From an uncultured Bdellovibrionales bacterium (GTDB lineage: Bacteria; Patescibacteriota; Minisyncoccia; Moranbacterales; UBA1568), in the NCBI GenBank assembly GCA_964530135.1, contig CAZGXN010000001.1, positions 68,110 to 132,109 on the forward strand: a stretch of 64,000 bases of DNA, written 5' to 3'. Shown here piece by piece: positions 1 through 64,000 of the stretch. The notes beneath the pieces were generated by a model. The model searched no databases and was not told where the DNA came from. It was given only the letters and a program-made list of their open reading frames with translations. Positions within the stretch are counted from its first letter, which is position 1. Each line of letters begins with the position of its first letter. Made by a program: the position numbers and the translations under genes.

Positions 1-984
1 AGTCGGGTACGCGACACGCATCCAGGGGTTCCCAACCGTCACCGGTAGGTTACAGCGTGTCTGATAGTAGGTCGTCAAACCAGTCAGTCCAGCGGTGCCA
101 CCTGAAAGTATTATACCACTGACTGGCCGATCTGGATGCTTGGACCGATGCATAGTGATGACTCGCTCGATTTCAGATCCAATTGTTTCGAGTGCTGGAA
201 AAATAAGTTGTGGTCCTCCGGATACATTGAGATAGTCCTTCGTGCTTTTTTTCAATGCTTCGGCCCGATCCTCGGCGATATTGAGCCCCTCGATGAGCGT
301 TCGCGTAACATCCCGACCACCCACATCGAGGTTGCGGCTCACTTTCACGAGTCCATTCTCAACAAGCACCAAATTCGTCGCACGGGATCCAATATCCACG
401 ACGAGGAAGACCCCGGGATCGCCATCCACCACGGAGCGCACGAGTGAAAATGTCTCAAGTTCGAGCAACTGCATATCAAACTCGACCGAACGCACGTAGC
501 TCTCATACCGTTCGACTTCCTTATTGAGAGCCGCCACCAGCAGCACTTCAATCCTCGATTTGGCGGGTGCCTCAGCATCAGACGGAGTAACGATCGTTTC
601 ACCGACAATTTCCCAAGAGAGCGCTACTTCTTCGAGGGGTGAAGGAATGTATTTATGTGCCTCAAACTGGATCGCTTCCTGGAGCTCCTTTTCACTCATC
701 TTGGGAAACTCAACAAGCGCCACAAGACCGATAAAGGCTGGCATCGCCACATACACTTCTTTTGTTTTCGGCTGCAATCGATCCAAGAGCGCCCGCAAAT
801 AGGCCGTCACTCGAGCGTCATAGTTTCCCTGTGTGTCATTTTCTCCGCGCTCAATCGTAGAGAGATTGATTTCTGCATAGTTCCGTAGCAGGATCTTTTC
901 ACCCTCAACCGAAAGCTCAACCGCTTTAATGGAGGATGTACCAAAATCGATACCGAGAAATGTGGGTTTGTTGAATCCGAACAT
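1..984 (-). CDS. pilM: Type IV pilus assembly protein PilM (actin-like ATPase fold), partial; C-terminus runs off the left edge of the window
   Basis: Reverse-strand translation from the ATG at 984 reads MFGFNKPTFLGIDFGTSSIKAVELS...DIGSRATNLVLVENG..., the typical PilM/FtsA-like N-terminus. There is no stop codon before position 1. This gene is absent from the ORF track because it is open-ended. Confidence 0.8.
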   Translation of the reverse strand, partial: MFGFNKPTFLGIDFGTSSIKAVELSVEGEKILLRNYAEINLSTIERGENDTQGNYDARVTAYLRALLDRLQPKTKEVYVAMPAFIGLVALVEFPKMSEKELQEAIQFEAHKYIPSPLEEVALSWEIVGETIVTPSDAEAPAKSRIEVLLVAALNKEVERYESYVRSVEFDMQLLELETFSLVRSVVDGDPGVFLVVDIGSRATNLVLVENGLVKVSRNLDVGGRDVTRTLIEGLNIAEDRAEALKKSTKDYLNVSGGPQLIFPALETIGSEIERVITMHRSKHPDRPVSGIILSGGTAGLTGLTTYYQTRCNLPVTVGNPWMRVAYPT

Positions 985-1136
985 GTATCTGTTTGTTTCA
1001 TTGCTACTATAGCACAGACGCACTTCATTTCGGAAGAAGATCAGACTCCCCCACACCGACCGGCCAATCAGAAAAAATAATTGTTCAGTCTATTCGGATT
1101 TTTGAATGGTGGTATACTGAAAAAAAGTAAAAATAT

Positions 1137-1595
1137 ATGCGCTCCACTCGCCTTTTTGTGTTTTTTTCAATTCTCATACTCCTCTCATCCGTATTTTTCA
1201 TACTGCCAGCCACGCCCGCCGAAGCCGGCATCATCCCCTGCGGACTGACAAATCCGGATCCCACCCAGGTCAACAATGGCCAAGACAAGTGCACCCTCTG
1301 TCACCTCGTCGTGGGGATTCAGAATATCATCGTGCTCCTCCGCAATATCATGACGGCGATAGCGATAGCTGTCATCGTCGCTATGGCTTTTGTTTATATC
1401 ACCTCAGCCGGTGATGAAGGCCGGATGCGTTTCGCCAAAGGCGGTATCGTCGCTGCGCTCATCGGGTTCGTGATTATTCTCTTGGCATGGCTGATTGTGA
1501 ACTTTATCCTCACCCTGCCAATTTTCTCAGGTAGCGGGTTGATCCGAACCGGTTGGAGCAGCTTCCAATGCAATACGGCCTCACTGGCTCGTTAG
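1137..1595 (+). CDS. Small secreted/membrane protein resembling the VirB2/TrbC-like T4SS pilin family common in CPR (signal peptide, Cys-containing segment, two TM helices)
   Basis: N-terminal signal peptide ending AEA. A CGLTNPDP...C.LC motif is followed by two long hydrophobic helices. Assignment is by memory of PF18895-like architecture, not by alignment. Confidence 0.45.
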   Translation: MRSTRLFVFFSILILLSSVFFILPATPAEAGIIPCGLTNPDPTQVNNGQDKCTLCHLVVGIQNIIVLLRNIMTAIAIAVIVAMAFVYITSAGDEGRMRFAKGGIVAALIGFVIILLAWLIVNFILTLPIFSGSGLIRTGWSSFQCNTASLAR

Positions 1596-1643
1596 CAAAA
1601 TCTCTGATGACGGCCTGTGAGTATGAAACGACAGGAAAACCGA

Positions 1644-1672
1644 TTGACAAACTACCGCAAACGCCGTACAAT
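1644..1672 (+). promoter_or_regulatory. Consensus sigma70 promoter: TTGACA, 17-bp spacer, TACAAT
   Basis: ttgaca at 1644-1649, spacer of exactly 17 nt, tacaat at 1667-1672. The predicted TSS is about 5-7 nt before the clpC ATG at 1685. Confidence 0.6.
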
Positions 1673-1684
1673 TTGGTCTACTCT

Positions 1685-4186
1685 ATGTCTATGCTCACTC
1701 CCGCCTTCAGTGAAAAGCTCTCGCTGCATGCTCGGCACGTTCTGAAAGAAGCGCGTGATATTGCTCGTTATACCCGCACCCAAAAAATCGAGGCTCATCA
1801 TCTCCTCCTCGCGCTCTCTCTCGAGTCGGGCAGTCTCGGGAGTATCCTCCTCGAAAACATCGGCCTCAAAAAGGAAGCGGTCGGAAAGCTCTGTCTCAAA
1901 AAAGTCTCGCCCGAAAAAAAACCCATCCGAGCTAACTCTTCACCCGTGCTCTCTCCGACCGTCCAGACGATATTGAAGCGCGCCTATGTCCTCGCCAAGG
2001 AACATCAGTATCCCTATGTCGGAACGGAACATCTCGTTGCAGCACTCCTCGAGTCCGATGACGCTACGCTCCTGACAATTATCAATACCCTCCAAATAAG
2101 TGAGGAGAAAACTCGGGCGGCCCTCGAGGCACATCTGCGATTCGAACATTTTCCCGAACTCGCAAAAATGTTTGATCTCACTGACTTTTCTCTCTCTCGA
2201 GGAGAACCTCGCGAACGCGAGACCGTACACAATACTTCTTTCCTCGAACAATACGCCGTCGATCTCGCTGAAACAGCTGGTTCAGGATTCCGTTTTGTCG
2301 GCCGTGGCCGCGAGCTCGATCGGCTCACGCACATCCTCGGACGGAAAGAGAAAAACAATGCCATCCTCGTGGGTGATCCGGGCGTCGGCAAGACGGCCCT
2401 CGTCACGGCGCTCGCCCTGCGCATGCACGACGGCCACGCCGGACCGATACTTTCCGGAAAGCACATCTACTCCCTCGATCTCGCGGCGCTCGTCGCTGGA
2501 ACGAGTTTCCGTGGTGAATTCGAAAACCGCATCAAGGAATTGATCCACGAGGTCCGGCACCGACCAGACGCAATTCTCTTTATCGATGAAATCCACACCC
2601 TCATCGGCACGGGCAATGCACAGGGTGGACTCGATGCCGCCAATATCCTGAAACCTGCCCTCGCGCGCGGCGAAATCCAGGTCATCGGTGCGACAACATT
2701 TTCTGAATATAAGCGACATTTTGAAAAAGATGCTGCTTTGGAGCGGCGTTTCCAACCTCTCCAATTAACCGAACCCACTGCCGAAGAAACGCTTCAAATC
2801 CTCGAACAGGCCCGTCCAGCCTATGAGGAGTTTCATGCACTCTCCATCGATCCGACCGCGCTCCACGCCGCTGTTGATCTCTCGGTGCGCTACATTCCTG
2901 ATCGTTTCCTCCCTGACAAGGCCCTCGACCTCCTCGATGAAGCTGCCTCCCTCGTCCGACATCGGAAAGCTGGTCATCGTAAGAGCAATTTCTCGACCCT
3001 CCTTTCACTGGAACGCGAGTTGAGCGAAGCCGAAGAGGCAAAAGAGAACTTCATCACCGAAGGTGCCTACGACGAGGCTGAAACAATGAAACAATCTATT
3101 CAGCTCATTGAAAAACGACTCCAAGAATTGACTGTCCAAGTTTCGGCTCCGCCAAAATCAAAAAAAATTATCGTCAAACCGGTGGATATCCTCGAAATCG
3201 TTTCTCGGACTACTGGTATCCCGTTCGCCCAACTCTCTACCGACACACCCGCACTCCGTCTCAAGCGCGTCCAAGATGCTCTCCGGAGTAAAGTCATCGG
3301 CCAAGACGAAGCCAAAGACAATATTCTCACGACACTCACGCGCTCCGTCTCGGGTGTCAATGATCCCCATCGCCCGCTTGGCTCTTTCCTCTTCCTCGGC
3401 CCAACCGGTGTCGGCAAAACACATCTCGCCAAAGTCCTTGCGGCCGAATTCTTTGGTGATGAAAAATCCCTTATCCGGCTCGATATGAGCGAGTTTATGG
3501 AGCGGCACTCCGTCGCCCAGATCATCGGCGCACCGGCAGGCTATGTCGGCTATGGTGATGGCGGTAAACTCACCGAAGCCGTTCGGCGACGGCCCTATGC
3601 AGTCGTGCTCTTTGATGAAATTGAGAAGGCTCACCCTGATGTCTTCAATATCCTCCTCCAGATTCTCGACGAGGGCACCCTCACGGATGCCGAGGGGCGG
3701 CGGGTGTCATTTAAAAACACGCTCATCATCCTGACCTCCAATATCGGCACGGCGAGCTTCACCCAATCTGCCAAAGTTGGTTTCGCTGAAGCCGTCCCTG
3801 GCCGCGTGCTGCGCGCTGAATTCGAAGCCATCAAACGCGAAGTCCTCGAAGAACTAAAAAAGGAGCTTCGGCCCGAACTACTCGGCCGACTCGACCAGGT
3901 CATCGTCTTCAATGCACTCGATAAAAAAATGATTCAATCCATCGCCACGCTCGAGCTCAATCGACTGAAAGCTCGCCTCGCGACGCAAGGCATCACACTC
4001 ACCGTGCCCGAAAACATTGTCCGATGGATCGCCGAAAAAAGCTTTGCTCCCGAACAAGGTGCTCGCCTCGTTCGCAAAAATGTTCAGGAATATGTCGAAT
4101 CTGTCCTCGCCGAAAAAATGCTTGGAAAGCGCCTCCCCAAACGGCTTGCGCTCTCGCTTCACCGTAACACGGTCCTCGCTCGCTAA
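1685..4186 (+). CDS. clpC: ATP-dependent Clp protease ATP-binding subunit ClpC/ClpB-like (two Clp_N repeats, two AAA+ modules)
   Basis: Walker A motifs GDPGVGKTALV and GPTGVGKTHLAK. Clp_N repeats are present at the N-terminus, with a short middle domain. The track ORF starts at 1553, but the conserved N-terminus begins at M 1685/1691, directly downstream of the promoter. Confidence 0.85.
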   Translation: MSMLTPAFSEKLSLHARHVLKEARDIARYTRTQKIEAHHLLLALSLESGSLGSILLENIGLKKEAVGKLCLKKVSPEKKPIRANSSPVLSPTVQTILKRAYVLAKEHQYPYVGTEHLVAALLESDDATLLTIINTLQISEEKTRAALEAHLRFEHFPELAKMFDLTDFSLSRGEPRERETVHNTSFLEQYAVDLAETAGSGFRFVGRGRELDRLTHILGRKEKNNAILVGDPGVGKTALVTALALRMHDGHAGPILSGKHIYSLDLAALVAGTSFRGEFENRIKELIHEVRHRPDAILFIDEIHTLIGTGNAQGGLDAANILKPALARGEIQVIGATTFSEYKRHFEKDAALERRFQPLQLTEPTAEETLQILEQARPAYEEFHALSIDPTALHAAVDLSVRYIPDRFLPDKALDLLDEAASLVRHRKAGHRKSNFSTLLSLERELSEAEEAKENFITEGAYDEAETMKQSIQLIEKRLQELTVQVSAPPKSKKIIVKPVDILEIVSRTTGIPFAQLSTDTPALRLKRVQDALRSKVIGQDEAKDNILTTLTRSVSGVNDPHRPLGSFLFLGPTGVGKTHLAKVLAAEFFGDEKSLIRLDMSEFMERHSVAQIIGAPAGYVGYGDGGKLTEAVRRRPYAVVLFDEIEKAHPDVFNILLQILDEGTLTDAEGRRVSFKNTLIILTSNIGTASFTQSAKVGFAEAVPGRVLRAEFEAIKREVLEELKKELRPELLGRLDQVIVFNALDKKMIQSIATLELNRLKARLATQGITLTVPENIVRWIAEKSFAPEQGARLVRKNVQEYVESVLAEKMLGKRLPKRLALSLHRNTVLAR

Positions 4187-4199
4187 TCTCAGTACTCGA

Positions 4200-4901
4200 C
4201 TGTGGAGTATAGTAAGGGATGGTCTCTTTCCACTGTACTGCTTCGGCTGTGAACGATCGGGCACCCTCGCCTGTGCCACTTGTCTCGCCACAGTTCCCGA
4301 ACGCGAGTACCAGGAATGTCCAGTATGCCGGAAAGCCTATCAAAAAAACGGGGCTGTCTGCCGCAGTTGCCAAAAAATGACAGCCTTGGACGGACTCTTC
4401 ATCGCTCGATCATACCATCATCGACTCCTGAAAAAACTTCTTTTTACCCTGAAATATCGCTTCATCGCCACCGCGGCCGATCCCCTTGCCACACTGCTCG
4501 CAGAGAGTATTACCCACCATCCATTGCCCCTCCCCACGCTCATCATACCCGTCCCACTTCATCCTCGTCGGCTGCGCTTTCGGGGTTTCAATCAAGCCGA
4601 AGTGCTCGCTCAAAAACTCATGGCTCAACTCCTCCCGGGCGCGCCCATCCGTATCCGGAACGATATCCTCCAGCGCATCCGTTTCACCAAACCGCAAATG
4701 AAGACTGATTCAAAATCCGAACGCCTCGCCAACCTCACGGCCGCATTCATGGTACCGCTCGAAACTGCTGGACCACTCGTCGGTCAATCCATCTGGCTTA
4801 TCGATGATGTGGCGACCACCGGTACCACTCTCGACGAATGTGCCCGCACACTGAAAACTGCTGGTGCCAAGACTGTCTGGGGCATCGTCATCGCTCGTTG
4901 A
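4200..4901 (+). CDS. comF: ComF family protein (competence protein ComFC-like phosphoribosyltransferase) with N-terminal zinc-finger Cys pairs; start codon uncertain
   Basis: CFGCERSG...CATC...CPVCRK...CRSC zinc-finger pairs, then a PRTase-like C-terminus (LIDDVATTGTTL). There is no in-frame ATG/GTG/TTG between the clpC stop (4186) and the first Cys motif. In-frame ATGs at 4080/4092 would overlap clpC. Confidence 0.7.
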   Translation: MWSIVRDGLFPLYCFGCERSGTLACATCLATVPEREYQECPVCRKAYQKNGAVCRSCQKMTALDGLFIARSYHHRLLKKLLFTLKYRFIATAADPLATLLAESITHHPLPLPTLIIPVPLHPRRLRFRGFNQAEVLAQKLMAQLLPGAPIRIRNDILQRIRFTKPQMKTDSKSERLANLTAAFMVPLETAGPLVGQSIWLIDDVATTGTTLDECARTLKTAGAKTVWGIVIAR

Positions 4902-4917
4902 CAGCCACCCGATTCGC

Positions 4918-6246
4918 TTACGGCGTGAGGCGTTTCACATCACGCGGATAGAGAATCGCTTCCTTGATTGAAGCCAATCCCAAGAGTTTTTGGACGATCC
5001 GTTCAGAGCCAAGTCCCCAGCCGCCATGTGGCGGAGCACCATATTTAAAGATATCCAAATAGTCCTTGAAGGTCGCTGGGTCGAGACCACGCTGTTTGAG
5101 ATTTTCAGAGAGCAGTGCGTAGTCATGGATACGCTGTCCACCGGACGCGATTTCGAGACCACGGAAGAGGAGATCAAATGTCTCTGTATATCCAGGCTTG
5201 TCCGGACTTGGCTGACTGTAAAACGGACGGATTGATGCTGGATAATGGGTCAAAAAAACCAATTCTGATCCATACTTCTTCACAACATACTCAGCAATAA
5301 GCCGCTCCCCTTCACTATCGATATCTTCATTTTCGGTTTTCTTTCCATATTCCTTTTCGAGAATCATAACGGCATCCGAGAGGCGAATCCGTGGGATAGC
5401 AGTAGCTTGAGGCACACTGGCACCATGGAGTGCGAGGGCCGCTGAGGCAGAGGCGTTGATATGTGCAAAGGCAGCGTGCATCGTCCGCTCGAGCAACCCC
5501 ATCACATCTTCCATACTGTCGATGAATCCCAGTTCGGCATCGAGACCGGTGTACTCATTTACATGGCGTGTCGTATAGTGTGGTTCCGCCCGAAAGACAC
5601 TCCCGATTTCGAAGACTCTCTCAAACGCGCTCATGCCAGCTTGCTTATAGAATTGCGGTGATTGAGCCAGATAGGCATCTCGGTCAAAATATTTTATTTT
5701 GAAAAAATTCGCCCCACCCTCAGTCGCCGAAGAGAGTATCTTTGGGGTCTTGATCTCCCGAAAACCTTCACTTCGCATAAAACGCTCATACGACTCAAGC
5801 AGCGCATCATACACCGCAAAAATCGCCTGAATTTTCGGATTTCGGAGAGCGACCGTCCGATGATTGAGCAGTGTCTCAAGCTGGAGATGCATCTCAGGTT
5901 GTGAGACATCAATCGGTAGCTCTTCGGTCGGTTTCCCGATCACCGAAAGTGCCATAACCTCAATCTCAACCCCTTCCATGATGTCCGCGACCACCGAACT
6001 CTCCGCCTTCTTCGGCCGAGCCTTCACAAGCCCCTCGACCGCAACAATGTATTCCGGCCGAACATCGCGTGCACTCTCGATCAATGCAGCCTTCTCTGGC
6101 GTTACGACCAACTGGACCCGACCGCTGCGATCACGGAGCTCAAAAAACACGAGTTTGCCATGGTCACGGCGAGCCGCGATCCAACCCGCGAGCCGGACAT
6201 GTGTGCCTATATTCTCTGCCGCCGCGCGTATCAATATCCGTTCCAA
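4918..6246 (-). CDS. aspS: Aspartate--tRNA ligase, archaeal/type-2 (possibly non-discriminating)
   Basis: Class II aaRS motifs QSPQFYKQ and FRAEPHYTTRHVNEYTGLDAE, with GLGSERIVQ at the C-terminus. The 442-aa length fits archaeal-type AspRS. Confidence 0.8.
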   Translation of the reverse strand: MERILIRAAAENIGTHVRLAGWIAARRDHGKLVFFELRDRSGRVQLVVTPEKAALIESARDVRPEYIVAVEGLVKARPKKAESSVVADIMEGVEIEVMALSVIGKPTEELPIDVSQPEMHLQLETLLNHRTVALRNPKIQAIFAVYDALLESYERFMRSEGFREIKTPKILSSATEGGANFFKIKYFDRDAYLAQSPQFYKQAGMSAFERVFEIGSVFRAEPHYTTRHVNEYTGLDAELGFIDSMEDVMGLLERTMHAAFAHINASASAALALHGASVPQATAIPRIRLSDAVMILEKEYGKKTENEDIDSEGERLIAEYVVKKYGSELVFLTHYPASIRPFYSQPSPDKPGYTETFDLLFRGLEIASGGQRIHDYALLSENLKQRGLDPATFKDYLDIFKYGAPPHGGWGLGSERIVQKLLGLASIKEAILYPRDVKRLTP

Positions 6247-6279
6247 TATAGGTATCGTTCTCAGGTGAGGAATGAAAAA

Positions 6280-7134
6280 TTACCGGTTCGAAAAAAACTC
6301 TTGGACGATATCTGCAAGCTCACTTGGGACCACGCGGATCTTCAAAAATGAGCGATTAACTGCGCCCGAAGTCTCCAAGGATTTGACTTCCTCCTCATCG
6401 AGCGAAGCGGTAAGGAGAAATATCGGCACCGACTTCATGCGTTCATCGGCACGCAGCGCCATGATGACTTCTTTGCCACTCATCGATGGGAGGAGATGGT
6501 CGGTGATAATGAGATCGAACTGCTCGGCCCGAGCCCGTTCCAACCCACTGCGACCATTGCGTTCAGTTACGACAGTATAGCCGAGATTCTGAAGTGCCTT
6601 GCTAAACATTTCGATGAATACCGGCTCGTCTTCGATAAAGAGAATGTGTGGAGCACCGGCTGTTTCTGATGCTGCAGGTGTTGCTGACAACCCGGGAGTG
6701 CTCGGTGTCTCGGTGCTAGTTGTCGCATCAGCCCGTCGCTCGGCATGCGCTCCCTGAGCGGAAAACTGGTTGAGGTATCGCTTGATCTCAGTAACGACTT
6801 CAGCGGGAGAAAAATCCGTTTTCAAGATAAATCCATTGGCGCCGATAGAGAGAGCTTCCTGACGCTCCTGTGGGCCAGAGAGATTACTGAAAATAACCAC
6901 CTTCAAATTCGGATCAAATTCTCGGCTGTTTCGGAACTCGCGCAAGACATCCATGCCAGAAACCTCGGGGATCACCAAATCGAGCAGTACGAGATCATAG
7001 ACTCCATCCCGCGCCTTTTTCAAACCTTCTCGGCCCGTCAAAGCCGGTACCACTTCGAAACCTGACGACTCTAATTTTTTGGTGTAGATTTCCGAAATGA
7101 ATGGATCATCTTCGACAAGGAGTATTCTAGGCAT
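6280..7134 (-). CDS. Response regulator with two tandem receiver (REC) domains joined by an S/T/P/A-rich linker; no output domain
   Basis: Two D-D-K receiver signatures (LLVEDDP...DLVLLDL... and LFIEDEP...DLIITDH...). Confidence 0.8.
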   Translation of the reverse strand: MPRILLVEDDPFISEIYTKKLESSGFEVVPALTGREGLKKARDGVYDLVLLDLVIPEVSGMDVLREFRNSREFDPNLKVVIFSNLSGPQERQEALSIGANGFILKTDFSPAEVVTEIKRYLNQFSAQGAHAERRADATTSTETPSTPGLSATPAASETAGAPHILFIEDEPVFIEMFSKALQNLGYTVVTERNGRSGLERARAEQFDLIITDHLLPSMSGKEVIMALRADERMKSVPIFLLTASLDEEEVKSLETSGAVNRSFLKIRVVPSELADIVQEFFSNR

Positions 7135-7159
7135 ACGACAGTGTTGTTACTGCAAATTA

Positions 7160-8902
7160 TCAATCTTTACGCTTCTTTTCAAGCGTCGCTGGCGCGGGTG
7201 TTTCAGGTGGTTCAGGTGGTCCAGCAAATGGCAGTTCCACGATAAATACCGTCCCGCGCGACTTGCCGGCAGACTCTACTCGGACACTGCCGCCATGTGC
7301 CTCAATGAAATTCTTGCAGACATACAGGCCGAGACCCGTACTCGAAACATTCACTCGAGCCGAATCCTTGCCACGCTCGAATTTCTTAAAGATATGCGGG
7401 AGATCTACCGGATCGATACCGATACCAGTATCCGCCACACTGATGACTGCCCGCTCTCCGCGCTGTTCGAGCGTAACAACCACCTCACCCTTTTCAGTGT
7501 ATTTGATGGAATTGTCGATGATATTGGAAAGCGCTTCACGGATCTTCGGCCCATCGATACGGATAGGCGGCAACGGAGTTTGAGGCAACAACACACGAAA
7601 TCCGAGTCCTTTTGAATGGGTTGCCAATATAAAATTGTCCTTGAGTTCCGCAAGAATGTCTTCAATTTTTGCCAGGCCAAACTGGTACTGGATCCGTCCG
7701 GCTTCAATTCGCGAGATATTCAGCAGGTTTTCCACGAGACCCATAAGCCGGGCATTGGCGAGATACACCTTGTTGAGGGTGTCCGCCACCGTCGGTTCGA
7801 GCGAACCATAGGCACCCTCGAGCAGCAGTGAGACGAAACCTCGAATCGCGGTGAGTGGTGTCCGCAATTGATGCGATGCAATCGAGATAAATTCACTCTT
7901 GGCCGTGTCGAGTCGATGCAGTTCCGCATTTGCCACCGCCAGGCTATCGCTGATTTTCTGGAGCTCTTCCTTCCGCTTGATCTCACCGTCCATCGTCCGC
8001 ACAAGCATCACAAACAAGAGAAAACATATAATAAATATTCCTATCCTCAATGTCAGTTGGTAGATATCATTTGCCAGAAAAATCTGGACAAACACAAACA
8101 ACAGAATGACAAACGACAAGATTTCTGTCGCAAAAATTTTTATGTTAAAAAGACGATGTTTTATAATTGCGTATCCCGGCAACAACACTATAAAAATAGA
8201 GCTATACATCCCAAGTCGTGCATAGAACGCATAGAGTGGATCGTATTCGATATAATTGGTAATGAAAACATTGGTAATAAGAGCGATACCGATCGACAAA
8301 ATCAATCCAATGATGAGATAGATATAACGTGTCTTTTCAAGCGGATCGACTTTCCGATAATTCCAGATAAGAACAGCTGCGCCAAGCAATGGTGCCAAAG
8401 AAATAAGGATATTATAGAATATCTCACCCGGACCAAATATCGGATTGATGACATCTGATTGAGTAATTTCATACCCTGAAATAATTACATTTGTCAGAAA
8501 AATAAATCCTGTGAGGATAGTCGGTATTAGAACAAGTGAGTACCTAAACCAACGGCTCTTCGAATGTCTAAAATGTATAACATCACTGCAAAACAGTAGA
8601 AATGCGTATGCATAAAAAGAACCAAAGGCAAAGTCAGCTCGAAGAAAATTGAATCTTAAAGTGGCACTTGTTGCTTCGTCCTCAAAAAAAGCGACGATAA
8701 TCCACAGTGCAATTGAAACGGTCAGATATAAGAAGCTTCGGCTGGCTTGACTCTTTTGGTCTTTGTGGAGCACAAGCAGCCCCATTATTAATAATAAAAA
8801 TACCACCATCCACAAAAACCCAATGTCAAGAAAAAAATACATATTAAAACGTTTGCATACAATACTACTAGTGTAGCTATTTCCTATTAAAATTTCAATC
8901 AA
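7160..8902 (-). CDS. Sensor histidine kinase with a multi-pass (7TM-like) membrane sensor region
   Basis: C-terminal HisKA H-box SHQLRTPLTAIRGF and HATPase_c (DTGIGI...GLGL). The N-terminal approx. 300 aa are about 8 hydrophobic helices. An alternative start is at 8841. Confidence 0.85.
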   Translation of the reverse strand: MIEILIGNSYTSSIVCKRFNMYFFLDIGFLWMVVFLLLIMGLLVLHKDQKSQASRSFLYLTVSIALWIIVAFFEDEATSATLRFNFLRADFAFGSFYAYAFLLFCSDVIHFRHSKSRWFRYSLVLIPTILTGFIFLTNVIISGYEITQSDVINPIFGPGEIFYNILISLAPLLGAAVLIWNYRKVDPLEKTRYIYLIIGLILSIGIALITNVFITNYIEYDPLYAFYARLGMYSSIFIVLLPGYAIIKHRLFNIKIFATEILSFVILLFVFVQIFLANDIYQLTLRIGIFIICFLLFVMLVRTMDGEIKRKEELQKISDSLAVANAELHRLDTAKSEFISIASHQLRTPLTAIRGFVSLLLEGAYGSLEPTVADTLNKVYLANARLMGLVENLLNISRIEAGRIQYQFGLAKIEDILAELKDNFILATHSKGLGFRVLLPQTPLPPIRIDGPKIREALSNIIDNSIKYTEKGEVVVTLEQRGERAVISVADTGIGIDPVDLPHIFKKFERGKDSARVNVSSTGLGLYVCKNFIEAHGGSVRVESAGKSRGTVFIVELPFAGPPEPPETPAPATLEKKRKD

Positions 8903-8928
8903 TGATATTCTTGCTCATCTCAAAACAT

Positions 8929-8957
8929 TGACATGTACCAGTTTTTATGCTAGACTG
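8929..8957 (+). promoter_or_regulatory. Putative sigma70 promoter (TTGACA-17-TAGACT) for the GNAT gene
   Basis: ttgaca at 8929-8934, 17-nt spacer, tagact. The downstream RBS AAGGAG at 8995-9000 precedes the ATG at 9010. Confidence 0.4.
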
Positions 8958-9009
8958 TTTTGTAAAGTTTTTTACCAATTTACTGTACACACTCAAGGAG
9001 AGAGACCTC

Positions 9010-9723
9010 ATGGCAACCGTACAAGTGAGAAGTGTTTTGGGGCTTTTGCAAGCAGGATATGACCAGGAATGGCTCATCGATGGCTTTGTAGATGTCAATC
9101 AGGCCGCCTGGCCCCCACCTGTTCCATCACGATACCTCTGGACTCGAGAAAAGGTGCGGGCTCAATTCGAGCACTGCCCACATCTCCTATTTGTTGCCAT
9201 CATCAATGGCAGAATTATCGGCACACTTAGTGTTATACACATCAACCAGCAAGACGCTGAGAAAACTACTGATTGGGAAGATGTGAGTGCTCGCGGGACA
9301 CTTTCGACACATCAACCAACAGGTAACTGTGCTTTCGGGCTCGATCTGTCAGTCCGTCCAGATGCTGGCGAAAAAGTTGGTGATGTCCTCATTGAAAAGG
9401 GTATCCTCTGCTGTGTTGTACTCGATAACAAAAAGGGGGTATTTCTTGGATCGCGAGTACCAGGCTATGCCAAACGAGCTTCAAAAACTTCGATTGAAGA
9501 GCATGTGTTTGGGAAAAATGGACGGACCCGTGACCCAGAAGTACGACTGTATCAATCGGCAGGATTCCGGATTGTGAAAATCATCCCTGGTTACATGGAG
9601 GACCCAGAGAGTCTCAACTATGGGGTTCTCATGTTCTGGGAAAACCCCTACTACTGGTTTACCCGATTCATACCAAGATTGATCACCAGTACATTAGCAC
9701 GCTTGCTGGAAAAGTGGGTTTAG
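9010..9723 (+). CDS. GNAT family N-acetyltransferase
   Basis: Acetyl-CoA-binding-like core with a Y..GF motif (RLYQSAGFRIV). The start is set at M 9010 because of the consensus RBS. The track ORF begins at 8947. Confidence 0.55.
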   Translation: MATVQVRSVLGLLQAGYDQEWLIDGFVDVNQAAWPPPVPSRYLWTREKVRAQFEHCPHLLFVAIINGRIIGTLSVIHINQQDAEKTTDWEDVSARGTLSTHQPTGNCAFGLDLSVRPDAGEKVGDVLIEKGILCCVVLDNKKGVFLGSRVPGYAKRASKTSIEEHVFGKNGRTRDPEVRLYQSAGFRIVKIIPGYMEDPESLNYGVLMFWENPYYWFTRFIPRLITSTLARLLEKWV

Positions 9724-9788
9724 AAAAAATAAAAAACAAGAGCGGGAGATATCCAATAGATATTCTCCCGCTTTTCAATTTATCCAAC

Positions 9789-10262
9789 TTATCCAACTTT
9801 GAGAGACACAAAGACCAGCACGGTAGTGATGATTTCGAGACCAATCTCAGTCCAGGCAGACGCTTGGAAATATGGATGTAGTCGTTTACCGCCGGCCAGA
9901 ATGAGATAGCCAGGTGAGAGAAACGATACTCCCCGATTGATCACAAATCCCACCCAACCCACTATCCCAACAATTTTGATAGTCGTTACATCAAACTGAT
10001 TCACAATTTCATAAACTGCACGAAACTCCAGGCGAGCCAAATGCTGAGCAACATTCATGCCCATTGCTGCGAGAATCATGAGGGCCCCAATAATATAGAA
10101 TACCTCCGTAACAGCCACGAGGGAGAGATAGGTTCTTAGTGATACCCCCATCTCACTTTTCATTTTTGTTCCCTTGGCCACTGCCACAACACTGATAACG
10201 ATACCCAATACCCAAGCCACAACGGTAGTGGCATTTATGGCTATTTTCATCCATTCACTCAT
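9789..10262 (-). CDS. Hypothetical integral membrane protein (4-5 TM)
   Basis: Hydrophobic helices throughout; no recognisable motif. Confidence 0.5.
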   Translation of the reverse strand: MSEWMKIAINATTVVAWVLGIVISVVAVAKGTKMKSEMGVSLRTYLSLVAVTEVFYIIGALMILAAMGMNVAQHLARLEFRAVYEIVNQFDVTTIKIVGIVGWVGFVINRGVSFLSPGYLILAGGKRLHPYFQASAWTEIGLEIITTVLVFVSLKVG

Positions 10263-10514
10263 GCTCTATACTCCCAAATTTTTAAGGTCCATAAAAACTG
10301 TACAAGACACAAAACCTGTCCTTAGAAAAAATCATTGGACCCAGTATTGTACTACAAGAATCTGTAATTGTCAAGAAAAAAGAAATGGGCACCAAACTGA
10401 GTTTCACTCCCAGATGCGTTGAGTGATCTTTTTGAATGGAACACACCCATCTACCCAAAACACACTTCGCGCATATTCATTCTCCCTATATGTCTACGCT
10501 GTGAACTTTCACTG

Positions 10515-10910
10515 TTATGTATTGTAGATATTTCCCTCTGGATATCGATGTCCCCGTTCGACAAAGTTTTCCTCAGTGTCCTGGAGACCAAACGCATCCG
10601 TGAAGTACTTCACGGTATAACGATTGTCGAGACCATTGCGACAGGTATAGACATCGATACTGACAAAGCCGCGAGCTGGGAAAGTATGAATACTGATGTG
10701 GCTCTCTGCAATGACCACAAAACCACTCCAACCACCTGGATCCTTGCCATCGTTGCCGTGCGCTTCATACACGACCGGTGGCGCCAATTTTGTCATCCCG
10801 AGATCGGCCGGTAATTCATCCAAGCAGCGAAAGACAATATCTCTATCATTCAATTTTTCATAACTCCCGCCGTACCCATCGATCATCAGATGCTCTCCAA
10901 AATGACTCAT
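10515..10910 (-). CDS. speH: S-adenosylmethionine decarboxylase proenzyme, pyruvoyl-dependent (class 1b, SpeH/SpeD type)
   Basis: HLMIDGYG N-terminus and the self-cleavage/active-site motif AESHISIHTFPA. Confidence 0.8.
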   Translation of the reverse strand: MSHFGEHLMIDGYGGSYEKLNDRDIVFRCLDELPADLGMTKLAPPVVYEAHGNDGKDPGGWSGFVVIAESHISIHTFPARGFVSIDVYTCRNGLDNRYTVKYFTDAFGLQDTEENFVERGHRYPEGNIYNT

Positions 10911-11063
10911 ACCGAAAAGGAATAATTGTTACATACCGAAAAACTACCGGAAAATTTCCTCTACTAAGTATACCATAAAATTTCCCAAGGTAAACCCGAT
11001 CCCATTGTACAAAACAAACACCCGAGATATCCCGGGTGCTTGAAGCGTTGTGTTCAACTGAAT

Positions 11064-12497
11064 CTAGAACAAACGGAAGAGCCAACCGAACACCCCTGTC
11101 TTGGTAGACTGAGCCGCGATGAAATTCGCGAGTTTTGCGTTTTCGGATTTCAATTCGTTCAACTTCTCGTTCATCAGGAGGTTGAGTTCATTGTCCGTAA
11201 CTTTATCAGCAATTGACTGCATTGCTGCGATCTGACTCTCATTGATAGCCACTTCATTTTCCAGAGCATCCAAGACATCTTGGTCGTTTCCAAACAGTCC
11301 TTTGGCGATCCTGTTCCGATCCTCCAGATCTCGCACGAGCGAGACCACCTTGGCCGCTTCTTTCTTGTGATTGGCAGCGAGGGTACGAAGCGCGGAATGA
11401 TCTTCATCAGCATCGGCGAGCTCAGAGAGATCGTCTGAGGTATCCTCCACCTCGACTCCATGCTCATTTTCAAACTCATCATCATCCGAGACACCGAGAG
11501 CAAAGAGTGCACCTTCCACCGAATTTTTGATTGACTTCACCCGCCGTTCGATAGTTTCAAGAGCAGAAAGTCCGGCGAGTAGACTTGTACCTCCTGCGGC
11601 GATCTGAGCCTTGGCATCCGTCAAAGCCGATTCCGCCTCGGCCAAACTGGCTGCATAGGCCGCTGTATTACCACCAAACTGTGCCAAAAGTGCGATTTTC
11701 TCCTTGGTCTGACGAATCCGCTTCTCCACCTTGGCGATACTCTTGGCGACTTTCTCCGAGTCATGGAGCGTCTTGCCACGCGCGAAATGCGCCAATCTCT
11801 CCGTCGCCTTGGCAAGCGTCTTTATCCGATCAAGCTCATTGGCAGTAAAGGCTGCATCGACAGATCCGAGCCCAGCTTTGGCCAGTGCCAACTGAGCCAG
11901 TGCGGCCGAAACATCAACCCCCTCAGCCTGCTTTTCGAGGATTTCCTTTTCTGCTTTAGCGATCTTTTCATTCAACTTTTCGATCGTCTTATCCCGATCC
12001 TTGAACATCGCCTCACGATCATCATCCGAGTCATCGTCCATTTCATCTCCAGATTCATCCTCTACCTCATTTTCATCTGAGTCTGAGTCTGATTCGTCAT
12101 CCATATCATCGTCAGAAGAATCCTTGGCTGCTTCACGAGCTCGCTCAGATGCCTTTTTAGCTTCTTCACGCTTTCGCTCGTCCTCTTTCTTCTGCTTTTC
12201 AGACTTGGAATCATCCTTGTCGTCATCCTCATTGTCATCTTTGTCTTCGTCACTATCATCCTCATCCTCATCGCTATCACTATCATCATCGTCGCTCCCC
12301 GACTCAGCGGAGATCGGCTGGATACCCGGCACGCTTGACGGCCGGCCCGTCAGAAACGCCGCATACGCAAAATACCCCCCCAATAATAGAAAAGTAATGG
12401 CAGAAAACACTACTGCCTTACGAGACCCTTCTGTACGCATAGAGTTTTTCTTTGAATTTTTACCTAGCTTCATTATAGCCCATTGCCTGTGAGGCAC
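11064..12497 (-). CDS. Membrane-anchored protein with a long poly-acidic (D/E/S) low-complexity tract followed by coiled-coil repeats
   Basis: N-terminal TM helix (AVVFSAITFLLLGGYFAYAAF). About 130 aa of DDDDSDSDEDEDD... runs. The rest is heptad-like K/E/A-rich sequence. Confidence 0.6.
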   Translation of the reverse strand: MPHRQWAIMKLGKNSKKNSMRTEGSRKAVVFSAITFLLLGGYFAYAAFLTGRPSSVPGIQPISAESGSDDDDSDSDEDEDDSDEDKDDNEDDDKDDSKSEKQKKEDERKREEAKKASERAREAAKDSSDDDMDDESDSDSDENEVEDESGDEMDDDSDDDREAMFKDRDKTIEKLNEKIAKAEKEILEKQAEGVDVSAALAQLALAKAGLGSVDAAFTANELDRIKTLAKATERLAHFARGKTLHDSEKVAKSIAKVEKRIRQTKEKIALLAQFGGNTAAYAASLAEAESALTDAKAQIAAGGTSLLAGLSALETIERRVKSIKNSVEGALFALGVSDDDEFENEHGVEVEDTSDDLSELADADEDHSALRTLAANHKKEAAKVVSLVRDLEDRNRIAKGLFGNDQDVLDALENEVAINESQIAAMQSIADKVTDNELNLLMNEKLNELKSENAKLANFIAAQSTKTGVFGWLFRLF

Positions 12498-12507
12498 AAG
12501 ACCCGCT

Positions 12508-13662
12508 TCAAATCTTATGGAGGATCTCTAGAAACGACTGGGCGGCCTGAGACCAGGTGAAATGGCAACGCTGGGCTAAGGCTCGCTCGCGCAGTCGAGC
12601 CTGATACCCCTTATCACTCAATATGCCTTGCAATGCCTGAAAAATCTCATCCGGCCGGTACGGATCAACAAGCACCCCCGCCTCATCGATCACTTCTGGC
12701 AAGGAGGCTGAATGCGAGGCAATCACTGGGACCCCACATGCTAATGCCTCCAACGGCGGGAAACCAAATCCCTCGTAAAAAGAGGGGTAGACGAAAACAC
12801 TCGCCAAATTGTAGAGAGCGGGCTTGTCCGCATCGTCAACAAATCCGATGAGGTGAATCTTGTCCCGCACAGGTGAAGTATGAATCGCCCGAAAAAACTC
12901 TTCGTATTTCCACCCCGGGCAGCCCGCCAACACCAGCTCATACCTGGCCATCTCCGGATTTATCGCCGCACCCTGAAAAGCTTCAAACGCCGCAAGTAAA
13001 GCACCGAGGTTTTTTCTCGGCTCAATTGTCCCGAGATAAAGTATATATTTATAAGGAAGGTGGTACTTCTTCTGAACACCAAGGAGAGCGAGCGTGTTCC
13101 GATCCATCGGGGCAAATCGCTCGTCGATACCACTATGAATCACTTGAACTTTCGTCTCGGGCACATGGTATCGTGTGATGAGGTCGTCCTTGGTCGACTT
13201 GGAAACCGCTACAATCGCATCGGCACGCCGGAGCAACGCTCGAAAATTGACGGCATAGTGCCACAATCGCTGCTTCCACGAAAACATCTGAGGAAAAAAT
13301 TCAAATGATAGGTCGTGAGCCGTAACAATAAGTTTCACTTCTTGAGAGAAAGCGGCAAAGTTCAGATTGGGCATGAAAAATACATCGACCCCACCAATAA
13401 GGCGATCCAATTTCGGATAACGCCAGTACCACAGTGATAGATTGAGCAATTTGTTCGGGATTCGGAAACGGCGAACCGTTACCTGAGGAAAGCCTTCAGT
13501 CCAAGCGAGATTGGGCTCCTCATTTCCCCAGGCATTAAAAAAAAGCACATATTCATGCTCCCCTCCGAGCTGAAAAAGCGCACGGAGAAGTCCGATCGTG
13601 TATTCTTCCACCCCTGTCCGCCGGCCAGCGGCGAGCGAGCGGATATCGATGCCGATTTTCAT
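12508..13662 (-). CDS. Glycosyltransferase family 4 (GT4, GT-B fold)
   Basis: C-terminal GT4 signature ([20 protein letters not shown]). Confidence 0.85.
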
Positions 13663-13720
13663 TGCTTGTACCGTTAAGCCAACCCCGTCTCTCCCTCTAT
13701 ATGCTCAGTCCGCTTTTATC

Positions 13721-14368
13721 TTATTTTTCTGTCTGCTTGGCTGAAGGCTTGCCGGACCAGTACCACCGGCCGATGACAACCCAAAATGCGATGAAGAATC
13801 CAGCCAAAAAACTCATACCGAGAGCGAACGGCAGTGTGAATCGGCCGTCACGAGCCAGCACCTCACTTGAGACGAGTGTAAACCAATTTTTATCCCTGGC
13901 TGATTCATTGAGACGCGCGACATACTGCTCCCCCACTTCAAGTAATGCAGCAGCGATTCGATCGGCCTCCACTGGTGTAGCAGCCTGATATGAAACCTGA
14001 ATGAGATTTGAGGAAAGACGAAGCGCTGTGAGTGGATTTCGAACAAATTCCCGCTCACGGTCCGCAGAGAACGACACTCGCCGTGCCGTCTCACGCCGGC
14101 CAATTTCAGTCTCGAGATACCGCGCAAGTGTCTCGGCCATCCGCTCATCTGCTTGCAGACGATAGAATTGGTCATATTGATAGCTCGTTGTTGCCTCTGT
14201 CCCCTGACGCGTGACTGAGAGGAGTACCTCGCCCTGATACCACTGCCCCTGCAAGCGATAACCGAGTATGCCACAAACAAGCGCAACGCCGACTACACCG
14301 GCAATGAGGTTTCTTTGCTGGACAAAAAGGGTGAGGAAGGCGCGCAATTCCATAGGTATTTCACTCAA
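13721..14368 (-). CDS. Wzz/polysaccharide co-polymerase-like chain-length determinant (two TM helices flanking a periplasmic domain)
   Basis: PCP-like topology. The TM helix near the N-terminus is LIAGVVGVALVCGILGY and the one near the C-terminus is FLAGFFIAFWVVIG. The gene sits between glycosyltransferases. Confidence 0.45.
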   Translation of the reverse strand: MSEIPMELRAFLTLFVQQRNLIAGVVGVALVCGILGYRLQGQWYQGEVLLSVTRQGTEATTSYQYDQFYRLQADERMAETLARYLETEIGRRETARRVSFSADREREFVRNPLTALRLSSNLIQVSYQAATPVEADRIAAALLEVGEQYVARLNESARDKNWFTLVSSEVLARDGRFTLPFALGMSFLAGFFIAFWVVIGRWYWSGKPSAKQTEK

Positions 14369-15513
14369 AGATATCCGTCTTGGGCCGATCCTGAGAATCC
14401 TCTCCGGCGACGCACGAGATGTTCGGCCACGAGACGCTCAACCGAGTTTTGTATTTTAGCCTGAAAAAGCACTTTGTCAAACCGCTGCGCCTGCTGTCGA
14501 ATATAGGCGCTATCATAACGACGAGTCAAAAATGCCTCAACGGCGCCAATCAAAGCCTCAGGTGATTGTTCATCAAAAAACTCCCCCATCCGGCCGGCAT
14601 CCAGATGTTCGATGATATCACCTCCACGATATGCAATGACCGGACGACCCGAAGCAAAGGCTTCTTCGGCAACGATCCCAAAGTCCTCCTCTTGAGGAAA
14701 GATAAATGCCCGACACTCAGCATAGTATTTTGGCAACGCCTCATCCGGCACGCGACCAAGGAATTCAATAGTCGGACCAGCGATTTTTTTAAGCCGTTCG
14801 AGTTCCGGACCACGCCCGATGATTTTGAGTGGAAGCTTCAGCCGATTGAATGCTTCAATCGCAATATCGTGCCGCTTGTACGCGATGAGCCGTCCAACCA
14901 TGAGGAAGTAGTCCTGACGAGCAGAGTCCGGCACCACAGAAAAGGCACTGACATCGACAGGTGGATGAATAACAATTGAGTCTTTGCGATAATACTTCGC
15001 GATGCGCGCCCGAACGAATTCGGAATTGGCAATAAAATGATCAACCCGATCGGCCGAAACTTTGTCCCAGAGACGGATGGGATTCATGAAAAATGGTACG
15101 AGCTGTTTGATGAAACGCGGGAAGCCAAAATCCTGCGTATACTTTTGACAGTCATCCCAAGCATAACGCATCGGTGTGTGCACATATGAGATATGCAATG
15201 TCTCCGGCCGAGTAATGATGCCTTTCGCATAACTCGAGGAATCCGACAAAACAACATCGTACTGGGAAAAATCAAAACTCTCAATCGCTGCAGGCATGAG
15301 TGGCGGGAAAAGCCGGTGATGTTTGCGAGCAAACCGCGAACGCTGCAGGAATGAGGTAACGATTCGCTTGCCGGAAAACTTTCCATGCATCGCTTCAGGA
15401 TCATGGAGGAGTGTATAAATCGGTGCGTACGGCCAAATTTCGGTGAACGCCTCAAGGACGCGCTCCGCTCCGCCATACTGCACCAAATAGTCGTGGACCA
15501 GCGCAATTTTCAT
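14365..15513 (-). CDS. Glycosyltransferase family 4
   Basis: MKIALVHDYLVQYGGAERV N-terminus and a GT4 C-terminal domain. Confidence 0.85.
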   Translation of the reverse strand: MKIALVHDYLVQYGGAERVLEAFTEIWPYAPIYTLLHDPEAMHGKFSGKRIVTSFLQRSRFARKHHRLFPPLMPAAIESFDFSQYDVVLSDSSSYAKGIITRPETLHISYVHTPMRYAWDDCQKYTQDFGFPRFIKQLVPFFMNPIRLWDKVSADRVDHFIANSEFVRARIAKYYRKDSIVIHPPVDVSAFSVVPDSARQDYFLMVGRLIAYKRHDIAIEAFNRLKLPLKIIGRGPELERLKKIAGPTIEFLGRVPDEALPKYYAECRAFIFPQEEDFGIVAEEAFASGRPVIAYRGGDIIEHLDAGRMGEFFDEQSPEALIGAVEAFLTRRYDSAYIRQQAQRFDKVLFQAKIQNSVERLVAEHLVRRRRGFSGSAQDGYL

Positions 15514-15739
15514 ATCGGGAAACTACAGATGTATTTATTGTACCCTACGCCCTCTCACACACCCCTCTTGACCACACCATCCCACCCCTTTCTCCGAACG
15601 CGACCGAATCAGATCGTGCACCTGGGCATGGAACACGCACTGGCTCAGATGTAAAGAGTATCCCGATACCCATCCGATTAAGATCATCCAGGTAAAAATC
15701 CGTATCTTCAGAGATGCTCCTATGGTAGCATTTTTCACT

Positions 15740-15769
15740 TTGACAAACTGGTGATGCTCTTGCTAATAT
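15740..15769 (+). promoter_or_regulatory. Sigma70-like promoter TTGACA-18-TAATAT upstream of the three-gene small-protein operon
   Basis: ttgaca at 15740-15745, 18-nt spacer, taatat at 15764-15769. Confidence 0.5.
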
Positions 15770-15820
15770 CTCGGACACAGAAACAGGTGTCGTTCCTTCC
15801 CAACATGTCAGGAGATCCCC

Positions 15821-16123
15821 ATGCAGACTATCATCGTGAAAAACATCACCGCGCTCCCAGGTGAAACAGTTCACCCCCAGACCATGATCCGGGCACTCAA
15901 TGGCATTCCGATTCCGTTTGACCTGCAACGCGCCTATACCCAGATCATGAATCAGCCGAAACTCCGATTACCCTCGACCGCCTATCTCCCCGTCCTCATC
16001 ATGGACATCGTGGAGGCACTCGGCGCGCACAACCGCATCGAGGCCATGATCTACTGGCGCGATGTCATCCGGCCGTATTACCTCGCTATCCCCATTACGA
16101 GTTGTACGCTCAACGAAACCTAA
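15821..16123 (+). CDS. Small hypothetical protein P1 (100 aa), paralogous to the next gene
   Basis: RBS AGGAG at 15806-15810 precedes the ATG. The sequence can be aligned by eye with P2 (...LPGETV... / ...GDGLETV...; C-termini PITSCTLNET / PIDCARLIET). Confidence 0.6.
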   Translation: MQTIIVKNITALPGETVHPQTMIRALNGIPIPFDLQRAYTQIMNQPKLRLPSTAYLPVLIMDIVEALGAHNRIEAMIYWRDVIRPYYLAIPITSCTLNET

Positions 16124-16139
16124 CCCCACAGGAGCTCTC

Positions 16140-16442
16140 ATGCCGAAAAAAATCCGCATCATCAAAGTCCCGTCCGGCGACGGGTTAGAAACTGTCCGAT
16201 CAAGTTTTGTCGGCTGCGAATTCAAACTCGCTGATCCGTCAATCACAGAACTCATCCGACAGAAATACTTTGCCGACTTGGCTATCGAATTGCCACGCAC
16301 CTATGAAGTCACCTTTGCCGAAACCCTGACTGGCCTCATCGCCGGTTGCCAGTATGAATGTGCTGACTATCTCAGAAGCCTCCGCTGCAAGCCCCATCTC
16401 ATTCGATTCCCCATCGACTGTGCCCGGCTCATCGAAACCTGA
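16140..16442 (+). CDS. Small hypothetical protein P2 (100 aa, MPKK... N-terminus, 5 Cys), paralog of P1
   Basis: RBS AGGAG at 16129-16133 and ATG at 16140. Confidence 0.6.
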   Translation: MPKKIRIIKVPSGDGLETVRSSFVGCEFKLADPSITELIRQKYFADLAIELPRTYEVTFAETLTGLIAGCQYECADYLRSLRCKPHLIRFPIDCARLIET

Positions 16443-16453
16443 AGGAGACTCAC

Positions 16454-16858
16454 ATGCTTCCCCTACTCACTGTATTGGTCGGTCCGACTGCCAAAATCGA
16501 TGTACGGAAAGGTACCACCAACCGCGCCTTGCGGAAACTGGCGACCCTCACCGCGCAGTGCATCAACTTCCAGCACGACACGGGCAAACCCTGCCGTCCG
16601 GGAGATGTCGTGATCCGGCTTTTTCTCTCGCCTGACTGTCCGGTGTACACGCTGAATGCCGGCGATGTCTCGGTCTCACTCGAGCTCGCCGAATCGGACC
16701 TCCCTCCACAAGATGAAGAATCCATCAGCGAATTCACTGATAGCCTCGCTGAGGCAATCGTGAACGACGGCCCCTTCGCTAGAACTGCCGGCGGAACTGC
16801 CGTCACCCACTGCCAGGTTCGTTGCGGGCATTACCTCGGCCGTGTCGTGATGTTCTGA
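16454..16858 (+). CDS. Small hypothetical protein P3 (134 aa, acidic middle, C-terminal HCQVRCGH)
   Basis: RBS AAGGAG at 16442-16447 and ATG at 16454. The gene lies just before the terminator. Confidence 0.6.
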   Translation: MLPLLTVLVGPTAKIDVRKGTTNRALRKLATLTAQCINFQHDTGKPCRPGDVVIRLFLSPDCPVYTLNAGDVSVSLELAESDLPPQDEESISEFTDSLAEAIVNDGPFARTAGGTAVTHCQVRCGHYLGRVVMF

Positions 16859-16902
16859 ATGCATCACTCCACTGCGCCACTGCGCAACGCGCACAATAAA
16901 AA

Positions 16903-16940
16903 AGAGACGACCCACCCCGGCCGTCTCGCTTTTTTTTCTG
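16903..16940. terminator. Rho-independent terminator (GAGACGACC...GGCCGTCTC stem plus T8), bidirectional between convergent genes
   Basis: A stem of about 9 bp with one mismatch, followed by gcttttttttc. Confidence 0.6.
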
Positions 16941-16955
16941 ATTGCTGCTCAATGA

Positions 16956-17981
16956 CTACACTCCGAAGTACTCTTTGTACCAATCAACAAAGTTCTTGAT
17001 ACCGGCTTCAATACGAGTGGTCGGCTTCCAGCCGAGTTTCCTGAGCTTGCGGATATCTGCGATGGTACTCGGCACGTCGCCAGGCTGGATGGGCATCATT
17101 TTCTGCTTCGCTTTCCGGCCTACATGCTCCTCGATGACCTCGATAAAACGGGTAAGTTTTTCTTCCTTGTCGCCACCAATGTTCATGATAGTGCAAACGA
17201 GATTTGCATCGAGACAGGTCAGAACGCCTGAGACAATATCATCAATATACGTGAAGTTGCGAGTCATATTGCCGTAATTGTAGACACTGATCGTTTTGCC
17301 TGCCAAGATGTCCCGAGTGAAAGTAAAGAGTGCCATATCCGGTCGACTCCATGGACCGTAGACCGTGAAGAAGCGCAGGCCCGTCGTCGGCAATCCGTGA
17401 ATGTGGCTATAGACATGTGCCATGAGCTCGGTCGCTTTCTTCGTCGCTGCATAGGGCGAGATCGGCGTATCAACCGGATCACTCTCGGCGAATGGCAACT
17501 TTTTATTATTACCATAGACACTCGATGACGAGGCATAGAGGAAGTTTTTCACGCCGTACTTAACGGCGAGGTCGAGGAGATAGGTGGTCCCCATCACATT
17601 TACATCAGCATAGATGGCCGGATTACGGAGACTATTCCGCACCCCTGCCATCGCTGCGAGATGAATAACTTTTTCGGGCCGCTCTTTCTTGAAGATCTTC
17701 TCCAAAAACGCCCGGTCGCGGATATCACCGCGATAGAGTGTGAACTTCCCCTTGTAGCCCTTCAAAAACTTCTTGATCCGATCCTCCTTGATCTGCGGAT
17801 CATAGTAATCATTAAAATTGTCGATGAGGATAGGCCAATCTCCACGCTCCATGAGGGCCCGTGCTGTTGCGCTGCCGATAAACCCAGCGCCGCCAGTAAT
17901 GAGGACTTTCATACCCTTCTTTGGGGGCTTCATTTTCTTCGCGCTCGGGCGGACCGTCTGAACCGATTTTTTGACTGGCAT
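16956..17981 (-). CDS. NAD-dependent epimerase/dehydratase (likely UDP-sugar 4-epimerase, e.g. UDP-glucuronate/GlcNAc)
   Basis: GGAGFIGS Rossmann motif and the YAASK catalytic motif (YAATKKATE). There is a roughly 23-aa basic N-terminal extension, and M 17912 is an alternative start. Confidence 0.85.
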   Translation of the reverse strand: MPVKKSVQTVRPSAKKMKPPKKGMKVLITGGAGFIGSATARALMERGDWPILIDNFNDYYDPQIKEDRIKKFLKGYKGKFTLYRGDIRDRAFLEKIFKKERPEKVIHLAAMAGVRNSLRNPAIYADVNVMGTTYLLDLAVKYGVKNFLYASSSSVYGNNKKLPFAESDPVDTPISPYAATKKATELMAHVYSHIHGLPTTGLRFFTVYGPWSRPDMALFTFTRDILAGKTISVYNYGNMTRNFTYIDDIVSGVLTCLDANLVCTIMNIGGDKEEKLTRFIEVIEEHVGRKAKQKMMPIQPGDVPSTIADIRKLRKLGWKPTTRIEAGIKNFVDWYKEYFGV

Positions 17982-17997
17982 ATATCTGTTTATACAG

Positions 17998-18789
17998 TTA
18001 TTTATGAAACATATCGCTCACGCGTTTCCAAAGCCCCCTCAGACCACTTCGTTGAAATTCACGATATCCATTTCCAGCAAGCTCCCTCAGCCGCGCTGCC
18101 CGCGATCCAGGGCGAAAAAATGATTGGCTTTGCGCTTGACGCTTTGTGAGATGCGCTGCCCATTGCTGATCGATGCGTTTGCGCTCGGCGGCACTGAGTA
18201 GACCCTTGCGTAGCACGAGTGCAAAGCCGTTCCCGATTTTATCATCTGTATCCTGAAAGTCAACCAACTCCCAGTCAAGCCCGATGGAACGCACGAGCTC
18301 AACAAGATCTTCTGTCACCCAATAACTGCAGTGTCCGGTCTCCGGATCCGGTATCACGCTCTCAGTCCCCGCATGCCGCGCCCACAGTTCGGCTCGTGTT
18401 GTCGCGGATCGACCCCGATCAAAAGTCCGTTCGCGATGCGGCACAATTAGATAGACATAGCCATCGGGTTTCACGACGCGATACCATTCAAACAACGCGG
18501 CAATTGGATCAGCAAAATGCTCGAGCACATGCGACGAAACGACAAAATCAACGGATGCATCAGGCACGGGCAGCTTGTCCCCGGGTGCCACAATATCAAT
18601 CGGAGCGACTTCACCTGAAATACGCAGCTCACCTGCCTTGTATGTACGTCGGTTAAATTCATCAGCGATATCGACATTTTTCGTAACCAGTCCGAAGGGA
18701 TTATGCGCCGAAGCACCAATCTCGAGACCGACGAGTCCGTCGAGGTACTGGTGAGCGAGTGCACTTTCCGGAAAAATACGCTGAACCAT
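17998..18789 (-). CDS. Class I SAM-dependent methyltransferase (type 11-like)
   Basis: VDFVVSSHVLEHFADP...VVKPDGYVYLIVPH. Confidence 0.75.
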   Translation of the reverse strand: MVQRIFPESALAHQYLDGLVGLEIGASAHNPFGLVTKNVDIADEFNRRTYKAGELRISGEVAPIDIVAPGDKLPVPDASVDFVVSSHVLEHFADPIAALFEWYRVVKPDGYVYLIVPHRERTFDRGRSATTRAELWARHAGTESVIPDPETGHCSYWVTEDLVELVRSIGLDWELVDFQDTDDKIGNGFALVLRKGLLSAAERKRIDQQWAAHLTKRQAQSQSFFRPGSRAARLRELAGNGYREFQRSGLRGLWKRVSDMFHK

Positions 18790-18791
18790 AG

Positions 18792-19967
18792 CTACGCACG
18801 TTTCTTGAGGAGCGAACGAAGGTACTCATAGTACGCTTCATTTTTTGCCTGGGCAGTTGTATAACGGCCGAGAGCAGTCTCCTGCGCCGCCTGACCCATC
18901 CGTTTCCGCAATTCGGCATCCGTGATGAGCTGGCCGATCCGAGCGACCCATTCCTCCGTCTGTGCTGCAACAAAACCATCCACACCATCAGTGATCGCCT
19001 CGCGGAAAGTACGTGTAGCAGCTGCGACAGTCGGAACCCCGACGATACCAGCCTCAAAAAACTTCAGCTCAGATTTCGATTCACAGAACGGATTGCCGAT
19101 CTCAAGCGGTGCAAGGTTGATGTCGAGTGCAGCGATATTTTGAAACAACTCACGCCGCGGAACAAAAGGGAGTCGCTCGATCCGGTCCGCATAAGACTGC
19201 AATCGGTCATCAGTATCGAGCGGACCAGCGAGGACCAGTCGCATCTGAGGATACTTTTCAAAAAGTACAATGAGCGCATCGGAAAGAGTCGCAAAATCCT
19301 TGTTATGACTCGGTGTACCAGAGAGATAGCCCACCCGAATGGTATCGTGTGCTTCCCGATGTTTCACAGCATTCGCCCAAAGAACATCCTGTTTCGACAG
19401 CCGATTTGGGACGAGATAGACAGTCTTCCCTCTTTCCCGAAGCTTGTCGGCGAGGAAGCTGGTCGTTGTCGTCGCAACGGTTACAGACGGATCAGCGAGG
19501 ATCTCACCGCCAACGCCATGCTCATACAACTTGCGTTCGAGCGGATTCATCTGATGCCAATAATCCATGTGGATGAGAAAGGCTGGGTCATAGACCAGGT
19601 CATCCGTTTCAAAGATCATGATCTTTCCCAGCGCCTTCAGCCGTTCAATAAGTCGCGCGACTGTTGGAGTCATCAATACCCGATGCCAGACAAAAACCTG
19701 GAAGTCTTCTGCTGAACGAATGAGCCGAGGATTATCCTGAACTGTAACCGATGCTTGGAAGCCCTTCATTCGGAGCTCTTCGGCGACATGTGTCGTACGG
19801 TAACGGGCACTATCCCCCACGCCGCCTGAAATAAAGAGGATATCCCCTGGTTCGATGCGTGCAAACAGTGCTCCCAACGCCCCCCCGACGCGTCGTCCGC
19901 CACGCATGATACCCTCGCGCCGAATGACACTCCATGCTTTTCCAATTTTAATCAGCAGAGTTTTCAT
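18792..19967 (-). CDS. Glycosyltransferase (GT-B; GT4-like C-terminal domain)
   Basis: C-terminal ...FEAGIVGVPTVAAATRTFREAITDGVDGF... Confidence 0.7.
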   Translation of the reverse strand: MKTLLIKIGKAWSVIRREGIMRGGRRVGGALGALFARIEPGDILFISGGVGDSARYRTTHVAEELRMKGFQASVTVQDNPRLIRSAEDFQVFVWHRVLMTPTVARLIERLKALGKIMIFETDDLVYDPAFLIHMDYWHQMNPLERKLYEHGVGGEILADPSVTVATTTTSFLADKLRERGKTVYLVPNRLSKQDVLWANAVKHREAHDTIRVGYLSGTPSHNKDFATLSDALIVLFEKYPQMRLVLAGPLDTDDRLQSYADRIERLPFVPRRELFQNIAALDINLAPLEIGNPFCESKSELKFFEAGIVGVPTVAAATRTFREAITDGVDGFVAAQTEEWVARIGQLITDAELRKRMGQAAQETALGRYTTAQAKNEAYYEYLRSLLKKRA

Positions 19968-21175
19968 AAGGCAAGCATTTCCCGATAGACACTTTCGAGG
20001 ATTTCACCAGTTCTGTCCCAAGAAAATTTTTCTTTCGCTCGCGTGCGATTTGCTTCGCCCTTGCGCCGACGCAATTCCGGATCACGCAACAGTCGTAGGA
20101 CTGCATCCGCCAATCCAGTCCCCGATATTTCGCGTGCGTATTCGCCACCATCAGCGAGATATTCGCGATTATTTTCAGTATCAAAACAAGCGACTGGCAA
20201 ACCCGCCCCCATGTACTGAAGCATTTTCCCACTCGCCTGACCGACACCCTCCTCCTTCGGATCAATCCCGACATCGCTCATCGCGAGAATTTCGCGGAGT
20301 GAAAAATACGGCAAGGGCGTGATCGGTGTTACCCGATCCATCCAGCTTTTCCCCTCGAAATACGGGGCGACTTCATTCCAGGGAAAACCTGCGACCACAA
20401 CATGTGCACGCGGATCACCCGCGAGGATACGTGGAATCGCATGCACAAAGTGACGAATACCTTTATTAGCGACGAGCGCACCCGTATAGGTAACAACGAG
20501 TGCTGTCTCGGAAATTCCGTATTTTTTCCGCAACGCCGCCCGGGGAATATTGACTATGTCATCCTGGTCCGTTCCGACACCATCCAGTACCGTTACAGGC
20601 GCATTCTTCTGTCGAAGCGCAGCAATCTCTTTCGTATTTTTCCATGAACTCGTTACCGCTCGATCACCGAGATTATCAATGACTCGTTCTATCCGCTCAA
20701 AGATGTGACGGAGCGGCCCCGTCCTGAGATACGCATGCGAGACCATCTCTTTCGTCAGGCTGCCGTGAAAATCCGCAATGAGCGATATGTTCCGCCAAAA
20801 CAAAGCTTTCTGCACAATCCACCCAATGAGTACGCCTTCATGCAAATGCCCATGCAAAATATCTGGCCGCGTTGTCCGTGCCAGAAAAAAAACTTTCCGG
20901 ATCAGCATCAGATCGAGAATGATCTTTTGCCAGTCAGGACCAGCTTCAAGCTTTTTGTACCAAAAAAGCAGGCGCCGGATACGCCGTACCTCAACCTTGG
21001 CAGCGAGCGATGTGGGAAGATCCTGGCCAATATGATAGGTCGCAATCGTTACGGAAAAACCGCGCCGAGTGAGCGCCAAAGCCTCCTCTAAAATACGAAT
21101 ATGCGTCCCCCGATCCGAAAAAAACGGAGTTGGCGCGATCATGAGGACTTTTTTTGATGTTCCGGTTCCGGGCAT
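19964..21175 (-). CDS. Glycosyltransferase family 4
   Basis: KVLMIAPTPFFSDRGTHIRI N-terminus and a GT4 C-terminal domain. Confidence 0.8.
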   Translation of the reverse strand: MPGTGTSKKVLMIAPTPFFSDRGTHIRILEEALALTRRGFSVTIATYHIGQDLPTSLAAKVEVRRIRRLLFWYKKLEAGPDWQKIILDLMLIRKVFFLARTTRPDILHGHLHEGVLIGWIVQKALFWRNISLIADFHGSLTKEMVSHAYLRTGPLRHIFERIERVIDNLGDRAVTSSWKNTKEIAALRQKNAPVTVLDGVGTDQDDIVNIPRAALRKKYGISETALVVTYTGALVANKGIRHFVHAIPRILAGDPRAHVVVAGFPWNEVAPYFEGKSWMDRVTPITPLPYFSLREILAMSDVGIDPKEEGVGQASGKMLQYMGAGLPVACFDTENNREYLADGGEYAREISGTGLADAVLRLLRDPELRRRKGEANRTRAKEKFSWDRTGEILESVYREMLAL

Positions 21176-21430
21176 AGGTCCCTATCAGTATACTCTAGGA
21201 AGAAGTCTGGAAAAAATGAGTGTCTTATTGTAACACGAAACACTTCGTAAAATCTGAAGATTACTCGAGAGCATAGGGCTGATACATCCCTGAATTCATA
21301 CCAATTTAAAAAACCAAAAAATATTCCGCTAATCAGACACGGCCACAATGAAGCAAAAACCCATCAAATTCAATGCGGTAGTCAGGATATGGGGATAGGC
21401 TTCTTTCAGAGCACAAAAAGATATGCGGGC

Positions 21431-22492
21431 TTATCTCAGATTTTCATTGAAAAAATCAAGTGAGCGACGCATCACCAGTGGCCACGCCACAGCAAATTCA
21501 TGAGGCTCGCCTGGATATGCAAAGAAAGTTACTGCTTTGCCGGCTGACTGCAATGCATCCCTCGTTTCATACGACCATGCAACAGGCACATCAGTATCAC
21601 CAGTCCCATGATGAATCAGTATCGGATCATCAATGTTGTCAAAGTAAGTCGCTGAGGAAAAAGCACGAAAATTATTCATATCGTTCACAATGCCTATTTC
21701 ACTTTCGATGGCTGAATGATCTGCTGGCGATATATCGTCTTTTCTCCAACGCAAAAAGTTCTTTTGATAATCAGAGCTGACTGGGGCAAATAACACCGCA
21801 GCATCTATGAGTTCGGGACGGGCAATGAGCGCATTCATGGTGACACCACCCCCCATCGAATGTCCCAACATCCCAACCTTCTCAATATTCACAAAGGAAA
21901 GCTGAGATTTTTTGAGCGCGACGATCGCATTCACGACATCAGTGGTGTATCCGGAATACGCTAGTCCTCGTTCATCGGAAGCTTCGGGGTCGAGATCTGA
22001 CTGGGCATGTCCCCGATAATCAGGGTGAATAACGATATATCCATTTCTTGCGAAATAGTCTTGCTCTCTCTTCAGTCCCCGGCCATTGGTGTAGACAGCC
22101 GGATCAATATATCCATGATTCAGAATGAGAACGGGAAACGGCCCCTCACCAACAGGAACATTCATTATCCCAGAAATAGTAAGTCCGTCGCTTTTATAGG
22201 ATATGAAATATCTCGTGTAGGAGGTATCGCGAGCGAGAACATTGCCCACAGTAAATTCACTCCCATCAAATTCCTTATGTATCAAGTTAAAAACTGAATT
22301 CCGATGATTTTCATTTCTTATTGAACCAGCTGCGTCTTCGTTGGGCTTTTCGCTCGCGTCGTTAGCAGTTCTTGGCAATGATTCAGGAGATATTTCTTGC
22401 ATGCGATTTACTCGATCCTTGAACAGCAGACTATACATCCCAAAAGAAACGAGGGTGATGACTAAGAGTAGAATGATGCCACTTTTTTTCAT
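21431..22492 (-). CDS. Alpha/beta hydrolase (S9 prolyl-oligopeptidase/dienelactone-hydrolase-like), membrane-anchored
   Basis: Nucleophile elbow GHSMGG, an N-terminal TM helix, and a probable catalytic His in the C-terminal HGTGD segment. Confidence 0.75.
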   Translation of the reverse strand: MKKSGIILLLVITLVSFGMYSLLFKDRVNRMQEISPESLPRTANDASEKPNEDAAGSIRNENHRNSVFNLIHKEFDGSEFTVGNVLARDTSYTRYFISYKSDGLTISGIMNVPVGEGPFPVLILNHGYIDPAVYTNGRGLKREQDYFARNGYIVIHPDYRGHAQSDLDPEASDERGLAYSGYTTDVVNAIVALKKSQLSFVNIEKVGMLGHSMGGGVTMNALIARPELIDAAVLFAPVSSDYQKNFLRWRKDDISPADHSAIESEIGIVNDMNNFRAFSSATYFDNIDDPILIHHGTGDTDVPVAWSYETRDALQSAGKAVTFFAYPGEPHEFAVAWPLVMRRSLDFFNENLR

Positions 22493-22656
22493 ATCTCAAT
22501 ACTCGTCACGAATACCACTATGCTTGTTACTCATATTTTTTTCTTACTGAAGCATTTCTATCCACACTGACATATTACTCATAACGCAGGACCTCCAATG
22601 GTGAACAAGTGGCTATTTAGGGCTTCTTGAGAGGTCTAGAGCCAATTCATTTAGGC

Positions 22657-22692
22657 TCTCGGGTCACCCTCGATACTATGTGCTTGATGCGG
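22657..22692. repeat. Direct repeat copy A (approx. 36 bp, about 87% identical to copy B at 23211-23246)
   Basis: ctcgggtcaccctcgatactatgtgcttgatgcggtgg compared with ctcgggtcaccatcgatactgcgggcttgatgcggaga. Confidence 0.6.
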
Positions 22693-22800
22693 TGGGTAGT
22701 AGATGACATTAGAACCTATTGGAGTATATCCTCTAACTTCTTTTATATATCTAATCTTTCTTTAGAAAAAGCTGAAATCTCTAGTTAACTAGTTTTGAGC

Positions 22801-23145
22801 TCATCTTTCCCAAACTTCGAGAGGATAAAGATCATAAGCTATCTCTTCATAAGGATGAACACGCTTCATAGCAGCGATAACATTTCCAACTATCCGAGCA
22901 TCCAGAGTTACCTCAATTCTTTCTTCCTCTACTGATTCAAACTTTCCTACTTCTCCAATGTGAGGACTAGCACCTTGTTCTGGCTTAAAACGCCCAATAC
23001 CCTTAGAAGTAAAGCTACAAAATGTATATTTCCCAAGCTTTCCTCCACCCGCCTCACCGATAGCTTGACGAACAGCATCGGCGTTTTCGCTAGGTACATA
23101 TACCACTAGCTTGTACCTTAAAGATCCTTGTTCCATACCTATCAC
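22801..23145 (-). CDS. Small protein with a Nif3/YqfO-like C-terminal motif (HPYEEIAYDLYPL); hypothetical
   Basis: 114 aa with a ferredoxin/PII-like pattern. It is flanked by the two direct repeats. Confidence 0.45.
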   Translation of the reverse strand: MIGMEQGSLRYKLVVYVPSENADAVRQAIGEAGGGKLGKYTFCSFTSKGIGRFKPEQGASPHIGEVGKFESVEEERIEVTLDARIVGNVIAAMKRVHPYEEIAYDLYPLEVWER

Positions 23146-23210
23146 ATTAAAAGTTAGGGATAAATAATGGATGGACTGGCTACTTTCTTCTTAACAGAAT
23201 CATTACGGGT

Positions 23211-23246
23211 ACTCGGGTCACCATCGATACTGCGGGCTTGATGCGG
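23211..23246. repeat. Direct repeat copy B, abutting the 3' end of tRNA-Ser
   Basis: See copy A. The last 3 nt overlap the tRNA discriminator region. Confidence 0.6.
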
Positions 23247-23330
23247 AGAGGGAGGGATTCGAACCCTCGAGGGAGATTAATCCCCGCCACGTTAGCAGTG
23301 TGGTGCCTTAAGCCACTCGGCCACCTCTCC
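23244..23330 (-). tRNA. tRNA-Ser (anticodon GCU), 87 nt with a long variable arm; CCA not encoded
   Basis: The reverse complement reads GGAGAGGTGGCCGAGTGG...ACTGCTAA(anticodon loop, GCT)...long variable arm...GGTTCGAATCCCTCCCTCTCCG. The 7-bp acceptor stem GGAGAGG/CCTCTCC has discriminator G. Confidence 0.85.
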
Positions 23331-23450
23331 AAAATTGCGCTTACTGTAGCATATCCTGGATGAGCGCTCAAGCAAAGGCCTCGACCAGTGATACTCGCAC
23401 CCTTCGACAGTCCGGGTTCTTTCCTTTACACTACTGAACAGTAAGCTTTA

Positions 23451-24173
23451 ATGATATTCCCTATGGAAACCTCCGGAGCCAAAGCCGTATCACTGCCGAC
23501 TGAAACCACCCCACCTGTCAAAATCGAACGGCCGACGATTCGGATCAGTCACCGAACGCTCTTCTTTATATTTCTCGCCCTGTTCATACTCGGAAGTGCC
23601 TACGGCTACCGAAGCCTGTTTGTCGCCGCGACTATCGACGGGCAGCCGGTGAGTCGACTCGCTGTCATCCAGCGTTTGGAAAAGGAGGGTGGTGAGCGAG
23701 TACTCAACACTATCATCACCGAACGATTGATCGCGACGGCGGCTGCCCAGGCCAATATCACCATCACCGATGCTGATATCGATGCAGCCCTCGAGACCAT
23801 CAAGGCGCAAGTAGCGACGCAAGGCGTACCCTTTGAAAACATACTCGCAGAACAAGGCTTGACACTCGAGGATGTCCGTCAGCAATTAATGACCCGTAAA
23901 CAGCTTGAGAAACTGCTCGGCGATGCCACCGTGGTTACCGATGCTGATATTGATGAATACCTGAAGCAGGCAAAACTCTCGACACCGAAAAACATGAGTG
24001 AGGCAGACTTCCGAAGCAAGATTTCGGAACAACTCGCGAGTCAAAAATTTGGATCAGCGGCTGATCGATGGATTACAGAGGCCCGCCAAAAAGCAGACAT
24101 TCGCTACTCTGTCGGATATGGCAAGGCCCCGCAAACCGTTCCAGCTGAGGAAAACCCCGCCCCGAGCCTGTAA
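23451..24173 (+). CDS. SurA N-terminal domain-containing periplasmic chaperone-like protein, membrane-anchored
   Basis: TM anchor, then ATIDGQPVSRLAVIQRLEKEGGERVLNTIITERLI (SurA_N-like). There is no PPIase domain. Confidence 0.6.
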   Translation: MIFPMETSGAKAVSLPTETTPPVKIERPTIRISHRTLFFIFLALFILGSAYGYRSLFVAATIDGQPVSRLAVIQRLEKEGGERVLNTIITERLIATAAAQANITITDADIDAALETIKAQVATQGVPFENILAEQGLTLEDVRQQLMTRKQLEKLLGDATVVTDADIDEYLKQAKLSTPKNMSEADFRSKISEQLASQKFGSAADRWITEARQKADIRYSVGYGKAPQTVPAEENPAPSL

Positions 24174-24324
24174 AAACTTACTGTTCTCCCCTGCCGGCTA
24201 CTTATATCAAAGACTGCGGGCACCAGCGGATAAAAGAAAAACAGCGGGCAAAGTCCGAGAGACTGAGTCCGCTGCTGTGGAGTGCTATTGCACCGCTTTT
24301 TTATCCGAATCCGATTGTCACGCT

Positions 24325-25422
24325 TCAGACACTCACCACTCGAAGCTGCGCGAGACGCCGAGCAAAACCTTGAAGCGCCACGGATGTACTTCGTTGAGCT
24401 TCAGCGTGCCAGGTACGCAGACTCGCGAGGAGTTCACTTTCTGATTGCCGCTCTTCCCAGAGGGCGATGAGCCGCGCACGGAGCCCCTTCCAATCAATGG
24501 GTTCGGTAGCATATCGATCCGCGAGAAGATTGAATCGTGAGAGCACTTCAAAACGAAGCGTCTGGATGGCTCGAAGCGTTTCGGCATCGCAGGCCACTTT
24601 CGACGAATCATAGGCTGCCCGCGGCGCCCGATGCTTCACGGTCGCGAGACCGAGCCAACCAAGAAGAGTGATCACGCCCCAGCCGATGTCGAACTCGAAC
24701 CAGCGGTGCGAAAACTTGGCCGATGTAGCATAGGCATGGTGATTGTTATGAAGCTCTTCCCCACCGATCCAGACAGCCAAGGCAAAGAATGGCACCGTGT
24801 TTCGACTATTGTCAGGTGTCGAATAATTGCGGTATCCAAACCAATGGCCGAGGCCGTTGATGACCGCGGCCGCCCAGAACGGAATCCAGAGCACATGAGC
24901 GAGCGCAATGACGAGTCCCGGAATGACGCCGAAGAGCCCGCAGGCCGTGAAGAACCCGAGGACGACGCCCGAGATCGGATGCGCCGCGTACACCTGGCGC
25001 TCGAGCCAGTCGTCTGGCGTACCGCGGCTGTAGTACGTGAGTTCAGTCACTTTCGCGTCCAACCGCGCAGTCGTTTTTTTCATGCGGGCTGCTTCCCGGA
25101 CATATTCGATGACGCCGAACGGGAAGATTCGCCAGATCCCCTTCGTGACGGGGCTGTGGGGATCGCCGGGGCGGTCCGAAAACGCATGGTGCTTGCGGTG
25201 GATGGCGACCCACTCGCGGGTCACCATACCGGTCGTGAACCAAAGCCAGAAGCGGAAGACGTGCTCCACTGCCGGATGGAAAACAACCGCGCTGTGCGCC
25301 TGGGAGCGGTGCAGGTAAAGCGTTACCGCCATGATAGTGAGCTGTACCGATGCAAGACTGCTGAACCCATATGCTCTGAGGGAGAGCTCACCAAAGAGCC
25401 CATAATGAATCAGTGTATCCAT
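24325..25422 (-). CDS. Membrane fatty-acid (acyl-lipid/acyl-CoA delta-9-type) desaturase with an approx. 100-aa C-terminal extension
   Basis: Histidine boxes HRKHH and HNNHH, plus a hydrophobic N-terminal half. Confidence 0.75.
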   Translation of the reverse strand: MDTLIHYGLFGELSLRAYGFSSLASVQLTIMAVTLYLHRSQAHSAVVFHPAVEHVFRFWLWFTTGMVTREWVAIHRKHHAFSDRPGDPHSPVTKGIWRIFPFGVIEYVREAARMKKTTARLDAKVTELTYYSRGTPDDWLERQVYAAHPISGVVLGFFTACGLFGVIPGLVIALAHVLWIPFWAAAVINGLGHWFGYRNYSTPDNSRNTVPFFALAVWIGGEELHNNHHAYATSAKFSHRWFEFDIGWGVITLLGWLGLATVKHRAPRAAYDSSKVACDAETLRAIQTLRFEVLSRFNLLADRYATEPIDWKGLRARLIALWEERQSESELLASLRTWHAEAQRSTSVALQGFARRLAQLRVVSV

Positions 25423-25562
25423 GACACTTCGTCCTTTCTGAAATTGAGGAAGATTGCCGCATTGTTAAAAAGCTGAACCCATTATAAGCGTTTTCCAAAG
25501 ATATGCCAGGGGGTACACGCAAACACCCCCTCTCAGAGAGGGTGTGTGATGTGTAAAGAAGT

Positions 25563-26198
25563 TTACTTCACGAATTCCACGACTGCATCAAAGTCGCGAC
25601 GAACTTTTGGGTACTCTGCGGCTGGATCGGCACCGCGATACCCGAGCGCGAGCAAGCTCACCGAAGCGAGGTGTTTATCAGCTAGACCAAGAACTTCATC
25701 GACACCCTTTGCATCAAAGCCTTCCATAGCTGCATTGTCGATGCCAAGAAGCGAGGCTGTTTCCATCATCATGCCGAGTGCGATATATGCCTGGCGTGCA
25801 TTCCAATTCTCGAGACTCGCATCATCCTGACCAGCAATAACACCTTCGAGCATCTCTTTGAAGCCAGCCAATGAGTCAATCTCTTGATTTCGGATCTGTG
25901 CGGTCCGTTCGAGACGCTCGCGAACAAGACTTTCACGCGCATCCGTTCGCCGTGCGAGGACGATGAGATGTGAAGCCTCAGTTACCTTTGACTGACCATA
26001 GCTGGCCGTTTTCAATTTTTCGCGCAATTCAGGATTTTCGACGACGATGAACTTCCACGGTTCGAGTCCAAATGAGCTTGGAGCCAAACGACCACTCTCG
26101 AGGATAGTTCGAAGATCTGTCGCTGTGACCCGCTTGGTCGGATCAAAGGCCTGCACGGCATAGCGCCACCGGAGAGCCTGTATGATTTTCTCTTGCAT
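25563..26198 (-). CDS. Nitroreductase family protein (NfsB/NfnB-like)
   Basis: RYAVQAFDP...SSFGLEPWKFIVV... nitroreductase motifs. Confidence 0.8.
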   Translation of the reverse strand: MQEKIIQALRWRYAVQAFDPTKRVTATDLRTILESGRLAPSSFGLEPWKFIVVENPELREKLKTASYGQSKVTEASHLIVLARRTDARESLVRERLERTAQIRNQEIDSLAGFKEMLEGVIAGQDDASLENWNARQAYIALGMMMETASLLGIDNAAMEGFDAKGVDEVLGLADKHLASVSLLALGYRGADPAAEYPKVRRDFDAVVEFVK

Positions 26199-26279
26199 AT
26201 AGTGTAGAATATGATTAGAATGCTTAATACTTTACATAGTATAGCACTATATAAAGTATAGTACAATCTCTGTCTTTGT

Positions 26280-26618
26280 ATGCGTCAAGGCCACACGAAC
26301 AAATCAGCCTCGACTGATTGCCCCAGACAAGCGTTGGAGATATTTGGTGATGTCCAGATACTCTCAATCATCGACACGCTTGCGGAGGGCGAAATGCGGT
26401 ACTGCGAGCTCCAACGGGCACTCGGGAATATGAACCCCGTCACACTCGCCCGAAGACTCCGAAAGTTAGAGCGTGAAAATATCCTCGAACGCCGAGAAGC
26501 AATGATGGATAAACTCTCTGTCAGTTATCGACTCAAAACCAAGGGCAAGCAGATGCTCCCCGTCCTTCGCAGTATCAAAACCTTCGCCAAAAAGCATTTG
26601 ACGGCGCCGACTTTATGA
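26280..26618 (+). CDS. HxlR-family winged-helix transcriptional regulator
   Basis: Core LSIIDTLAEGEMRYCELQRALGNMNPVTLARRLRKLE. The gene is divergent from the nitroreductase, which is the usual HxlR arrangement. Confidence 0.8.
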   Translation: MRQGHTNKSASTDCPRQALEIFGDVQILSIIDTLAEGEMRYCELQRALGNMNPVTLARRLRKLERENILERREAMMDKLSVSYRLKTKGKQMLPVLRSIKTFAKKHLTAPTL

Positions 26619-27202
26619 TCCAAACATCATCCAGAATTAAAACACTCCCCCGCTGCCATTGGGTGCCGATGGGTCATACACTCTATGAGCACTATCATGA
26701 TACTGAATGGGGTGTGCCCGTACACGATGATCAGATATTTTTTGAATTTCTCATTCTCGAAAGTGCCCAGGCGGGACTGTCTTGGAAGACAATACTGCAG
26801 CGGCGTGAAGGATATCGAAAAGCCTTCGCTGGTTTCGACGCCAAAAAAGTCGCGCACTTCACTGCTCGCGATATTGCCCGCCTCATGCGGGATGCCGGCA
26901 TCATCCGGAATCGCCTGAAGATTAATTCAGCCATCAACAATGCCCAGATCTTTCTCGCAATTCAGGAGGAATTCGGCAGTTTCTCGAAATATGTTTGGGG
27001 CTTTGTCGGTGGAAAAGTCCTCCGGTCATCGGGAGGTCCACGCGTAACCAGTTCTGAAGCGACAGCACTCGCCACTGATCTCAAACGCCGCGGCTTCAAA
27101 TGCTTCGGTCCGACCATCGCCTATGCGTTCCTGCAAGCAACCGGCCTCATCGATGATCATGCTTCCGACTGTTTCCGGTATAAGAAAAAATATTTAACCT
27201 AA
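26615..27202 (+). CDS. tag: DNA-3-methyladenine glycosylase I
   Basis: HDTEWGVPVHDD...FEFLILESAQAGLSW...GPTIAYAFLQATGLIDDH. The gene overlaps the HxlR stop by 4 nt. Confidence 0.85.
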   Translation: MIQTSSRIKTLPRCHWVPMGHTLYEHYHDTEWGVPVHDDQIFFEFLILESAQAGLSWKTILQRREGYRKAFAGFDAKKVAHFTARDIARLMRDAGIIRNRLKINSAINNAQIFLAIQEEFGSFSKYVWGFVGGKVLRSSGGPRVTSSEATALATDLKRRGFKCFGPTIAYAFLQATGLIDDHASDCFRYKKKYLT

Positions 27203-27214
27203 TCTCCCAACATC

Positions 27215-27697
27215 ATGGATACTCTCCTCATCATCGGCTCCATTCTCGCCATCGTCGGAATTATTGGCAGCATCATCCCCGCACTCCCAGGACCCATCCT
27301 CAGTTATGGCGCGCTCGTGTTGCTCTATCTCGCCAAAGGGCCCGCGAGCATCTCCCCTGTTTCGCTTGGTATCTTTGGAATTATTCTCATCCTCGTCACG
27401 ATCCTCAGTTATGTCGCACCAATCTGGGGGGCACAATTTTCCGGTGCATCAAAACGGAGCATCTGGGGCGCCATGACAGGGGCTGTCATCGGCCTTCTCT
27501 TTTTCCCTCCCCTCGGGATCTTCCTCGGAGCTTTCCTCGGAGCAGTCATCGGAGAACTCTCAATGGGCAAAGATATGGGTAGTGCCTTGAAAGCCGGCAT
27601 TGGGACACTCCTCGGTTCCATTATGATCATCTTCCTCCAAACTATCTTCGCCATCACCGTAGCCGGATACTACTTTTACCACCTCATCCGCGGCTGA
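27215..27697 (+). CDS. DUF456-family membrane protein
   Basis: Four hydrophobic helices and a GLPG-type pattern typical of DUF456. Confidence 0.55.
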   Translation: MDTLLIIGSILAIVGIIGSIIPALPGPILSYGALVLLYLAKGPASISPVSLGIFGIILILVTILSYVAPIWGAQFSGASKRSIWGAMTGAVIGLLFFPPLGIFLGAFLGAVIGELSMGKDMGSALKAGIGTLLGSIMIIFLQTIFAITVAGYYFYHLIRG

Positions 27698-27707
27698 TCC
27701 CATCACT

Positions 27708-28442
27708 ATGAATATTCGATTCTTTCCAGCGGCCAAGCGTGGCCATATCAGTTTCGATTGGCTCGATACCTATCATTCCTTTAGTTTTGGTCATTTCTAC
27801 GATCCCGCACTGATGGGTTTTGGAGCACTCCGCGTCATCAATGATGATACTATCGCACCTGGTCAGGGTTTCGGTCAGCACCCACACAGCGATATGGAGA
27901 TTATTACTATCCCCATATCCGGTGCCGTAGAACATCAGGATAATACAGGTGCTCATGGCATCACCCCTGCCGGCTCTGTTCAAGTAATGTCGGCTGGCCG
28001 ACATGTCTCCCACTCAGAGAGAAACGCCTCGGCAACTGAACCGCTATCACTCTTCCAAATCTGGATCGAGCCCAAAAGCTATGGTATCGATCCGCGCTAC
28101 GCCGAAAAAGCTTTCAATCCAATGGAACGCGAAGGACAGTGGCAACTCCTCGTTTCGAGCGATGGCCACGACGGTTCGCTTGCGATCCACCAAGATGCCT
28201 TCATCTCACTCGGACGCTTCAAGACCGGTATGTCATTCGATTACACACTCCGAAAAACAGAAAATGTCGCCTTCATCATGATCGTCGAGGGTCAGGCCAC
28301 AATTGCGGGCCAGCCGCTCGGCCGTCGCGACGCGCTCGGTATCAGCGGCATTGAAAAATTCGACGGCACTATGGACAAGGGCGGTGAACTTATGGTCATC
28401 GAGATTCCCCCTGTGCCCAACAAAAGTATGCACTCTCTCTGA
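27708..28442 (+). CDS. Pirin family protein (bicupin; quercetinase-like YhhW)
   Basis: Cupin metal ligands HPHSDMEIITI...E; 244 aa. Confidence 0.8.
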   Translation: MNIRFFPAAKRGHISFDWLDTYHSFSFGHFYDPALMGFGALRVINDDTIAPGQGFGQHPHSDMEIITIPISGAVEHQDNTGAHGITPAGSVQVMSAGRHVSHSERNASATEPLSLFQIWIEPKSYGIDPRYAEKAFNPMEREGQWQLLVSSDGHDGSLAIHQDAFISLGRFKTGMSFDYTLRKTENVAFIMIVEGQATIAGQPLGRRDALGISGIEKFDGTMDKGGELMVIEIPPVPNKSMHSL

Positions 28443-28453
28443 ACACAAAAAAA

Positions 28454-28487
28454 ACCGCCCGATTCTCGGACGGTTTTTTTCTTGGGG
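28454..28487. terminator. Bidirectional intrinsic terminator between pirin and the RRM gene
   Basis: A8-ccgcccgattctcggacgg-T7. Confidence 0.5.
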
Positions 28488-28489
28488 CT

Positions 28490-28756
28490 TTAGGCCTGAT
28501 CACGATTCTCGAGCGGACGAGCCTCATTGACAGTCAATGTTCGGCCATCCATCTCTTTACCGTGCCACAGCTCGATAGCTTTTGCCGCCTCTTCCGGAGT
28601 GGACATCTCGACGAACCCAAAACCGCGTGAACGGCCAGTGGCTCGGTCGATGATGATCTTCGTCGAGACAACCGTACCCGCCTGCGAGAAAGCGACCTTG
28701 AGGTCCTCTTCCGTCGAGCGATACGGGATGCCACCGATATACAAACGTGTCGACAT
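28490..28756 (-). CDS. RRM-type RNA-binding protein
   Basis: RNP-2 LYIGGIP and RNP-1 RGFGFVEM. Confidence 0.85.
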   Translation of the reverse strand: MSTRLYIGGIPYRSTEEDLKVAFSQAGTVVSTKIIIDRATGRSRGFGFVEMSTPEEAAKAIELWHGKEMDGRTLTVNEARPLENRDQA

Positions 28757-28974
28757 AGTATAAACTCTAGAGTTATGCGAACTATGTAAGACGACCTTCT
28801 GGCTTCATTCACGTAACCAGGCAGCACCCGAAAGTGACCGACACCGTACACGCCGAAATTCCGACCGAGAAACCTTACAGTTGCATTTAGACCATAGCAC
28901 AAACAAGCTCTCAAGGCAAGTCTCAGCGTATGCTACAATACGGACAGAATAGGTAAGTTATAAATTTTTATTGT

Positions 28975-29196
28975 ATGCAAAAAACCACGCATTTTGCGGT
29001 CTCTCGGGATAAGAACGGCGGTTATCGGTGGAAATTGATCGGTGCGAATGGCGAGCCAGTCGCGACCGGTGAGAGTTACAAGACCCGCCGAGCAGTGATG
29101 AATGCGGTGAAAAATCTCCGCCTCTGGGCTGCGACTGATCGAGTCGAAGAAGTAAAAAAGAGGCCGGTTTCGAAAAAAACTCTTGCAAAGCCCTAA
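28975..29196 (+). CDS. DUF1508 (YegP/UPF0339) domain protein
   Basis: FAVSRDKNGGYRWKLIGANGEPVATGESYKTRRAVMNAV matches the YegP repeat. Confidence 0.7.
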   Translation: MQKTTHFAVSRDKNGGYRWKLIGANGEPVATGESYKTRRAVMNAVKNLRLWAATDRVEEVKKRPVSKKTLAKP

Positions 29197-30170
29197 CCCG
29201 CGAAAGCGGGTTTTTCTCTGTCTTCTTGTTCCGAATGGAGCGTCCAATGTTTATAACGGACAAGCCACTGAAATAATAAGAGTCCGATATTCCAGGGCAA
29301 CAAGGAAAGAATGACTACGAGAAGGATAGTTGAGTCCCTAAAAAACATTTCGGCCAGAAAAATCGCTAGCGTAAAATTCATATAGGAAAGGGAAAGCGTT
29401 ACAGTGATACGATCCCTCATCGACCGCCAAAAACAAGCTTTATAGGCCACCCATTGAAACAGTACAAGGAACACTCCCATGATAAGGAGGGTGAGAAACG
29501 CCTCATAGCTGGAAAAACTGCCTCGAATTGCATCGCTGTGTTTTGAAGTGATAGCTGCGATCAACAACCAGAGCGCAAGAATGGAACTGACTCTGATAAG
29601 TGTTTGTCCTTGATGGATAGCCAGGCGGCCGAAGGAGAATCTTCGAAATATCTGGGCGACAAGCAATGGCACCACCATGATGAAGAATAGAGTACGAAAC
29701 ATGGTGAGTGGTTCATACACCGTCGCATCCCCGCCAAGGAGAGCCAGCACCAGCGGAATCGATATCACCGACAAGAGTGATGTCCCCGCTGTCAAGAGGA
29801 GCGAGAGTGGCACATTACCCTTTACCATATCAACAAAGAGTGGAGAAGTCATACCCGCTGGCATCGCTGCCAAAAGCACGAGTGGAACAACCAGACTCGG
29901 GAAAAATTGATCCGCCACAAAGTATACAAAAATTGGAAAGGCTACCAAACGCAAACTTGCTACAACAAACAAAAGCTTCAGATCACCAAACTCTGAAAAA
30001 ATTGCCCGCCCATCAATGCGCAAGCCACTCGTAAAAAAAATAAATTGTAAAAGCATACCCGTCAGTGCATGGTATGGAGTGAACCACTGAGGAAAGAAGA
30101 GGCCTCCGACCAAAGCCACTGCCAATCCCACAAACGGTATATCATCCAGTCTCCGGTGTGAACCAATCAT
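29193..30170 (-). CDS. Bile acid:sodium symporter (BASS/SBF) family transporter
   Basis: Ten hydrophobic helices; the ...LAAMPAGMTSPLFVDMVKGN... segment is typical of the SBF family. Confidence 0.6.
   Translation of the reverse strand: MIGSHRRLDDIPFVGLAVALVGGLFFPQWFTPYHALTGMLLQFIFFTSGLRIDGRAIFSEFGDLKLLFVVASLRLVAFPIFVYFVADQFFPSLVVPLVLLAAMPAGMTSPLFVDMVKGNVPLSLLLTAGTSLLSVISIPLVLALLGGDATVYEPLTMFRTLFFIMVVPLLVAQIFRRFSFGRLAIHQGQTLIRVSSILALWLLIAAITSKHSDAIRGSFSSYEAFLTLLIMGVFLVLFQWVAYKACFWRSMRDRITVTLSLSYMNFTLAIFLAEMFFRDSTILLVVILSLLPWNIGLLLFQWLVRYKHWTLHSEQEDREKPAFAG
29197..29216. terminator. Intrinsic terminator (CCCGC-GAAA-GCGGG plus T5), overlapping the last codons of the convergent BASS gene
   Basis: Perfect 5-bp GC stem with a GAAA tetraloop and a T-run. 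Confidence 0.55.
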
Positions 30171-30183
30171 AAATATAATAGCG

Positions 30184-30804
30184 TTACTGTTTGAGCAGTG
30201 GCGTTACTGCAGACAATATTCTATGTGCCATTTTCTCATACCCACGGTCGTTGGGATGGAGAGTGTCGCTCATGAGCGCTGGATCACCGAACACTCCCTG
30301 AAAGATATCCTCAATGTAGAGTGCTTCAGTTTCTTCGGCCAATGCGGCATACTGCTCATCTGCGCCCCCGCTGATAATCCCACTCCGAACTCCGATAAGC
30401 ACCACCGCCGCACCATCTGATTGGAACTGCTCGATGATCTGCTTGAGATTTGCAAAAGTCTCTTCACGCGGCACCTTCTGTAGGAAATCATTACCACCGA
30501 GCAGTATCAGTACGAGCCGCGGATTTTCGGACCGAGCTTGAGAAATCCGGTCAAGTCCCTGGCGAGTCGTATCACCCGAAACGCCATAATTGAGAACTGG
30601 CTCGCCCAGTGCTTTTGAGAGAAGCGATGGCAGATCATGACCAGCGGTCGCCCCCACCCCCTCCACAAGACTATCCCCGAAAAACAGTATTGACCCCGTC
30701 CCTTGCACAGGTACATTCTTTACCGCAATATCGCCAGACCAGAAATACCAGCCGAGCCCAACGAGCAGGATTCCAAACACGCCAATAATGACTTTCTGCT
30801 GCAT
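30184..30804 (-). CDS. SGNH/GDSL hydrolase family lipase/esterase, membrane-anchored
   Basis: Block I FFGDSLVEG, block III GGND, block V DTLHPNDRGY. Confidence 0.8.
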   Translation of the reverse strand: MQQKVIIGVFGILLVGLGWYFWSGDIAVKNVPVQGTGSILFFGDSLVEGVGATAGHDLPSLLSKALGEPVLNYGVSGDTTRQGLDRISQARSENPRLVLILLGGNDFLQKVPREETFANLKQIIEQFQSDGAAVVLIGVRSGIISGGADEQYAALAEETEALYIEDIFQGVFGDPALMSDTLHPNDRGYEKMAHRILSAVTPLLKQ

Positions 30805-30914
30805 ATGATCGTTTACTTTTCATCCGAAATAAATCGAGGTGCTGTGCCATTCATGCAGTAGCGTAGTCCCGTCGGAAGAGCCATCATCATCAAACATTTC
30901 TGAACATACAATGT

Positions 30915-31688
30915 CTACGCCCGCAATCCACGGCCCGTTTTGAAAAGATACCAGGTATAACCAAAGAGGCTGATTGTGAGCATCACGAGGAGTCCAGCGG
31001 CTCCGATCACCGAAACATCTGAAACGCCGAGGAAACCGTAGCGAAATCCGTTTACCATATAAAGGATCGGGTTCCATCGAGACACTGTTTGCCACAAAGG
31101 AGAAAGTGCCGAGATCGAATAAAATACGCCTCCAAGATAGGTCAGCGGTGTCAGGACAAAATTCGGTACAATCGAAATACCATCAAAACTATTGGCAAAC
31201 ACGCCGTTCAACAGACCAATAAGAGAAAAGAGTATCGCGGTGAGAAGCGCAAAGAGAAGCATGATGCCCGGATGCGCCATCGAGACATCGGTAAAGGCGG
31301 TCGCGACAAACATCACAAGCATTGCAACCGTCATCCCTCGGAGTACACCACCTGTCACATAGCCCGCGATCACAACCGGATACGGTGTTGGCGAGACCAT
31401 AATTTCTTCAAGCGTCTTTTGAAACTTAGCAAAGTAAAAAGATGACACCGTATGCATGAACGAGCTCATAATCACTGACATCATAATGAGGCCCGGAACG
31501 ATGAACTCCATGTATGAGTAACCTTGAATCGGGGCAATCTGCGAACCGATAAAGCCACCAAAAATAATAAAATAGAGCGACATCGTAACGACTGGCGGCA
31601 AAAGCGTCTGTGACCAGACACGCAGATACCGGAGTGCTTCTTTGCGAACGATAGTACAGTAGGCAACCCAGAGTTCGGCAGCGTTCAT
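30915..31688 (-). CDS. ABC-2 type transporter permease
   Basis: Six TM helices with an ABC-2 family pattern. The gene is adjacent to the ATPase. Confidence 0.75.
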   Translation of the reverse strand: MNAAELWVAYCTIVRKEALRYLRVWSQTLLPPVVTMSLYFIIFGGFIGSQIAPIQGYSYMEFIVPGLIMMSVIMSSFMHTVSSFYFAKFQKTLEEIMVSPTPYPVVIAGYVTGGVLRGMTVAMLVMFVATAFTDVSMAHPGIMLLFALLTAILFSLIGLLNGVFANSFDGISIVPNFVLTPLTYLGGVFYSISALSPLWQTVSRWNPILYMVNGFRYGFLGVSDVSVIGAAGLLVMLTISLFGYTWYLFKTGRGLRA

Positions 31689-31694
31689 AATATA

Positions 31695-32621
31695 TCAGAC
31701 TTTACTAATGGGACGAGTTTTTTGGACGAAAAACGCCTCGAGTCGATTCGTTTTATTCCGAAGACTCTTCACTTCAAGTCCTAAATCATGGAGGGCACGC
31801 AGTGCCTTGTCGAGTGTATGTTCACGGGTGAGCGTGAGCTCTACGACATGATCATCAGCCATCGCTCGAAAAGACTGTAAAGCTTGCTGCAGATCCGCCG
31901 AAAGCGGGCGGTCAAGATCAAAAACGAACACCTCTTCTTCCATCGAAGCGAGGAGCGTTTTGATTTCTCCTTGTTCGATGATCTCGCCCTGATTGATAAT
32001 GGCCACATGTCGACAAAGTTGCTCAGCTTCCTCCAGATAATGCGTCGTGAGGATGATCGTGACGCCAGACGCATTCAGCGTACGCAAAAAGTCCCACATC
32101 CCCCGTCGGAGTTCAATGTCCACTCCCGCCGTCGGCTCATCGAGGATGAGCAGCTTCGGTTCGTGAACTAAACCGCGTGCGATCATCAGGCGCCGTTTCA
32201 TACCACCAGAAAGTGAACGCGCCTGAACATGTCGCTTTTCCCACAAACCCAAGAGTTTCAAATACTTTTCTGCAGCGATCCTGGCTTTCCGGCGGGGGAT
32301 ACCATAGTAGCCCGCCTGATCCATAATAATGTCTTCAACTTTTTCAAAAATACCAAAATTAAATTCCTGTGGCACAACTCCGACATGGAGTTTTGCCCGA
32401 GCCGGATCGCTATCAAGCGACAGACCGCCAATACTGACTGTCCCAGCATCTTTATTAATGAGACCAGAAACGATCCCGATAAGCGTCGTCTTGCCAGCAC
32501 CATTGGGACCAAGTAATGCAAAGAAGTCTCCCGTCGCAACTTCAAGACTCACCCCCTTGAGCGCGGTTGGTCCATGCTCATAGGTTTTTTTCAACTGTTT
32601 GATAGAAAGTGCAGAAATCAT
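31695..32621 (-). CDS. ABC transporter ATP-binding protein (ABC-2 exporter ATPase)
   Basis: Walker A GPNGAGKTT, signature LSGGMKRRL, Walker B LLILDEPT. Confidence 0.9.
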   Translation of the reverse strand: MISALSIKQLKKTYEHGPTALKGVSLEVATGDFFALLGPNGAGKTTLIGIVSGLINKDAGTVSIGGLSLDSDPARAKLHVGVVPQEFNFGIFEKVEDIIMDQAGYYGIPRRKARIAAEKYLKLLGLWEKRHVQARSLSGGMKRRLMIARGLVHEPKLLILDEPTAGVDIELRRGMWDFLRTLNASGVTIILTTHYLEEAEQLCRHVAIINQGEIIEQGEIKTLLASMEEEVFVFDLDRPLSADLQQALQSFRAMADDHVVELTLTREHTLDKALRALHDLGLEVKSLRNKTNRLEAFFVQKTRPISKV

Positions 32622-32886
32622 ACAGATAGAATCAGTGGCCGATCCAGCACGAACCGCACCAAATGTTTCGAATAGTTATTGAACACAAGAAAAAATTTGG
32701 CAATCAGAGCGACCCGAACAATTGATAAGACTCCCCCATCATACCATGTGGTACCAGGCACACGAATACACTCAGACTGCACCGAATTGCACCATCTGCT
32801 CTTGTGTTCTACTTCCTACCTATAAATCCCCAAGTAGAAACGAAGCCTAAAAATCAGAGGTGGAAAACCGATTCATAGATGTCCTC

Positions 32887-35667
32887 CTACTGTCCGACTT
32901 CCTTCCAGTTGAAGTCACAACTCCGTGTGCCAAAGCAGGTAACTGTACCGCCACAGCCATCAGGGATGCCAAAGCTCGTAGCTGGGCAGAGGACGGCGGC
33001 GGTGGCTGAGGGGCCTGGGTCAGAACAGGTTCCGGTAGGGACACAGAGAACGGTGATTACGATTGGGGTTGAGGGAGAGCCAAGATGGGTATCCGTGGAG
33101 ATGGTGGAGACGCCGATGGAGTTACCGGTTATGAGGCCTTTTTGGGTGGTGTTGTTGACGGTGGCGACACCCGGGTTCGAGCTGGTCCAATTGAGGAGGT
33201 CGGTTACTTCAGTCGCGGTACTGGTATCAGCACAGTTGACGGTGCCGGTGGCGACATAGTAAGCGCGGAGTTGTGTCGTGAAGCCATTGCCGACGGCTGA
33301 GGAAGCGGGGCAGATTTTGAGGTCGGAGGGAGAGGCGCCGGAGACCGTGATCACTCGCGAGGGGCAGTTGGTGGACCATGTACCACTAGAATCTTGGACG
33401 CGGAGATAGACGGTGTGCGACCCTGCGGAGAGCGTGGTGCTAAATGACGCTGAGGTGGAGAGCAGAGTTCCGGTGGTGCAGTTCCCGTCGCGCCATTCGT
33501 AGGCAGTAGCAGGATCGACGCCGGTACTTATTTTGGTGACAGAATTAGAACCTCTATTTGTCACCCAGATAGAGTTTGTTTGTGAATCAAAGACGAGGGT
33601 TCTGGGATCTGCTTCAGTGGGATAAGTGCCCAAAACTGTCCCATTTGCTGCGCTCAACTGAGTGACGGAATCCGAAGCGTTATTTGCTACCCAAATTGAG
33701 TTTGTAGAAGGATCAAAGGTAACACCAAGAGGCTGTGTGCCGACTGTGTAGGTTCCGAGAATTGCCCCCGTTGCTGCACTTAATTTCGCAACATTATTAT
33801 AATTCCCATTTGTCACCCAGATAGAGTTTGTGGATGGGTCAAAGGCAATGTAGAACGGCGAGGAAGGTGAGCCCCCTGAGTATGTTCCCACCTCAGCACC
33901 ATTTGCCGCATTGAATTTAACGACTGCAGAAAAAAGCACGGGAATTGTCATCCACATAGAGTTCGTGGATGAATCAAAAGCAACACCATAGGGTTGACCA
34001 ACAGCAGAATACCCGTAGGTTCCTAGCGAAAACCCATCTGAAGTTCTTAGCTTAGTAATATTGCCGGAATTAGTATTCGTCACCCAGATAGAGTTTGTGA
34101 AAGCATCGAAAGCAACACCCCAGGGCCACAATCCGGTTGAGTAAGTACCAATAACCGCCCCCGTTGCTGCACTAAATTTAGTAACAGTATCCTGATAGGG
34201 ATCTGCTGCCCACATAGAGTTTGTAGTGGGGTCAAAAGCAATATTTGCATGGAAATTGCCAACATTAGTCCCGGTAATACCACCAGTTGTAACACTAAGT
34301 TTGGTGGATTTATTTAAAGAGGACATATCATTCGTCGTCACCCAGATAGAGCCAGTAGAAGGGTCAAAAGCAATACCATAAGGGGCACTACCGGCTGAGT
34401 AATTACCCACAACTGAGGGGCTTCCGGTGAAAGGACTCCCCGCCCCCGCAAAGCTCACGAGGGTACCAACTGGGATGGTAAGTGAAGTGGATGGGTAGGT
34501 GATGTTTGCAGTGATAGTGGGAGCAACAGTATAATTCCCGAAAAATGGGAGGGTTCCATCCGAGGCCCCAGGGGGAGGAGTGACGTATCCAGGTACTGCC
34601 CCCCATATGATTGTGTAGGAGCCGGGGGGTTGGGCGGGATAGGTTGCACTGAGGCCAGTTCCGGTGATTGGTGGGCCACTAGGACCGGTGATGGTCCATG
34701 AGGCGGATGGGTTGTTGGAGGAAACGGTGATGGTGACGGAGGGAGAAATTTTGGTTACGCTGTCGTCACCATAATTTGCCGTCCACATATTTGTGCCGTC
34801 AAAGGCGATATGCTGTGGGTTTATTCCTGTTCCAGCATAAGTGGTCATGGCACCAGTTGGGGTGATTTTGGTTACGCTATTATCAAGAAAGTTTGCCGTC
34901 CACATATTTGTGCCGTCAAAGGAAATATCGAAGGGAAAATTGCCTGTTCCAGTATAAGTGGTCATGACACCAGTTGGGGTGATTTTGGTTACGCTATCTC
35001 CCCAAGGAGTTGTCGTCCACATGTTTGTACCGTCGAAAGCTAATCCATAAGGACCAAGTATTGTTGTTCCAGTATAAGTGGTCATGACACCAGTTGGGGT
35101 GATTTTGGTTACGCTATAACTACCCCAATACGTTATCCACATATTTGTGCCGTCGAAGGCGATACCGTAGGGAAGAGAACCTGTTCCTGGGTAAGTGGTC
35201 ATGACACCAGTTGGGGTGATTTTGGTTACGCTGTTATCATTGGGGTTTGTCGTCCACATATTTATACCGTCAAAAGCGATATTCTGGTTAACACCTGGAC
35301 TGTAGTAAATGGTCATGGCACCAGTGGGAGATATTTTGGTTATTCTATTGCTACCAATTGGACCCCAATGTGTTGCCCACATATTTGTGCCGTCGAAGGC
35401 GATGTCGAGAATCGCGGGAATCGTGTTGTAATTGGTTATAAGACCAATGGGGGATATTTTGTCTGCACCACCATAACCACCAGTCCACATATTTGTGCCG
35501 TCGAAAGCGATAGCCTGAGGACGATCGCCGGTTGAGTAGTAGGTTGTCATGCTTACCGAAGCCGCTGCAAAAGACGGCAGCATCAAAAACAAACTCAAAC
35601 ACCCCACCAAAACAAACACGCTTGGAAGTGTCCGTCTATTAGATATAGATAGGTATTTCCTTATCAT
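32887..35667 (-). CDS. Large secreted/cell-surface protein with two beta-propeller repeat arrays (YVTN/NHL-like), a central Ig-like segment and C-terminal Ig-like/Cys-rich domains
   Basis: Signal anchor. There are about 9 repeats of ...IAFDGTNMWT.N..D.SVTKITPTG.MTTY.GTG... and then about 8 repeats of ...(V/I)AFD.STNS(I/M)W(V/M)TN...V.K... The tail has ...C...C... motifs. Confidence 0.75.
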   Translation of the reverse strand: MIRKYLSISNRRTLPSVFVLVGCLSLFLMLPSFAAASVSMTTYYSTGDRPQAIAFDGTNMWTGGYGGADKISPIGLITNYNTIPAILDIAFDGTNMWATHWGPIGSNRITKISPTGAMTIYYSPGVNQNIAFDGINMWTTNPNDNSVTKITPTGVMTTYPGTGSLPYGIAFDGTNMWITYWGSYSVTKITPTGVMTTYTGTTILGPYGLAFDGTNMWTTTPWGDSVTKITPTGVMTTYTGTGNFPFDISFDGTNMWTANFLDNSVTKITPTGAMTTYAGTGINPQHIAFDGTNMWTANYGDDSVTKISPSVTITVSSNNPSASWTITGPSGPPITGTGLSATYPAQPPGSYTIIWGAVPGYVTPPPGASDGTLPFFGNYTVAPTITANITYPSTSLTIPVGTLVSFAGAGSPFTGSPSVVGNYSAGSAPYGIAFDPSTGSIWVTTNDMSSLNKSTKLSVTTGGITGTNVGNFHANIAFDPTTNSMWAADPYQDTVTKFSAATGAVIGTYSTGLWPWGVAFDAFTNSIWVTNTNSGNITKLRTSDGFSLGTYGYSAVGQPYGVAFDSSTNSMWMTIPVLFSAVVKFNAANGAEVGTYSGGSPSSPFYIAFDPSTNSIWVTNGNYNNVAKLSAATGAILGTYTVGTQPLGVTFDPSTNSIWVANNASDSVTQLSAANGTVLGTYPTEADPRTLVFDSQTNSIWVTNRGSNSVTKISTGVDPATAYEWRDGNCTTGTLLSTSASFSTTLSAGSHTVYLRVQDSSGTWSTNCPSRVITVSGASPSDLKICPASSAVGNGFTTQLRAYYVATGTVNCADTSTATEVTDLLNWTSSNPGVATVNNTTQKGLITGNSIGVSTISTDTHLGSPSTPIVITVLCVPTGTCSDPGPSATAAVLCPATSFGIPDGCGGTVTCFGTRSCDFNWKEVGQ
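34735..35330. repeat. Five or more tandem 114-bp near-identical nucleotide repeats inside the propeller gene (one 38-aa blade-strand unit each)
   Basis: A recurring 45-50-nt identical core ccagtataagtggtcatgacaccagttggggtgattttggttacgct recurs with a 114-bp period. Confidence 0.8.
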
Positions 35668-35668
35668 G

Positions 35669-36166
35669 TTACTTCTTTAAAACACTAATACTCACCTGCG
35701 ACTGAGTGGAAGACGCGGATGTGTCTGCACTCATAGTGATATTGATGGAATACTGATCCTTTGTGCCGTAGAGGGAGGAGAGGGTTTCACTCTCATACTG
35801 GTTGGAGACATTCCAGTTTTGTTGTTTCAGGAACTCCGCATAGAGGGTGTAGTTCTCCTGTATAGTCTTGGTCGACAAAAAAACAAGCGTGAGCTGTTTC
35901 TGTTCAGCGTAGTTTACGCTATAGCTCTGACTGATCTGGGCGCCTGCTTCAAGGGGGATGTCTGTTGGAAAGTCAGGGGCGACCACACTCCCAAATTCTG
36001 TCTTTTCTGGTGTATTAGTGGGAGAGGGATCCAGGGCAATACCCTGTTGTGCACCAGGATCAAGGGCGCGTTGGCGAGAGGTGATGAGCACAGTCGCGAA
36101 TACAAGCACACTCACAGCGAGGAGGCTGAGGATGATCCATTCTCTTTTGTGGGCAGTCCAGGACAT
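35669..36166 (-). CDS. Hypothetical membrane-anchored protein
   Basis: N-terminal TM helix, then a Ser/Thr/Gln-rich domain. The stop is 1 nt from the propeller gene start, so the two are likely co-transcribed. Confidence 0.5.
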   Translation of the reverse strand: MSWTAHKREWIILSLLAVSVLVFATVLITSRQRALDPGAQQGIALDPSPTNTPEKTEFGSVVAPDFPTDIPLEAGAQISQSYSVNYAEQKQLTLVFLSTKTIQENYTLYAEFLKQQNWNVSNQYESETLSSLYGTKDQYSINITMSADTSASSTQSQVSISVLKK

Positions 36167-36379
36167 GGGTGTTTGTGTTTGGGTGTCAGACAGAGTGAAG
36201 ACAAAGAGCCGTCTGTTGGTATTTTATCACTGATTGGTTGGTGGGGGCAAAGGGGCTGCTCACATCTATCAAGACAACAGTCGTTCCGGCGCTCCAGAAT
36301 CAAATACCCGCAATAAAAGGAAACACTTGGAAAAACCAAAATCTATAGCCCCCGACACTAGAATGACCAAGATACAACC

Positions 36380-37219
36380 CTAGCGAATCTCGTAGGTGAG
36401 CGTCATGGTCACTTTCGTTGTATTGATCCCTGGTTCCAAACTCGGTGCTACCTGACCGTCCGAACTCCCTGTGAGAGACTTGGCCATACGCACATCTCCC
36501 TCTCCACCGTATCCGTATCCGACTTCTGGTGTCGTCTCGTCAATAGAGACGATACGACCGATTTCAAACCCCGTCTCACGCGCGATCCGCGCCGCCGTGG
36601 CCTGTGCCTTTGCGATCGCCTCTTTCCTTGCCTCGGCTTTGACAGCCTCTTCATCATCCACTGTAAAGGAAACTTGCGAGACACTGTTACCCCCCTTGGC
36701 GACGACACCTGCGAGGAGATCACCAAGTGTATCCCAGTTACGCACGGTAACTCGGAGTGTCTGCGTCAAGGTATACCCACTGATACTCGGTTGCGGACAA
36801 AACGAAGAAAGACCGGTGCAATTCGGATACTCATAGCGTGGCGAAAGCGTGTACTCCTCTGTCTTGAGATCCTTCTCAGCGACACCTGACTCTTTAAGGA
36901 AAGCGGTAATCGCATTCATCTTTTCAGTATTTTTTGTCTGAACATCGGCGACATTGGTTGCACCCTCGGTTACAACTGCGACCGAAAACTTGGCAACATC
37001 TGGTGCACTTTCCACTTCGCCTTCACCCTCAACCGAAAAGATTCGTGTCGGATAGGTCTTGTCGACTGATCGACCAAATTCGACCGCATAGAGGAGCGCT
37101 GCGATCGCGATGAACAGCCACGCCAACGATTTTAGAGAATGCCGTGTTGATTCTTCGAGCATATACTTTGGATTATTTTTGAACACAAAAGACATTTTGA
37201 GTATACCACCTCGAGGCAT
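36380..37219 (-). CDS. SIMPL domain (DUF541) protein
   Basis: ...RIFSVEGEGEVESAPDVAKFSVAVV...LTQTLRVTVRNWDTLGDLL... with an N-terminal TM helix. M 37195/37159 are alternative starts. Confidence 0.6.
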   Translation of the reverse strand: MPRGGILKMSFVFKNNPKYMLEESTRHSLKSLAWLFIAIAALLYAVEFGRSVDKTYPTRIFSVEGEGEVESAPDVAKFSVAVVTEGATNVADVQTKNTEKMNAITAFLKESGVAEKDLKTEEYTLSPRYEYPNCTGLSSFCPQPSISGYTLTQTLRVTVRNWDTLGDLLAGVVAKGGNSVSQVSFTVDDEEAVKAEARKEAIAKAQATAARIARETGFEIGRIVSIDETTPEVGYGYGGEGDVRMAKSLTGSSDGQVAPSLEPGINTTKVTMTLTYEIR

Positions 37220-37237
37220 CTCGATTCAATCAGCCCA

Positions 37238-37516
37238 TCAATCATCAACTGGAAGATCATCATTTGACAACCCCGAGAGAAGCGTATCAATATCGCGAAA
37301 TATATTTTCAGCGCCGGTCGTACTGGCCGAATGGTCCCCGCCCACCAACAGTGCCTCTTGACGGGTCGCCTCCTGCGCAGCCTCGATAGCCGCGCGTTCC
37401 CGATCGGCGAGCCTCGAATGTTCATCCCGAACGATCCACAATATCACCCCGATCGACGCGCTGAGCAAGAGCACCGAAAAGGACATTGCACCAATATGAA
37501 TAAGCCTCTCTTTCAT
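37238..37516 (-). CDS. Small hypothetical membrane protein
   Basis: One TM helix; overlaps the upstream gene by 4 nt. Confidence 0.4.
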   Translation of the reverse strand: MKERLIHIGAMSFSVLLLSASIGVILWIVRDEHSRLADRERAAIEAAQEATRQEALLVGGDHSASTTGAENIFRDIDTLLSGLSNDDLPVDD

Positions 37517-38211
37517 AACGATTTTTCATAAGCCACCCGAAGCGGCTGAAGGATACTCTGTTGATAGTACTCAACCAAGCGGCGTGATGATTGAACCACT
37601 CTCTCCCGTGCCGCTCGGCGGACGGGCTTTTGGGTCGCCGCTGAATCCTGTACCGTCCCCTCATACGCAGCCCGATAGGTATCATAGGCCGAGAGCAATT
37701 CCGCCGATCGATTTTTTAATTCTGGTAATGCTGCCTCGATCAGCTGTGTCTCGATACCCCGATCTTTCAGGAGAGCTATCATTGCTTCTGTCCGTTGCCA
37801 AAGCACTGACATATCACGCTCCTTTTTTTCACGCAGTCCAGCTAGTGTTGCATTGGCTCGCGGCAAAATGGGAGGGAGATTCGAGAGTGCTGGTTCCGAT
37901 GTATGAGTAACTGGAGAAGGCTTTGGGGATGAAGGTACTTCACCCGACGAGAAGTCCGGATCCCGTTGTATTTCTTCGATCTTCTGTGTGCATTCGGCAA
38001 CCGAATACCCCGTGTACTCTCTGCAGCGCTCCACATTCATATATTTTTTCACCAGTGTTTTGCAAGTGCTCTCGCCAAAGCCAGTGCGCTGCCGACACTG
38101 AGCGATGACTGTTTCGAGCGCACTCGCACCATGAACTGACGCCCAGGGAAATAACCAACCCATGAGGATCCCCCCACTCAACACGAGAAAAAAAATCAAT
38201 GATTGCACCAT
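37513..38211 (-). CDS. Hypothetical secreted protein (signal peptide, Cys-containing N-terminal region, coiled-coil C-terminus)
   Basis: Signal-peptide-like N-terminus. No recognisable domain. Confidence 0.45.
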   Translation of the reverse strand: MVQSLIFFLVLSGGILMGWLFPWASVHGASALETVIAQCRQRTGFGESTCKTLVKKYMNVERCREYTGYSVAECTQKIEEIQRDPDFSSGEVPSSPKPSPVTHTSEPALSNLPPILPRANATLAGLREKKERDMSVLWQRTEAMIALLKDRGIETQLIEAALPELKNRSAELLSAYDTYRAAYEGTVQDSAATQKPVRRAARERVVQSSRRLVEYYQQSILQPLRVAYEKSL

Positions 38212-38242
38212 AAAAAATACCTATTACCATCCCCAGTATAAA

Positions 38243-38698
38243 CTATTGTGCCTGTGTGTGCTGTTCCGACAACTCTCCGTCGGTCGGATCACTTTGATCC
38301 AACCACTGCTGCAGAATGATACAGGCGGCCTCAGCATCGTCCCTCTGGCCAACATGTTTTTCACCTCGCTGGATGAGTTGCTGCTGGGCCAGTTTGGTTG
38401 TAAACATCTCATCTTGATACGCTATCTGGACACCAAATTTTTCCCTGAGTTTCCGGCCAAATGCTTCACCAGGGTGTTCGGTCTCTGGACGATTGATATA
38501 GGATGGTATACCAATGATGACTGTCGCGATGCGCTCGTCGATGATGAGTTTCCCGAGACGCTCAAACACGCCAGTATCATTGCGCTCCGTCAGTAGTGGG
38601 ATGGCGATGCGGGTTTCTCCGTGCGCGAGAGCGATACCGATATTCCGTTTCCCCCAGTCAATACCCAAAAAGTTCAGTCGTTCAGGCTGGTCTATCAT
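38243..38698 (-). CDS. ruvX: Holliday-junction resolvase-like RuvX/YqgF (pre-16S rRNA nuclease)
   Basis: LGIDWGKRNIGIALA...VIIGIP... RNase H-like YqgF motifs. Confidence 0.75.
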   Translation of the reverse strand: MIDQPERLNFLGIDWGKRNIGIALAHGETRIAIPLLTERNDTGVFERLGKLIIDERIATVIIGIPSYINRPETEHPGEAFGRKLREKFGVQIAYQDEMFTTKLAQQQLIQRGEKHVGQRDDAEAACIILQQWLDQSDPTDGELSEQHTQAQ

Positions 38699-39471
38699 AG
38701 TGCCGTCAAGATCTCGTATCCATGCTCCGTAATCAAAACCGTATTTTCAACATGTCCGGACAATGTCCCGTCCTGGGTCAGAAAAGTCCAGCCATCGGGT
38801 CCAAGCCGCACCTGATGACTCCCTTGATTCACCATCGGCTCAAGCGCCACCGTCATACCAGCCAAGAAATGAAACTGCGGTAATCCTGAACCCTGATAAT
38901 TTGGAATTTGCGGATCCTCATGCAGCTCGCGACCGACACCATGTCCAACCAAATCACGCACACAGGAAAATCCAGCGGCCTTCACAACCCCCTCCACTGC
39001 CCGAGCGTAGAGCTCCAACGAGGATCCAGCAGCAAGTGTCACCATCCCCGCCTCGAGAGCGGCTTCTGTAACCGCTTTGATGCGTTTTGCTTCCGGACGC
39101 TCCGTGCCGATAATTTTCATACGCGCCATATCAGAAACCATACCCCGATACCGCATCCCGATATCAATTTTCAAGAGATCTCCGTCCGCCAAAACCCGCT
39201 CCTCGCGAGGAATGCCATGCACTACCTCTTCGTTGAGCGACAGACAAACTGCTGCCGGAAACGGCGGTGCACCCCAGGCCTTTCCATACCCTTTAAAAAT
39301 CGGCTCACCCCCTACAGTCTGAATGCGGGCTTCAGCCAAACGGCCTAGAGCGCCCGTCGAAACTCCCGGCATTGCGGATTCGAGGAGTTCCTCAACAATC
39401 TGTGCCAAGCGCTTCCCCGATTCACGGAGCGCTCGGATTTCTTCTTCTGTCTTTATCCATTGTTTAGCCAT
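38695..39471 (-). CDS. map: Methionine aminopeptidase type I
   Basis: Metal-ligand pattern D...D...H...E...E. The start is set at MAKQWIKTEEEI (39471), 1 nt after the adk stop. The track ORF extends to 39540. Confidence 0.85.
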   Translation of the reverse strand: MAKQWIKTEEEIRALRESGKRLAQIVEELLESAMPGVSTGALGRLAEARIQTVGGEPIFKGYGKAWGAPPFPAAVCLSLNEEVVHGIPREERVLADGDLLKIDIGMRYRGMVSDMARMKIIGTERPEAKRIKAVTEAALEAGMVTLAAGSSLELYARAVEGVVKAAGFSCVRDLVGHGVGRELHEDPQIPNYQGSGLPQFHFLAGMTVALEPMVNQGSHQVRLGPDGWTFLTQDGTLSGHVENTVLITEHGYEILTAL

Positions 39472-39472
39472 A

Positions 39473-40135
39473 CTAATCGGGACGGACATGCTCCAAAATA
39501 AACTTGAAGACTTTGTATGTTTCCTGATTGCCATCGACATGCAACAGCTGGCCGGTCGACTCGAAATACCTCACTACTGGCAATGTCTGTTGATGGAATA
39601 TCTGATGTCGCTTGCGCACTCCGTCTTCGGTATCATCGGGCCGCTGAGAAATACGGCCACCACAATACCGGCACGGTTTAGTGCTATCGATCAAGTTCTT
39701 GCCAAGAATATAGGTCCGCTTGCACCCCTCGCACGCATAGCGCTTGGAAATCCGATCAACCGAAACTGCTTCCGGTACATCGATAAAGATGACTTTGTTC
39801 AGAGTCCGGCCCGATTCCTCCAGGACATGGAGAACCTTTTCAATTTGACTTTCGCGGCGCGGGATCCCGTCAATGAGAAGACCAACGGTCGGTGGGACGG
39901 ATTGGACTGCATCCACAAGTACAGAAAACACGATATCATCCGGAGCAAACTCATGTTTCACATTTATGGATTCGTTCACCTGACGACCGAGTGGCGTACT
40001 ATGGGCAGCGACCGCTCGAAGCTCTGCGCCAATATCAATGTGCACCAAATGGAGCGAGCTCTTGAGGAGTTCTGCTTGAGTACTTTTTCCGCTCCCCGCC
40101 GAACCGAGGAGGATATAGGTGTCTTTCAAAGGCAT
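39473..40135 (-). CDS. adk: Adenylate kinase with a zinc-binding LID domain
   Basis: P-loop GSAGSGKSTQ and LID CEGC...CRYCGG. Confidence 0.9.
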   Translation of the reverse strand: MPLKDTYILLGSAGSGKSTQAELLKSSLHLVHIDIGAELRAVAAHSTPLGRQVNESINVKHEFAPDDIVFSVLVDAVQSVPPTVGLLIDGIPRRESQIEKVLHVLEESGRTLNKVIFIDVPEAVSVDRISKRYACEGCKRTYILGKNLIDSTKPCRYCGGRISQRPDDTEDGVRKRHQIFHQQTLPVVRYFESTGQLLHVDGNQETYKVFKFILEHVRPD

Positions 40136-40336
40136 AGTTCTCTCTGTTAAACAGTGTGTTGATTTTTTAGTTCAGACTGACACGAGAATGATCTGAATAT
40201 ACCACTACAATATACGCGTCATTATTCATTTTCTTTGAACATTTCGAAGAATTTGAGAAAAATGGAGAACACTGTATTTCAAGCGGCGTGTCAGGTATCA
40301 AAGCTCATGAAAAAGAAATAGATCAAAAATAAATAA

Positions 40337-41608
40337 TTAAAGTCCCTCGTAACTCCGCATCATGAGCTGGCTCTGAATATGCTTCACGAGCTCAAGTACA
40401 ACCGAGACAACGATCAAAATACTGACACCACCAATCGAAAGCGCCTGGATACCCGTCATCCCCTGCACGATGATCGGGAGTATAGCGATAACACCGAGAA
40501 AGAGCGCGCCGGTAAAGGTAATACGGGTGATGATATGGTGGAGGTACTCAGCCGTTGATATACCAGGGCGAATACCTGGCACATACCCGCCCTGCTTCTG
40601 CAAATTCTCAGAAATCTTCATCGGATCAAACACCACTGCTGTATAAAAGTATGTAAAGAGTACAACAAGTGTAAAGTAGGCAATCCCATATACCCACTGG
40701 TTCTGGAGAAAGGTGGCCACCGAAATAGCCATCTCCGCAATGCGGGCATTTGGCGACGAGGTGAAGAAATTTGCGACCATGGTCGGGATCAAGATCAACG
40801 AGACCGCAAAAATGATAGGGATCACACCGGCTTGATTCACTCGAAGCGGCAGATGTGTCGCTGATCCGCCATAGACGCTCGAACCACGCACCCGCTTTGC
40901 ATAGGCAATCGGGATCGTGCGCTGACCCTCATTGATAAAGATAACTCCCGCCACGGTAATCAGTCCGAGAGCGAAAAAGACAAGATAGGTAAAAAATTGA
41001 GATGGGTCCCAGGTTGCAAAGAGGCGCGAGGCCCCCGTCGGCAGTGCGGCTACAATACCCGCAAAAATAAGCATCGAAACGCCGTTCCCCAACCCCTTCT
41101 CTGTGATGAGTTCACCGAGCCACATGAGAAAAACCGTCCCCGCCGTCGCCGAGAGAATGATCACAACGATCGTAAACGGGGTAATATCTGCCAGGATGTT
41201 CTGTGAACGCAGCAACGAGATCATACTGAATGACTGCAGTGCTGCCAAAGGCACAGTGAGCCAGCGCGTCCACATATTGAATTTCTGCCGACCCTGCTCA
41301 CCCTCTTCTTTGTACATCTTTTCAAGCGCTGGAAAAATTGTCTGCATGAGCTGCATGATGATCGATGCCGTGATATACGGTGCCACACCGAGGAGCACGA
41401 CCGAGATGTTTGAGAGTCCGCCGCCCGAAAAAATATTCAAGAGCCCCAAGAGCGCATTGTCTTCAAACAACCGTTTGAGCTGAAATACATCCACGCCTGG
41501 GAGTGGGATATTGGCTACCAGGCGATACACCACCAGAAGCCCCACGATAAAGAGAATCTTCTTGCGAAGATCGGGGGTGCGAAGGATTTGGGAGAAAATT
41601 TCAGTCAT
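40337..41608 (-). CDS. secY: Preprotein translocase subunit SecY
   Basis: Ten TM helices with the SecY signature. A 200-bp AT-rich spacer separates it from adk. Confidence 0.92.
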   Translation of the reverse strand: MTEIFSQILRTPDLRKKILFIVGLLVVYRLVANIPLPGVDVFQLKRLFEDNALLGLLNIFSGGGLSNISVVLLGVAPYITASIIMQLMQTIFPALEKMYKEEGEQGRQKFNMWTRWLTVPLAALQSFSMISLLRSQNILADITPFTIVVIILSATAGTVFLMWLGELITEKGLGNGVSMLIFAGIVAALPTGASRLFATWDPSQFFTYLVFFALGLITVAGVIFINEGQRTIPIAYAKRVRGSSVYGGSATHLPLRVNQAGVIPIIFAVSLILIPTMVANFFTSSPNARIAEMAISVATFLQNQWVYGIAYFTLVVLFTYFYTAVVFDPMKISENLQKQGGYVPGIRPGISTAEYLHHIITRITFTGALFLGVIAILPIIVQGMTGIQALSIGGVSILIVVSVVLELVKHIQSQLMMRSYEGL

Positions 41609-41901
41609 GAGTCAAAAACATCCTCATTTTAGGCCAAAACCGAGGAAATGGCAATGCTCCAAAAGTGCTCCAATGAAAATCAAATTATTTCCACTTTCCT
41701 TATGCCAAATCCTTGGGAACAACCACCAATTTCTCCTCCCTTCACTAGACGAGAAATAACGACCGAGTAGGGAATGTTCAAAAAAATAATCTCACAGATA
41801 TAAACAAAAAGACCCGAGGAATCTGCGATGCAGTTTCCAAGGGTCCGAGGGTCTAGGTGTCCAAGGGTCTTTTGCCCAATGGACTCCAAGAGACGAAAGC
41901 G

Positions 41902-42621
41902 TCAGAGCGCCGCGTTGCCGGGGCAGAGAACCTGGCGGTCAGCGAGCCAATCGCCAAGCTCGCCGAGCCCCCAGTCGTCGACGAACCACTGGCGGTCGTT
42001 AAAGTCCCAGCCGACACTCACGGTGAAAATTTCACCGTTTTTGCCCTCGACGTAGAAGATATTCGCGTAGCCGTTGTTGAGGAGCAAACCCGACTGGCCG
42101 CCCGGCTGTGCCTCGATCAAGGCTGCGATGTCTTCCAGCGTGGAGAGGTGGTTTTCCGGCAGTTCCTCCCTGATGTCTCGGTCGTAGGCGTTCGCTTTGA
42201 GGAGCGAGGCTACATAGGGACATGCCGGGGTCGAATCCACCGTCTGCCTGGCGTGGATGTCGAGGCGATCGGCGAAGGTGTCGTGGATGTAGAGGCCGGT
42301 GCCGGTCTGGTAGAACGCCGCCGCATTGAAGGGCTTGGTTCTCGCCGGAACGGTTGACTTGCCGACAGGCTTGAGGAGCCGGGTTTCAGCGAGTTGCGGG
42401 TAACGCGAGCTGAGCTGCTTCAGGGCATTGATGGTTGCGCGTTCGATGGCAACCTTGAGCTCGTCGCCGCGCACGATGACCAACTGGGCACCGTCCTTGT
42501 CGAGAAAAGTCGCTTGAGCGACTGCCGTTTTGGCAGCGCTTTCAGCGGCATCCGCGACGAAACGCACGATTTGCTTGTCCTGTCCTGACGTTACTTCTGA
42601 CGTGATTGGCTGAGCCATCAT
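41902..42621 (-). CDS. Hypothetical protein, GC-richer than its surroundings, inserted between rplO and secY
   Basis: RBS AAGGAG is 3 nt before the ATGATGG at 42621/42618. No recognisable domain. The gene has its own promoter and terminator. The track ORF begins at 42675. Confidence 0.55.
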   Translation of the reverse strand: MMAQPITSEVTSGQDKQIVRFVADAAESAAKTAVAQATFLDKDGAQLVIVRGDELKVAIERATINALKQLSSRYPQLAETRLLKPVGKSTVPARTKPFNAAAFYQTGTGLYIHDTFADRLDIHARQTVDSTPACPYVASLLKANAYDRDIREELPENHLSTLEDIAALIEAQPGGQSGLLLNNGYANIFYVEGKNGEIFTVSVGWDFNDRQWFVDDWGLGELGDWLADRQVLCPGNAAL

Positions 42622-42695
42622 CGTCTCCTTTGTCAAAGAAAATCCCCTGAATGCCGGGAATCGAGGCAGTCGCAAGTTTTCACTTACAACCCATA

Positions 42696-42724
42696 ATTAT
42701 ACACCTTTTTAGGCTTGGTGTCAA
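42696..42724 (-). promoter_or_regulatory. Perfect consensus sigma70 promoter on the minus strand (TTGACA-17-TATAAT) driving the inserted gene
   Basis: Minus strand reads TTGACAccaagcctaaaaaggtgTATAAT. Confidence 0.6.
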
Positions 42725-42732
42725 TACATAAA

Positions 42733-42758
42733 AGAGGCTCCCATGAGCCTCTTTTAAT
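42733..42758. terminator. Strong bidirectional intrinsic terminator immediately after rplO
   Basis: aaaAGAGGCTCccatGAGCCTCTttt: a perfect 8-bp stem flanked by A- and T-runs. Confidence 0.7.
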
Positions 42759-42777
42759 CTAAAAATTTGAATGAGGG

Positions 42778-43212
42778 CTACTCCTCGATGATCGAACCGC
42801 CCTTCTTCAAAGTCTCGGCGGCGCTCGCCGTCATGTCGATATCCTTGCCGATGACGAGCTTCTTCGTGAGTTTACCGGTATTGACGATTTTGACACCCGC
42901 TCGGCGGACAACTTTGCCCAAAATCTTCTTCTCGACAAACGCATCGCGGGTTACTTTCTCACCATCCTGGAAATGCTTTTCGAGACGGTCAAGAGTTACC
43001 GTAAAGAGCTTCTGATAGACGGACTTGAACCCGCGCAGCTTCTTCATCCGTTCGACGAGTGATGAACGCCCACCTTCAAACAACGGATCTTTCTTCTTGC
43101 CATGTGCACCCTGGCCCTTGGTACCACGACCAGCCGTTGTGCCACGTTTGCCACCCCGACCGATGCGCTGCGTCTTCTTGCGGGGAGCGAGTTTGAGTTC
43201 GTGAATCTGCAT
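42778..43212 (-). CDS. rplO: 50S ribosomal protein L15
   Basis: MQIHELKLAPRKKTQRIGRGGKRGTTAGRG... Confidence 0.92.
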   Translation of the reverse strand: MQIHELKLAPRKKTQRIGRGGKRGTTAGRGTKGQGAHGKKKDPLFEGGRSSLVERMKKLRGFKSVYQKLFTVTLDRLEKHFQDGEKVTRDAFVEKKILGKVVRRAGVKIVNTGKLTKKLVIGKDIDMTASAAETLKKGGSIIEE

Positions 43213-43222
43213 ATTGAGTATC

Positions 43223-43810
43223 TTAGACGGAAACGGCTGTTTGCTTATCTTCTGTCTTATCCTCGATCTTCACTGCTGCCGGGTTCTCCGTTCCCCCATC
43301 TGTTTCAATACTGGTCCGAAGTTTCTGCAGCGCGAGCAAGGTCGCTTGAGCCACATTGAGGTTGTTGGAGCTACCGAGGGACTTAGCAATGATGTCTTTC
43401 GCGCCGAGGAGGTCCATGACCGCGCGCACAGCACCACCAGCGATGAGTCCACGGCCAGTTGTCGCCGGTTTCAACAATACCTTGGCACTCCCATACTTCG
43501 CCGTCACATCGTGAGCGATCGAACTCCCTGTGAGCACTACTGTAATCATATTCTTCTTCGCCGCTTGGAAAGCCTTCTGGATCGCATCCGAAACATCGCT
43601 GCCTTTGGCGACACCGACACCGACTTTACCCTTACGATTGCCGATGACGAGCGTCGCGCGGAAACGGAAGCGACGACCGCCTTTAACGACACGAGTAACA
43701 CGCGCCAGATTGAGCATCTTCTGGTCGTACTCTGGCCGTTCACGGCGCTGGCCGCGTGGTCCACCTCGCCGCGGTCGTCCACCACCCTTCATTTGTTCAT
43801 TCGTCGCCAT
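43223..43810 (-). CDS. rpsE: 30S ribosomal protein S5 (basic N-terminal extension)
   Basis: ...MLNLARVTRVVKGGRRFRFRATLVIGNRKGKVGVGVAKG... No L30 gene lies between S5 and L15. Confidence 0.92.
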   Translation of the reverse strand: MATNEQMKGGGRPRRGGPRGQRRERPEYDQKMLNLARVTRVVKGGRRFRFRATLVIGNRKGKVGVGVAKGSDVSDAIQKAFQAAKKNMITVVLTGSSIAHDVTAKYGSAKVLLKPATTGRGLIAGGAVRAVMDLLGAKDIIAKSLGSSNNLNVAQATLLALQKLRTSIETDGGTENPAAVKIEDKTEDKQTAVSV

Positions 43811-43831
43811 AGAGCCTTATGTATTCAAAGC

Positions 43832-44209
43832 TTACATTATAATTCCCATTCCACGGACCGCTTCAGCAACCGCTTTTACCTTGCCATGGAATAGATATCC
43901 CGCCCGATCAAACACGGCAGTTTTTACTCCAAGCTTTCCCAGACGCTCACCGAGCAACTTTCCAATGGCACCAGCCTCAACGACCGTATTCTTGGCTTTC
44001 TTTCCGAGTTCCTGATAATTGGCCTGGGCGAGGGTCTTTCCCGTGAGATCATCAATCGCCTGAACCGAGACACCCTGCAGGCTACGGTAGACTGCAATAC
44101 GCGGACACAGTGCCGTACCGGCCACTTTAGACCGGACACGGTTGTGCCGACGGGTGCGCTGTTCAGTCCTATTATAGAGTTTCTTCATACAATTCTCATT
44201 CGTGTTCAA
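43832..44209 (-). CDS. rplR: 50S ribosomal protein L18
   Basis: L18 family sequence. Confidence 0.9.
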   Translation of the reverse strand: MNTNENCMKKLYNRTEQRTRRHNRVRSKVAGTALCPRIAVYRSLQGVSVQAIDDLTGKTLAQANYQELGKKAKNTVVEAGAIGKLLGERLGKLGVKTAVFDRAGYLFHGKVKAVAEAVRGMGIIM

Positions 44210-44746
44210 TTAGGCCGCCGCCTTCTTGCCTTCCTTACGCCGCACCTGTTCACCGACATACCGGAAACCTTTTCCCTTGTACGGCTCGACGGGCTTTTGT
44301 TTTCTCACCACCGCAGCAAATTGACCGACCTTTTGCTTATCAAGACCAGAGAGGGTCAGCACATTGTTTTCAATTTTTGCATCAATACCCTCAGGCACTT
44401 CCATGACAACGGGATGTGAAAAACCCAGTGCCAGCGTGAGTTTTTTGCCGGCGATATTCATCCGATATCCGACACCATTGAGCTCGAGAGCTCGAGAAAA
44501 TCCGGTGGTTACTCCCTCAAAAAGATTTTTCACCAACTTGGAAACAGTCCCCCACATTGCCCGCGCCTGAAGAGAATTTCCTTTTTTCTCAACGAGGATT
44601 TGACCACCGGCAAGCGTCAGAGTTACATCCAGCGTATGTGTCAGCGACAGCGTCCCCTTTGGACCCTTGACTGTGAGTACATTCGCGTGCAACGAGGCCT
44701 CACAGGCGGCCGGTATCTGAAATGGTTTTTTTCCAATTCTACTCAT
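44210..44746 (-). CDS. rplF: 50S ribosomal protein L6
   Basis: MSRIGKKPFQIPA... Confidence 0.92.
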   Translation of the reverse strand: MSRIGKKPFQIPAACEASLHANVLTVKGPKGTLSLTHTLDVTLTLAGGQILVEKKGNSLQARAMWGTVSKLVKNLFEGVTTGFSRALELNGVGYRMNIAGKKLTLALGFSHPVVMEVPEGIDAKIENNVLTLSGLDKQKVGQFAAVVRKQKPVEPYKGKGFRYVGEQVRRKEGKKAAA

Positions 44747-44755
44747 ATATGTGCA

Positions 44756-45160
44756 TTACCAAGCCTGACAAATATATTCCCCTCCGAGGTGGCGCTTGTG
44801 AGCCTCAAGTCCAGTCATAAGGCCCTGCGATGTCGAAATAATTGAGATACCGAAACCATTTTTTACCTTGATGATCTCGTTTTTCTTTACATACACGCGA
44901 CGCCCCTCTTTACTGATACGATCAATTTCCTGAATGACCGGCTCGCGCTTCGTAAGGGAGATTTGACGATACTTCAGAGTGATCTCAATCTCTTTTCGGA
45001 CACCCTCTTCAATCACGGTGATATCACCGACAAAGCCCTCGCGTTTGAGGATCTCGGCGATGGCACACTTCATTCGAGAAGCTGGAACACGCACACTGCC
45101 GTGGCCGGCGCGCTGAGCATTCCTGATTCGAGTGAGCATTTCTGCTATTGGGTCTAACAT
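44756..45160 (-). CDS. rpsH: 30S ribosomal protein S8
   Basis: MLDPIAEMLTRIRNA... Confidence 0.92.
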   Translation of the reverse strand: MLDPIAEMLTRIRNAQRAGHGSVRVPASRMKCAIAEILKREGFVGDITVIEEGVRKEIEITLKYRQISLTKREPVIQEIDRISKEGRRVYVKKNEIIKVKNGFGISIISTSQGLMTGLEAHKRHLGGEYICQAW

Positions 45161-45188
45161 ACCTGATGATTAATAGGGATTCTCGTAA

Positions 45189-45374
45189 TTACCACGAAGA
45201 CTTGCGAACTCCAGGGATCTCGCCCTTGCTGGCAAGCTCACGGAAGCAGATACGACAGATGTCATACGCTCGGAGATAGCCATGTTTGCGGCCACAGCGC
45301 CAGCAACGGTGCACAATCCGAGTGGAAAACTTCGGGGTCTTCTGAGAGCGAGCGTAGGTCGATGTCTTTGCCAT
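45189..45374 (-). CDS. rpsZ: 30S ribosomal protein S14 type Z (zinc-ribbon, 61 aa)
   Basis: [46 protein letters not shown]. The track ORF is extended upstream, but the real start is M 45374. Confidence 0.9.
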
Positions 45375-45385
45375 ATACTTCGTGT

Positions 45386-45949
45386 TTAGCGTGATTCTTC
45401 TGATGCCTCGGTTTGGAGTGGGAGACCGATGGCGCGGAACAAGCATTCGCCAGCGGCTTTGTCTTTCGCGGTCGTAACAATCGTAACCTGGAAGCTAAAT
45501 ACCGTCTGGACTTTTTCTGGAATGATTTCTGGAAACACCATATGCTCTTTGAGACCGATATTGCAGTTGCCATAGGTATCGACCGAACGCAGTGTAACCC
45601 CCTGAAAGTCACGCACACGCGGGAGAGCCACATGGATGAGCCGGTCGAGAAAGTCCAGCATACGCCTGCCTCGCAATGTAACACGCATCCCAACCTCGAG
45701 CTCTTCACGGATCTTAAATCCGGCGATGGCTTTACGTGCCTTGGTCGCGACGACTTTCTGACCAGTGATCATTTCAAGCGCCGTCCGAATTTCTTCGATC
45801 CGGTTATTCTCCTTGAGGAATTTCCCCACGCCAACATTCACAACCACTCGGTCGAGCTTGGGGAGCGCGTTCGGATTCTCCGTTTTCAGGAGTTTCTTCA
45901 ATGCCGGAAGAGCCTTGGCTTCGTAATTTTTCTTGGTGAGGGATGACAT
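45386..45949 (-). CDS. rplE: 50S ribosomal protein L5
   Basis: L5 family sequence. Confidence 0.92.
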
Positions 45950-45953
45950 ATCT

Positions 45954-46262
45954 CTAGTTCAGGTCTTTACCCGATTTTTTACTGACACGGACCTTTTCAG
46001 TACCACTCACCCGATACCCGACGCGCGATGGTGTACCTGTCTCTGGATCAATGAGCATAACATTTGAGACATGGATCGGCATTGGCATTTCTACTCGTTC
46101 GCCCTTTTCACCCGCTGTCTTTGCTTTGCGGTGACGCGTACCGATATTCGCACCTTCAACGATCACTTTTCCGAGCGCTGGAAACACGCGCGTTACAGCC
46201 CCGCGCTTTCCTCGGTCCTTACCGGTTACTACTTCTACTTGGTCACCTTTCTTGATTTTCAT
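45954..46262 (-). CDS. rplX: 50S ribosomal protein L24
   Basis: MKIKKGDQVEVVTGKDRGKRG... Confidence 0.92.
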   Translation of the reverse strand: MKIKKGDQVEVVTGKDRGKRGAVTRVFPALGKVIVEGANIGTRHRKAKTAGEKGERVEMPMPIHVSNVMLIDPETGTPSRVGYRVSGTEKVRVSKKSGKDLN

Positions 46263-46267
46263 AATCT

Positions 46268-46639
46268 TTAGAGTACTTCTGGAGCGAGTGAAACAATTTT
46301 CGCGAATCCCTTTTCCCGCAATTCACGAGCAATCGGTCCAAAGATGCGCGACCCCTTTGGGTCCTGAGTTGTCCCTTCGAGAATAACGGCCGCATTTTCA
46401 TCGAAACGAATATAGGAATTGTCCTTTCGGCGATGTGCTTGCTTCTGACGGACAATCACTGCTTTGACTTTATCACCCTTTTTCACGAGACCACGCGGTT
46501 CAGCAACCTTGACCGAAGCGACGACGATATCACCCAAGCCAGCATAACGACGGCGTGTTCCACCGAGCACCTTGAAGCACTCAATGACTCGGGCACCCGA
46601 GTTATCTGCAACAATGAGTCTGGATTCTGCTTGGATCAT
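46268..46639 (-). CDS. rplN: 50S ribosomal protein L14
   Basis: [17 protein letters not shown]... Confidence 0.93.
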
Positions 46640-46668
46640 ATACTTCTCCCGTGGGGCTTTTCAGCTAT

Positions 46669-46929
46669 TTATTCGACGACGATAATATGGTGCTTTTGTT
46701 TGGACAGTGGACGACACTCACGAAAGGTTACGACTTGACCGAGTGCATATTCTTGACCCTCTGTTTCAACCTTGTACCGCTTTGTCGCCTGATACTGTTT
46801 CTTGTATTTTGGATGCGTTTTGAGTGTCTCAACAGCAACCACAACGGTGTTTTTCATGCGATTTGAAACCACCGTACCCTTCCAGGTTGGGACATTCGAT
46901 TTTTTTCCGATGTTCGTTGTTGCAGTCAT
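46669..46929 (-). CDS. rpsQ: 30S ribosomal protein S17
   Basis: S17 family sequence. Confidence 0.9.
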   Translation of the reverse strand: MTATTNIGKKSNVPTWKGTVVSNRMKNTVVVAVETLKTHPKYKKQYQATKRYKVETEGQEYALGQVVTFRECRPLSKQKHHIIVVE

Positions 46930-46941
46930 ACGCGTGTGAGA

Positions 46942-47139
46942 TTATTCGTTCTTCATACCAGCTTCACGCTCCAGAGTCATGAGACGTGCGATATCACGCC
47001 TGGTCTTCCGGTGCTCACTGTGCTGCTTTGAAGCGCGCGTCGCGAGATCAAAGCGTAGCCCCCGCAATCGATCACGCAACTCCAAAAGAGCCTTTTCTCG
47101 CTCACCCCCTGTTTTTTCCCGCCATTCTTTCGCTTTCAT
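46942..47139 (-). CDS. rpmC: 50S ribosomal protein L29
   Basis: [25 protein letters not shown]... The track ORF has 7 extra N-terminal codons, reaching 47160. Confidence 0.85.
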   Translation of the reverse strand: MKAKEWREKTGGEREKALLELRDRLRGLRFDLATRASKQHSEHRKTRRDIARLMTLEREAGMKNE

Positions 47140-47143
47140 ACGC

Positions 47144-47560
47144 TTATTCCTTGACGACAAATCGGCTTTTTACAGACAGTTTATGGGATGCAAGCCGCAT
47201 TGCCTCCGCCGCCGTCGCTTTCGGAACACCATCGAGTTCAAACAACATCCGGCCGGCCGAAACCTTGGCAGCAAAATGGTCTGGTGTCCCCTTACCTTTA
47301 CCCATTGGGACCTGCTCACCCTTTTTGGTGATAGGTGTATCTGGAAAAATACGAATCCAGACTTTGCCACCGCGCGCGATGAATCGAGTCATAGCCCGAC
47401 GGGCCGCTTCGATCTGGCGGGCTGAAATGATGCCCCCCTCGGTCGCCTTCAGTCCAAAGGCACCAAAGCTGATCTTGTCGCCACGCGACGCAATAGTACC
47501 GACGGGATTGTATCCACGCTGGACTTTACGGTGCTTTACTTTTCGGGGCATGAGATTCAT
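47144..47560 (-). CDS. rplP: 50S ribosomal protein L16
   Basis: MNLMPRKVKHRKVQRG... Confidence 0.93.
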   Translation of the reverse strand: MNLMPRKVKHRKVQRGYNPVGTIASRGDKISFGAFGLKATEGGIISARQIEAARRAMTRFIARGGKVWIRIFPDTPITKKGEQVPMGKGKGTPDHFAAKVSAGRMLFELDGVPKATAAEAMRLASHKLSVKSRFVVKE

Positions 47561-47583
47561 AGCGTCTCCTTCGTATGTTTACA

Positions 47584-48246
47584 TTAGGCTTCAACAACTT
47601 CTTCAAACTTTTCTCCCTTGTATATCCACACCTTCACACCAATCACGCCATAGGTTGTTCGCGCCTCATATCGCGCAAAATCAACATCTGACCGAAGCGT
47701 ATGGAGCGGGATCTTCCCTCGAGACAGCCATTCACGCCGCGACATCTCTGCACCACCTAAACGGCCAGCGATCTCAATCTTCACACCGAGAATTGCCTTG
47801 TTTGCCTCAACCTGATCAAGCGTACCCTTGAGTACTCGCCGAAACGGGGTGCGTTTCTCGAGCTGCTCTGCCACTTGCTGTGCGACAAGCATCGCACTCT
47901 CTTCCATGTGTTTCACTTCTTGAACCTCCACCTTGAGATCAACTTTCTTTCCGGCGAAGAAACGCTTGCGGAGTACTCGAGTGAGGTCCTCAATACCTGT
48001 ACCTCCTCGACCGATAAGAACACCTGGGCGAGAAGTCCGGATAATGAGCTTCATCATACCCGTAGAGCGTTCAATCTCGACGCTCGCAATAGCAGCACTC
48101 TTCCATTGTTTTTGGATAAAACTTCGCATTTCAACATCTTTGCGGAGGTTGAGCCGCAAGCTCTTTTTGCTATCAGCAAACCAGCGTGACTGCCAGTCAG
48201 CGGTGATACCCAGCCGGATTCCAATTGGATTGGTCTTATTTCCCAT
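47584..48246 (-). CDS. rpsC: 30S ribosomal protein S3
   Basis: MGNKTNPIGIRLGITADWQSRWFA... Confidence 0.93.
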   Translation of the reverse strand: MGNKTNPIGIRLGITADWQSRWFADSKKSLRLNLRKDVEMRSFIQKQWKSAAIASVEIERSTGMMKLIIRTSRPGVLIGRGGTGIEDLTRVLRKRFFAGKKVDLKVEVQEVKHMEESAMLVAQQVAEQLEKRTPFRRVLKGTLDQVEANKAILGVKIEIAGRLGGAEMSRREWLSRGKIPLHTLRSDVDFARYEARTTYGVIGVKVWIYKGEKFEEVVEA

Positions 48247-48247
48247 A

Positions 48248-48685
48248 CTATTGAGCGTGCTTTTGTGGTTCAGATTTTTTATCGATCGTCGGAGTTTTCA
48301 CAACCGCTGGCTGAGTAACTTTCTGAGATGCTGGCTGACTAGCTGCTTTTGGAATCCGTTCATCCAAAATAATCTGGATCTTCGATGTCCGCCGGAGAAT
48401 CGGCGTTGCCTGACCAAAAGCTTTCGGGGTGAATCGTTTCAACCGAGCCCCATCACCAACGCGCACTTCTTTCACATACAGTGTTTCCTCTACCAATTTG
48501 AAATTATTTTTCGCATTAGCGATGGCACTCTTCAAAAGAACGGTGATTGGTTGAGAGCTCCGTTTCACTTGACGACGCAACTGAACGAGTGCTGCCGCCA
48601 CGGACAAGCCCACAATACTGTGAGTTACCAATCGCACCTTCCGAGGGGCGATACGGAGATTGTTCAAACGGGCTTCAACACGCAT
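48248..48685 (-). CDS. rplV: 50S ribosomal protein L22 (with C-terminal extension)
   Basis: L22 family sequence. Confidence 0.9.
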   Translation of the reverse strand: MRVEARLNNLRIAPRKVRLVTHSIVGLSVAAALVQLRRQVKRSSQPITVLLKSAIANAKNNFKLVEETLYVKEVRVGDGARLKRFTPKAFGQATPILRRTSKIQIILDERIPKAASQPASQKVTQPAVVKTPTIDKKSEPQKHAQ

Positions 48686-48696
48686 AGACGGGGGTA

Positions 48697-49035
48697 TTAT
48701 TTCTTGGTTGAGGAAGTTTTGGCGGCCTTGGCAGCATCGAGTTCACGCTGTTTGCTTGCCAATTCAATTTCCTTCTGCATCTTGCCACCGTGGCGGGTAA
48801 ATTTCCGAGTGAGTGAAAATTCACCCAAGCGATGACCCACCATTTCTTCTGTTACGAGCACCGGTACAAAATCCTTGCCATTATGCACACCAAAGGTAAA
48901 GCCTACCATCTCGGGAGCGATGACGCAAGGGCGCGACCAGGTCTTGATGACGGTGCGATCTCCATGCTTCCGACCTTCGAGCTTTTTCAAAACCCGTGGG
49001 TCAACATATGGTCCTTTTTTGAGACTGCGTGACAT
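48697..49035 (-). CDS. rpsS: 30S ribosomal protein S19
   Basis: [18 protein letters not shown]... Confidence 0.93.
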
Positions 49036-49041
49036 AATAGA

Positions 49042-49869
49042 TTACTTCTTATTACGGCGGCGGATGATGTACTGATTCGTGCGATGCTTGCGCTTGCGGG
49101 TCTTTTTGCCAAGTGCGGGCTTCCCCCAAGGGGTCTTCGGATGCATACCGATCGGCTGTCGCCCTTCACCACCACCGTGCGGATGGTCAACTGGATTCAT
49201 AGCTGTACCGCGCACGGCTGGTCGACGATTCATATGTCGTGCCCGACCAGCTTTACCGATTCGTTCGGCACTGTGTTCAAAATTACTCATCTGACCGAGT
49301 GTCGCATAACAGTCTTTCGGGATGAGTCGAACCTCACTCGAAGAAAGCTTCACCTGAGCCATCGGACCATCCAGAGCCATAAGGGTCGCTTGAGATCCAG
49401 CACTCCGAACGATCTGACCGCCCTTACCCCGCTGCATTTCGATATTGCAGATAATAGTTCCAGCGGGAATATTGGAAAGGAGTAAGCGATTTCCGAGAGC
49501 GACAGGTGCTTCGGGGCCGGAAACGATAGTTTGCCCGACGCGCATATCATGCGTCGCCAGCACATAGCGCTTCTCGCCGTCAGCATAAGTCAGCAGAGCG
49601 ATCAATGCCGAGCGATTCGGATCCTTCTCAATGGCAACGATATTCGCTGGGATACCATGCTTATCCTGCTTGAAATCAATAATCCGATAGCGTCGCTTGG
49701 CGCCGCCACCCTGGTGACGGACCGAGATCTTGCCGAGTGAACGACCGGCCTTTTTCGGTAATGGAGCAAGCAATGCTTTTTCCGGCTTCTTGTCCGTCAA
49801 AGCATCTGGTTTTACGACTGACATAAAACGCCGACCAGCCGTATTCTTTTTGTAGATCTTGATGGCCAT
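49042..49869 (-). CDS. rplB: 50S ribosomal protein L2
   Basis: L2 family sequence. Confidence 0.93.
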   Translation of the reverse strand: MAIKIYKKNTAGRRFMSVVKPDALTDKKPEKALLAPLPKKAGRSLGKISVRHQGGGAKRRYRIIDFKQDKHGIPANIVAIEKDPNRSALIALLTYADGEKRYVLATHDMRVGQTIVSGPEAPVALGNRLLLSNIPAGTIICNIEMQRGKGGQIVRSAGSQATLMALDGPMAQVKLSSSEVRLIPKDCYATLGQMSNFEHSAERIGKAGRARHMNRRPAVRGTAMNPVDHPHGGGEGRQPIGMHPKTPWGKPALGKKTRKRKHRTNQYIIRRRNKK

Positions 49870-49874
49870 AAGCT

Positions 49875-50216
49875 TTAGATACCCGCTTGGAATAACTGAA
49901 TTGTTTCTCCTTTTTCGATACGCACAAGCGCTTTCTTTATCATGCTGCGCTTACCCGCAGTCTGACCATGCCGCTTCTGCTTTCCTGGGAGACGCACCAT
50001 ATTGACTGCGATCACTGAAACGCCGTACGCTTCCTCCACTGCTCGTTTCACCTCAGTCTTTGTCGCTGTCGCCGCCACCTGAAAAACATACTGGTCAAGA
50101 GCATTCACTGCATACGCCTTCTCAGTGATTCGGGGACGGATAAGCACGCGCGTCGCCAAAGAAGAGAGTTGTTTCTCTACTTTCACTTTCTGGGATGTCG
50201 TTTTCTGTGGTGCCAT
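49875..50216 (-). CDS. rplW: 50S ribosomal protein L23
   Basis: L23 family sequence. Confidence 0.9.
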   Translation of the reverse strand: MAPQKTTSQKVKVEKQLSSLATRVLIRPRITEKAYAVNALDQYVFQVAATATKTEVKRAVEEAYGVSVIAVNMVRLPGKQKRHGQTAGKRSMIKKALVRIEKGETIQLFQAGI

Positions 50217-50220
50217 ACAA

Positions 50221-50862
50221 TTACTTTTTCCAACTCTTAAAACGAGTGTCTATCTCCAAAAGTGCTGACTTACTCATCAAAATATATTCTGACTGCAACA
50301 AGTGCATAACATTGAGATCTGGATTATGGACTACCGTTACTGTCGGAATATTGCGCATCGCTTGTCCCTCAGACTGTTCAACAGTCATAAGGCTCACAGC
50401 TACCTTTCGAGGGCTAATAGCGAGCGCCTCAAGTGCTGTGTGAAAAGACTTCGTCTTCTTGTCTGAAACTGCCAATGCATCCGCCACAACCAGCTTACCC
50501 GTTCGAATTTTTTCAGAAAGCACAATCATGACGGCTTTCTGACGCATCTTTTGACTCACCTCACGATAAAAATTTCGATCTTTGGTTGGTCCATGCGTAA
50601 CACCACCCTTCCGCCACAGTGGACTCCGAACCGAACCAGCTCGAGCGCGACCTGTCCCCTTCTGTTTCCATGGTTTTTTTCCAGTACCAGCGCGTTCACC
50701 TCGATCTTTCGTGTGTGCGATAGGACTCCGGAGATTGCCCATCAAAACTGTAAAGACTTGGTGCACGAGTGCATCATTTCGTTCGACATTGAAAATCCGA
50801 TCATCGAGCTCGATCGTTTCGATGTCTTTTCCGGCCAGATTTTTGATAGTGATCTTTGACAT
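50221..50862 (-). CDS. rplD: 50S ribosomal protein L4
   Basis: L4 family sequence. Confidence 0.92.
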   Translation of the reverse strand: MSKITIKNLAGKDIETIELDDRIFNVERNDALVHQVFTVLMGNLRSPIAHTKDRGERAGTGKKPWKQKGTGRARAGSVRSPLWRKGGVTHGPTKDRNFYREVSQKMRQKAVMIVLSEKIRTGKLVVADALAVSDKKTKSFHTALEALAISPRKVAVSLMTVEQSEGQAMRNIPTVTVVHNPDLNVMHLLQSEYILMSKSALLEIDTRFKSWKK

Positions 50863-50880
50863 ATGTGATCTACGATCCGT

Positions 50881-51480
50881 TTACTGAGCGCTTCTGATCT
50901 CGACAATCCGACCGGTAACACCCGGAACGGCCCCACGGACACCAAGAATCCCTTTCTCAGCATCAACGAAATCAACGATGAGATTCTTTACAGTAAAACG
51001 ATCGGCGCCCATGCGACCAGCCATACGCCGACCCTTGATAACATGCTCTGGGAAAGTGGCCCCGATGGAACCCGGCTTGCGCAAATCATGCTTGCCACCA
51101 TGACTCGCCCGACCGCCAGCAAAGCCATGCCGCTTCACAACACCCTGAAAACCTTTGGCTTTGGTAATGCCCGAAACATGAACCTTGTCGCCAATCGCAA
51201 ACTGGGCCACCGTTACCGTCGATGCGAGCACCAATGTCTCGAGAGTTTTCGTGCCATCTTCCTGACTAGCATTATGCCGATCGAGACGAAACTCACGTGC
51301 CACTACCGACTTTTTCGTCTTGGGGTGTGCGAGTTGAACCGCAACATAGCCGTCCTTTTCAGTCGTTCGGTGAAGAGAAACTGTATTGGGTTCACACTCA
51401 ATAAGCGTTACATTCAAAGCACCCTTCGTCTCATCGAAGAGTGTTGTCATACCAAGTTTTTTTCCCAAAAGACACTTCAT
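50881..51480 (-). CDS. rplC: 50S ribosomal protein L3
   Basis: MKCLLGKKLGMTTLFDETKG... Confidence 0.93.
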   Translation of the reverse strand: MKCLLGKKLGMTTLFDETKGALNVTLIECEPNTVSLHRTTEKDGYVAVQLAHPKTKKSVVAREFRLDRHNASQEDGTKTLETLVLASTVTVAQFAIGDKVHVSGITKAKGFQGVVKRHGFAGGRASHGGKHDLRKPGSIGATFPEHVIKGRRMAGRMGADRFTVKNLIVDFVDAEKGILGVRGAVPGVTGRIVEIRSAQ

Positions 51481-51521
51481 ATCTATTCGTACTTTAACTT
51501 TCTGATTTCAACAAAAAAACT

Positions 51522-51560
51522 GGGTCAGCGTCCTGCGTGCCAGTTTTTTTCTGGCTCGCT
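51522..51560. terminator. Terminator/attenuator-like element: A7 - weak stem - T7, between rpsJ and rplC
   Basis: acaaaaaaaCTGGgtcagcgtcctgcgtgCCAGttttttt. The stem is only 4-5 bp, but the symmetric A/T runs are striking. Confidence 0.35.
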
Positions 51561-51627
51561 TAGTATCCTTTCTTCGACACACATTCCGGTAGGAAGAAGG
51601 GACTTGAACGAGTATGCTCTTTGTATG

Positions 51628-51744
51628 ATTCCTTGGTTCGAGGACAATTCACGGCGCATACTCGAGAAGTGGGAGATATACCTCTCGGAGTACGATATGG
51701 GACACTCGTGACCACAGACATGAAGTGTTCCGAACCAAGGAATC
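51628..51744 (-). ncRNA. Approx. 117-nt imperfect long hairpin (nested inverted repeats) immediately downstream of the rpsJ stop; candidate cis-regulatory RNA structure
   Basis: Outer arms gattccttggttcg (51628-51640) and cgaaccaaggaatc (51731-51744). Inner arms catactcgaga and tctcggagtacg. Confidence 0.4.
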
Positions 51745-52073
51745 TACATTTTAATTTCGATATCCACACCCGCTGGCAAATCGAGATTCGTGAGATTTTC
51801 GATAGTTTTCGCGTTGGGATTCAGGATGTCGATGAGACGCTTGTGGACCCGCATCTCATACTGATCGCGCGAGTTCTTATGGACGAAGGTCGAGCGATTG
51901 ACCGTCACCTTGTGAATCTCGGTTGGGAGCGGGACGGGGCCTGTGATCTCAGCACCGGTACGCTCAGCCGTTTCGACAATCTTTCGAGCTGACTGGTCGA
52001 TGACCTTGTGGTCATAGGCCTTGATCTTGATTCGAACCCGCGTCGCTACTTCTTCTTTTTTCTTGATAGCCAT
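51744..52073 (-). CDS. rpsJ: 30S ribosomal protein S10
   Basis: S10 family sequence. Confidence 0.93.
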
Positions 52074-52150
52074 GATTGTGAATGAGTTCTTTTGAGAGAA
52101 CAGTTACCCCGCTTTTCGCGAAAGGCGGGGCTCAATTCTATCAAAATAAT

Positions 52151-53344
<1,194 letters not shown>

Positions 53345-53483
53345 ACTGTTGACTGACACCCTGATCCGTCTTTGACGAATTTTCGGTGCCCACCTTAAGT
53401 GAATAATTTATTACGAAAAATTTTCATTTTCCTGTTCCGTCCTTACCAACAGACAAAAACGGCTCAGGAAAGCGTCAATCAGG

Positions 53484-53512
53484 ATAATAGCAACCAGGGA
53501 AAATTCTGTCAA
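53484..53512 (-). promoter_or_regulatory. Putative tuf promoter on the minus strand (TTGACA-17-TATTAT)
   Basis: Minus strand reads TTGACAgaattttccctggttgcTATTAT, about 150 nt upstream of the tuf ATG. Confidence 0.45.
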
Positions 53513-53606
53513 CTCCAGCCGACTTTGCCATGCTGCCACCGAGAAAAACGGCTTATTCTTGGACCATTTTCAATCTATATTTTCCAAAAAATTGTCGAAT
53601 ATCCCA

Positions 53607-53635
53607 TTGACAGGCCTGTTCGAGCACTGTACAGT
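53607..53635 (+). promoter_or_regulatory. Putative promoter TTGACA-17-TACAGT for the plus-strand inserted gene
   Basis: ttgaca at 53607-53612 and tacagt at 53630-53635. A GGAG RBS at 53664 precedes the ATG at 53677. Confidence 0.45.
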
Positions 53636-53676
53636 GGCGGCGTATTCAACCGTATCTTACCAACTGGAGCAAAACA

Positions 53677-54170
53677 TGGCCTCACTGGAACTGCTAGGCA
53701 AGAAATATCGGCTCTACCTCAACGGCGAGCGCAGAAGAGCTACCAATCCCCTTTGGAGTGATGCTGAACTCCTTGAAGAGACCGGCCAAGAAAACTTCGT
53801 CGGCCGAGGAAATATCTCGAACCAATCCAAACAAAACAGAATCGAACAATTTATCTTTACAACAGCACCAACCACAAATGGTTACGGGCTTGGTGATGAG
53901 CTCATCCTCCGTGCTGCATTGTTCAGTGAGCTCTGTGGCGATCCGTGCGAGACGGTTTTGCACCTCCTCCAGCAAAACGCTGCCTATATCATCGACCGGC
54001 TCTGCGAAATGCACCTCCAGACCATCGAAGATGAGAAGCGACGATTCGCAACGAGCGGACAGCCTGAGTATCGGTGGCTCATCCCCGAAATCACATTCGC
54101 CCCGCTCAGCCGTGACTTTCTCGCCCGCCATCTCTACGGCCGGGTACCGCTTACATTCGCCTCCTCATAG
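53677..54170 (+). CDS. Hypothetical protein (164 aa) inserted between fusA and tuf on the opposite strand
   Basis: Promoter and RBS as above; no recognisable domain. The track ORF begins at 53559. Confidence 0.5.
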
Positions 54171-54253
54171 CCCTTGCGGCGAATCAGCATTCCACCCCCT
54201 CCCCTCACCCGGATTCTCCACGCGAGTATCCGGACTATTTTTTTCACGAGTAA

Positions 54254-54619
54254 TCAGCGTCCGAAAGCATCCTCCAACGCTTGCCGGGCCATCTTTTCAT
54301 TGGCGGTCAGTCCGTGAAAACCGACTCCCTTACCGCGCTTTTCGGTACCATCCTTCAAGCGAACAATCACATCGATACGCATGAGTTTTTCCCCTTCAAA
54401 ATCCTGCGGACCACTCAGGGTAAACTCAGCCCGCGCTCCCGGTGCTTGCTGTTCAAGATTTTTTACCAATGACTCTCGTTGAAACGGTGTCAGTTCAAAA
54501 TTGAGTGAAATACTCTCCTTCCCACGCTCTGGCGCGGCCATCACTTCCGGAGATACGGCGCCAAACGCAGCGGCACTAGCTACTGCCCCAGCAGCTTTCA
54601 AGAAATTCCGCCGACTCAT
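54254..54619 (-). CDS. Small secreted protein with a twin-arginine (Tat) signal peptide (MSRRNFLKAAGAVASAAAFGA)
   Basis: Canonical S-R-R-x-F-L-K motif plus an A-rich h-region and an AxA site. The track ORF extends to 54697. Confidence 0.55.
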   Translation of the reverse strand: MSRRNFLKAAGAVASAAAFGAVSPEVMAAPERGKESISLNFELTPFQRESLVKNLEQQAPGARAEFTLSGPQDFEGEKLMRIDVIVRLKDGTEKRGKGVGFHGLTANEKMARQALEDAFGR

Positions 54620-54749
54620 CACTTTTTGATCTTCCGGAGAAAGTTCTGGCTGATTACTTACGGCTGGAGGAACGCTCTCAAAGCCTGACATACGCATATC
54701 GTTAAGATTATCTATCTATTCCCATTATACATCTCTATGATAAAACCGG

Positions 54750-54777
54750 CTCTTTCGAGCCGGTTTCTCATTCCGCA
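54750..54777 (-). terminator. Intrinsic terminator after fusA (AACCGGCTC-gaaa-GAGCCGGTT plus T-run on the minus strand)
   Basis: Perfect 9-bp stem with a GAAA loop, then TTTTAT on the minus strand. Confidence 0.65.
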
Positions 54778-54787
54778 TTCAAAGTTC

Positions 54788-56890
54788 TTATTCCTTCGCG
54801 GTCGTACCTGCCTTGGCTCCCATAATCTCTTCGGCTACATTACGCGGCACTTCCGCATAGTGTGAGAATTCCATGGAGTAACTAGCACGGCCCTGACTCA
54901 TCGAACGCATCTGGGTCGCATAACCAAACATACTGGCAAGTGGAACCTCGGCTGTCACTTCCTTCACCCGTGCATTGCCTTCGCCACGGTCCGTCATCTC
55001 CTTGATGATGCCACGCTTGGCGTTGAGATCACCGACGATATCGCCCATGAAGCTTTCCGGCATGATGACGGAAACTTTCATGATCGGCTCAAGGATGATC
55101 GGTTTGGCGCGACGCATCGCTTCCTTGAAGGCGAGCGAGCCCGCAATCTTGAAGGCGGCTTCTGATGAGTCGACATCGTGGAAGGATCCATCATACACCG
55201 TTGCTTTCACATCCACGACGGGATAACCAGCAAGGACACCAGTATTCGTCGCTTCTTCGATACCTTTGTTGATCGGTTTGATGAATTCTTGTGGAATGAC
55301 ACCACCCTTGGTCTCGTCGAAGAATTCATAACCTTTGCCCTGCTCATTCGGCTCAAGACGGATCCAACAATGACCATACTGACCACGACCACCCGACTGA
55401 CGGACATACTTGCCTTCAGCCTGCGCCATCTCGCGAATCGTTTCACGATAGGCGACCTGCGGACGACCGACATTCACTTCGACTTTGAATTCACGGCGCA
55501 TACGGTCGACAATGATATCGAGGTGAAGTTCGCCCATACCAGAGAGAATTGTCTGACCACTGTCTTCGTCTGTATGGACACGGAAGGTTGGATCTTCTTC
55601 GGAAAGTTTCTTCAGGGCGACACCCATCTTTTCTTGATCGGCTTTGGTCTTTGGTTCAACGGCAATATCGATGACTGGTTCCGGAAAAACGATATTTTCC
55701 AAAATAATTGGCGCTTCCGGATCGCAAAGCGTATCGCCAGTCATCGTTACTTTCATACCGACGAGCGCGCCAATATCACCCGCAGTCAAATCTTCAATTT
55801 CCTCGCGATGATTGGCGTGCATCCGGACGATACGGCCAACACGCTCTTTTTCATTTTTGGTAGAGTTTAAAACATACGATCCAGCCTTCACCGTGCCAGA
55901 ATAAACACGGAAAAATGTCAGTTGGCCAACAAAAGGGTCGGTCGCCACTTTGAACGCCAGCGCCGAAAATTTTTCATTGTCGTCCGTCTTACGAATGACA
56001 TCCTGTTCAGTCTTGACATCAATGCCAGTAACGGGGGGGATATCGATAGGTGATGGGAGGTAGTCAACGACAGCATCCAGGACGAGCTGCACACCCTTAT
56101 TCCGCAGAGCGGTGCCCGTCATAACCGGATGAAGACGAACCTCGATCGTTGCCTTACGCAACGCTGCCTTGAGCTCTTCAACGGAAATTTCTTCACCCGC
56201 CAAAAACTTCTCGGTCAATGCATCATCACTCTCAGCAATTTTCTCGACCATCTTCTCGCGCCACTCTTTAGCCTTTTCAAGGTATTCGGCCGGAATTTCG
56301 CTCTCGATGATAATCTCGCCCATATCACCGTCAAAGGTGTAGGCTTTCATCTTCATGAGATCGATGAGGCCATAGAAGTCTCCACGCAAACCCAAAGGAT
56401 ACTGGATGGCGACCGCGTTCGGCGTGAGACGATTCCAAATAGAAGAGAGGGCGTCTTCAAAGACCGCGCCTTCCTTGTCGATCTTGTTAATAAAGCACAT
56501 GCGCGGCACCTTGTATTTCTCTGCCTGACGCCAAACGGTTTCAGATTGCGGCTCGACACCCTCCTTACCATCAAACACGACAACGCCTCCGTCAAGGACG
56601 CGCAGCGAGCGCTCTACCTCAACCGTAAAGTCCACATGCCCAGGGGTATCGATGATATTGATGTGGTGATCTTTCCAATAACAAGTCGTTGCAGCCGAAG
56701 TAATCGTAATACCGCGCTCGCGTTCCTGCTCCATCCAATCCATAGTCGCCTCACCCTCATGCACCTCGCCAATCTTGTGGGTGATACCCGTGTAGAACAA
56801 GATGCGCTCGGTTGTCGTTGTTTTTCCGGCATCGATATGCGCGATAATACCGATATTGCGATACTTTTCAATGGCGATTTTGCGGGGCAT
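54788..56890 (-). CDS. fusA: Elongation factor G
   Basis: [15 protein letters not shown]... Confidence 0.95.
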
Positions 56891-56982
56891 ACATTTTATT
56901 ATTGAGGCATGAATAGAGAGGGTGAGGGCTCGGGCCCTTATACAGTCTATTGCATGTTTTATGAGCCTGATTTTATGAAAAC

Positions 56983-57450
56983 TTAGGCAAAGTGAGCAAA
57001 GGCCTTGTTGGCTTCCGCCATCCGATGCGTCTCATCACGCTTCTTCATGGCTGAACCAACTTTGTTTGAAGCATCGATGAGCTCGTCAGCGAGCTTCTCA
57101 GCCATCGACTTCCCCTTGCGGTTGCGACAGCTATCACGAATCCAGCGCATGGCGAGCACTTGGCGGCGTTCACTCGAAACCGGAACTGGGACTTGATAGT
57201 TGGCACCGCCGACACGCCGGCTCTTGAGCTGAAGCAGTGGGGCGACATTTTTGATCGCCTGTTCAAAAGTATTCAAGCCCGCTTTCTTGGTACGCTCGTA
57301 AATGATATCAAATGCATCGTAAATGATGCGCTCAGCGATGCTTTTCTTTCCCGCCCACATAATCATCCCGACGAAATGACCAACCAACGGATTCCCAAAA
57401 CGAGCGTCCGCCTTCCATTCTTTATCAAATTGTCGCTTTCTCCGTGGCAT
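56983..57450 (-). CDS. rpsG: 30S ribosomal protein S7
   Basis: S7 family sequence. Confidence 0.93.
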
Positions 57451-57469
57451 AAATCTCGTTCGCGCTTAC

Positions 57470-57889
57470 TTAGTCTTTTTTCTTCTCCTTCTTAGCTCCA
57501 TATTTAGAACGACTCTGTTTCCGTGTGTTCACACCAGCCGCATCAAAGATCCCACGGACAACATGATAACGCACCCCTGGGAGATCCTTCACGCGTCCAC
57601 CGCGAATCATGACGATTGAGTGCTCCTGGAGGTTGTGCCCTTCGCCCCCGATATAGGCGGTTACTTCCATACCGTTTGTGAGACGAACACGCGCGATCTT
57701 GCGAAGGGCTGAGTTCGGCTTCTTCGGCGTCATCGTTGTTACCTTGAGACAGACGCCCCGCTTATACGGGCTATCCGTCTTGGTGATACGGTTTTTGACG
57801 GTATTGATGACGAAGGTCATTGCGGGAGACTTCGATTTCTTCCGCGCAACTTTACGAGGGTGTTTGATGAGCTGGTTGATAGTAGCCAC
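57470..57889 (-). CDS. rpsL: 30S ribosomal protein S12
   Basis: [13 protein letters not shown]... Confidence 0.93.
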
Positions 57890-58128
57890 AAGTATGAATT
57901 TGATGAAATTTCTTTAGACAAACAAAAAAAGACGCTGTGTCGATGTGGAGCCAGTGTACCGGACAGGAAAGGGCTTGTCAACCACCCTCGCTATCAGACT
58001 ACCCTGGGGATATTTTCCAAATGCTTTTGAAATGCTCTATTCTTTCCCTGATCAAAGGAAAGGGGTCTGGTGTAAAGCAATCTCAAACCATATGCAACCT
58101 GATAACAAAAGCCAACTCCAGCCAAAAC

Positions 58129-58851
58129 TTATATTGTCAGACTAAGAAAGAAACGGAGAAATGTCGAAATAAAGGCACCGAGCGGTCCAGAGAAGAAAAG
58201 AATAATAATGAGAAGTAGGAAGAATCCATACTGTTCGAGCTGAAATTGAGTTTTCTCCCTGATGGGAAAAAGAGCAAACAACACCTTGGATCCATCCAAT
58301 GGCGGGATGGGTAGCAGATTGAAACAACCAAGCACGACATTCCAGAAGATGAGGAATAGGAGCAGCCCGAAAAAGATGCTCGAAAACGACCCGGTCATCG
58401 CTGTCGCGAGAAGTTCGAAGCGCTCAAGAAATTCGCCTCGGCCACTGATGATGCCGAGGAAACGCCCAAGGATATCTTGTTTGGCGAGAAGCGAGAGCGG
58501 CAGGATGGAGGCAAGAAAAGCTCCAATGAAAGCAAGAATAAAATTTGTCGCCGGTCCGGCAAGTGCAACCATGAGGGGGCCCCATTTCTGGTCACGCAGG
58601 TTGTATGGGTTATACGGTACCGGCTTGGCATAACCAAACGCAAATCCCGTTGTAACAAACAGTGCAATTGGAATGATGAAGGAGCCGAGTGGATCGACAT
58701 GACTCCAAGGAGAAAGCGTGATCCGACCGGCATATTTGGCTGTCAGGTCCCCGAGCCAGTACGCCATGACACCATGTGCCACCTCGTGCAGGATGACCGA
58801 GTAGACGAGCATGAAGAGATAGAATGCGACGAGGACAATTTCGCTGGACAT
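58129..58851 (-). CDS. Site-2 protease family (peptidase M50) membrane metalloprotease, no PDZ domain
   Basis: HEVAHG (HExxH) in TM1 and the ...NLLPIPPLDGSKV... LDG motif. Confidence 0.8.
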   Translation of the reverse strand: MSSEIVLVAFYLFMLVYSVILHEVAHGVMAYWLGDLTAKYAGRITLSPWSHVDPLGSFIIPIALFVTTGFAFGYAKPVPYNPYNLRDQKWGPLMVALAGPATNFILAFIGAFLASILPLSLLAKQDILGRFLGIISGRGEFLERFELLATAMTGSFSSIFFGLLLFLIFWNVVLGCFNLLPIPPLDGSKVLFALFPIREKTQFQLEQYGFFLLLIIILFFSGPLGAFISTFLRFFLSLTI

Positions 58852-59043
58852 ATGGGAGGGATGGGCGGTGTTAAGCTAAAATACACGGCAATGTGCAGGG
58901 AGACTATATCCAGAATACTGGACGAGACTCCCCTCTTGCCAGAGCTATAATAGCATGTTAGACTGGTCCTTGCTAAGCGCTTTTCCGGCGCTCTGTATGT
59001 TTCTCAGGCATTTTTCAGTATCAAGAAACTTTTTTCAACACCT

Positions 59044-59220
59044 ATGAGTCGCGTCTGCCAACTTTCCGGCCGGGGAACCCAAACCGGTAACAAAATCAGT
59101 CATTCCAAGCGCCACACACGCCGGACATTTGCGATTAATTTGCAAACAAAGCGTATTGGCGGCATGAAGCTTCGTCTCTCGACTCGTGCCATCCGCACCC
59201 TGGCAAAATCTGCCGCGTAA
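59044..59220 (+). CDS. rpmB: 50S ribosomal protein L28 (58 aa)
   Basis: MSRVCQLSGRGTQTGNKISHSKRHTRRTFAINLQTKRIGGMKLRLSTRAIRTLAKSAA matches L28. Absent from the ORF track (<60 aa). A track ORF covers this span on the opposite strand. Confidence 0.85.
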   Translation: MSRVCQLSGRGTQTGNKISHSKRHTRRTFAINLQTKRIGGMKLRLSTRAIRTLAKSAA

Positions 59221-59243
59221 ATGCGCTGCGTTCGAATTCAAGA

Positions 59244-59265
59244 ACTGATCCGCTCCGGCGGATTT
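59244..59265 (+). terminator. Intrinsic terminator after rpmB (ATCCGC-tccg-GCGGAT plus T6)
   Basis: Perfect 6-bp stem and a T-run. Confidence 0.6.
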
Positions 59266-59272
59266 TTTCATG

Positions 59273-59301
59273 ATTCTTGACAATGTTCGACACGAGTAGC
59301 A
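59273..59301 (+). promoter_or_regulatory. Putative promoter TTGACA-17-CATAAT
   Basis: ttgaca at 59273-59278 and cataat at 59296-59301. Confidence 0.45.
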
Positions 59302-59445
59302 TAATCGTTTGGTTGGTCCTGTTACCCAATCTGACGCTTGGTCTACAAAAAAGGGACTCAAGGAAAGATTTCGTGGCACGATCAACTTGTTTTTTGGCTC
59401 TTTCCCAATTTTCTTACAACCCACACAACAGCGCTAGGAGAAACT

Positions 59446-60009
59446 GTGCCTACCACACAACGCATCACGGAAACACATGCGATTTTGACATGCTACGACA
59501 CACGGCTCGACCCTATGGTTGAGATCTACCGACAACAACTCGTGCTCGATGGACACGCCGTGCTCAATCCCATTCGTCCCATTGGCGGACTGCACGCCAT
59601 GACTCGCAGCGCCTGTCGACATTTCTTCTATGATCAGCTTGATGGACTGATTCTCGTCGGCCAAGCCACGCATATCCATATTTTTCCTCATACCAACTGC
59701 CAGTACGGCTGGCTCAAGGTACGGGATAAAGTGGGCGAGACATTTGAACAAGATCTCGGTTTCCAAATCGATATGTTGAAAAAGTCTTGCAGTGGCGCGG
59801 CGGCCCACATCAACCACAAATTTCCCGAGCAACACATCAGCATTATCGGACACATCATCTGGACCCAAGAGAAACGTTTCATCAGTTTGACGGAAGCACT
59901 TGATATCTTGGGGTCACATCAGCACAAGCATGTGCAGCATTCCCAGAGCGATATGTCTCACTCTGCTCGCATCGGAAGCACCAAGCCACACGCAGAACTC
60001 CGCATCTGA
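59446..60009 (+). CDS. Beta-class carbonic anhydrase (compact, about 187 aa)
   Basis: Zn-ligand and catalytic motifs C-x-D-x-R (LTCYDTRL) and H-x-x-C (FPHTNCQYG). GTG start at 59446 follows RBS AGGAG. An in-frame ATG at 59338 is an alternative. Confidence 0.65.
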   Translation: MPTTQRITETHAILTCYDTRLDPMVEIYRQQLVLDGHAVLNPIRPIGGLHAMTRSACRHFFYDQLDGLILVGQATHIHIFPHTNCQYGWLKVRDKVGETFEQDLGFQIDMLKKSCSGAAAHINHKFPEQHISIIGHIIWTQEKRFISLTEALDILGSHQHKHVQHSQSDMSHSARIGSTKPHAELRI

Positions 60010-60106
60010 ATCCTTTCGGCGTGATTGCGTACGCCACTTCAAAGACACCAACCGACAATGTTCGGGCGGTGTTCTTTTTTTTAAAAAAATTTCAGTCCTG
60101 AATGGG

Positions 60107-60652
60107 TTAGTCTCGAGATACTGTATTGGCTGATGCTTCGATGGATGTCTGGGCCTTCAGATAAATCCAGATGCCGGCCGCGACAAGACCCGTGAACGCG
60201 ATGAGTGACCAATCCGCGATGGACAATCCCAAGAAGCTCCAGTCAACGATAGCGCAATTCCCTGTCCCGCCGAGCGCAAAAATGACATCATCAAAGAAAG
60301 AACCGAAAGAGACAATACAACCAGCCGATGAAGAGTCGATCTCCTGGAAACGCTGCAGGTACACATGCCGCGCTGCCACGAGCCATCCAATACAGGCAAG
60401 GAGTGTAACCACGGTACTAGCCACTCGTATAGTAAAACGCGGCCACCAACCCATATACCCGATAAGAGCGGCCAATCCGACGAGGGCATAAAAGAATCGT
60501 TGAACAATGCACAGCGGACATGGCACAAGATCCGCTACCCGAACCAGCGCGAATGCAAACACGAGTAGGGATCCGCAAAATATCACGACCCCCAACAATA
60601 GTTGATGCGGCGAGCGAAAGAAACGGTACAATTTCGAAAAAAGAGCTGTCAT
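60107..60652 (-). CDS. Disulfide bond formation protein B (DsbB/BdbC family)
   Basis: CPLC pair in the first periplasmic loop and a second Cys pair (C...C); four TM helices. Start chosen at M 60652. The track ORF extends to 60820. Confidence 0.65.
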   Translation of the reverse strand: MTALFSKLYRFFRSPHQLLLGVVIFCGSLLVFAFALVRVADLVPCPLCIVQRFFYALVGLAALIGYMGWWPRFTIRVASTVVTLLACIGWLVAARHVYLQRFQEIDSSSAGCIVSFGSFFDDVIFALGGTGNCAIVDWSFLGLSIADWSLIAFTGLVAAGIWIYLKAQTSIEASANTVSRD

Positions 60653-60810
60653 AGAAATATATAAAATTTGTGATATATACCTATCTTTAGTATAGCAGCC
60701 GAGCCAATATACACTGTTCACGACAAAAAAAACGGGATCCCATAAGCATATAGGGGCCCGTTCATAGTCGCAGAAGTATGTGGTGACACAAACCAGCGGC
60801 ACAATCGGTG

Positions 60811-61155
60811 TTAGTAGCACACTCTATCCCGATTTCGATAACGCCGATAGGCGCTGATCCCGATATGGGTGAAAAGTCCGTTAAAAACCAACACGCTGAT
60901 AAGCGCTGGTCCAAGTACGGGTGGTGCAATGGCACGCCACACCATCCAGGCAAACAGTACTGCACTCATCCCACCAACAAACTCGATCAGTACGATCATT
61001 GCCGTACTCAAAGAACTTTTCCGGTTGGTATCCATCGACGCAGTCATCCGACCCCAGACAGTCTGGTGCAAGAGTAATGTTTCGACAAGCGCGAGAGAAG
61101 AACACAGCATGACCAAACCCACGGCTCGAAGTATCTCGATTGATTCCATGATCAC
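60811..61155 (-). CDS. Hypothetical membrane protein (3 TM)
   Basis: Hydrophobic helices; no motif. Confidence 0.4.
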   Translation of the reverse strand: MIMESIEILRAVGLVMLCSSLALVETLLLHQTVWGRMTASMDTNRKSSLSTAMIVLIEFVGGMSAVLFAWMVWRAIAPPVLGPALISVLVFNGLFTHIGISAYRRYRNRDRVCY

Positions 61156-61243
61156 CCCTTTCGATTGTGAAGCTACGCTTGGGCTACTCTACCGAATGAC
61201 ATATCACCCTGTCAAACGGTACAGAAGGGTTTGAAGCAAGGAT

Positions 61244-61894
61244 TTATTTTGGCATTTTCAAAACATCGACCACTCGACCATTGATGACGAAATTGTCTGC
61301 AGACGTGAGAAAAATCGGTTGGTGTCGATCATCGGTTGACTCTGGAAGGAGAGCAATGGTCTTCCCGTCAATTGAACGATAGGTCTTGACGGTCGCCAGT
61401 CCATCGATAACCACGAGTACCCGATCACCATTTTGGTATTCCTTGACATCAGCATCCACGAGAATAAAATCACCGTTTTGTATTGTCTTACCGTTGACCT
61501 TGGCCCGATTCATCGATGTCCCTGAGACCTGCACCGCAAAGACATTGTGATCCTTTACAAGACGCTTGGAAACACGGAGATAGCCTTCGACATATTGGTC
61601 GGCAAACATCATTGCCGCGCCGGCACTCGCCGCACCAAACACTGGTATCTGCACAAAATTTTCTGAGCTTACTCCTTTGAGGAGAATACCGCGATCTTCA
61701 CTCGTGCGTTCGATATAGCCCTTGTCTTCGAGAGCATTCAAGTAGAGAAAAAAACTGCGCAAACTCTTGAGATGAAGACCCAGTTTACCACTCTCCTCCT
61801 TGATCTCGCGCACCGTCGGCATTTCGCCATGCTCGGTGAAAAACTGCTTGATCGCCTGAAGAACAATCCGCTGCTTCTGAGTCAGGATCTCCAT
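61244..61894 (-). CDS. lexA: LexA repressor (wHTH plus S24 peptidase)
   Basis: N-terminal wHTH. Cleavage-site-like AASAG (Ala-Gly equivalent). Catalytic dyad Ser (SGTSM) and Lys. Confidence 0.85.
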   Translation of the reverse strand: MEILTQKQRIVLQAIKQFFTEHGEMPTVREIKEESGKLGLHLKSLRSFFLYLNALEDKGYIERTSEDRGILLKGVSSENFVQIPVFGAASAGAAMMFADQYVEGYLRVSKRLVKDHNVFAVQVSGTSMNRAKVNGKTIQNGDFILVDADVKEYQNGDRVLVVIDGLATVKTYRSIDGKTIALLPESTDDRHQPIFLTSADNFVINGRVVDVLKMPK

Positions 61895-61907
61895 ACATGT
61901 TTATGTT

Positions 61908-61930
61908 TACTCTACTTACATCATAGAGTA
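61908..61930. promoter_or_regulatory. Palindrome TACTCTA-N9-TAGAGTA, 14-36 nt upstream of the lexA ATG; candidate SOS/LexA operator
   Basis: Perfect 7-bp inverted arms; their position overlaps the expected promoter/RBS of lexA. Confidence 0.35.
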
Positions 61931-62014
61931 TACACCAAGATTATTAATGGTCAACAAATACACAGAGAATACTTATTTCCAAGCCAAGAATGGCATTTCC
62001 CTTCAATTCAAAAG

Positions 62015-62038
62015 CAAACTAGCCCGAGCGGGCTAGTT
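62015..62038 (-). terminator. Intrinsic terminator after the secreted-protein gene (AAACTAGCCCG-agc-GGGCTAGTTT)
   Basis: Perfect 11-bp palindrome followed by gcttttg on the minus strand. Confidence 0.6.
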
Positions 62039-62062
62039 TGACTGAGTACGACTTCTCTTGTG

Positions 62063-63049
62063 CTACTTGGTCTTATTACCAAAGGCTTTCGTACTACTCT
62101 CCACATAGCTCACACAATCTCCTTGATTCTTGAAGACTGGGTTGTTGAAACTCTTCCATCCGACATTCTTGCATTCATTCTTGTTTGCAGGTGCCTTCAG
62201 CACTGGCCCTGAAGTCAAGTTGAGGTTATCAATGACGAATCCATTCCCGACTGTCGCTGGTACGGCCGCCCCGCCAGTACGGAAGAGAATCGAGTCAACA
62301 GTTCGGGTCGGATTGCTTTCACAATAATTGAAGTAACCCTCCCAACTCGTCCCCGTATGCCGCAAAACACCATCGACATACACCTTGACGACATCATTGT
62401 TCACTCCATCCACGAGGTCCATAGTAACCTTAATAGTATGTGGCACGGTCCGATCTAATCCGCTTGCGACATTGGTGAAAACAAAATTATCACCCGTCAC
62501 GCAGGTTCCCGCCGGCTCAACAGCTCCGTCCTGGTAATCATAGAAGTTTACCGCAAGCCCTGTCGGTGTATCGGCCATCTGGATCCAACTCATGCGCGCC
62601 CCGTCGCCCCGATCCGGACTGGCCGTAACCGTAAGCCCTGGCTGCTCAGAACCCGGGACTGTCGAAGCGAAATCCCACTGTGCTTCAAAATGTCCTTGGC
62701 GCGTGCCCCCAGACATCCCATCGGCCTGTGCAGCCGCTTCGCCTGCTTCATCAGTAAGCGACTTCGAAAATGTCTGGTCACCAAAACAGCCGCTCGTTAC
62801 CGCATTTGACATCCGGAGTGATTGAGCGCCGAAGGATGCGTATCCATAGGTATTTGATACGACCGCGTGATCATAGACTGCACAGCCAGCACCAGCCGCT
62901 CCCGCACTACTCCACCCATCTTGATTGTGTATCGGACCGAGTGCATAGGTTGGCGACTCAAATTGTACGCCCGTACTACTCGCAACTGCACTGGAAACAA
63001 GTGCTACAAATGCTGCCACACTCACTGCTGCTATTTTCTTCATAACCAT
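62063..63049 (-). CDS. Secreted hypothetical protein (signal peptide MKKIAAVSVAAFVALVSSAVA; G/T/S-rich, probable beta-sandwich)
   Basis: Clear Sec signal peptide. Start chosen at M 63049/63043 rather than the track start at 63133. Confidence 0.5.
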   Translation of the reverse strand: MVMKKIAAVSVAAFVALVSSAVASSTGVQFESPTYALGPIHNQDGWSSAGAAGAGCAVYDHAVVSNTYGYASFGAQSLRMSNAVTSGCFGDQTFSKSLTDEAGEAAAQADGMSGGTRQGHFEAQWDFASTVPGSEQPGLTVTASPDRGDGARMSWIQMADTPTGLAVNFYDYQDGAVEPAGTCVTGDNFVFTNVASGLDRTVPHTIKVTMDLVDGVNNDVVKVYVDGVLRHTGTSWEGYFNYCESNPTRTVDSILFRTGGAAVPATVGNGFVIDNLNLTSGPVLKAPANKNECKNVGWKSFNNPVFKNQGDCVSYVESSTKAFGNKTK

Positions 63050-63196
63050 GTATTTAGAGAATAAAGAAACCTGGTTCAACCGCTCCCACCAACAATGTGG
63101 AAGACCAAGGTCATAGTAGTGTAAGTATAGCACCTTCAGTGCCTCTGTTCCGTAACAAAGAAGTCTGTTTGCGCTGCCTTCAGTATCGCGACACTT

Positions 63197-63535
63197 TCAG
63201 TACGCTGAATCATTTGAGCCCGAGTTCCCTACATTGTCTCTTCGCCTCCGTCCAGAGAAATTGAGAAAGGCTATAAGCTCCATAATGAGGTACCCGATAA
63301 AGACATAAACGAACAGGGCAAAGAGCGTGGTAAAGTCAAAAATAAGCCCTTCCACCCGAGGATTGGGGAAAATACCGCTAAAAGGAGCTACGAGCGGCGC
63401 TGACATGTCATATATCCAATCAGCAAATGGAGCATTCGGATTGGTACCAAAGAGCCGAAGCAGGAAACGAATTCCCAAAAAGAACTCTATCGCCCCCAGG
63501 ACGATATTCACCAACATTTGTATCGGAGCAAACAT
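63197..63535 (-). CDS. yggT: YggT (Ycf19) family membrane protein
   Basis: ...LGAIEFFLGIRFLLRLFGTNPNAPFADWIYDMSAPLVAPFSGIFP... matches YggT. Confidence 0.7.
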   Translation of the reverse strand: MFAPIQMLVNIVLGAIEFFLGIRFLLRLFGTNPNAPFADWIYDMSAPLVAPFSGIFPNPRVEGLIFDFTTLFALFVYVFIGYLIMELIAFLNFSGRRRRDNVGNSGSNDSAY

Positions 63536-63597
63536 AGGCTTGGACCTTAATAATTACCTTTTAGAAACATCTGTGCTTGAGATCGCTTCTCCCCTCG

Positions 63598-64000
63598 CTA
63601 CTCCAAAATACCCGCCTTGGCGAGAGCATTCGAAGCATGCATGGCGAAAATATCCAGAAATTCCAAATCCTGTGTCGCGATGTTGTGCTTTTTATTGAAT
63701 CCGAGAAAAATAAACCCACCGAGGAGCGATCCCTTGGATAATGGAAGGGTCACGAAATACTCTAATTTGTTATCGAGCGCCAAGAGTTCTGCTTCAAATT
63801 GCTTGATATCACCACTGATAGTACTTTTTTCCTTGAGCAGGTGTTTGAGGAGCCCGATCTTGCGACTCGTGATGACTTTGATCTTTTCTTTCTCCTCTTC
63901 TTTACACCCTTTGTACGAGAGCAGATTAAATTTCCCTCTCCCTTTCGCTCCGTAGAGGTACCCCATCGGAGCGCTGGAGATACTCATCGCCAAGCTCAGC
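63598..64000 (-). CDS. GAF-domain-like protein, partial (N-terminus beyond the right window edge)
   Basis: The C-terminal part resembles the end of a GAF domain (...GFIFLGFNKKHNIATQDLEFLDIFAMHASNALAKA). The ORF is open at the window edge. Confidence 0.4.
   Translation of the reverse strand, partial: LSLAMSISSAPMGYLYGAKGRGKFNLLSYKGCKEEEKEKIKVITSRKIGLLKHLLKEKSTISGDIKQFEAELLALDNKLEYFVTLPLSKGSLLGGFIFLGFNKKHNIATQDLEFLDIFAMHASNALAKAGILE

Follow-up and report, generated by a model that had tools for sequence, protein, structure and literature searches.

A predicted S8-sensing attenuator leader and an accessory hairpin in the rpsJ-rplC spacer of Moraniibacteriota

The analysis of the spacer separating rpsJ from rplC in the window (that is, the whole 64-kb stretch of DNA analyzed in this work) suggests the presence of two separate elements, and we consider it likely that one of them is an attenuator leader that senses the ribosomal protein S8 and gates the S10-spc gene cluster, the other being an accessory hairpin, referred to as P0. 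The leader (51513-51614, minus strand, ~100 nt) has a conserved structure, a core identical to the S8 site of 16S rRNA, two mutually exclusive pairings, and a U-tract following one of them, and it precedes a gene cluster embedding the gene for S8 itself. From the sequence and from modelling, we infer that S8 binds this leader and that transcription may terminate at its end.

According to the mechanism that we propose, the helix P1, the internal loop, and the helix P2 would reproduce the docking site of S8 in helix 21 of 16S rRNA, and the leader would thus sense free S8. Alternatively, the AGCGAG of the P1 3' strand and the neighbouring CCAG can pair with CUGGCACGC, which forms the 5' side of a weak hairpin located before a run of seven U. 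When S8 is scarce, the antiterminator would form during transcription, allowing read-through from tuf-rpsJ into rplC and the whole S10-spc cluster, rpsH included; with S8 in excess over free 16S rRNA, P1 would be clamped by the protein, CUGGCACGC would be available for the terminator, and transcription would stop at 51513-51519.

Gene organization and distribution of the leader

The genes of interest, taken from the list of open reading frames, lie on the minus strand and include tuf (52151-53359), rpsJ (51744-52073), whose S10 product shares 94-97% identity with that of Moraniibacteriota MAGs, and rplC (L3; 50881-51480), which is the first gene 3' of the leader. From rplC onward, the genes of this minus-strand S10-spc cluster are separated by gaps of 0-29 nt and follow the order L4, L23, L2, S19, L22, S3, L16, S17, L14, L24, L5, S14, S8, L6, L18, S5; the region from rplC to rpsH is presumably co-transcribed. 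A short ORF located between the L16 and S17 genes (46942-47160) represents, by its expected position, a candidate rpmC (L29). The gene for the proposed effector, rpsH (44756-45160, minus strand; Pfam PF00410, E = 1.7e-44), lies 6.3 kb downstream of the leader, on the same strand and in the same gene cluster, as it is expected for an autogenous leader. Its translation retains the RNA-binding motifs RVYVK, ISTSQGLMT, and GGEYIC, in which the conserved Y, S-T-S, and GGE residues are present (see PMC4176348 for the motifs).

The rpsJ-rplC spacer spans 51481-51743 (263 nt). The same sequence was found in three further independent assemblies and, with A8 instead of A7 as the only change, in a fourth one; therefore, it is not an assembly artefact. 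The preliminary description of this DNA had regarded the spacer as unusually long. The length is correct, but a long spacer is the rule in this phylum, since in the Moraniibacteriota relatives it measures 95-367 nt (148-161 nt in the nearest ones); what is unusual in the window is only an extra stretch of ~110 nt, supplied by the P0 hairpin. In relatives, this spacer is also a hot spot for the insertion of further palindromic or repetitive sequences. Two small ORFs running across the spacer (44 and 69 aa) were rejected as genes, the sequence that they span being missing from the nearest relatives. An Rfam scan, one of the checks that had been suggested, returned no match in the spacer or in the related loci (all 4227 families, at the gathering threshold and at E <= 10), and no rRNA was found in the 64-kb window.

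A covariance model of the leader (R1) matches the window only once in its 64 kb, at 51514-51614, with 63.2 bits and E = 5e-12. One match per genome was obtained in 78 of the 80 species representatives and one per locus in 80/82 sources; the matches are always located in the rpsJ-rplC spacer, upstream of rplC, and every additional relative that was fetched also carries the leader. A protein search started from the most divergent L3 (L039) returned only further Moranbacteria. The model found no matches in 603 kb of unrelated metagenome contigs and in the E. coli S10-spc region. In the alignment of 80 leaders, 93.2% of the cells are paired and 11 of the 16 pairs show compensatory changes, values that were matched by none of 500 shuffles and that compare with 29-42% of paired cells in slid controls, the shuffles leaving the relatedness of the sequences in place. 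P1, whose 5' strand CUCGUU (51607-51612, minus strand) pairs with 51555-51560, is paired in 97% of the cells and changes in a compensatory manner in four of its six pairs. The apical part of P2 (51568-51600, minus strand) is variable in both length and sequence, ranging in relatives from ~10 to >80 nt, and forms a covarying stem.

Thus, a structured and conserved leader with a terminator is indeed present in the spacer, placed where it could control the read-through from rpsJ into rplC-rplD-rplW-rplB and beyond, as the preliminary description had supposed. The idea of a lineage-specific cis-regulatory RNA is instead not supported for this element: the leader occurs across the sampled Moraniibacteriota. 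It apparently represents an RNA family that had not been described; indeed, the literature searched contains no Patescibacteria or Moranbacteria leader of r-protein genes and no S8 attenuator.

The S8-site core and the proposed antiterminator/terminator switch

The S8 site of 16S rRNA is formed by seven internal-loop nucleotides (A595, A596, G597 / U641, A642, C643, U644), with the triples (G597-C643)-U641 and A595-(A596-U644) and with an invariant, bulged A642; this core is flanked by U598-A640, C599-G639, and regular helices, the identity of the distal one being free (PMC4176348). In the leader, the 5' half of the core, C-A-A-G-U-C (51601-51606, minus strand), corresponds to 16S U594, A595, A596, G597, U598, and C599, and the 3' half, G-A-U-A-C-U-A (51561-51567, minus strand), to G639, A640, U641, A642, C643, U644, and G645. 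The base-by-base comparison with E. coli 16S rRNA revealed that AAGUC/GAUACU coincides with A595-C599/G639-U644 of helix 21 at 11/11 positions and with the same 5'/3' topology. These positions are hardly variable: columns 10-12 and 137-140 of the leader alignment read A, A, G and U, A, C, U in 72-80 of the 80 sequences. On the 5' side, A10 is present in 72/80 and A11, G12, U13, and C14 in 79-80/80; on the 3' side, GAUAC occurs in 80/80 and U140 in 79/80. The pairs U13-A136 and C14-G135, equivalent to U598-A640 and C599-G639, are found in all 80 sequences, and the core is flanked on both sides by covarying helices, P1 (6 bp) and the continuation of P2, whose distal length varies. The single exception (L060) carries a G at U140, paired with C11, that is, a C-G pair at the 596-644 position, which is the arrangement of Thermus 16S rRNA (PMC4176348). 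On the basis of this comparison and of the published universality of the 16S core, the core of the leader is predicted to mimic the S8 site of helix 21, and S8 would be the protein that binds it.

The covariance models were less suited to this comparison. The full R1 model did not recover helix 21 from the E. coli rrn operon, because it also requires the 3' platform. A minimal S8-site model (R3, built on trimmed leader sites with a GAAA cap) matched neither helix 21 nor the spc operator, and we suspect that their apical/closing segments of 34-60 nt, in place of a tetraloop, are responsible for this.

In the 3' platform of the leader, the segment 51551-51560 (minus strand) comprises the P1 3' strand AGCGAG and S1 (CCAG), and GCGAGCCAG also acts as the 5' strand of the antiterminator. 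This segment is followed by the A7 run (51544-51550), by the terminator hairpin CUGG-CACG-CAG(GACG)CUG-AC-CCAG (51520-51543), whose 5' arm CUGGCACGC (51535-51543) is shared with the antiterminator, and by the U7 tract of the putative intrinsic terminator (51513-51519), all on the minus strand. The element flanked by A7 and T7 that had been noticed in the preliminary description is therefore there, with arms of 11 nt that are 100% complementary and separated by 16 nt; its parts, though, have different values. The U-tract and the stem preceding it are conserved, a run of at least four and usually at least six U occurring directly after the stem in nearly all 80 sequences, whereas the A7 run is not conserved in relatives and represents a variable loop of the antiterminator, or else an A-tract extending the terminator stem against U7.

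One strand is thus common to two conserved and mutually exclusive helices, the arrangement of a switch. On the terminator side, a stem-loop (CUGG...CCAG) runs directly into U7, as in a predicted intrinsic terminator, and all five modelled pairs of the stem covary across the family. The hairpin is weak (-5.9 kcal/mol in the window, which is also the family median) and its stem is interrupted; a simple consensus scan for promoters and terminators called nothing in the spacer, this stem included. On the antiterminator side, the duplex GCG.GCCAG/CUGGC.CGC reaches -14.3 kcal/mol. In 80/80 sequences, the terminator 5' arm forms its best duplex with a segment containing bases of the P1 3' strand, at least four of them in 58/80. 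The energy of this extension pairing is -2.59 kcal/mol for the cognate strands versus -1.70 +/- 0.18 kcal/mol for permuted ones, with none of 1000 permutations as low, kinship being ignored in this control. The short S1:S2 helix, in which 77% of the cells are paired, hardly covaries by itself. P1 appears in the minimum-energy fold of 15/80 sequences when the terminator 3' arm is left out versus 61/80 when the leader is full-length, and the mean energies of the antiterminator and terminator states are equal (-30.4 kcal/mol each).

Different readings of these data can be compared. The general principle of rRNA mimicry invoked in the preliminary description agrees with what the core suggests; the mimicked target proposed there, an L3/L4 site of 23S rRNA, does not, since the core matches the S8 site of 16S helix 21. 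An attenuator responding to L4 or L3 would be well placed directly upstream of rplC-rplD, and the E. coli S10 leader, a factor-assisted attenuator, has a similar weak hairpin with a U-tract. However, it would leave unexplained an invariant core fitting the 16S site at every position and in the right topology, while GAUACU is absent throughout E. coli 23S rRNA; we regard this reading as very improbable. The leader also gave no Rfam match to the known r-protein leaders, the L4-Archaeoglobi one included (PMC7247131). An S8 site acting post-transcriptionally, either on mRNA decay or by blocking rplC translation, after the model of the E. coli spc operator, with the hairpin and U-tract as a constitutive partial terminator or a stabiliser, would be in keeping with the weakness of the hairpin and with the fact that S8 is known solely as a translational repressor (PMC3616713, PMC10931766). 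Nevertheless, the rplC start lies ~80-130 nt downstream of the S8 site, a distance at which it could not be occluded, and the P1 3' strand is complementary to and covaries with the terminator 5' arm in 80/80 sequences, a feature needless for a site working only after transcription; this explanation therefore appears unlikely.

It is worth considering a further variant, to which we assign a similarly low probability, in which the S8 attenuator would be coupled to translation. In many relatives, P1 starts 1-10 nt past the rpsJ stop codon; there, any ribosome that terminates on rpsJ would sit on the 5' strand of the S8 site, in competition with free S8 for this helix, and P0 would represent an insulating or second-input module. 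If this were true, ~20 downstream r-protein genes would be gated by both the ribosome keeping up and an excess of S8, and lineages would retune the coupling by gaining or losing P0 at the stop codon, where it is anchored.

The accessory hairpin P0

The second element of the spacer, P0 (51622-51748, minus strand), is a hairpin of 118-127 nt beginning at the rpsJ stop codon UAG (51746-51744), the G of which is base 1 of its arm. The long imperfect hairpin reported right after the S10 stop is thus confirmed: the outer arms (51731-51744/51627-51640) are 14 nt long, 100% complementary, and separated by 90 nt, and the inner arms pair as described. The outer stem continues via UGUA/UACA through the stop codon (UGUAG.../...CAUACA), reaching 51622-51748. 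The mid-stem is irregular and conserved (GUUCGG-N-ACA-Y-UUC / GAA-Y-UGU-M-C-UCGAAC), with an invariant helix containing one bulged U and two 1x1 mismatches, flanked by covarying stems, and the apex forks into two small stems. The comparison with shuffled controls, which had been indicated as a possible refutation, supports the structure: P0 alone folds at -51.9 kcal/mol versus -30.1 +/- 3.5 kcal/mol for 200 dinucleotide shuffles, none of which is as good (z = -6.26), and the whole spacer has z = -4.6. In addition, the P0 model scores far higher on the sense than on the antisense strand.

The idea that this hairpin (measured as 117 nt) was the central regulatory element does not hold, since P0 is absent from the nine nearest relatives and from ~90% of the species examined. 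Its homologues (L022, L141/L210/L211, L217-219, and L041) belong to only four or five other Moraniibacteriota species. In this small set of species, P0 shows compensatory changes in 12/43 pairs. All homologues occupy one site, 0-1 nt past the S10 stop codon; this position is fixed, with a variable gap of 6-21 nt between P0 and P1. When P0 was searched with blastn and nhmmer against all loci, L022 was the sole match, and a pattern scan of metagenomes for the P0 termini gave, among the at least 120 matches listed, 119 chance hits and a single real one (L141). The identity of P0 is 55-59% between the window and its homologues and 80-84% among L022, L217, and L210, the corresponding values for the S10 nucleotide sequence being 77-79% and 80-84%. 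We conclude that P0 is old, since its divergence parallels that of the flanking genes, structurally constrained, as revealed by the compensatory changes in its stems, and dispensable, as it is missing in most lineages. Its most probable role would be to provide rpsJ with a stable double-stranded 3' end, either as a hairpin that stabilises the mRNA or as a site for RNase III; in addition, P0 might shield the S8 site from the ribosomes that terminate on rpsJ. The processing site or small structured RNA that the preliminary description had offered as an alternative could apply to P0 only.

Two other explanations of P0 deserve attention. Small palindromic repeats of the ERIC and Correia type and the RNase III sites of phage T7 are natural comparators, being, like P0, hairpins of ~60-150 nt with long near-perfect lower stems, located in transcribed spacers just past a stop codon and present in some relatives only. 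The size of P0, its near-perfect terminal arms, its patchy occurrence among close relatives, and the other palindromic or repetitive inserts for which the spacer is a hot spot might suggest a miniature inverted-repeat mobile element lodged in a permissive spacer with no function of its own. Unlike these comparators, however, P0 is single-copy and site-specific in the data at hand (the 64-kb window and ~0.5 Mb of Moraniibacteriota loci revealed no second copy, the DNA covered amounting to ~6% of a typical genome), its arm does not recur in the window more often than by chance, it shows no visible target-site duplication, and it diverges together with the host genes, which is not the pattern of a recent spread. 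Moreover, the compensatory changes in arms surrounding an invariant irregular mid-stem and the preference for the sense strand speak against this reading, and we find a mobile origin rather improbable. Somewhat more plausible, even though still not the reading that we favor, is a second regulatory or processing module, that is, the site of another protein (S10/NusE or a different r-protein) or an RNase III site separating the tuf-rpsJ mRNA from the leader. This would fit the invariant irregular helix lying between covarying stems, the position fixed at the stop codon regardless of the distance to P1, and a conservation among L022, L217, and L210 as high as in the coding sequence of S10; on the other hand, the conserved core has no convincing likeness to E. 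coli 16S, 23S, or 5S rRNA and no Rfam match, and a module missing in most species cannot be essential.

Comparison with known systems and significance

The E. coli S10 leader is located upstream of rpsJ, responds to L4 with the assistance of NusA, and contains the L4-dependent hairpins HD and HE; according to the work of Zengel and Lindahl (cited in PMC3616713), it is reportedly a factor-assisted attenuator made of a weak hairpin and a U-tract. The leader described here shares with it a weak hairpin plus U-tract gating rplC-rplD-rplW-rplB onward and an input by an operon-encoded r-protein, and differs in its input, in its S8-like core, which the E. coli leader lacks, and in its location downstream of rpsJ, so that S10/NusE would escape control.

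A different comparison is offered by the S8 operator of the E. coli spc operon, the crystal structure of which is said to have been solved by Merianos et al. in 2004. Both RNAs appear as mRNA mimics of 16S helix 21, with an AAGUC strand, two base triples, and a bulged A, and both belong to an operon encoding S8, which makes feedback by free S8 possible. The E. coli operator, however, overlaps the rplE start in the middle of the operon and represses translation with no terminator involved, whereas the Moraniibacteriota leader lies upstream of rplC and is associated with an antiterminator and a terminator. Besides, the operator reads AAGUC/GAAACU, with an A for U641 and with strands circularly permuted relative to helix 21 (GAAACU 5', AAGUC 3'), whereas the leader agrees with the rRNA in topology and, exactly, in its core. 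The leader also heads a fused S10-spc cluster, in a phylum of the candidate phyla radiation. In the window, rplE (45386-45949) has no R1 match nearby; this and the permuted strand order led us not to assign the leader to the spc operator family, even though it probably binds the same protein. The E. coli-type operator, whose mRNA site at the rplE start is reviewed in PMC3616713 and PMC10931766, has been reported in Gammaproteobacteria only (PMC3616713).

The best mechanistic analogue is the infC-rpmI-rplT leader of Bacillus subtilis, in which transcription attenuation depends on L20 (PMC1865079). There, an r-protein bound to an rRNA-mimicking helix shifts the choice between antiterminator and terminator; protein (L20), mimicked site (23S), operon, and lineage are all different, and no sequence relationship exists between the two leaders.

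The autoregulation exerted by S8 is a textbook case. The leader would represent an independent solution to it, again relying on S8 and on rRNA mimicry but connected to a terminator that stands in front of a fused S10-spc cluster. The bacteria of this phylum are uncultured and have reduced genomes, and the literature searched describes no r-protein regulator for them. P0 adds a smaller puzzle, that of a conserved yet dispensable structure anchored at a stop codon. The leader and S8 would constitute a compact RNA-protein pair, with an RNA of ~100 nt, that can be directly tested, and the leader is a candidate RNA family for annotation; as such, it would illustrate how the control of r-protein synthesis may be laid out in the genomes of the candidate phyla radiation.

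The rpsJ-rplC spacer and its gene cluster

The spacer separating rpsJ (S10; 51744-52073, minus strand) from rplC (L3; 50881-51480, minus) covers 51481-51743 (263 nt), in a cluster that includes tuf (52151-53359, minus). The genes for L4, L23, L2, S19, L22 and S3 follow rplC on the same strand, and after them come those for L16, S17, L14, L24, L5, S14, S8, L6, L18 and S5 with gaps of 0-29 nt; a short ORF (46942-47160) between L16 and S17 occupies the position expected for rpmC (L29). The S8 gene rpsH (44756-45160, minus) thus lies within the cluster, and its translation retains the conserved RNA-contact motifs. In a species-level genome collection, nearly all L3 relatives are named Candidatus Moraniibacteriota or Moranbacteria, Moraniibacteriota being a phylum of Patescibacteria, in the candidate phyla radiation. 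No AGGAGG-like Shine-Dalgarno sequence precedes rplC at 51481-51512 or at the equivalent positions in relatives; many of them share a short ACGA(A/G)-like motif, located 5-10 nt 5' of the rplC ATG.

The elements reported in the preliminary description are all present: outer arms of 14 nt that match perfectly (51627-51640 and 51731-51744), an inner stem nested between them, and the A7...U7 element, whose 11-nt arms are perfectly complementary. The large hairpin, here P0, reaches past the stop codon on the transcribed strand (51622-51748) and has a folding energy of -51.9 kcal/mol (z = -6.26 relative to dinucleotide-shuffled sequences; z = -4.6 for the whole spacer). Contigs from four other samples encode an identical S10 protein, and their spacers are identical to that of the window, except for one with A8 in place of A7, which rules out an assembly artefact as the source of the structure. 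Since the spacer is always long in 78 relatives (95-367 nt), its length is a property of the phylum. The Rfam scan that had been proposed returned no family for the spacer (E <= 10), for the window (gathering thresholds) or for seven related loci.

Other structures occur nearby. The tuf-rpsJ spacer (52074-52150, minus) carries a second conserved structure, a GC-rich hairpin between UUGAUrGAAyUGAG and GACUGUUCUCUCAAAAGAACUCAUUCACAAUC-AUG, in which compensatory changes have replaced the entire stem sequence across the window and L001-L008 (CCCCGC/GCGGGG, CCCAGUACCUC/GAGGUGCUGGG, GUCUCGGGAA/UUCCCGAGAC); it has no U-tract and could be a separate rpsJ leader. Four distant relatives (L052 at about 2320-2500, L053, L066 and L080) have a conserved segment of about 170 nt, CCCAGCACCAATTCC...GAATTGGTGCGGGATGCTCA, inserted between the terminator of the leader described below and rplC; it has no Rfam match and extends to the L3 start codon. 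In L213-L215, L050, L055, L056, L058, L063, L079, L038 and L042 this conserved leader is flanked, on one side or on both, by TACGAAT- and ATTTGTA-rich repeats arranged as long hairpins or as direct repeats; in L213-L215, copies of a repeat unit of about 35 nt lie on either side. Such inserts seem to favour the rpsJ-rplC spacer.

The conserved leader and its predicted S8 binding site

The spacers share a motif that consists of CUNGUUNAAGUCC and GGAUACUNANCNAGCCAG, each followed by a variable hairpin, then of CUGGC and CCAG on either side of a short loop, and finally of a U-tract. A covariance model of this leader (R1, from alignment A1), made from 41 spacers, found exactly one match per locus in 80 of 82 sources, always just 5' of rplC (in the window at 51514-51614, 63 bits); the two others were a contig with just 44 nt of upstream sequence and L039. 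It also matched all 18 additional relatives fetched later, with no match in 603 kb of unrelated metagenome contigs and the E. coli S10-spc region. Of the cells in the 80-sequence alignment, 93.2% are paired, and compensatory changes occur in 11 of the 16 pairs, values reached by 0/500 shuffles; slid controls are 29-42% paired. The element is common to the sampled phylum and so not lineage-specific, as the preliminary description had suggested it might be.

The core joins the invariant 5'-strand bases A-A-G-U-C to the 3'-strand bases G-A-U-A-C-U (each in 79-80 of 80 sequences; the first A in 72). In the E. coli rRNA operon GAUACU has a single occurrence, at 16S 639-644, where it faces AAGUC (595-599) in helix 21, with helices on both sides. 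The strand order is the same in leader and helix 21, and the correspondence requires no insertions or deletions, leader position 9/141 being equivalent to U594-G645. These bases define the primary S8 binding site, in which G597-C643 forms a triple with U641 and A596-U644 one with A595; A642, invariant and bulged, and the pairs U598-A640 and C599-G639 complete it (PMC4176348). L060, the sole leader to depart from the core, carries C-G at 596-644, a covariation reported in Thermus 16S (PMC4176348). On this comparison with E. coli 16S, extended to Moraniibacteriota 16S through the published universality of the core, the leader core is a predicted S8 site.

By protein and mimicry, its closest relative is the E. 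coli spc operator, which differs in place, topology and mode of action, with AAGUC/GAAACU strands permuted relative to the leader. That operator is confined to Gammaproteobacteria (PMC3616713), and spc regulation elsewhere was considered unknown in a 2024 review (PMC10931766). L039 (2376-2489, Candidatus Elulimicrobium sp.) has a core with GAAACU, the variant of the spc operator, instead of GAUACU; the rest of its leader is divergent (weak R1 match, E = 0.043). In L022 (2330-2475), L026 and L077 the apical helix beyond the core, P2, holds an extra GC-rich hairpin of about 40 nt (e.g., CGGCCCGCCC...GGGCATGG), which implies that large insertions are tolerated apically in the S8-site helix.

The large hairpin P0

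The 117-nt hairpin named first in the preliminary description is not the conserved part of the spacer. About 110 nt of P0 are absent from the seven closest species representatives (L3 83-90% identical), in which a tiny GGC-loop-GCC hairpin replaces it and the other ~150 nt align well; two more close relatives (L3 88% identical) also lack it. Homologues were found at the same site in L022 (nhmmer), in L141 (Moranbacteria RIFCSPHIGHO2_12_FULL_54_9) by a metagenome pattern scan, in which the other 119 among the matches listed were due to chance, and in L217-L219 by look-ups of L3 relatives. A covariance model made from four carriers (R2, alignment A3) also matched a shorter relative in L041 and, weakly, L045; it matched nothing else in the window, nor in about 0.5 Mb of related loci.

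The stem starts 0-1 nt after the S10 stop codon in all carriers, whereas 6 to 21 nt separate it from P1, a 6-bp stem of the leader (51607-51612 with 51555-51560). Its outer part shows compensatory changes in 12 of 43 pairs around an invariant irregular mid-stem. Each carrier's nearest sampled relatives are without P0, a distribution for which a recently spreading repeat was considered as origin; this is opposed by the divergence, which follows that of the flanking genes (P0 identity 55-59% when the window is compared with the other carriers, 80-84% within the group L022, L217 and L210; S10 nucleotide identity among carriers 77-84%). This argues for P0 being an old, vertically inherited and selected structure, lost repeatedly. 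Some other long, near-perfect hairpin stands at this position in about 20 of 80 species. Our leading guess is that P0 gives the rpsJ message a stable double-stranded 3' structure, as a stabiliser or RNase III site; it might also shield the S8 site from ribosomes terminating on rpsJ.

One public assembly of an L141-type organism (L209, about 1255-1350) has a run of N exactly at the P0 site. Within P0, 51647-51664 includes a 16-nt exact match (GTATGCGCCGTGAATT) to the fusA coding region (55488-55503; blastn E = 0.011), and the overlapping CGAGUAUGC is complementary over 9 nt, without mismatch, to GCAUACUCG (51609-51626), which runs into the P1 5' strand. These matches may be due to chance, or the interior may have been patched from local sequence or be able to pair with P1.

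Alternative helices and putative attenuation by S8

A U run directly follows the last stem of the leader in nearly all 80 sequences, and all five modelled pairs of this stem covary. The terminator stem is weak (median -5.9 kcal/mol, identical in the window) and was not called in the window by a simple terminator scanner. Its 5' arm is complementary to S1 (CCAG), which lies just past the S8 site on the 3' side, as well as to the 3' strand of P1; in the window the antiterminator duplex pairs GCG.GCCAG with CUGGC.CGC (-14.3 kcal/mol). The best duplex with this arm takes in P1 3'-strand bases in all 80 sequences, and four or more in 58. The 8 nt past the CUGGC core pair more strongly with the P1 3' strand in cognate (-2.59 kcal/mol) than in permuted combinations (-1.70 +/- 0.18), with 0/1000 permutations as low, in statistics that, like the shuffles above, ignore the kinship of the sequences. 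The short helix of S1 with its partner S2 is paired in 77% of cells and shows little covariation of its own, an expectation (not a proof) because the strand serves two partners. When the terminator 3' arm is withheld, as during transcription, P1 is kept in the minimum-energy fold of just 15 of 80 sequences; at full length 61 form P1 and 46 the terminator, and the mean energies of the two folds are equal. In these predicted structures, such alternation is the signature of a balanced antiterminator/terminator switch, whose balance a P1-clamping protein would tip. Mechanistically, the closest analogue is the B. subtilis infC operon with its control by L20 (PMC1865079).

A mechanism is proposed here on the basis of what is observed: a conserved structure, a core identical to the S8 site, two mutually exclusive helices, a U-tract and, within the cluster, rpsH. 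Free S8 would bind P1, core and P2, keeping the P1 3' strand out of the antiterminator; the terminator would then form, and transcription from tuf-rpsJ would halt ahead of rplC. With S8 consumed by 16S rRNA, the antiterminator would prevail and the whole S10-spc cluster would be transcribed; rpsJ, upstream of the leader, would escape S8 control. The idea of an attenuator in this spacer thus holds, and it most likely resides in the conserved downstream ~100 nt (51513-51614) and senses S8; the conspicuous hairpin is accessory. We found no published description of such an S8 leader element in the searchable literature; as a kind, autogenous control by rRNA mimicry is already known, and it is there that this putative leader would belong.

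Follow-up and report, generated by a model that had tools for sequence, protein, structure and literature searches.

The spacer between fusA and tuf in a Moranbacteria-like clade of CPR bacteria is, on balance, probably an old permissive slot, which in the window examined here (the whole 64-kb stretch of DNA that was analysed) houses two clade-restricted genes that form separate transcription units, one of them encoding a candidate substrate for Tat export. Neither gene appears to have been acquired recently; instead, the two would have stood together in an ancestor, from which one or the other was repeatedly lost. This slot, which also houses other cargo in some relatives, would be bounded on one side by the terminator of fusA and on the other by a dedicated promoter of tuf.

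The fusA–tuf interval and its boundaries

The gene order rpsL-rpsG-fusA-...-tuf-rpsJ is kept in the window, which thereby shares the order of the canonical str operon (rpsL-rpsG-fusA-tuf); unlike that operon, in which a co-transcribed tuf directly follows fusA, the two genes are parted here by a 1443-nt spacer, which accommodates two further genes as well as a terminator and a promoter for tuf itself. An initial annotation, made from the sequence alone, had described the fusA-tuf adjacency as interrupted by two convergent accessory genes, and both of these were found, with small shifts in their coordinates. In Gammaproteobacteria, the concatenated translation operons are known to carry lineage-specific insertions between one operon and the next (Brandis et al. 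2019, PMC6735719). Whereas those insertions lie between operons, the str unit itself is interrupted in the window: fusA is followed by a terminator and by two additional genes, and tuf has a promoter of its own and a structured leader, an arrangement conserved across a CPR clade. The assignment of the host to a CPR-type genome, also made in the initial annotation, agrees with the lack of an L30 gene between rpsE and rplO and with the label Candidatus Moraniibacteriota carried by the MAGs of two relatives.

The upstream boundary of the slot is fusA (EF-G, 700 amino acids; 54788–56890, minus strand), which was identified from the list of open reading frames and from the EF-G domains that Pfam detects in L001, where the gene is identical, and whose product is 82–98% identical in amino-acid sequence to those of relatives. 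An inverted-repeat search located an intrinsic-terminator-like hairpin behind it (54739–54766, minus strand), with a 10-bp stem, a GAAA loop and a subsequent T-run. The stem is a perfect 10 bp at 54743–54766 (AAACCGGCTC/GAGCCGGTTT, around the 4-nt loop), lies 22 nt past the fusA stop codon and is directly followed, on the minus strand, by TTTTATCAT. The terminator was not called by a consensus scanner; a GC-rich hairpin and T-run occupy the same position in six of the six aligned relatives (among them L005, L007, L012, L014 and L015), with stems that vary in sequence. The terminator of fusA that had been proposed at 54750–54777 is thus confirmed, at a slightly different position.

At the other end of the interval, tuf (EF-Tu, 397 amino acids from the ATG at 53344; 52151–53344, minus strand, from the list of open reading frames) possesses the separate promoter that had been claimed for it: TTGACA-17-TATTAT, at 53484–53512 on the minus strand, with 11 of 12 matches in a promoter scan. 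The promoter sits 140–168 nt upstream of the tuf ATG, and 11 relatives retain both its -35 and its -10 box. Similarity among relatives ends immediately upstream of it, and the promoter therefore marks the second boundary of the slot. Between promoter and gene lies a conserved, structured 5' leader (53345–53483, minus strand), recognised from folding and from an alignment of relatives, across which it retains 84–90% identity; its fold energy is -45.6 kcal/mol (z = -4.75). Folds of the individual sequences, which were more informative than RNAalifold (for the whole leader, the latter gave no supported consensus), place a hairpin upstream of the tuf ATG in relatives whose stem sequences differ. 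A search of Rfam with positions 53300–54800 gave no match, either at gathering thresholds or at a permissive E-value.

Occupancy of the interval in related lineages

The two genes of the slot, one encoding the small Tat-signal protein and the other a 164-residue protein (ORF164), were both encountered at this site elsewhere in the clade. The order fusA, Tat-signal gene, tuf is kept in five diverged relatives (L005, L007, L012, L014 and L015), whose Tat-signal proteins are 46–86% identical to that of the window, and in six others (L016, L017, L018, L019, L020 and L023; in L019 the gene beyond the homologue is not fusA) a homologue of ORF164, divergent from tuf, takes up this slot. Divergence at synonymous sites of fusA and tuf, relative to the window, runs from a dS of about 0.8 to saturation. 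Both genes occur together in the window only; the notion that they were acquired as a pair was accordingly not upheld, each family being found alone elsewhere. These comparisons draw on genomic context for about half of each family, and the contigs bearing ORF164 alone are mostly very short (0.9–3.9 kb).

When tuf leaders are clustered, on the basis of approximately 190 nt, lineages with only the Tat-signal gene and lineages with only ORF164 are interleaved in three subclades. Furthermore, about 64 nt of the spacer that carries the ORF164 terminator are recognisable in L005, which itself lacks ORF164. The interleaving and this remnant together suggest an ancestral pair: the ancestor shared by the sampled lineages probably had both genes, after which one or the other would have been lost repeatedly while the window retained both. 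The preference for such a history over repeated exchange is drawn from the leader clustering and from that single 64-nt remnant.

The competing account that survives best, although we regard it as unlikely, is that the slot acts as a recombination hot spot, at which cargo is swapped among related CPR genomes through homologous recombination in the ultra-conserved fusA and tuf flanks, with no ancestral pair and no series of losses. Exchange of that kind would equally accommodate the interleaving, as well as the observation that slot content varies between close relatives, with secreted Big_7 or polysaccharide-lyase-like genes in L012 and L022 and other orphan genes in L015, L024 and L026. It would also accommodate the mosaic Tat-signal protein of L014, which differs from that of the window by a dN of 0.055 in the signal region and of 0.89 in the mature domain, and the low identity (29–46%) of ORF164 homologues in genomes whose EF-G proteins are 96–98% identical. 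That low identity, however, may simply reflect weak constraint on ORF164 (omega of about 0.5), since the flanking genes, too, have a dS close to saturation, and the terminator remnant in L005 points to deletion.

The Tat-signal protein and its predicted export

The Tat-signal gene (54254–54691, minus strand), delimited from the list of open reading frames and from its family of homologues, encodes a protein of 145 amino acids when read from MSGFE; an alternative ATG at 54697 would yield 147, and the family numbers 12 members. The predicted signal peptide (54536–54691, minus strand), defined by matches to Pfam PF10518 and TIGR01409 and by conservation, consists of a conserved 24-residue n-extension (GFE...SPEDQxV), the motif SRRNFLK, an Ala/Gly-rich h-region and a predicted cleavage site (VMA/AP). 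Its N-terminus carries MSRRNFLKAAGAVASAAAFGA, with SRRNFLK at 54596–54616, and continues into the uncharged h-region AAGAVASAAAFGAV and a predicted signal peptidase I site, SPEVMA/AP, that was read off the sequence. The protein scores 26.7 bits against the Pfam TAT_signal model (PF10518; gathering cut-off 22.7) and 26.7 bits against TIGR01409 (cut-off 16.7), bearing out the earlier description of a textbook twin-arginine signal, and its gene is the only open reading frame in the 64-kb window to pass a filter for a twin-arginine motif and a hydrophobic stretch.

Selection on the protein is purifying. Omega is 0.13–0.17 for the entire gene (measured against L005 and L012), and 0.09 for the signal and 0.10 for the mature domain (against L005); for the n-extension, dN/dS is 0.13–0.6, and is thus below one. 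Residues R29, R30, F32 and L33 are nearly invariant among the aligned homologues, and the GFE...SPEDQxVM extension is conserved even in those that are only 46–55% identical. Because the twin-arginine region hardly varies across the family and has a dN/dS of about 0.09, it lies within the translated protein, and not in a non-translated N-terminal extension as the initial annotation had allowed.

In its SRRNFLK motif, its weakly hydrophobic, Ala/Gly-rich h-region and its A-x-A-type cleavage site (VMA/A), the N-terminus corresponds to known Tat signal peptides (PF10518/TIGR01409); it differs from typical ones in the unusually long, conserved 24-residue n-extension ahead of the arginine pair, and the cargo differs from usual Tat substrates in being a domain of approximately 93 residues without a cofactor signature. 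The best NCBIfam match besides the signal model itself (E = 1.9e-5) was to TIGR02811, the 'formate dehydrogenase region TAT target' family, which likewise comprises small proteins with little beyond a Tat signal and a short domain. Membership in that family was rejected, the score being 24.9 bits against a cut-off of 48.45, with only the signal region (residues 23–57) aligned; there were no formate dehydrogenase genes among the neighbouring genes.

Upstream of the Tat-signal gene, a -10-like box (TATAAT; 54724–54729, minus strand) was read from the sequence about 27 nt before the start, and all six relatives preserve TAnnnT where they align with it. No convincing -35 box and no recognisable Shine-Dalgarno sequence were seen in the upstream region, and since the promoter scanner did not call the box, it is a putative promoter element; a reading as an extended -10 element was ruled out by the spacing. 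Expression of the gene might therefore come from a weak promoter of the -10 type, from read-through of the fusA terminator, or from both.

The mature domain (about 93 residues; 54257–54535, minus strand) is modelled by AF2 as a beta-alpha-beta-beta-beta-alpha sandwich, with a pLDDT of 88–96 for residues 61–147. In a Foldseek search of the PDB, the domain matched the N-domain of HPF/pY/protein Y, double-stranded RNA-binding domains (dsRBDs), the LptE-like protein Cj1090c and RAD52, with E-values of 2e-4 to 2e-2; 5mmj_y, 2ywq_A (TMt 0.56), 8fmw_W and the dsRBD of Loqs are among the matches. Those of the HPF type reach probabilities of 0.99–1.0 at a TMt of 0.44–0.56, with E-values of only 4e-4 to 2e-2, and the LptE-like, RAD52 and dsRBD matches, which are unrelated folds of similar shape, score alike. 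No significant relationship to E. coli HPF or YfiA emerged from hhalign (probability 0.2–0.9%), and Pfam S30AE (PF02482) gave no match at E <= 1. The likeness to HPF/YfiA/protein Y N-domains (S30AE) and to dsRBD-like sandwiches accordingly resides in the predicted topology, as well as in the position of the gene among translation genes, and the domain may be described as HPF- or dsRBD-like in its modelled fold, without sequence support. HPF acts on cytoplasmic ribosomes, whereas the window protein bears an export signal. Its mature domain has a net charge of about zero (counted by eye), and its family alignment contains no conserved Cys or His, which leaves no obvious cofactor to explain a need for Tat.

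According to the favoured reading, the protein would most likely fold in the cytoplasm, be exported by TatA and TatC and then be cleaved after VMA, releasing an alpha/beta domain of some 93 residues at the cell surface. Neither tatA nor tatC turned up in the 64-kb window, or in flanking sequence of relatives amounting to about 150 kb, when these were searched by tblastn with the E. coli and B. subtilis proteins and scanned for a TatA motif. Moranbacteria are placed in the class Paceibacteria in GTDB. The earlier statement that CPR genomes usually lack Tat is right only in part, as CPR classes including Paceibacteria are reported to have TatA together with TatC (PMC9166423).

It is improbable, in our estimation, that the twin-arginine N-terminus goes unused by Tat, whether because the protein is exported by Sec or anchored in the membrane without TatA and TatC, or because it serves as a cytoplasmic, HPF-like translation factor. 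The absence of tat genes from the sequence searched, the lack of a cofactor signature, the resemblance of the modelled mature domain to the HPF fold and the location of the gene between fusA and tuf would all suit such a protein, as would the placement of the weak hhalign match, at the N-terminal strand and the first helix in both proteins. Against this, the near-invariance of S-R-R-x-F-L-K at an omega of 0.09 is expected for recognition by Tat and not for Sec signals, the Ala/Gly-rich h-region is of the kind found in Tat signals, the resemblance to HPF lacks support from hhalign (below 1%) or from Pfam S30AE, and Tat has been reported in related CPR classes (PMC9166423).

Provenance of the two genes and their possible roles

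The initial annotation had further proposed that both genes were foreign cargo recently acquired from a Tat-proficient donor, the signal peptide persisting as a relic in a genome that may be devoid of Tat, a proposal that we now consider very improbable and that is already contradicted by synteny. While neither tatA nor tatC is present in the window, the two genes are joined only there, and a 726-nt stretch (53512–54238) has no nucleotide counterpart in relatives with the Tat-signal gene alone, the Tat-signal family holds this exact slot between fusA and tuf in five other diverged lineages and the ORF164 family does so in six; occupation of this site throughout the clade, which had been named beforehand, together with the presence of tatABC, as evidence against acquisition, was thus observed for each gene. 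Codon usage is native in both (GC 0.52–0.54, versus 0.50 for the window). Relative to 45 native genes, the z-score of the coding log-likelihood ratio is -0.95 for ORF164 and 0.07 for the Tat-signal gene, and that of synonymous codon choice is -0.06 and -0.21, so that a check of composition, with z between -0.95 and +0.07, revealed nothing atypical; the twin-arginine motif, moreover, is under strong purifying selection. Only short repeats, at chance level, flank the slot, no integrase or transposase genes and no PHROG or PADLOC matches were found, and collections of phage, plasmid and viral contigs contain no relatives of either protein.

Searches of Pfam, PHROGs, NCBIfam and PADLOC with both proteins and with an antisense open reading frame returned the Tat signal only, and profile searches of PDB sequences with both proteins returned nothing. 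The earlier verdict of no recognisable homology therefore holds with respect to known families (Pfam, NCBIfam, PHROGs, PADLOC and PDB), although each protein does have a small family of homologues, both confined to this clade among the 5.8 billion and 1.8 billion proteins searched.

ORF164 (164 amino acids; 53676–54170, plus strand) is a real protein-coding gene, as indicated by its homologues, its AF2 model, its frame preference and its conserved expression signals. Its product, which has no signal peptide or transmembrane segment (judged by eye) and is predicted to be cytoplasmic, has nine remote homologues at 29–46% identity, eight of them full-length, with conserved motifs common to them; the model reaches a pLDDT of 86.7 and a pTM of 0.79. 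The promoter and ribosome-binding site that had been ascribed to it (53607–53669, plus strand, including the 5' UTR) were confirmed by a promoter scan and an alignment of relatives: TTGACA-17-TACAGT at 53607–53635 and a GGAG Shine-Dalgarno sequence at 53666–53669, with TTGACA, a TAnnGT-like -10 box and GGAG all aligning in relatives and the 5' UTR GGCGTATTCAACCGTA common to the window and L016. Within the 83-nt convergent spacer lies a terminator (54209–54244, plus strand; CCGGATTCTC-CACGC-GAGTATCCGG and then ACTATTTTTTT) that was read from the sequence, and an equivalent hairpin and T-run follow the homologues in L016, L017, L018 and L020. ORF164 would thus be a weakly constrained gene with its own promoter, Shine-Dalgarno sequence and intrinsic terminator, transcribed divergently from tuf.

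That ORF164 is instead spurious or decaying, and the true feature a non-coding spacer or the antisense frame at 53694–54131 (minus strand), can be dismissed: three long open reading frames do overlap here, the generic coding score is about one standard deviation below the native mean and no known family is matched, but the homologues, the confident model and the conserved signals all speak for the gene, and the plus frame outscores the antisense frame, which was rejected (+0.18 versus -0.06 bits per codon). A Foldseek search with its model gave no match (best E-value 0.26 against the PDB and 0.07 against BFVD), and searches of Pfam, NCBIfam, PHROGs, PADLOC and PDB sequences gave no significant one. 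The 172-residue orphan of L015 and the orphan of L026 were tested as hidden relatives of ORF164 and rejected.

A more far-reaching possibility, which we advance as a long shot, is that the slot could be a dedicated, highly expressed variable site for surface or host-interaction factors of episymbiotic CPR bacteria, with the L014 mosaic hinting at diversification of the exported domain and ORF164 representing a new fold that may act on tuf. An action on tuf expression is conceivable because the divergent orientation of ORF164 relative to the tuf promoter and structured leader has been preserved. If that were so, the Tat-signal protein would be a conserved Tat substrate of Parcubacteria that exports a pre-folded HPF- or dsRBD-like domain, implying a working Tat pathway in these organisms.

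Unless a function is found for either protein, current understanding is left unchanged. What the analysis offers in the meantime is two uncharacterised families confined to a single CPR clade, one of which has a confidently predicted structure unmatched in PDB and viral structure sets, and a variable slot beside a conserved, structured tuf leader, which might serve as markers or as objects of regulatory study in Moranbacteria. It also corrects a tempting story of horizontal transfer, in that a nearly universal operon can be interrupted by genes that have long been resident in one particular clade, and it leads to the prediction that these CPR genomes encode TatA and TatC, for which one well-conserved candidate substrate is now at hand.

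Layout of the str locus

In the window, the ORF list places rpsL (57470-57889), rpsG (56983-57450), fusA (54788-56890), tuf (52151-53344) and rpsJ (51744-52073) on the minus strand, and their identities are confirmed by the precomputed Pfam domains of L001, a contig identical to the window. A gap of 1443 nt separates fusA from tuf, and the four elements that the initial annotation had described there (a fusA terminator, a tuf promoter, a 164-aa ORF and a twin-arginine protein) were all found. The terminator-like hairpin, a perfect 10-bp stem identified by inverted-repeat search and reading, lies at 54743-54766 and is followed by TTTTATCAT on the minus strand, about 10 nt from the position originally assigned to it. 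The tuf promoter (TTGACA-17-TATTAT, minus strand, 53512-53484) was recovered by promoter scan. Between these elements lie a minus-strand ORF (54254-54697) whose product contains MSRRNFLKAAGAVASAAAFGA, hereafter the Tat gene, and the convergent plus-strand gene ORF164, at exactly 53676-54170, for which the promoter and ribosome-binding site claimed earlier are present as TTGACA-17-TACAGT (promoter scan, 53607-53635) and GGAG (53666-53669), both on the plus strand.

No non-coding sequence of the locus is more conserved than the tuf 5' leader (minus strand, 53345-53483), whose 5' part (TTGACGCTTTCCTGAGCCGTTTTTGTCTGTT) is identical in seven of 11 relatives. The leader has a predicted fold of -45.6 kcal/mol (z = -4.75), and 15-45 nt before the tuf ATG lies a two-tier hairpin that is kept in relatives with different stem sequences. 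The leader matches no Rfam family and may represent an undescribed cis-regulatory element of tuf in this clade.

Elsewhere in the ribosomal super-operon, rplO (42778-43212) lies 10 nt beyond the end of rpsE (43223-43810), with no rpmD gene, encoding L30, in between. The lack of L30 between rpsE and rplO is a known hallmark of CPR bacteria, and together with the label Candidatus Moraniibacteriota carried by the MAGs of two relatives it indicates a CPR-like genome. One TPA MAG bears a conflicting Bdellovibrionales label (contig CAYLPD01, here L012, 'uncultured Bdellovibrionales'); its EF-G shares 96% identity with the EF-G of relatives labelled Moraniibacteriota, and the Bdellovibrionales label is therefore probably wrong. 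That contig also contains a run of N (masked; X in translation) at about 7629-7790, just upstream of fusA. A 257-aa minus-strand ORF (41902-42675), native in codon usage and lacking any Pfam match, lies between rplO and secY (40337-41608). It is another interruption of the super-operon, presumably the one that the initial annotation had counted as the first.

The Tat-signal gene

The twin-arginine region scores 26.7 bits, above the curated thresholds of both Pfam PF10518 (22.7) and TIGR01409 (16.7), and the Tat gene is the sole ORF of the window to pass a filter of motif and hydrophobicity, so that the signal originally recognized by eye is upheld. Only 12 relatives were recovered among 5.8 billion proteins searched, at 46%-97% identity to the window protein; NCBI annotates one of them, from a Candidatus Moraniibacteriota MAG, as a Tat-signal protein. 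Selection on the gene is purifying, with an overall omega of 0.17 against the relative L005 (0.09 in the signal region and 0.10 in the mature domain) and of 0.13 against L012. The 24-27 residues that precede the RR pair (GFE...LSPEDQxVM) are conserved in the protein even at 46-55% identity, with dN below dS. The true start is therefore the upstream ATG, most likely that at 54691 (MSGFE), also the choice of the gene callers in L001. The RR motif is thus translated, and the suggestion that the start might lie downstream of it no longer applies.

Genomic context was readable in five further lineages (L005/L011, L007, L012, L014 and L015), and in all five the Tat gene stands on the operon strand, right after fusA and ahead of tuf, in agreement with a profile-HMM census. 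For fusA and tuf, synonymous divergence from the window lies between about 0.8 and saturation, and these lineages are thus not close strains; the Tat gene is a clade-resident member of the str locus. A hairpin follows fusA in six of six aligned lineages, its stem sequences differing, and is succeeded in each by a TAnnnT box. No -35 box or Shine-Dalgarno sequence is evident ahead of the Tat gene, which would accordingly depend on a weak promoter, on read-through past the fusA terminator, or on both. Two fragments of the family (P0009, 74 aa; P0013, 54 aa) occur on a single 16,163-nt contig, and suggest a frameshifted or split copy decaying in one lineage.

In the AlphaFold2 model, residues 1-60 are disordered, as expected of a signal peptide, while residues 61-147 form a beta-alpha-beta-beta-beta-alpha domain (pLDDT 88-96) without conserved Cys or His in the family alignment. 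Foldseek searches of the PDB returned several alpha/beta sandwiches (E 2e-4 to 2e-2), the domain resembling in fold the LptE-like protein Cj1090c, the N-domain of ribosome hibernation factors (plastid pY, 5mmj_y; Thermus protein Y, 2ywq_A, TMt 0.56; Borrelia, 8fmw_W), dsRBDs and RAD52. The likeness is one of fold and is not taken as family membership: the protein has no S30AE or dsrm match in Pfam, and hhalign against E. coli HPF and YfiA gave probabilities below 1%, although the short stretch aligned covers, in both partners, the N-terminal strand and the first helix.

Moranbacteria are placed in Paceibacteria in GTDB. TatA plus TatC have been reported in Microgenomatia, Paceibacteria and Saccharimonadia in a survey of freshwater CPR (PMC9166423), and a Saccharibacteria genome encodes tatBC and four predicted substrates (PMC6031116). 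Searches of the window and of the relatives' fetched flanks, which amount to only a fraction of a genome, found neither tatA nor tatC; the near-invariance of the SRRNFLK motif and its low omega argue for a Tat receptor that reads it, and such a reading is predicted in these organisms.

The convergent gene ORF164

While a word-indexed search with ORF164 recovered the identical protein alone, exhaustive phmmer against 1.84 billion cluster representatives yielded nine relatives (109-171 aa, 29-46% identity), eight of them full-length and the ninth, of 109 aa, spanning residues 57-162. The family has in common the motifs LELxGxxYxLYLxGE, FxFxT, IDALC and PxIxFxPLSxDFL. Codon statistics give +0.18 bits per codon for the plus frame versus -0.06 for its antisense shadow (native 150-codon chunks, 0.35 +/- 0.13), and the gene is weakly constrained (dN 0.6-0.9; omega about 0.5 where dS is measurable). 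The AlphaFold2 model from the family alignment (pLDDT 86.7, pTM 0.79) places a long helix after a long antiparallel sheet of four strands, and neither the PDB nor BFVD yielded a significant match to it. No signal peptide or transmembrane segment is visible by eye, and the protein is predicted to be cytoplasmic. Nothing found places either this or the Tat protein in a characterised functional family.

Homologues could be placed in context in six lineages (L016, L017, L018, L020/L021, L023 and L019), all of which lack the Tat gene at these loci in the profile-HMM census. The homologue is divergent from tuf in all six, and convergent with the end of fusA in L017, L018, L020, L023 and, by the last seven codons, L016; in L019 its far neighbour is not fusA. 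A TTGACA / TAnnGT-type promoter aligns in five relatives including the window, GGAG precedes the start by 6-8 nt in seven of seven, a GC-rich hairpin and T-run follow the stop in the window and four relatives, and the 5' UTR sequence GGCGTATTCAACCGTA is common to the window and L016. These kept signals mark ORF164 as an independent and conserved unit of transcription; it is a genuine gene and, like the Tat gene, is tied to the slot between the fusA terminator and the tuf promoter. Where the start lies very near tuf (L019, 248-802; L023, 143-763), the -35 region of the ORF164-family gene coincides in part with the tuf -35 box read as its reverse complement (CTTGTCAAG), and the divergent promoters would share one palindromic element.

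Contents and history of the slot

Nucleotide similarity among relatives ends exactly at the tuf -35 box and just beyond the Tat stop codon. The slot is occupied by both genes in the window and by the Tat gene without a companion in L005, L007 and L014. In L012 the Tat gene is accompanied by four secreted Big_7 or unknown proteins, and in L015 by an unrelated 172-aa orphan. Six lineages have only an ORF164 homologue, and L026 has other orphans; upstream of tuf, L022 carries polysaccharide-lyase-like secreted proteins and L024 a membrane-anchored ORF. The large operon-strand genes of L012 (10670-15913) and L022 (114-2551) encode secreted proteins that have repeated signal-anchor sequences at the N-terminus, an Ig-like domain of the Big_7 type and a weak match to polysaccharide-lyase-14. 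Extra small genes also occur between rpsG and fusA, encoding DUF1653 in L007 (3492-3758) and L008 (74-364) and a 114-aa orphan in L015 (7335-7679), with none at that junction in the window; the str locus of this clade accepts insertions at more than one junction.

When lineages were grouped on the tuf promoter plus leader (roughly 190 nt), gene states were interleaved across three subclades: the window (both), L005 and L014 (Tat only) and L020 (ORF164 only); L007 (Tat only) and L019 (ORF164 only); and L012 (Tat plus cargo) with L016 and L017 (ORF164 only). L005 lacks ORF164, yet retains a stretch of about 64 nt with homology to the convergent spacer that, in the window, holds the ORF164 terminator. 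The most economical reading is an ancestral convergent pair from which one partner was lost repeatedly. A live rival is that slot genes were exchanged through recombination in the ultra-conserved flanks. It is favored by a mosaic allele in L014 (10001-10426), in which the N-terminal extension and signal are almost those of the window protein (dN 0.055) while the mature domain, without the PEVMAAPERGKE junction, has diverged strongly (dN 0.89), suggesting intragenic recombination or replacement of the mature domain.

Recent acquisition of both genes from a Tat-proficient donor, as originally proposed, is contradicted by the presence of both families at this site in diverged lineages, and native codon usage also speaks against it. 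Against 45 window genes, ORF164 (coding LLR z -0.95; synonymous-codon z -0.06) and the Tat gene (+0.07 and -0.21) both fall within the native range, with unremarkable GC content, and the compositional check that had been proposed thus revealed no foreign signature. Flanking repeats occur around the region at chance level only; no relatives of either protein were found in PHROGs, PADLOC or IMG/VR contigs, nor of ORF164 in phage and plasmid collections.

As a description of the pair, two independent residents of an old variable slot in the str locus, each restricted to the clade, fits better than recent cargo. The mechanism with the best support would be Tat export of a small pre-folded alpha/beta domain cleaved by signal peptidase, with ORF164 separately transcribed as a cytoplasmic protein, divergent from tuf. 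The value of these observations lies in a corrected history of the locus, a Tat prediction that is testable in Moranbacteria, two undescribed protein families, and a conserved structured tuf leader.
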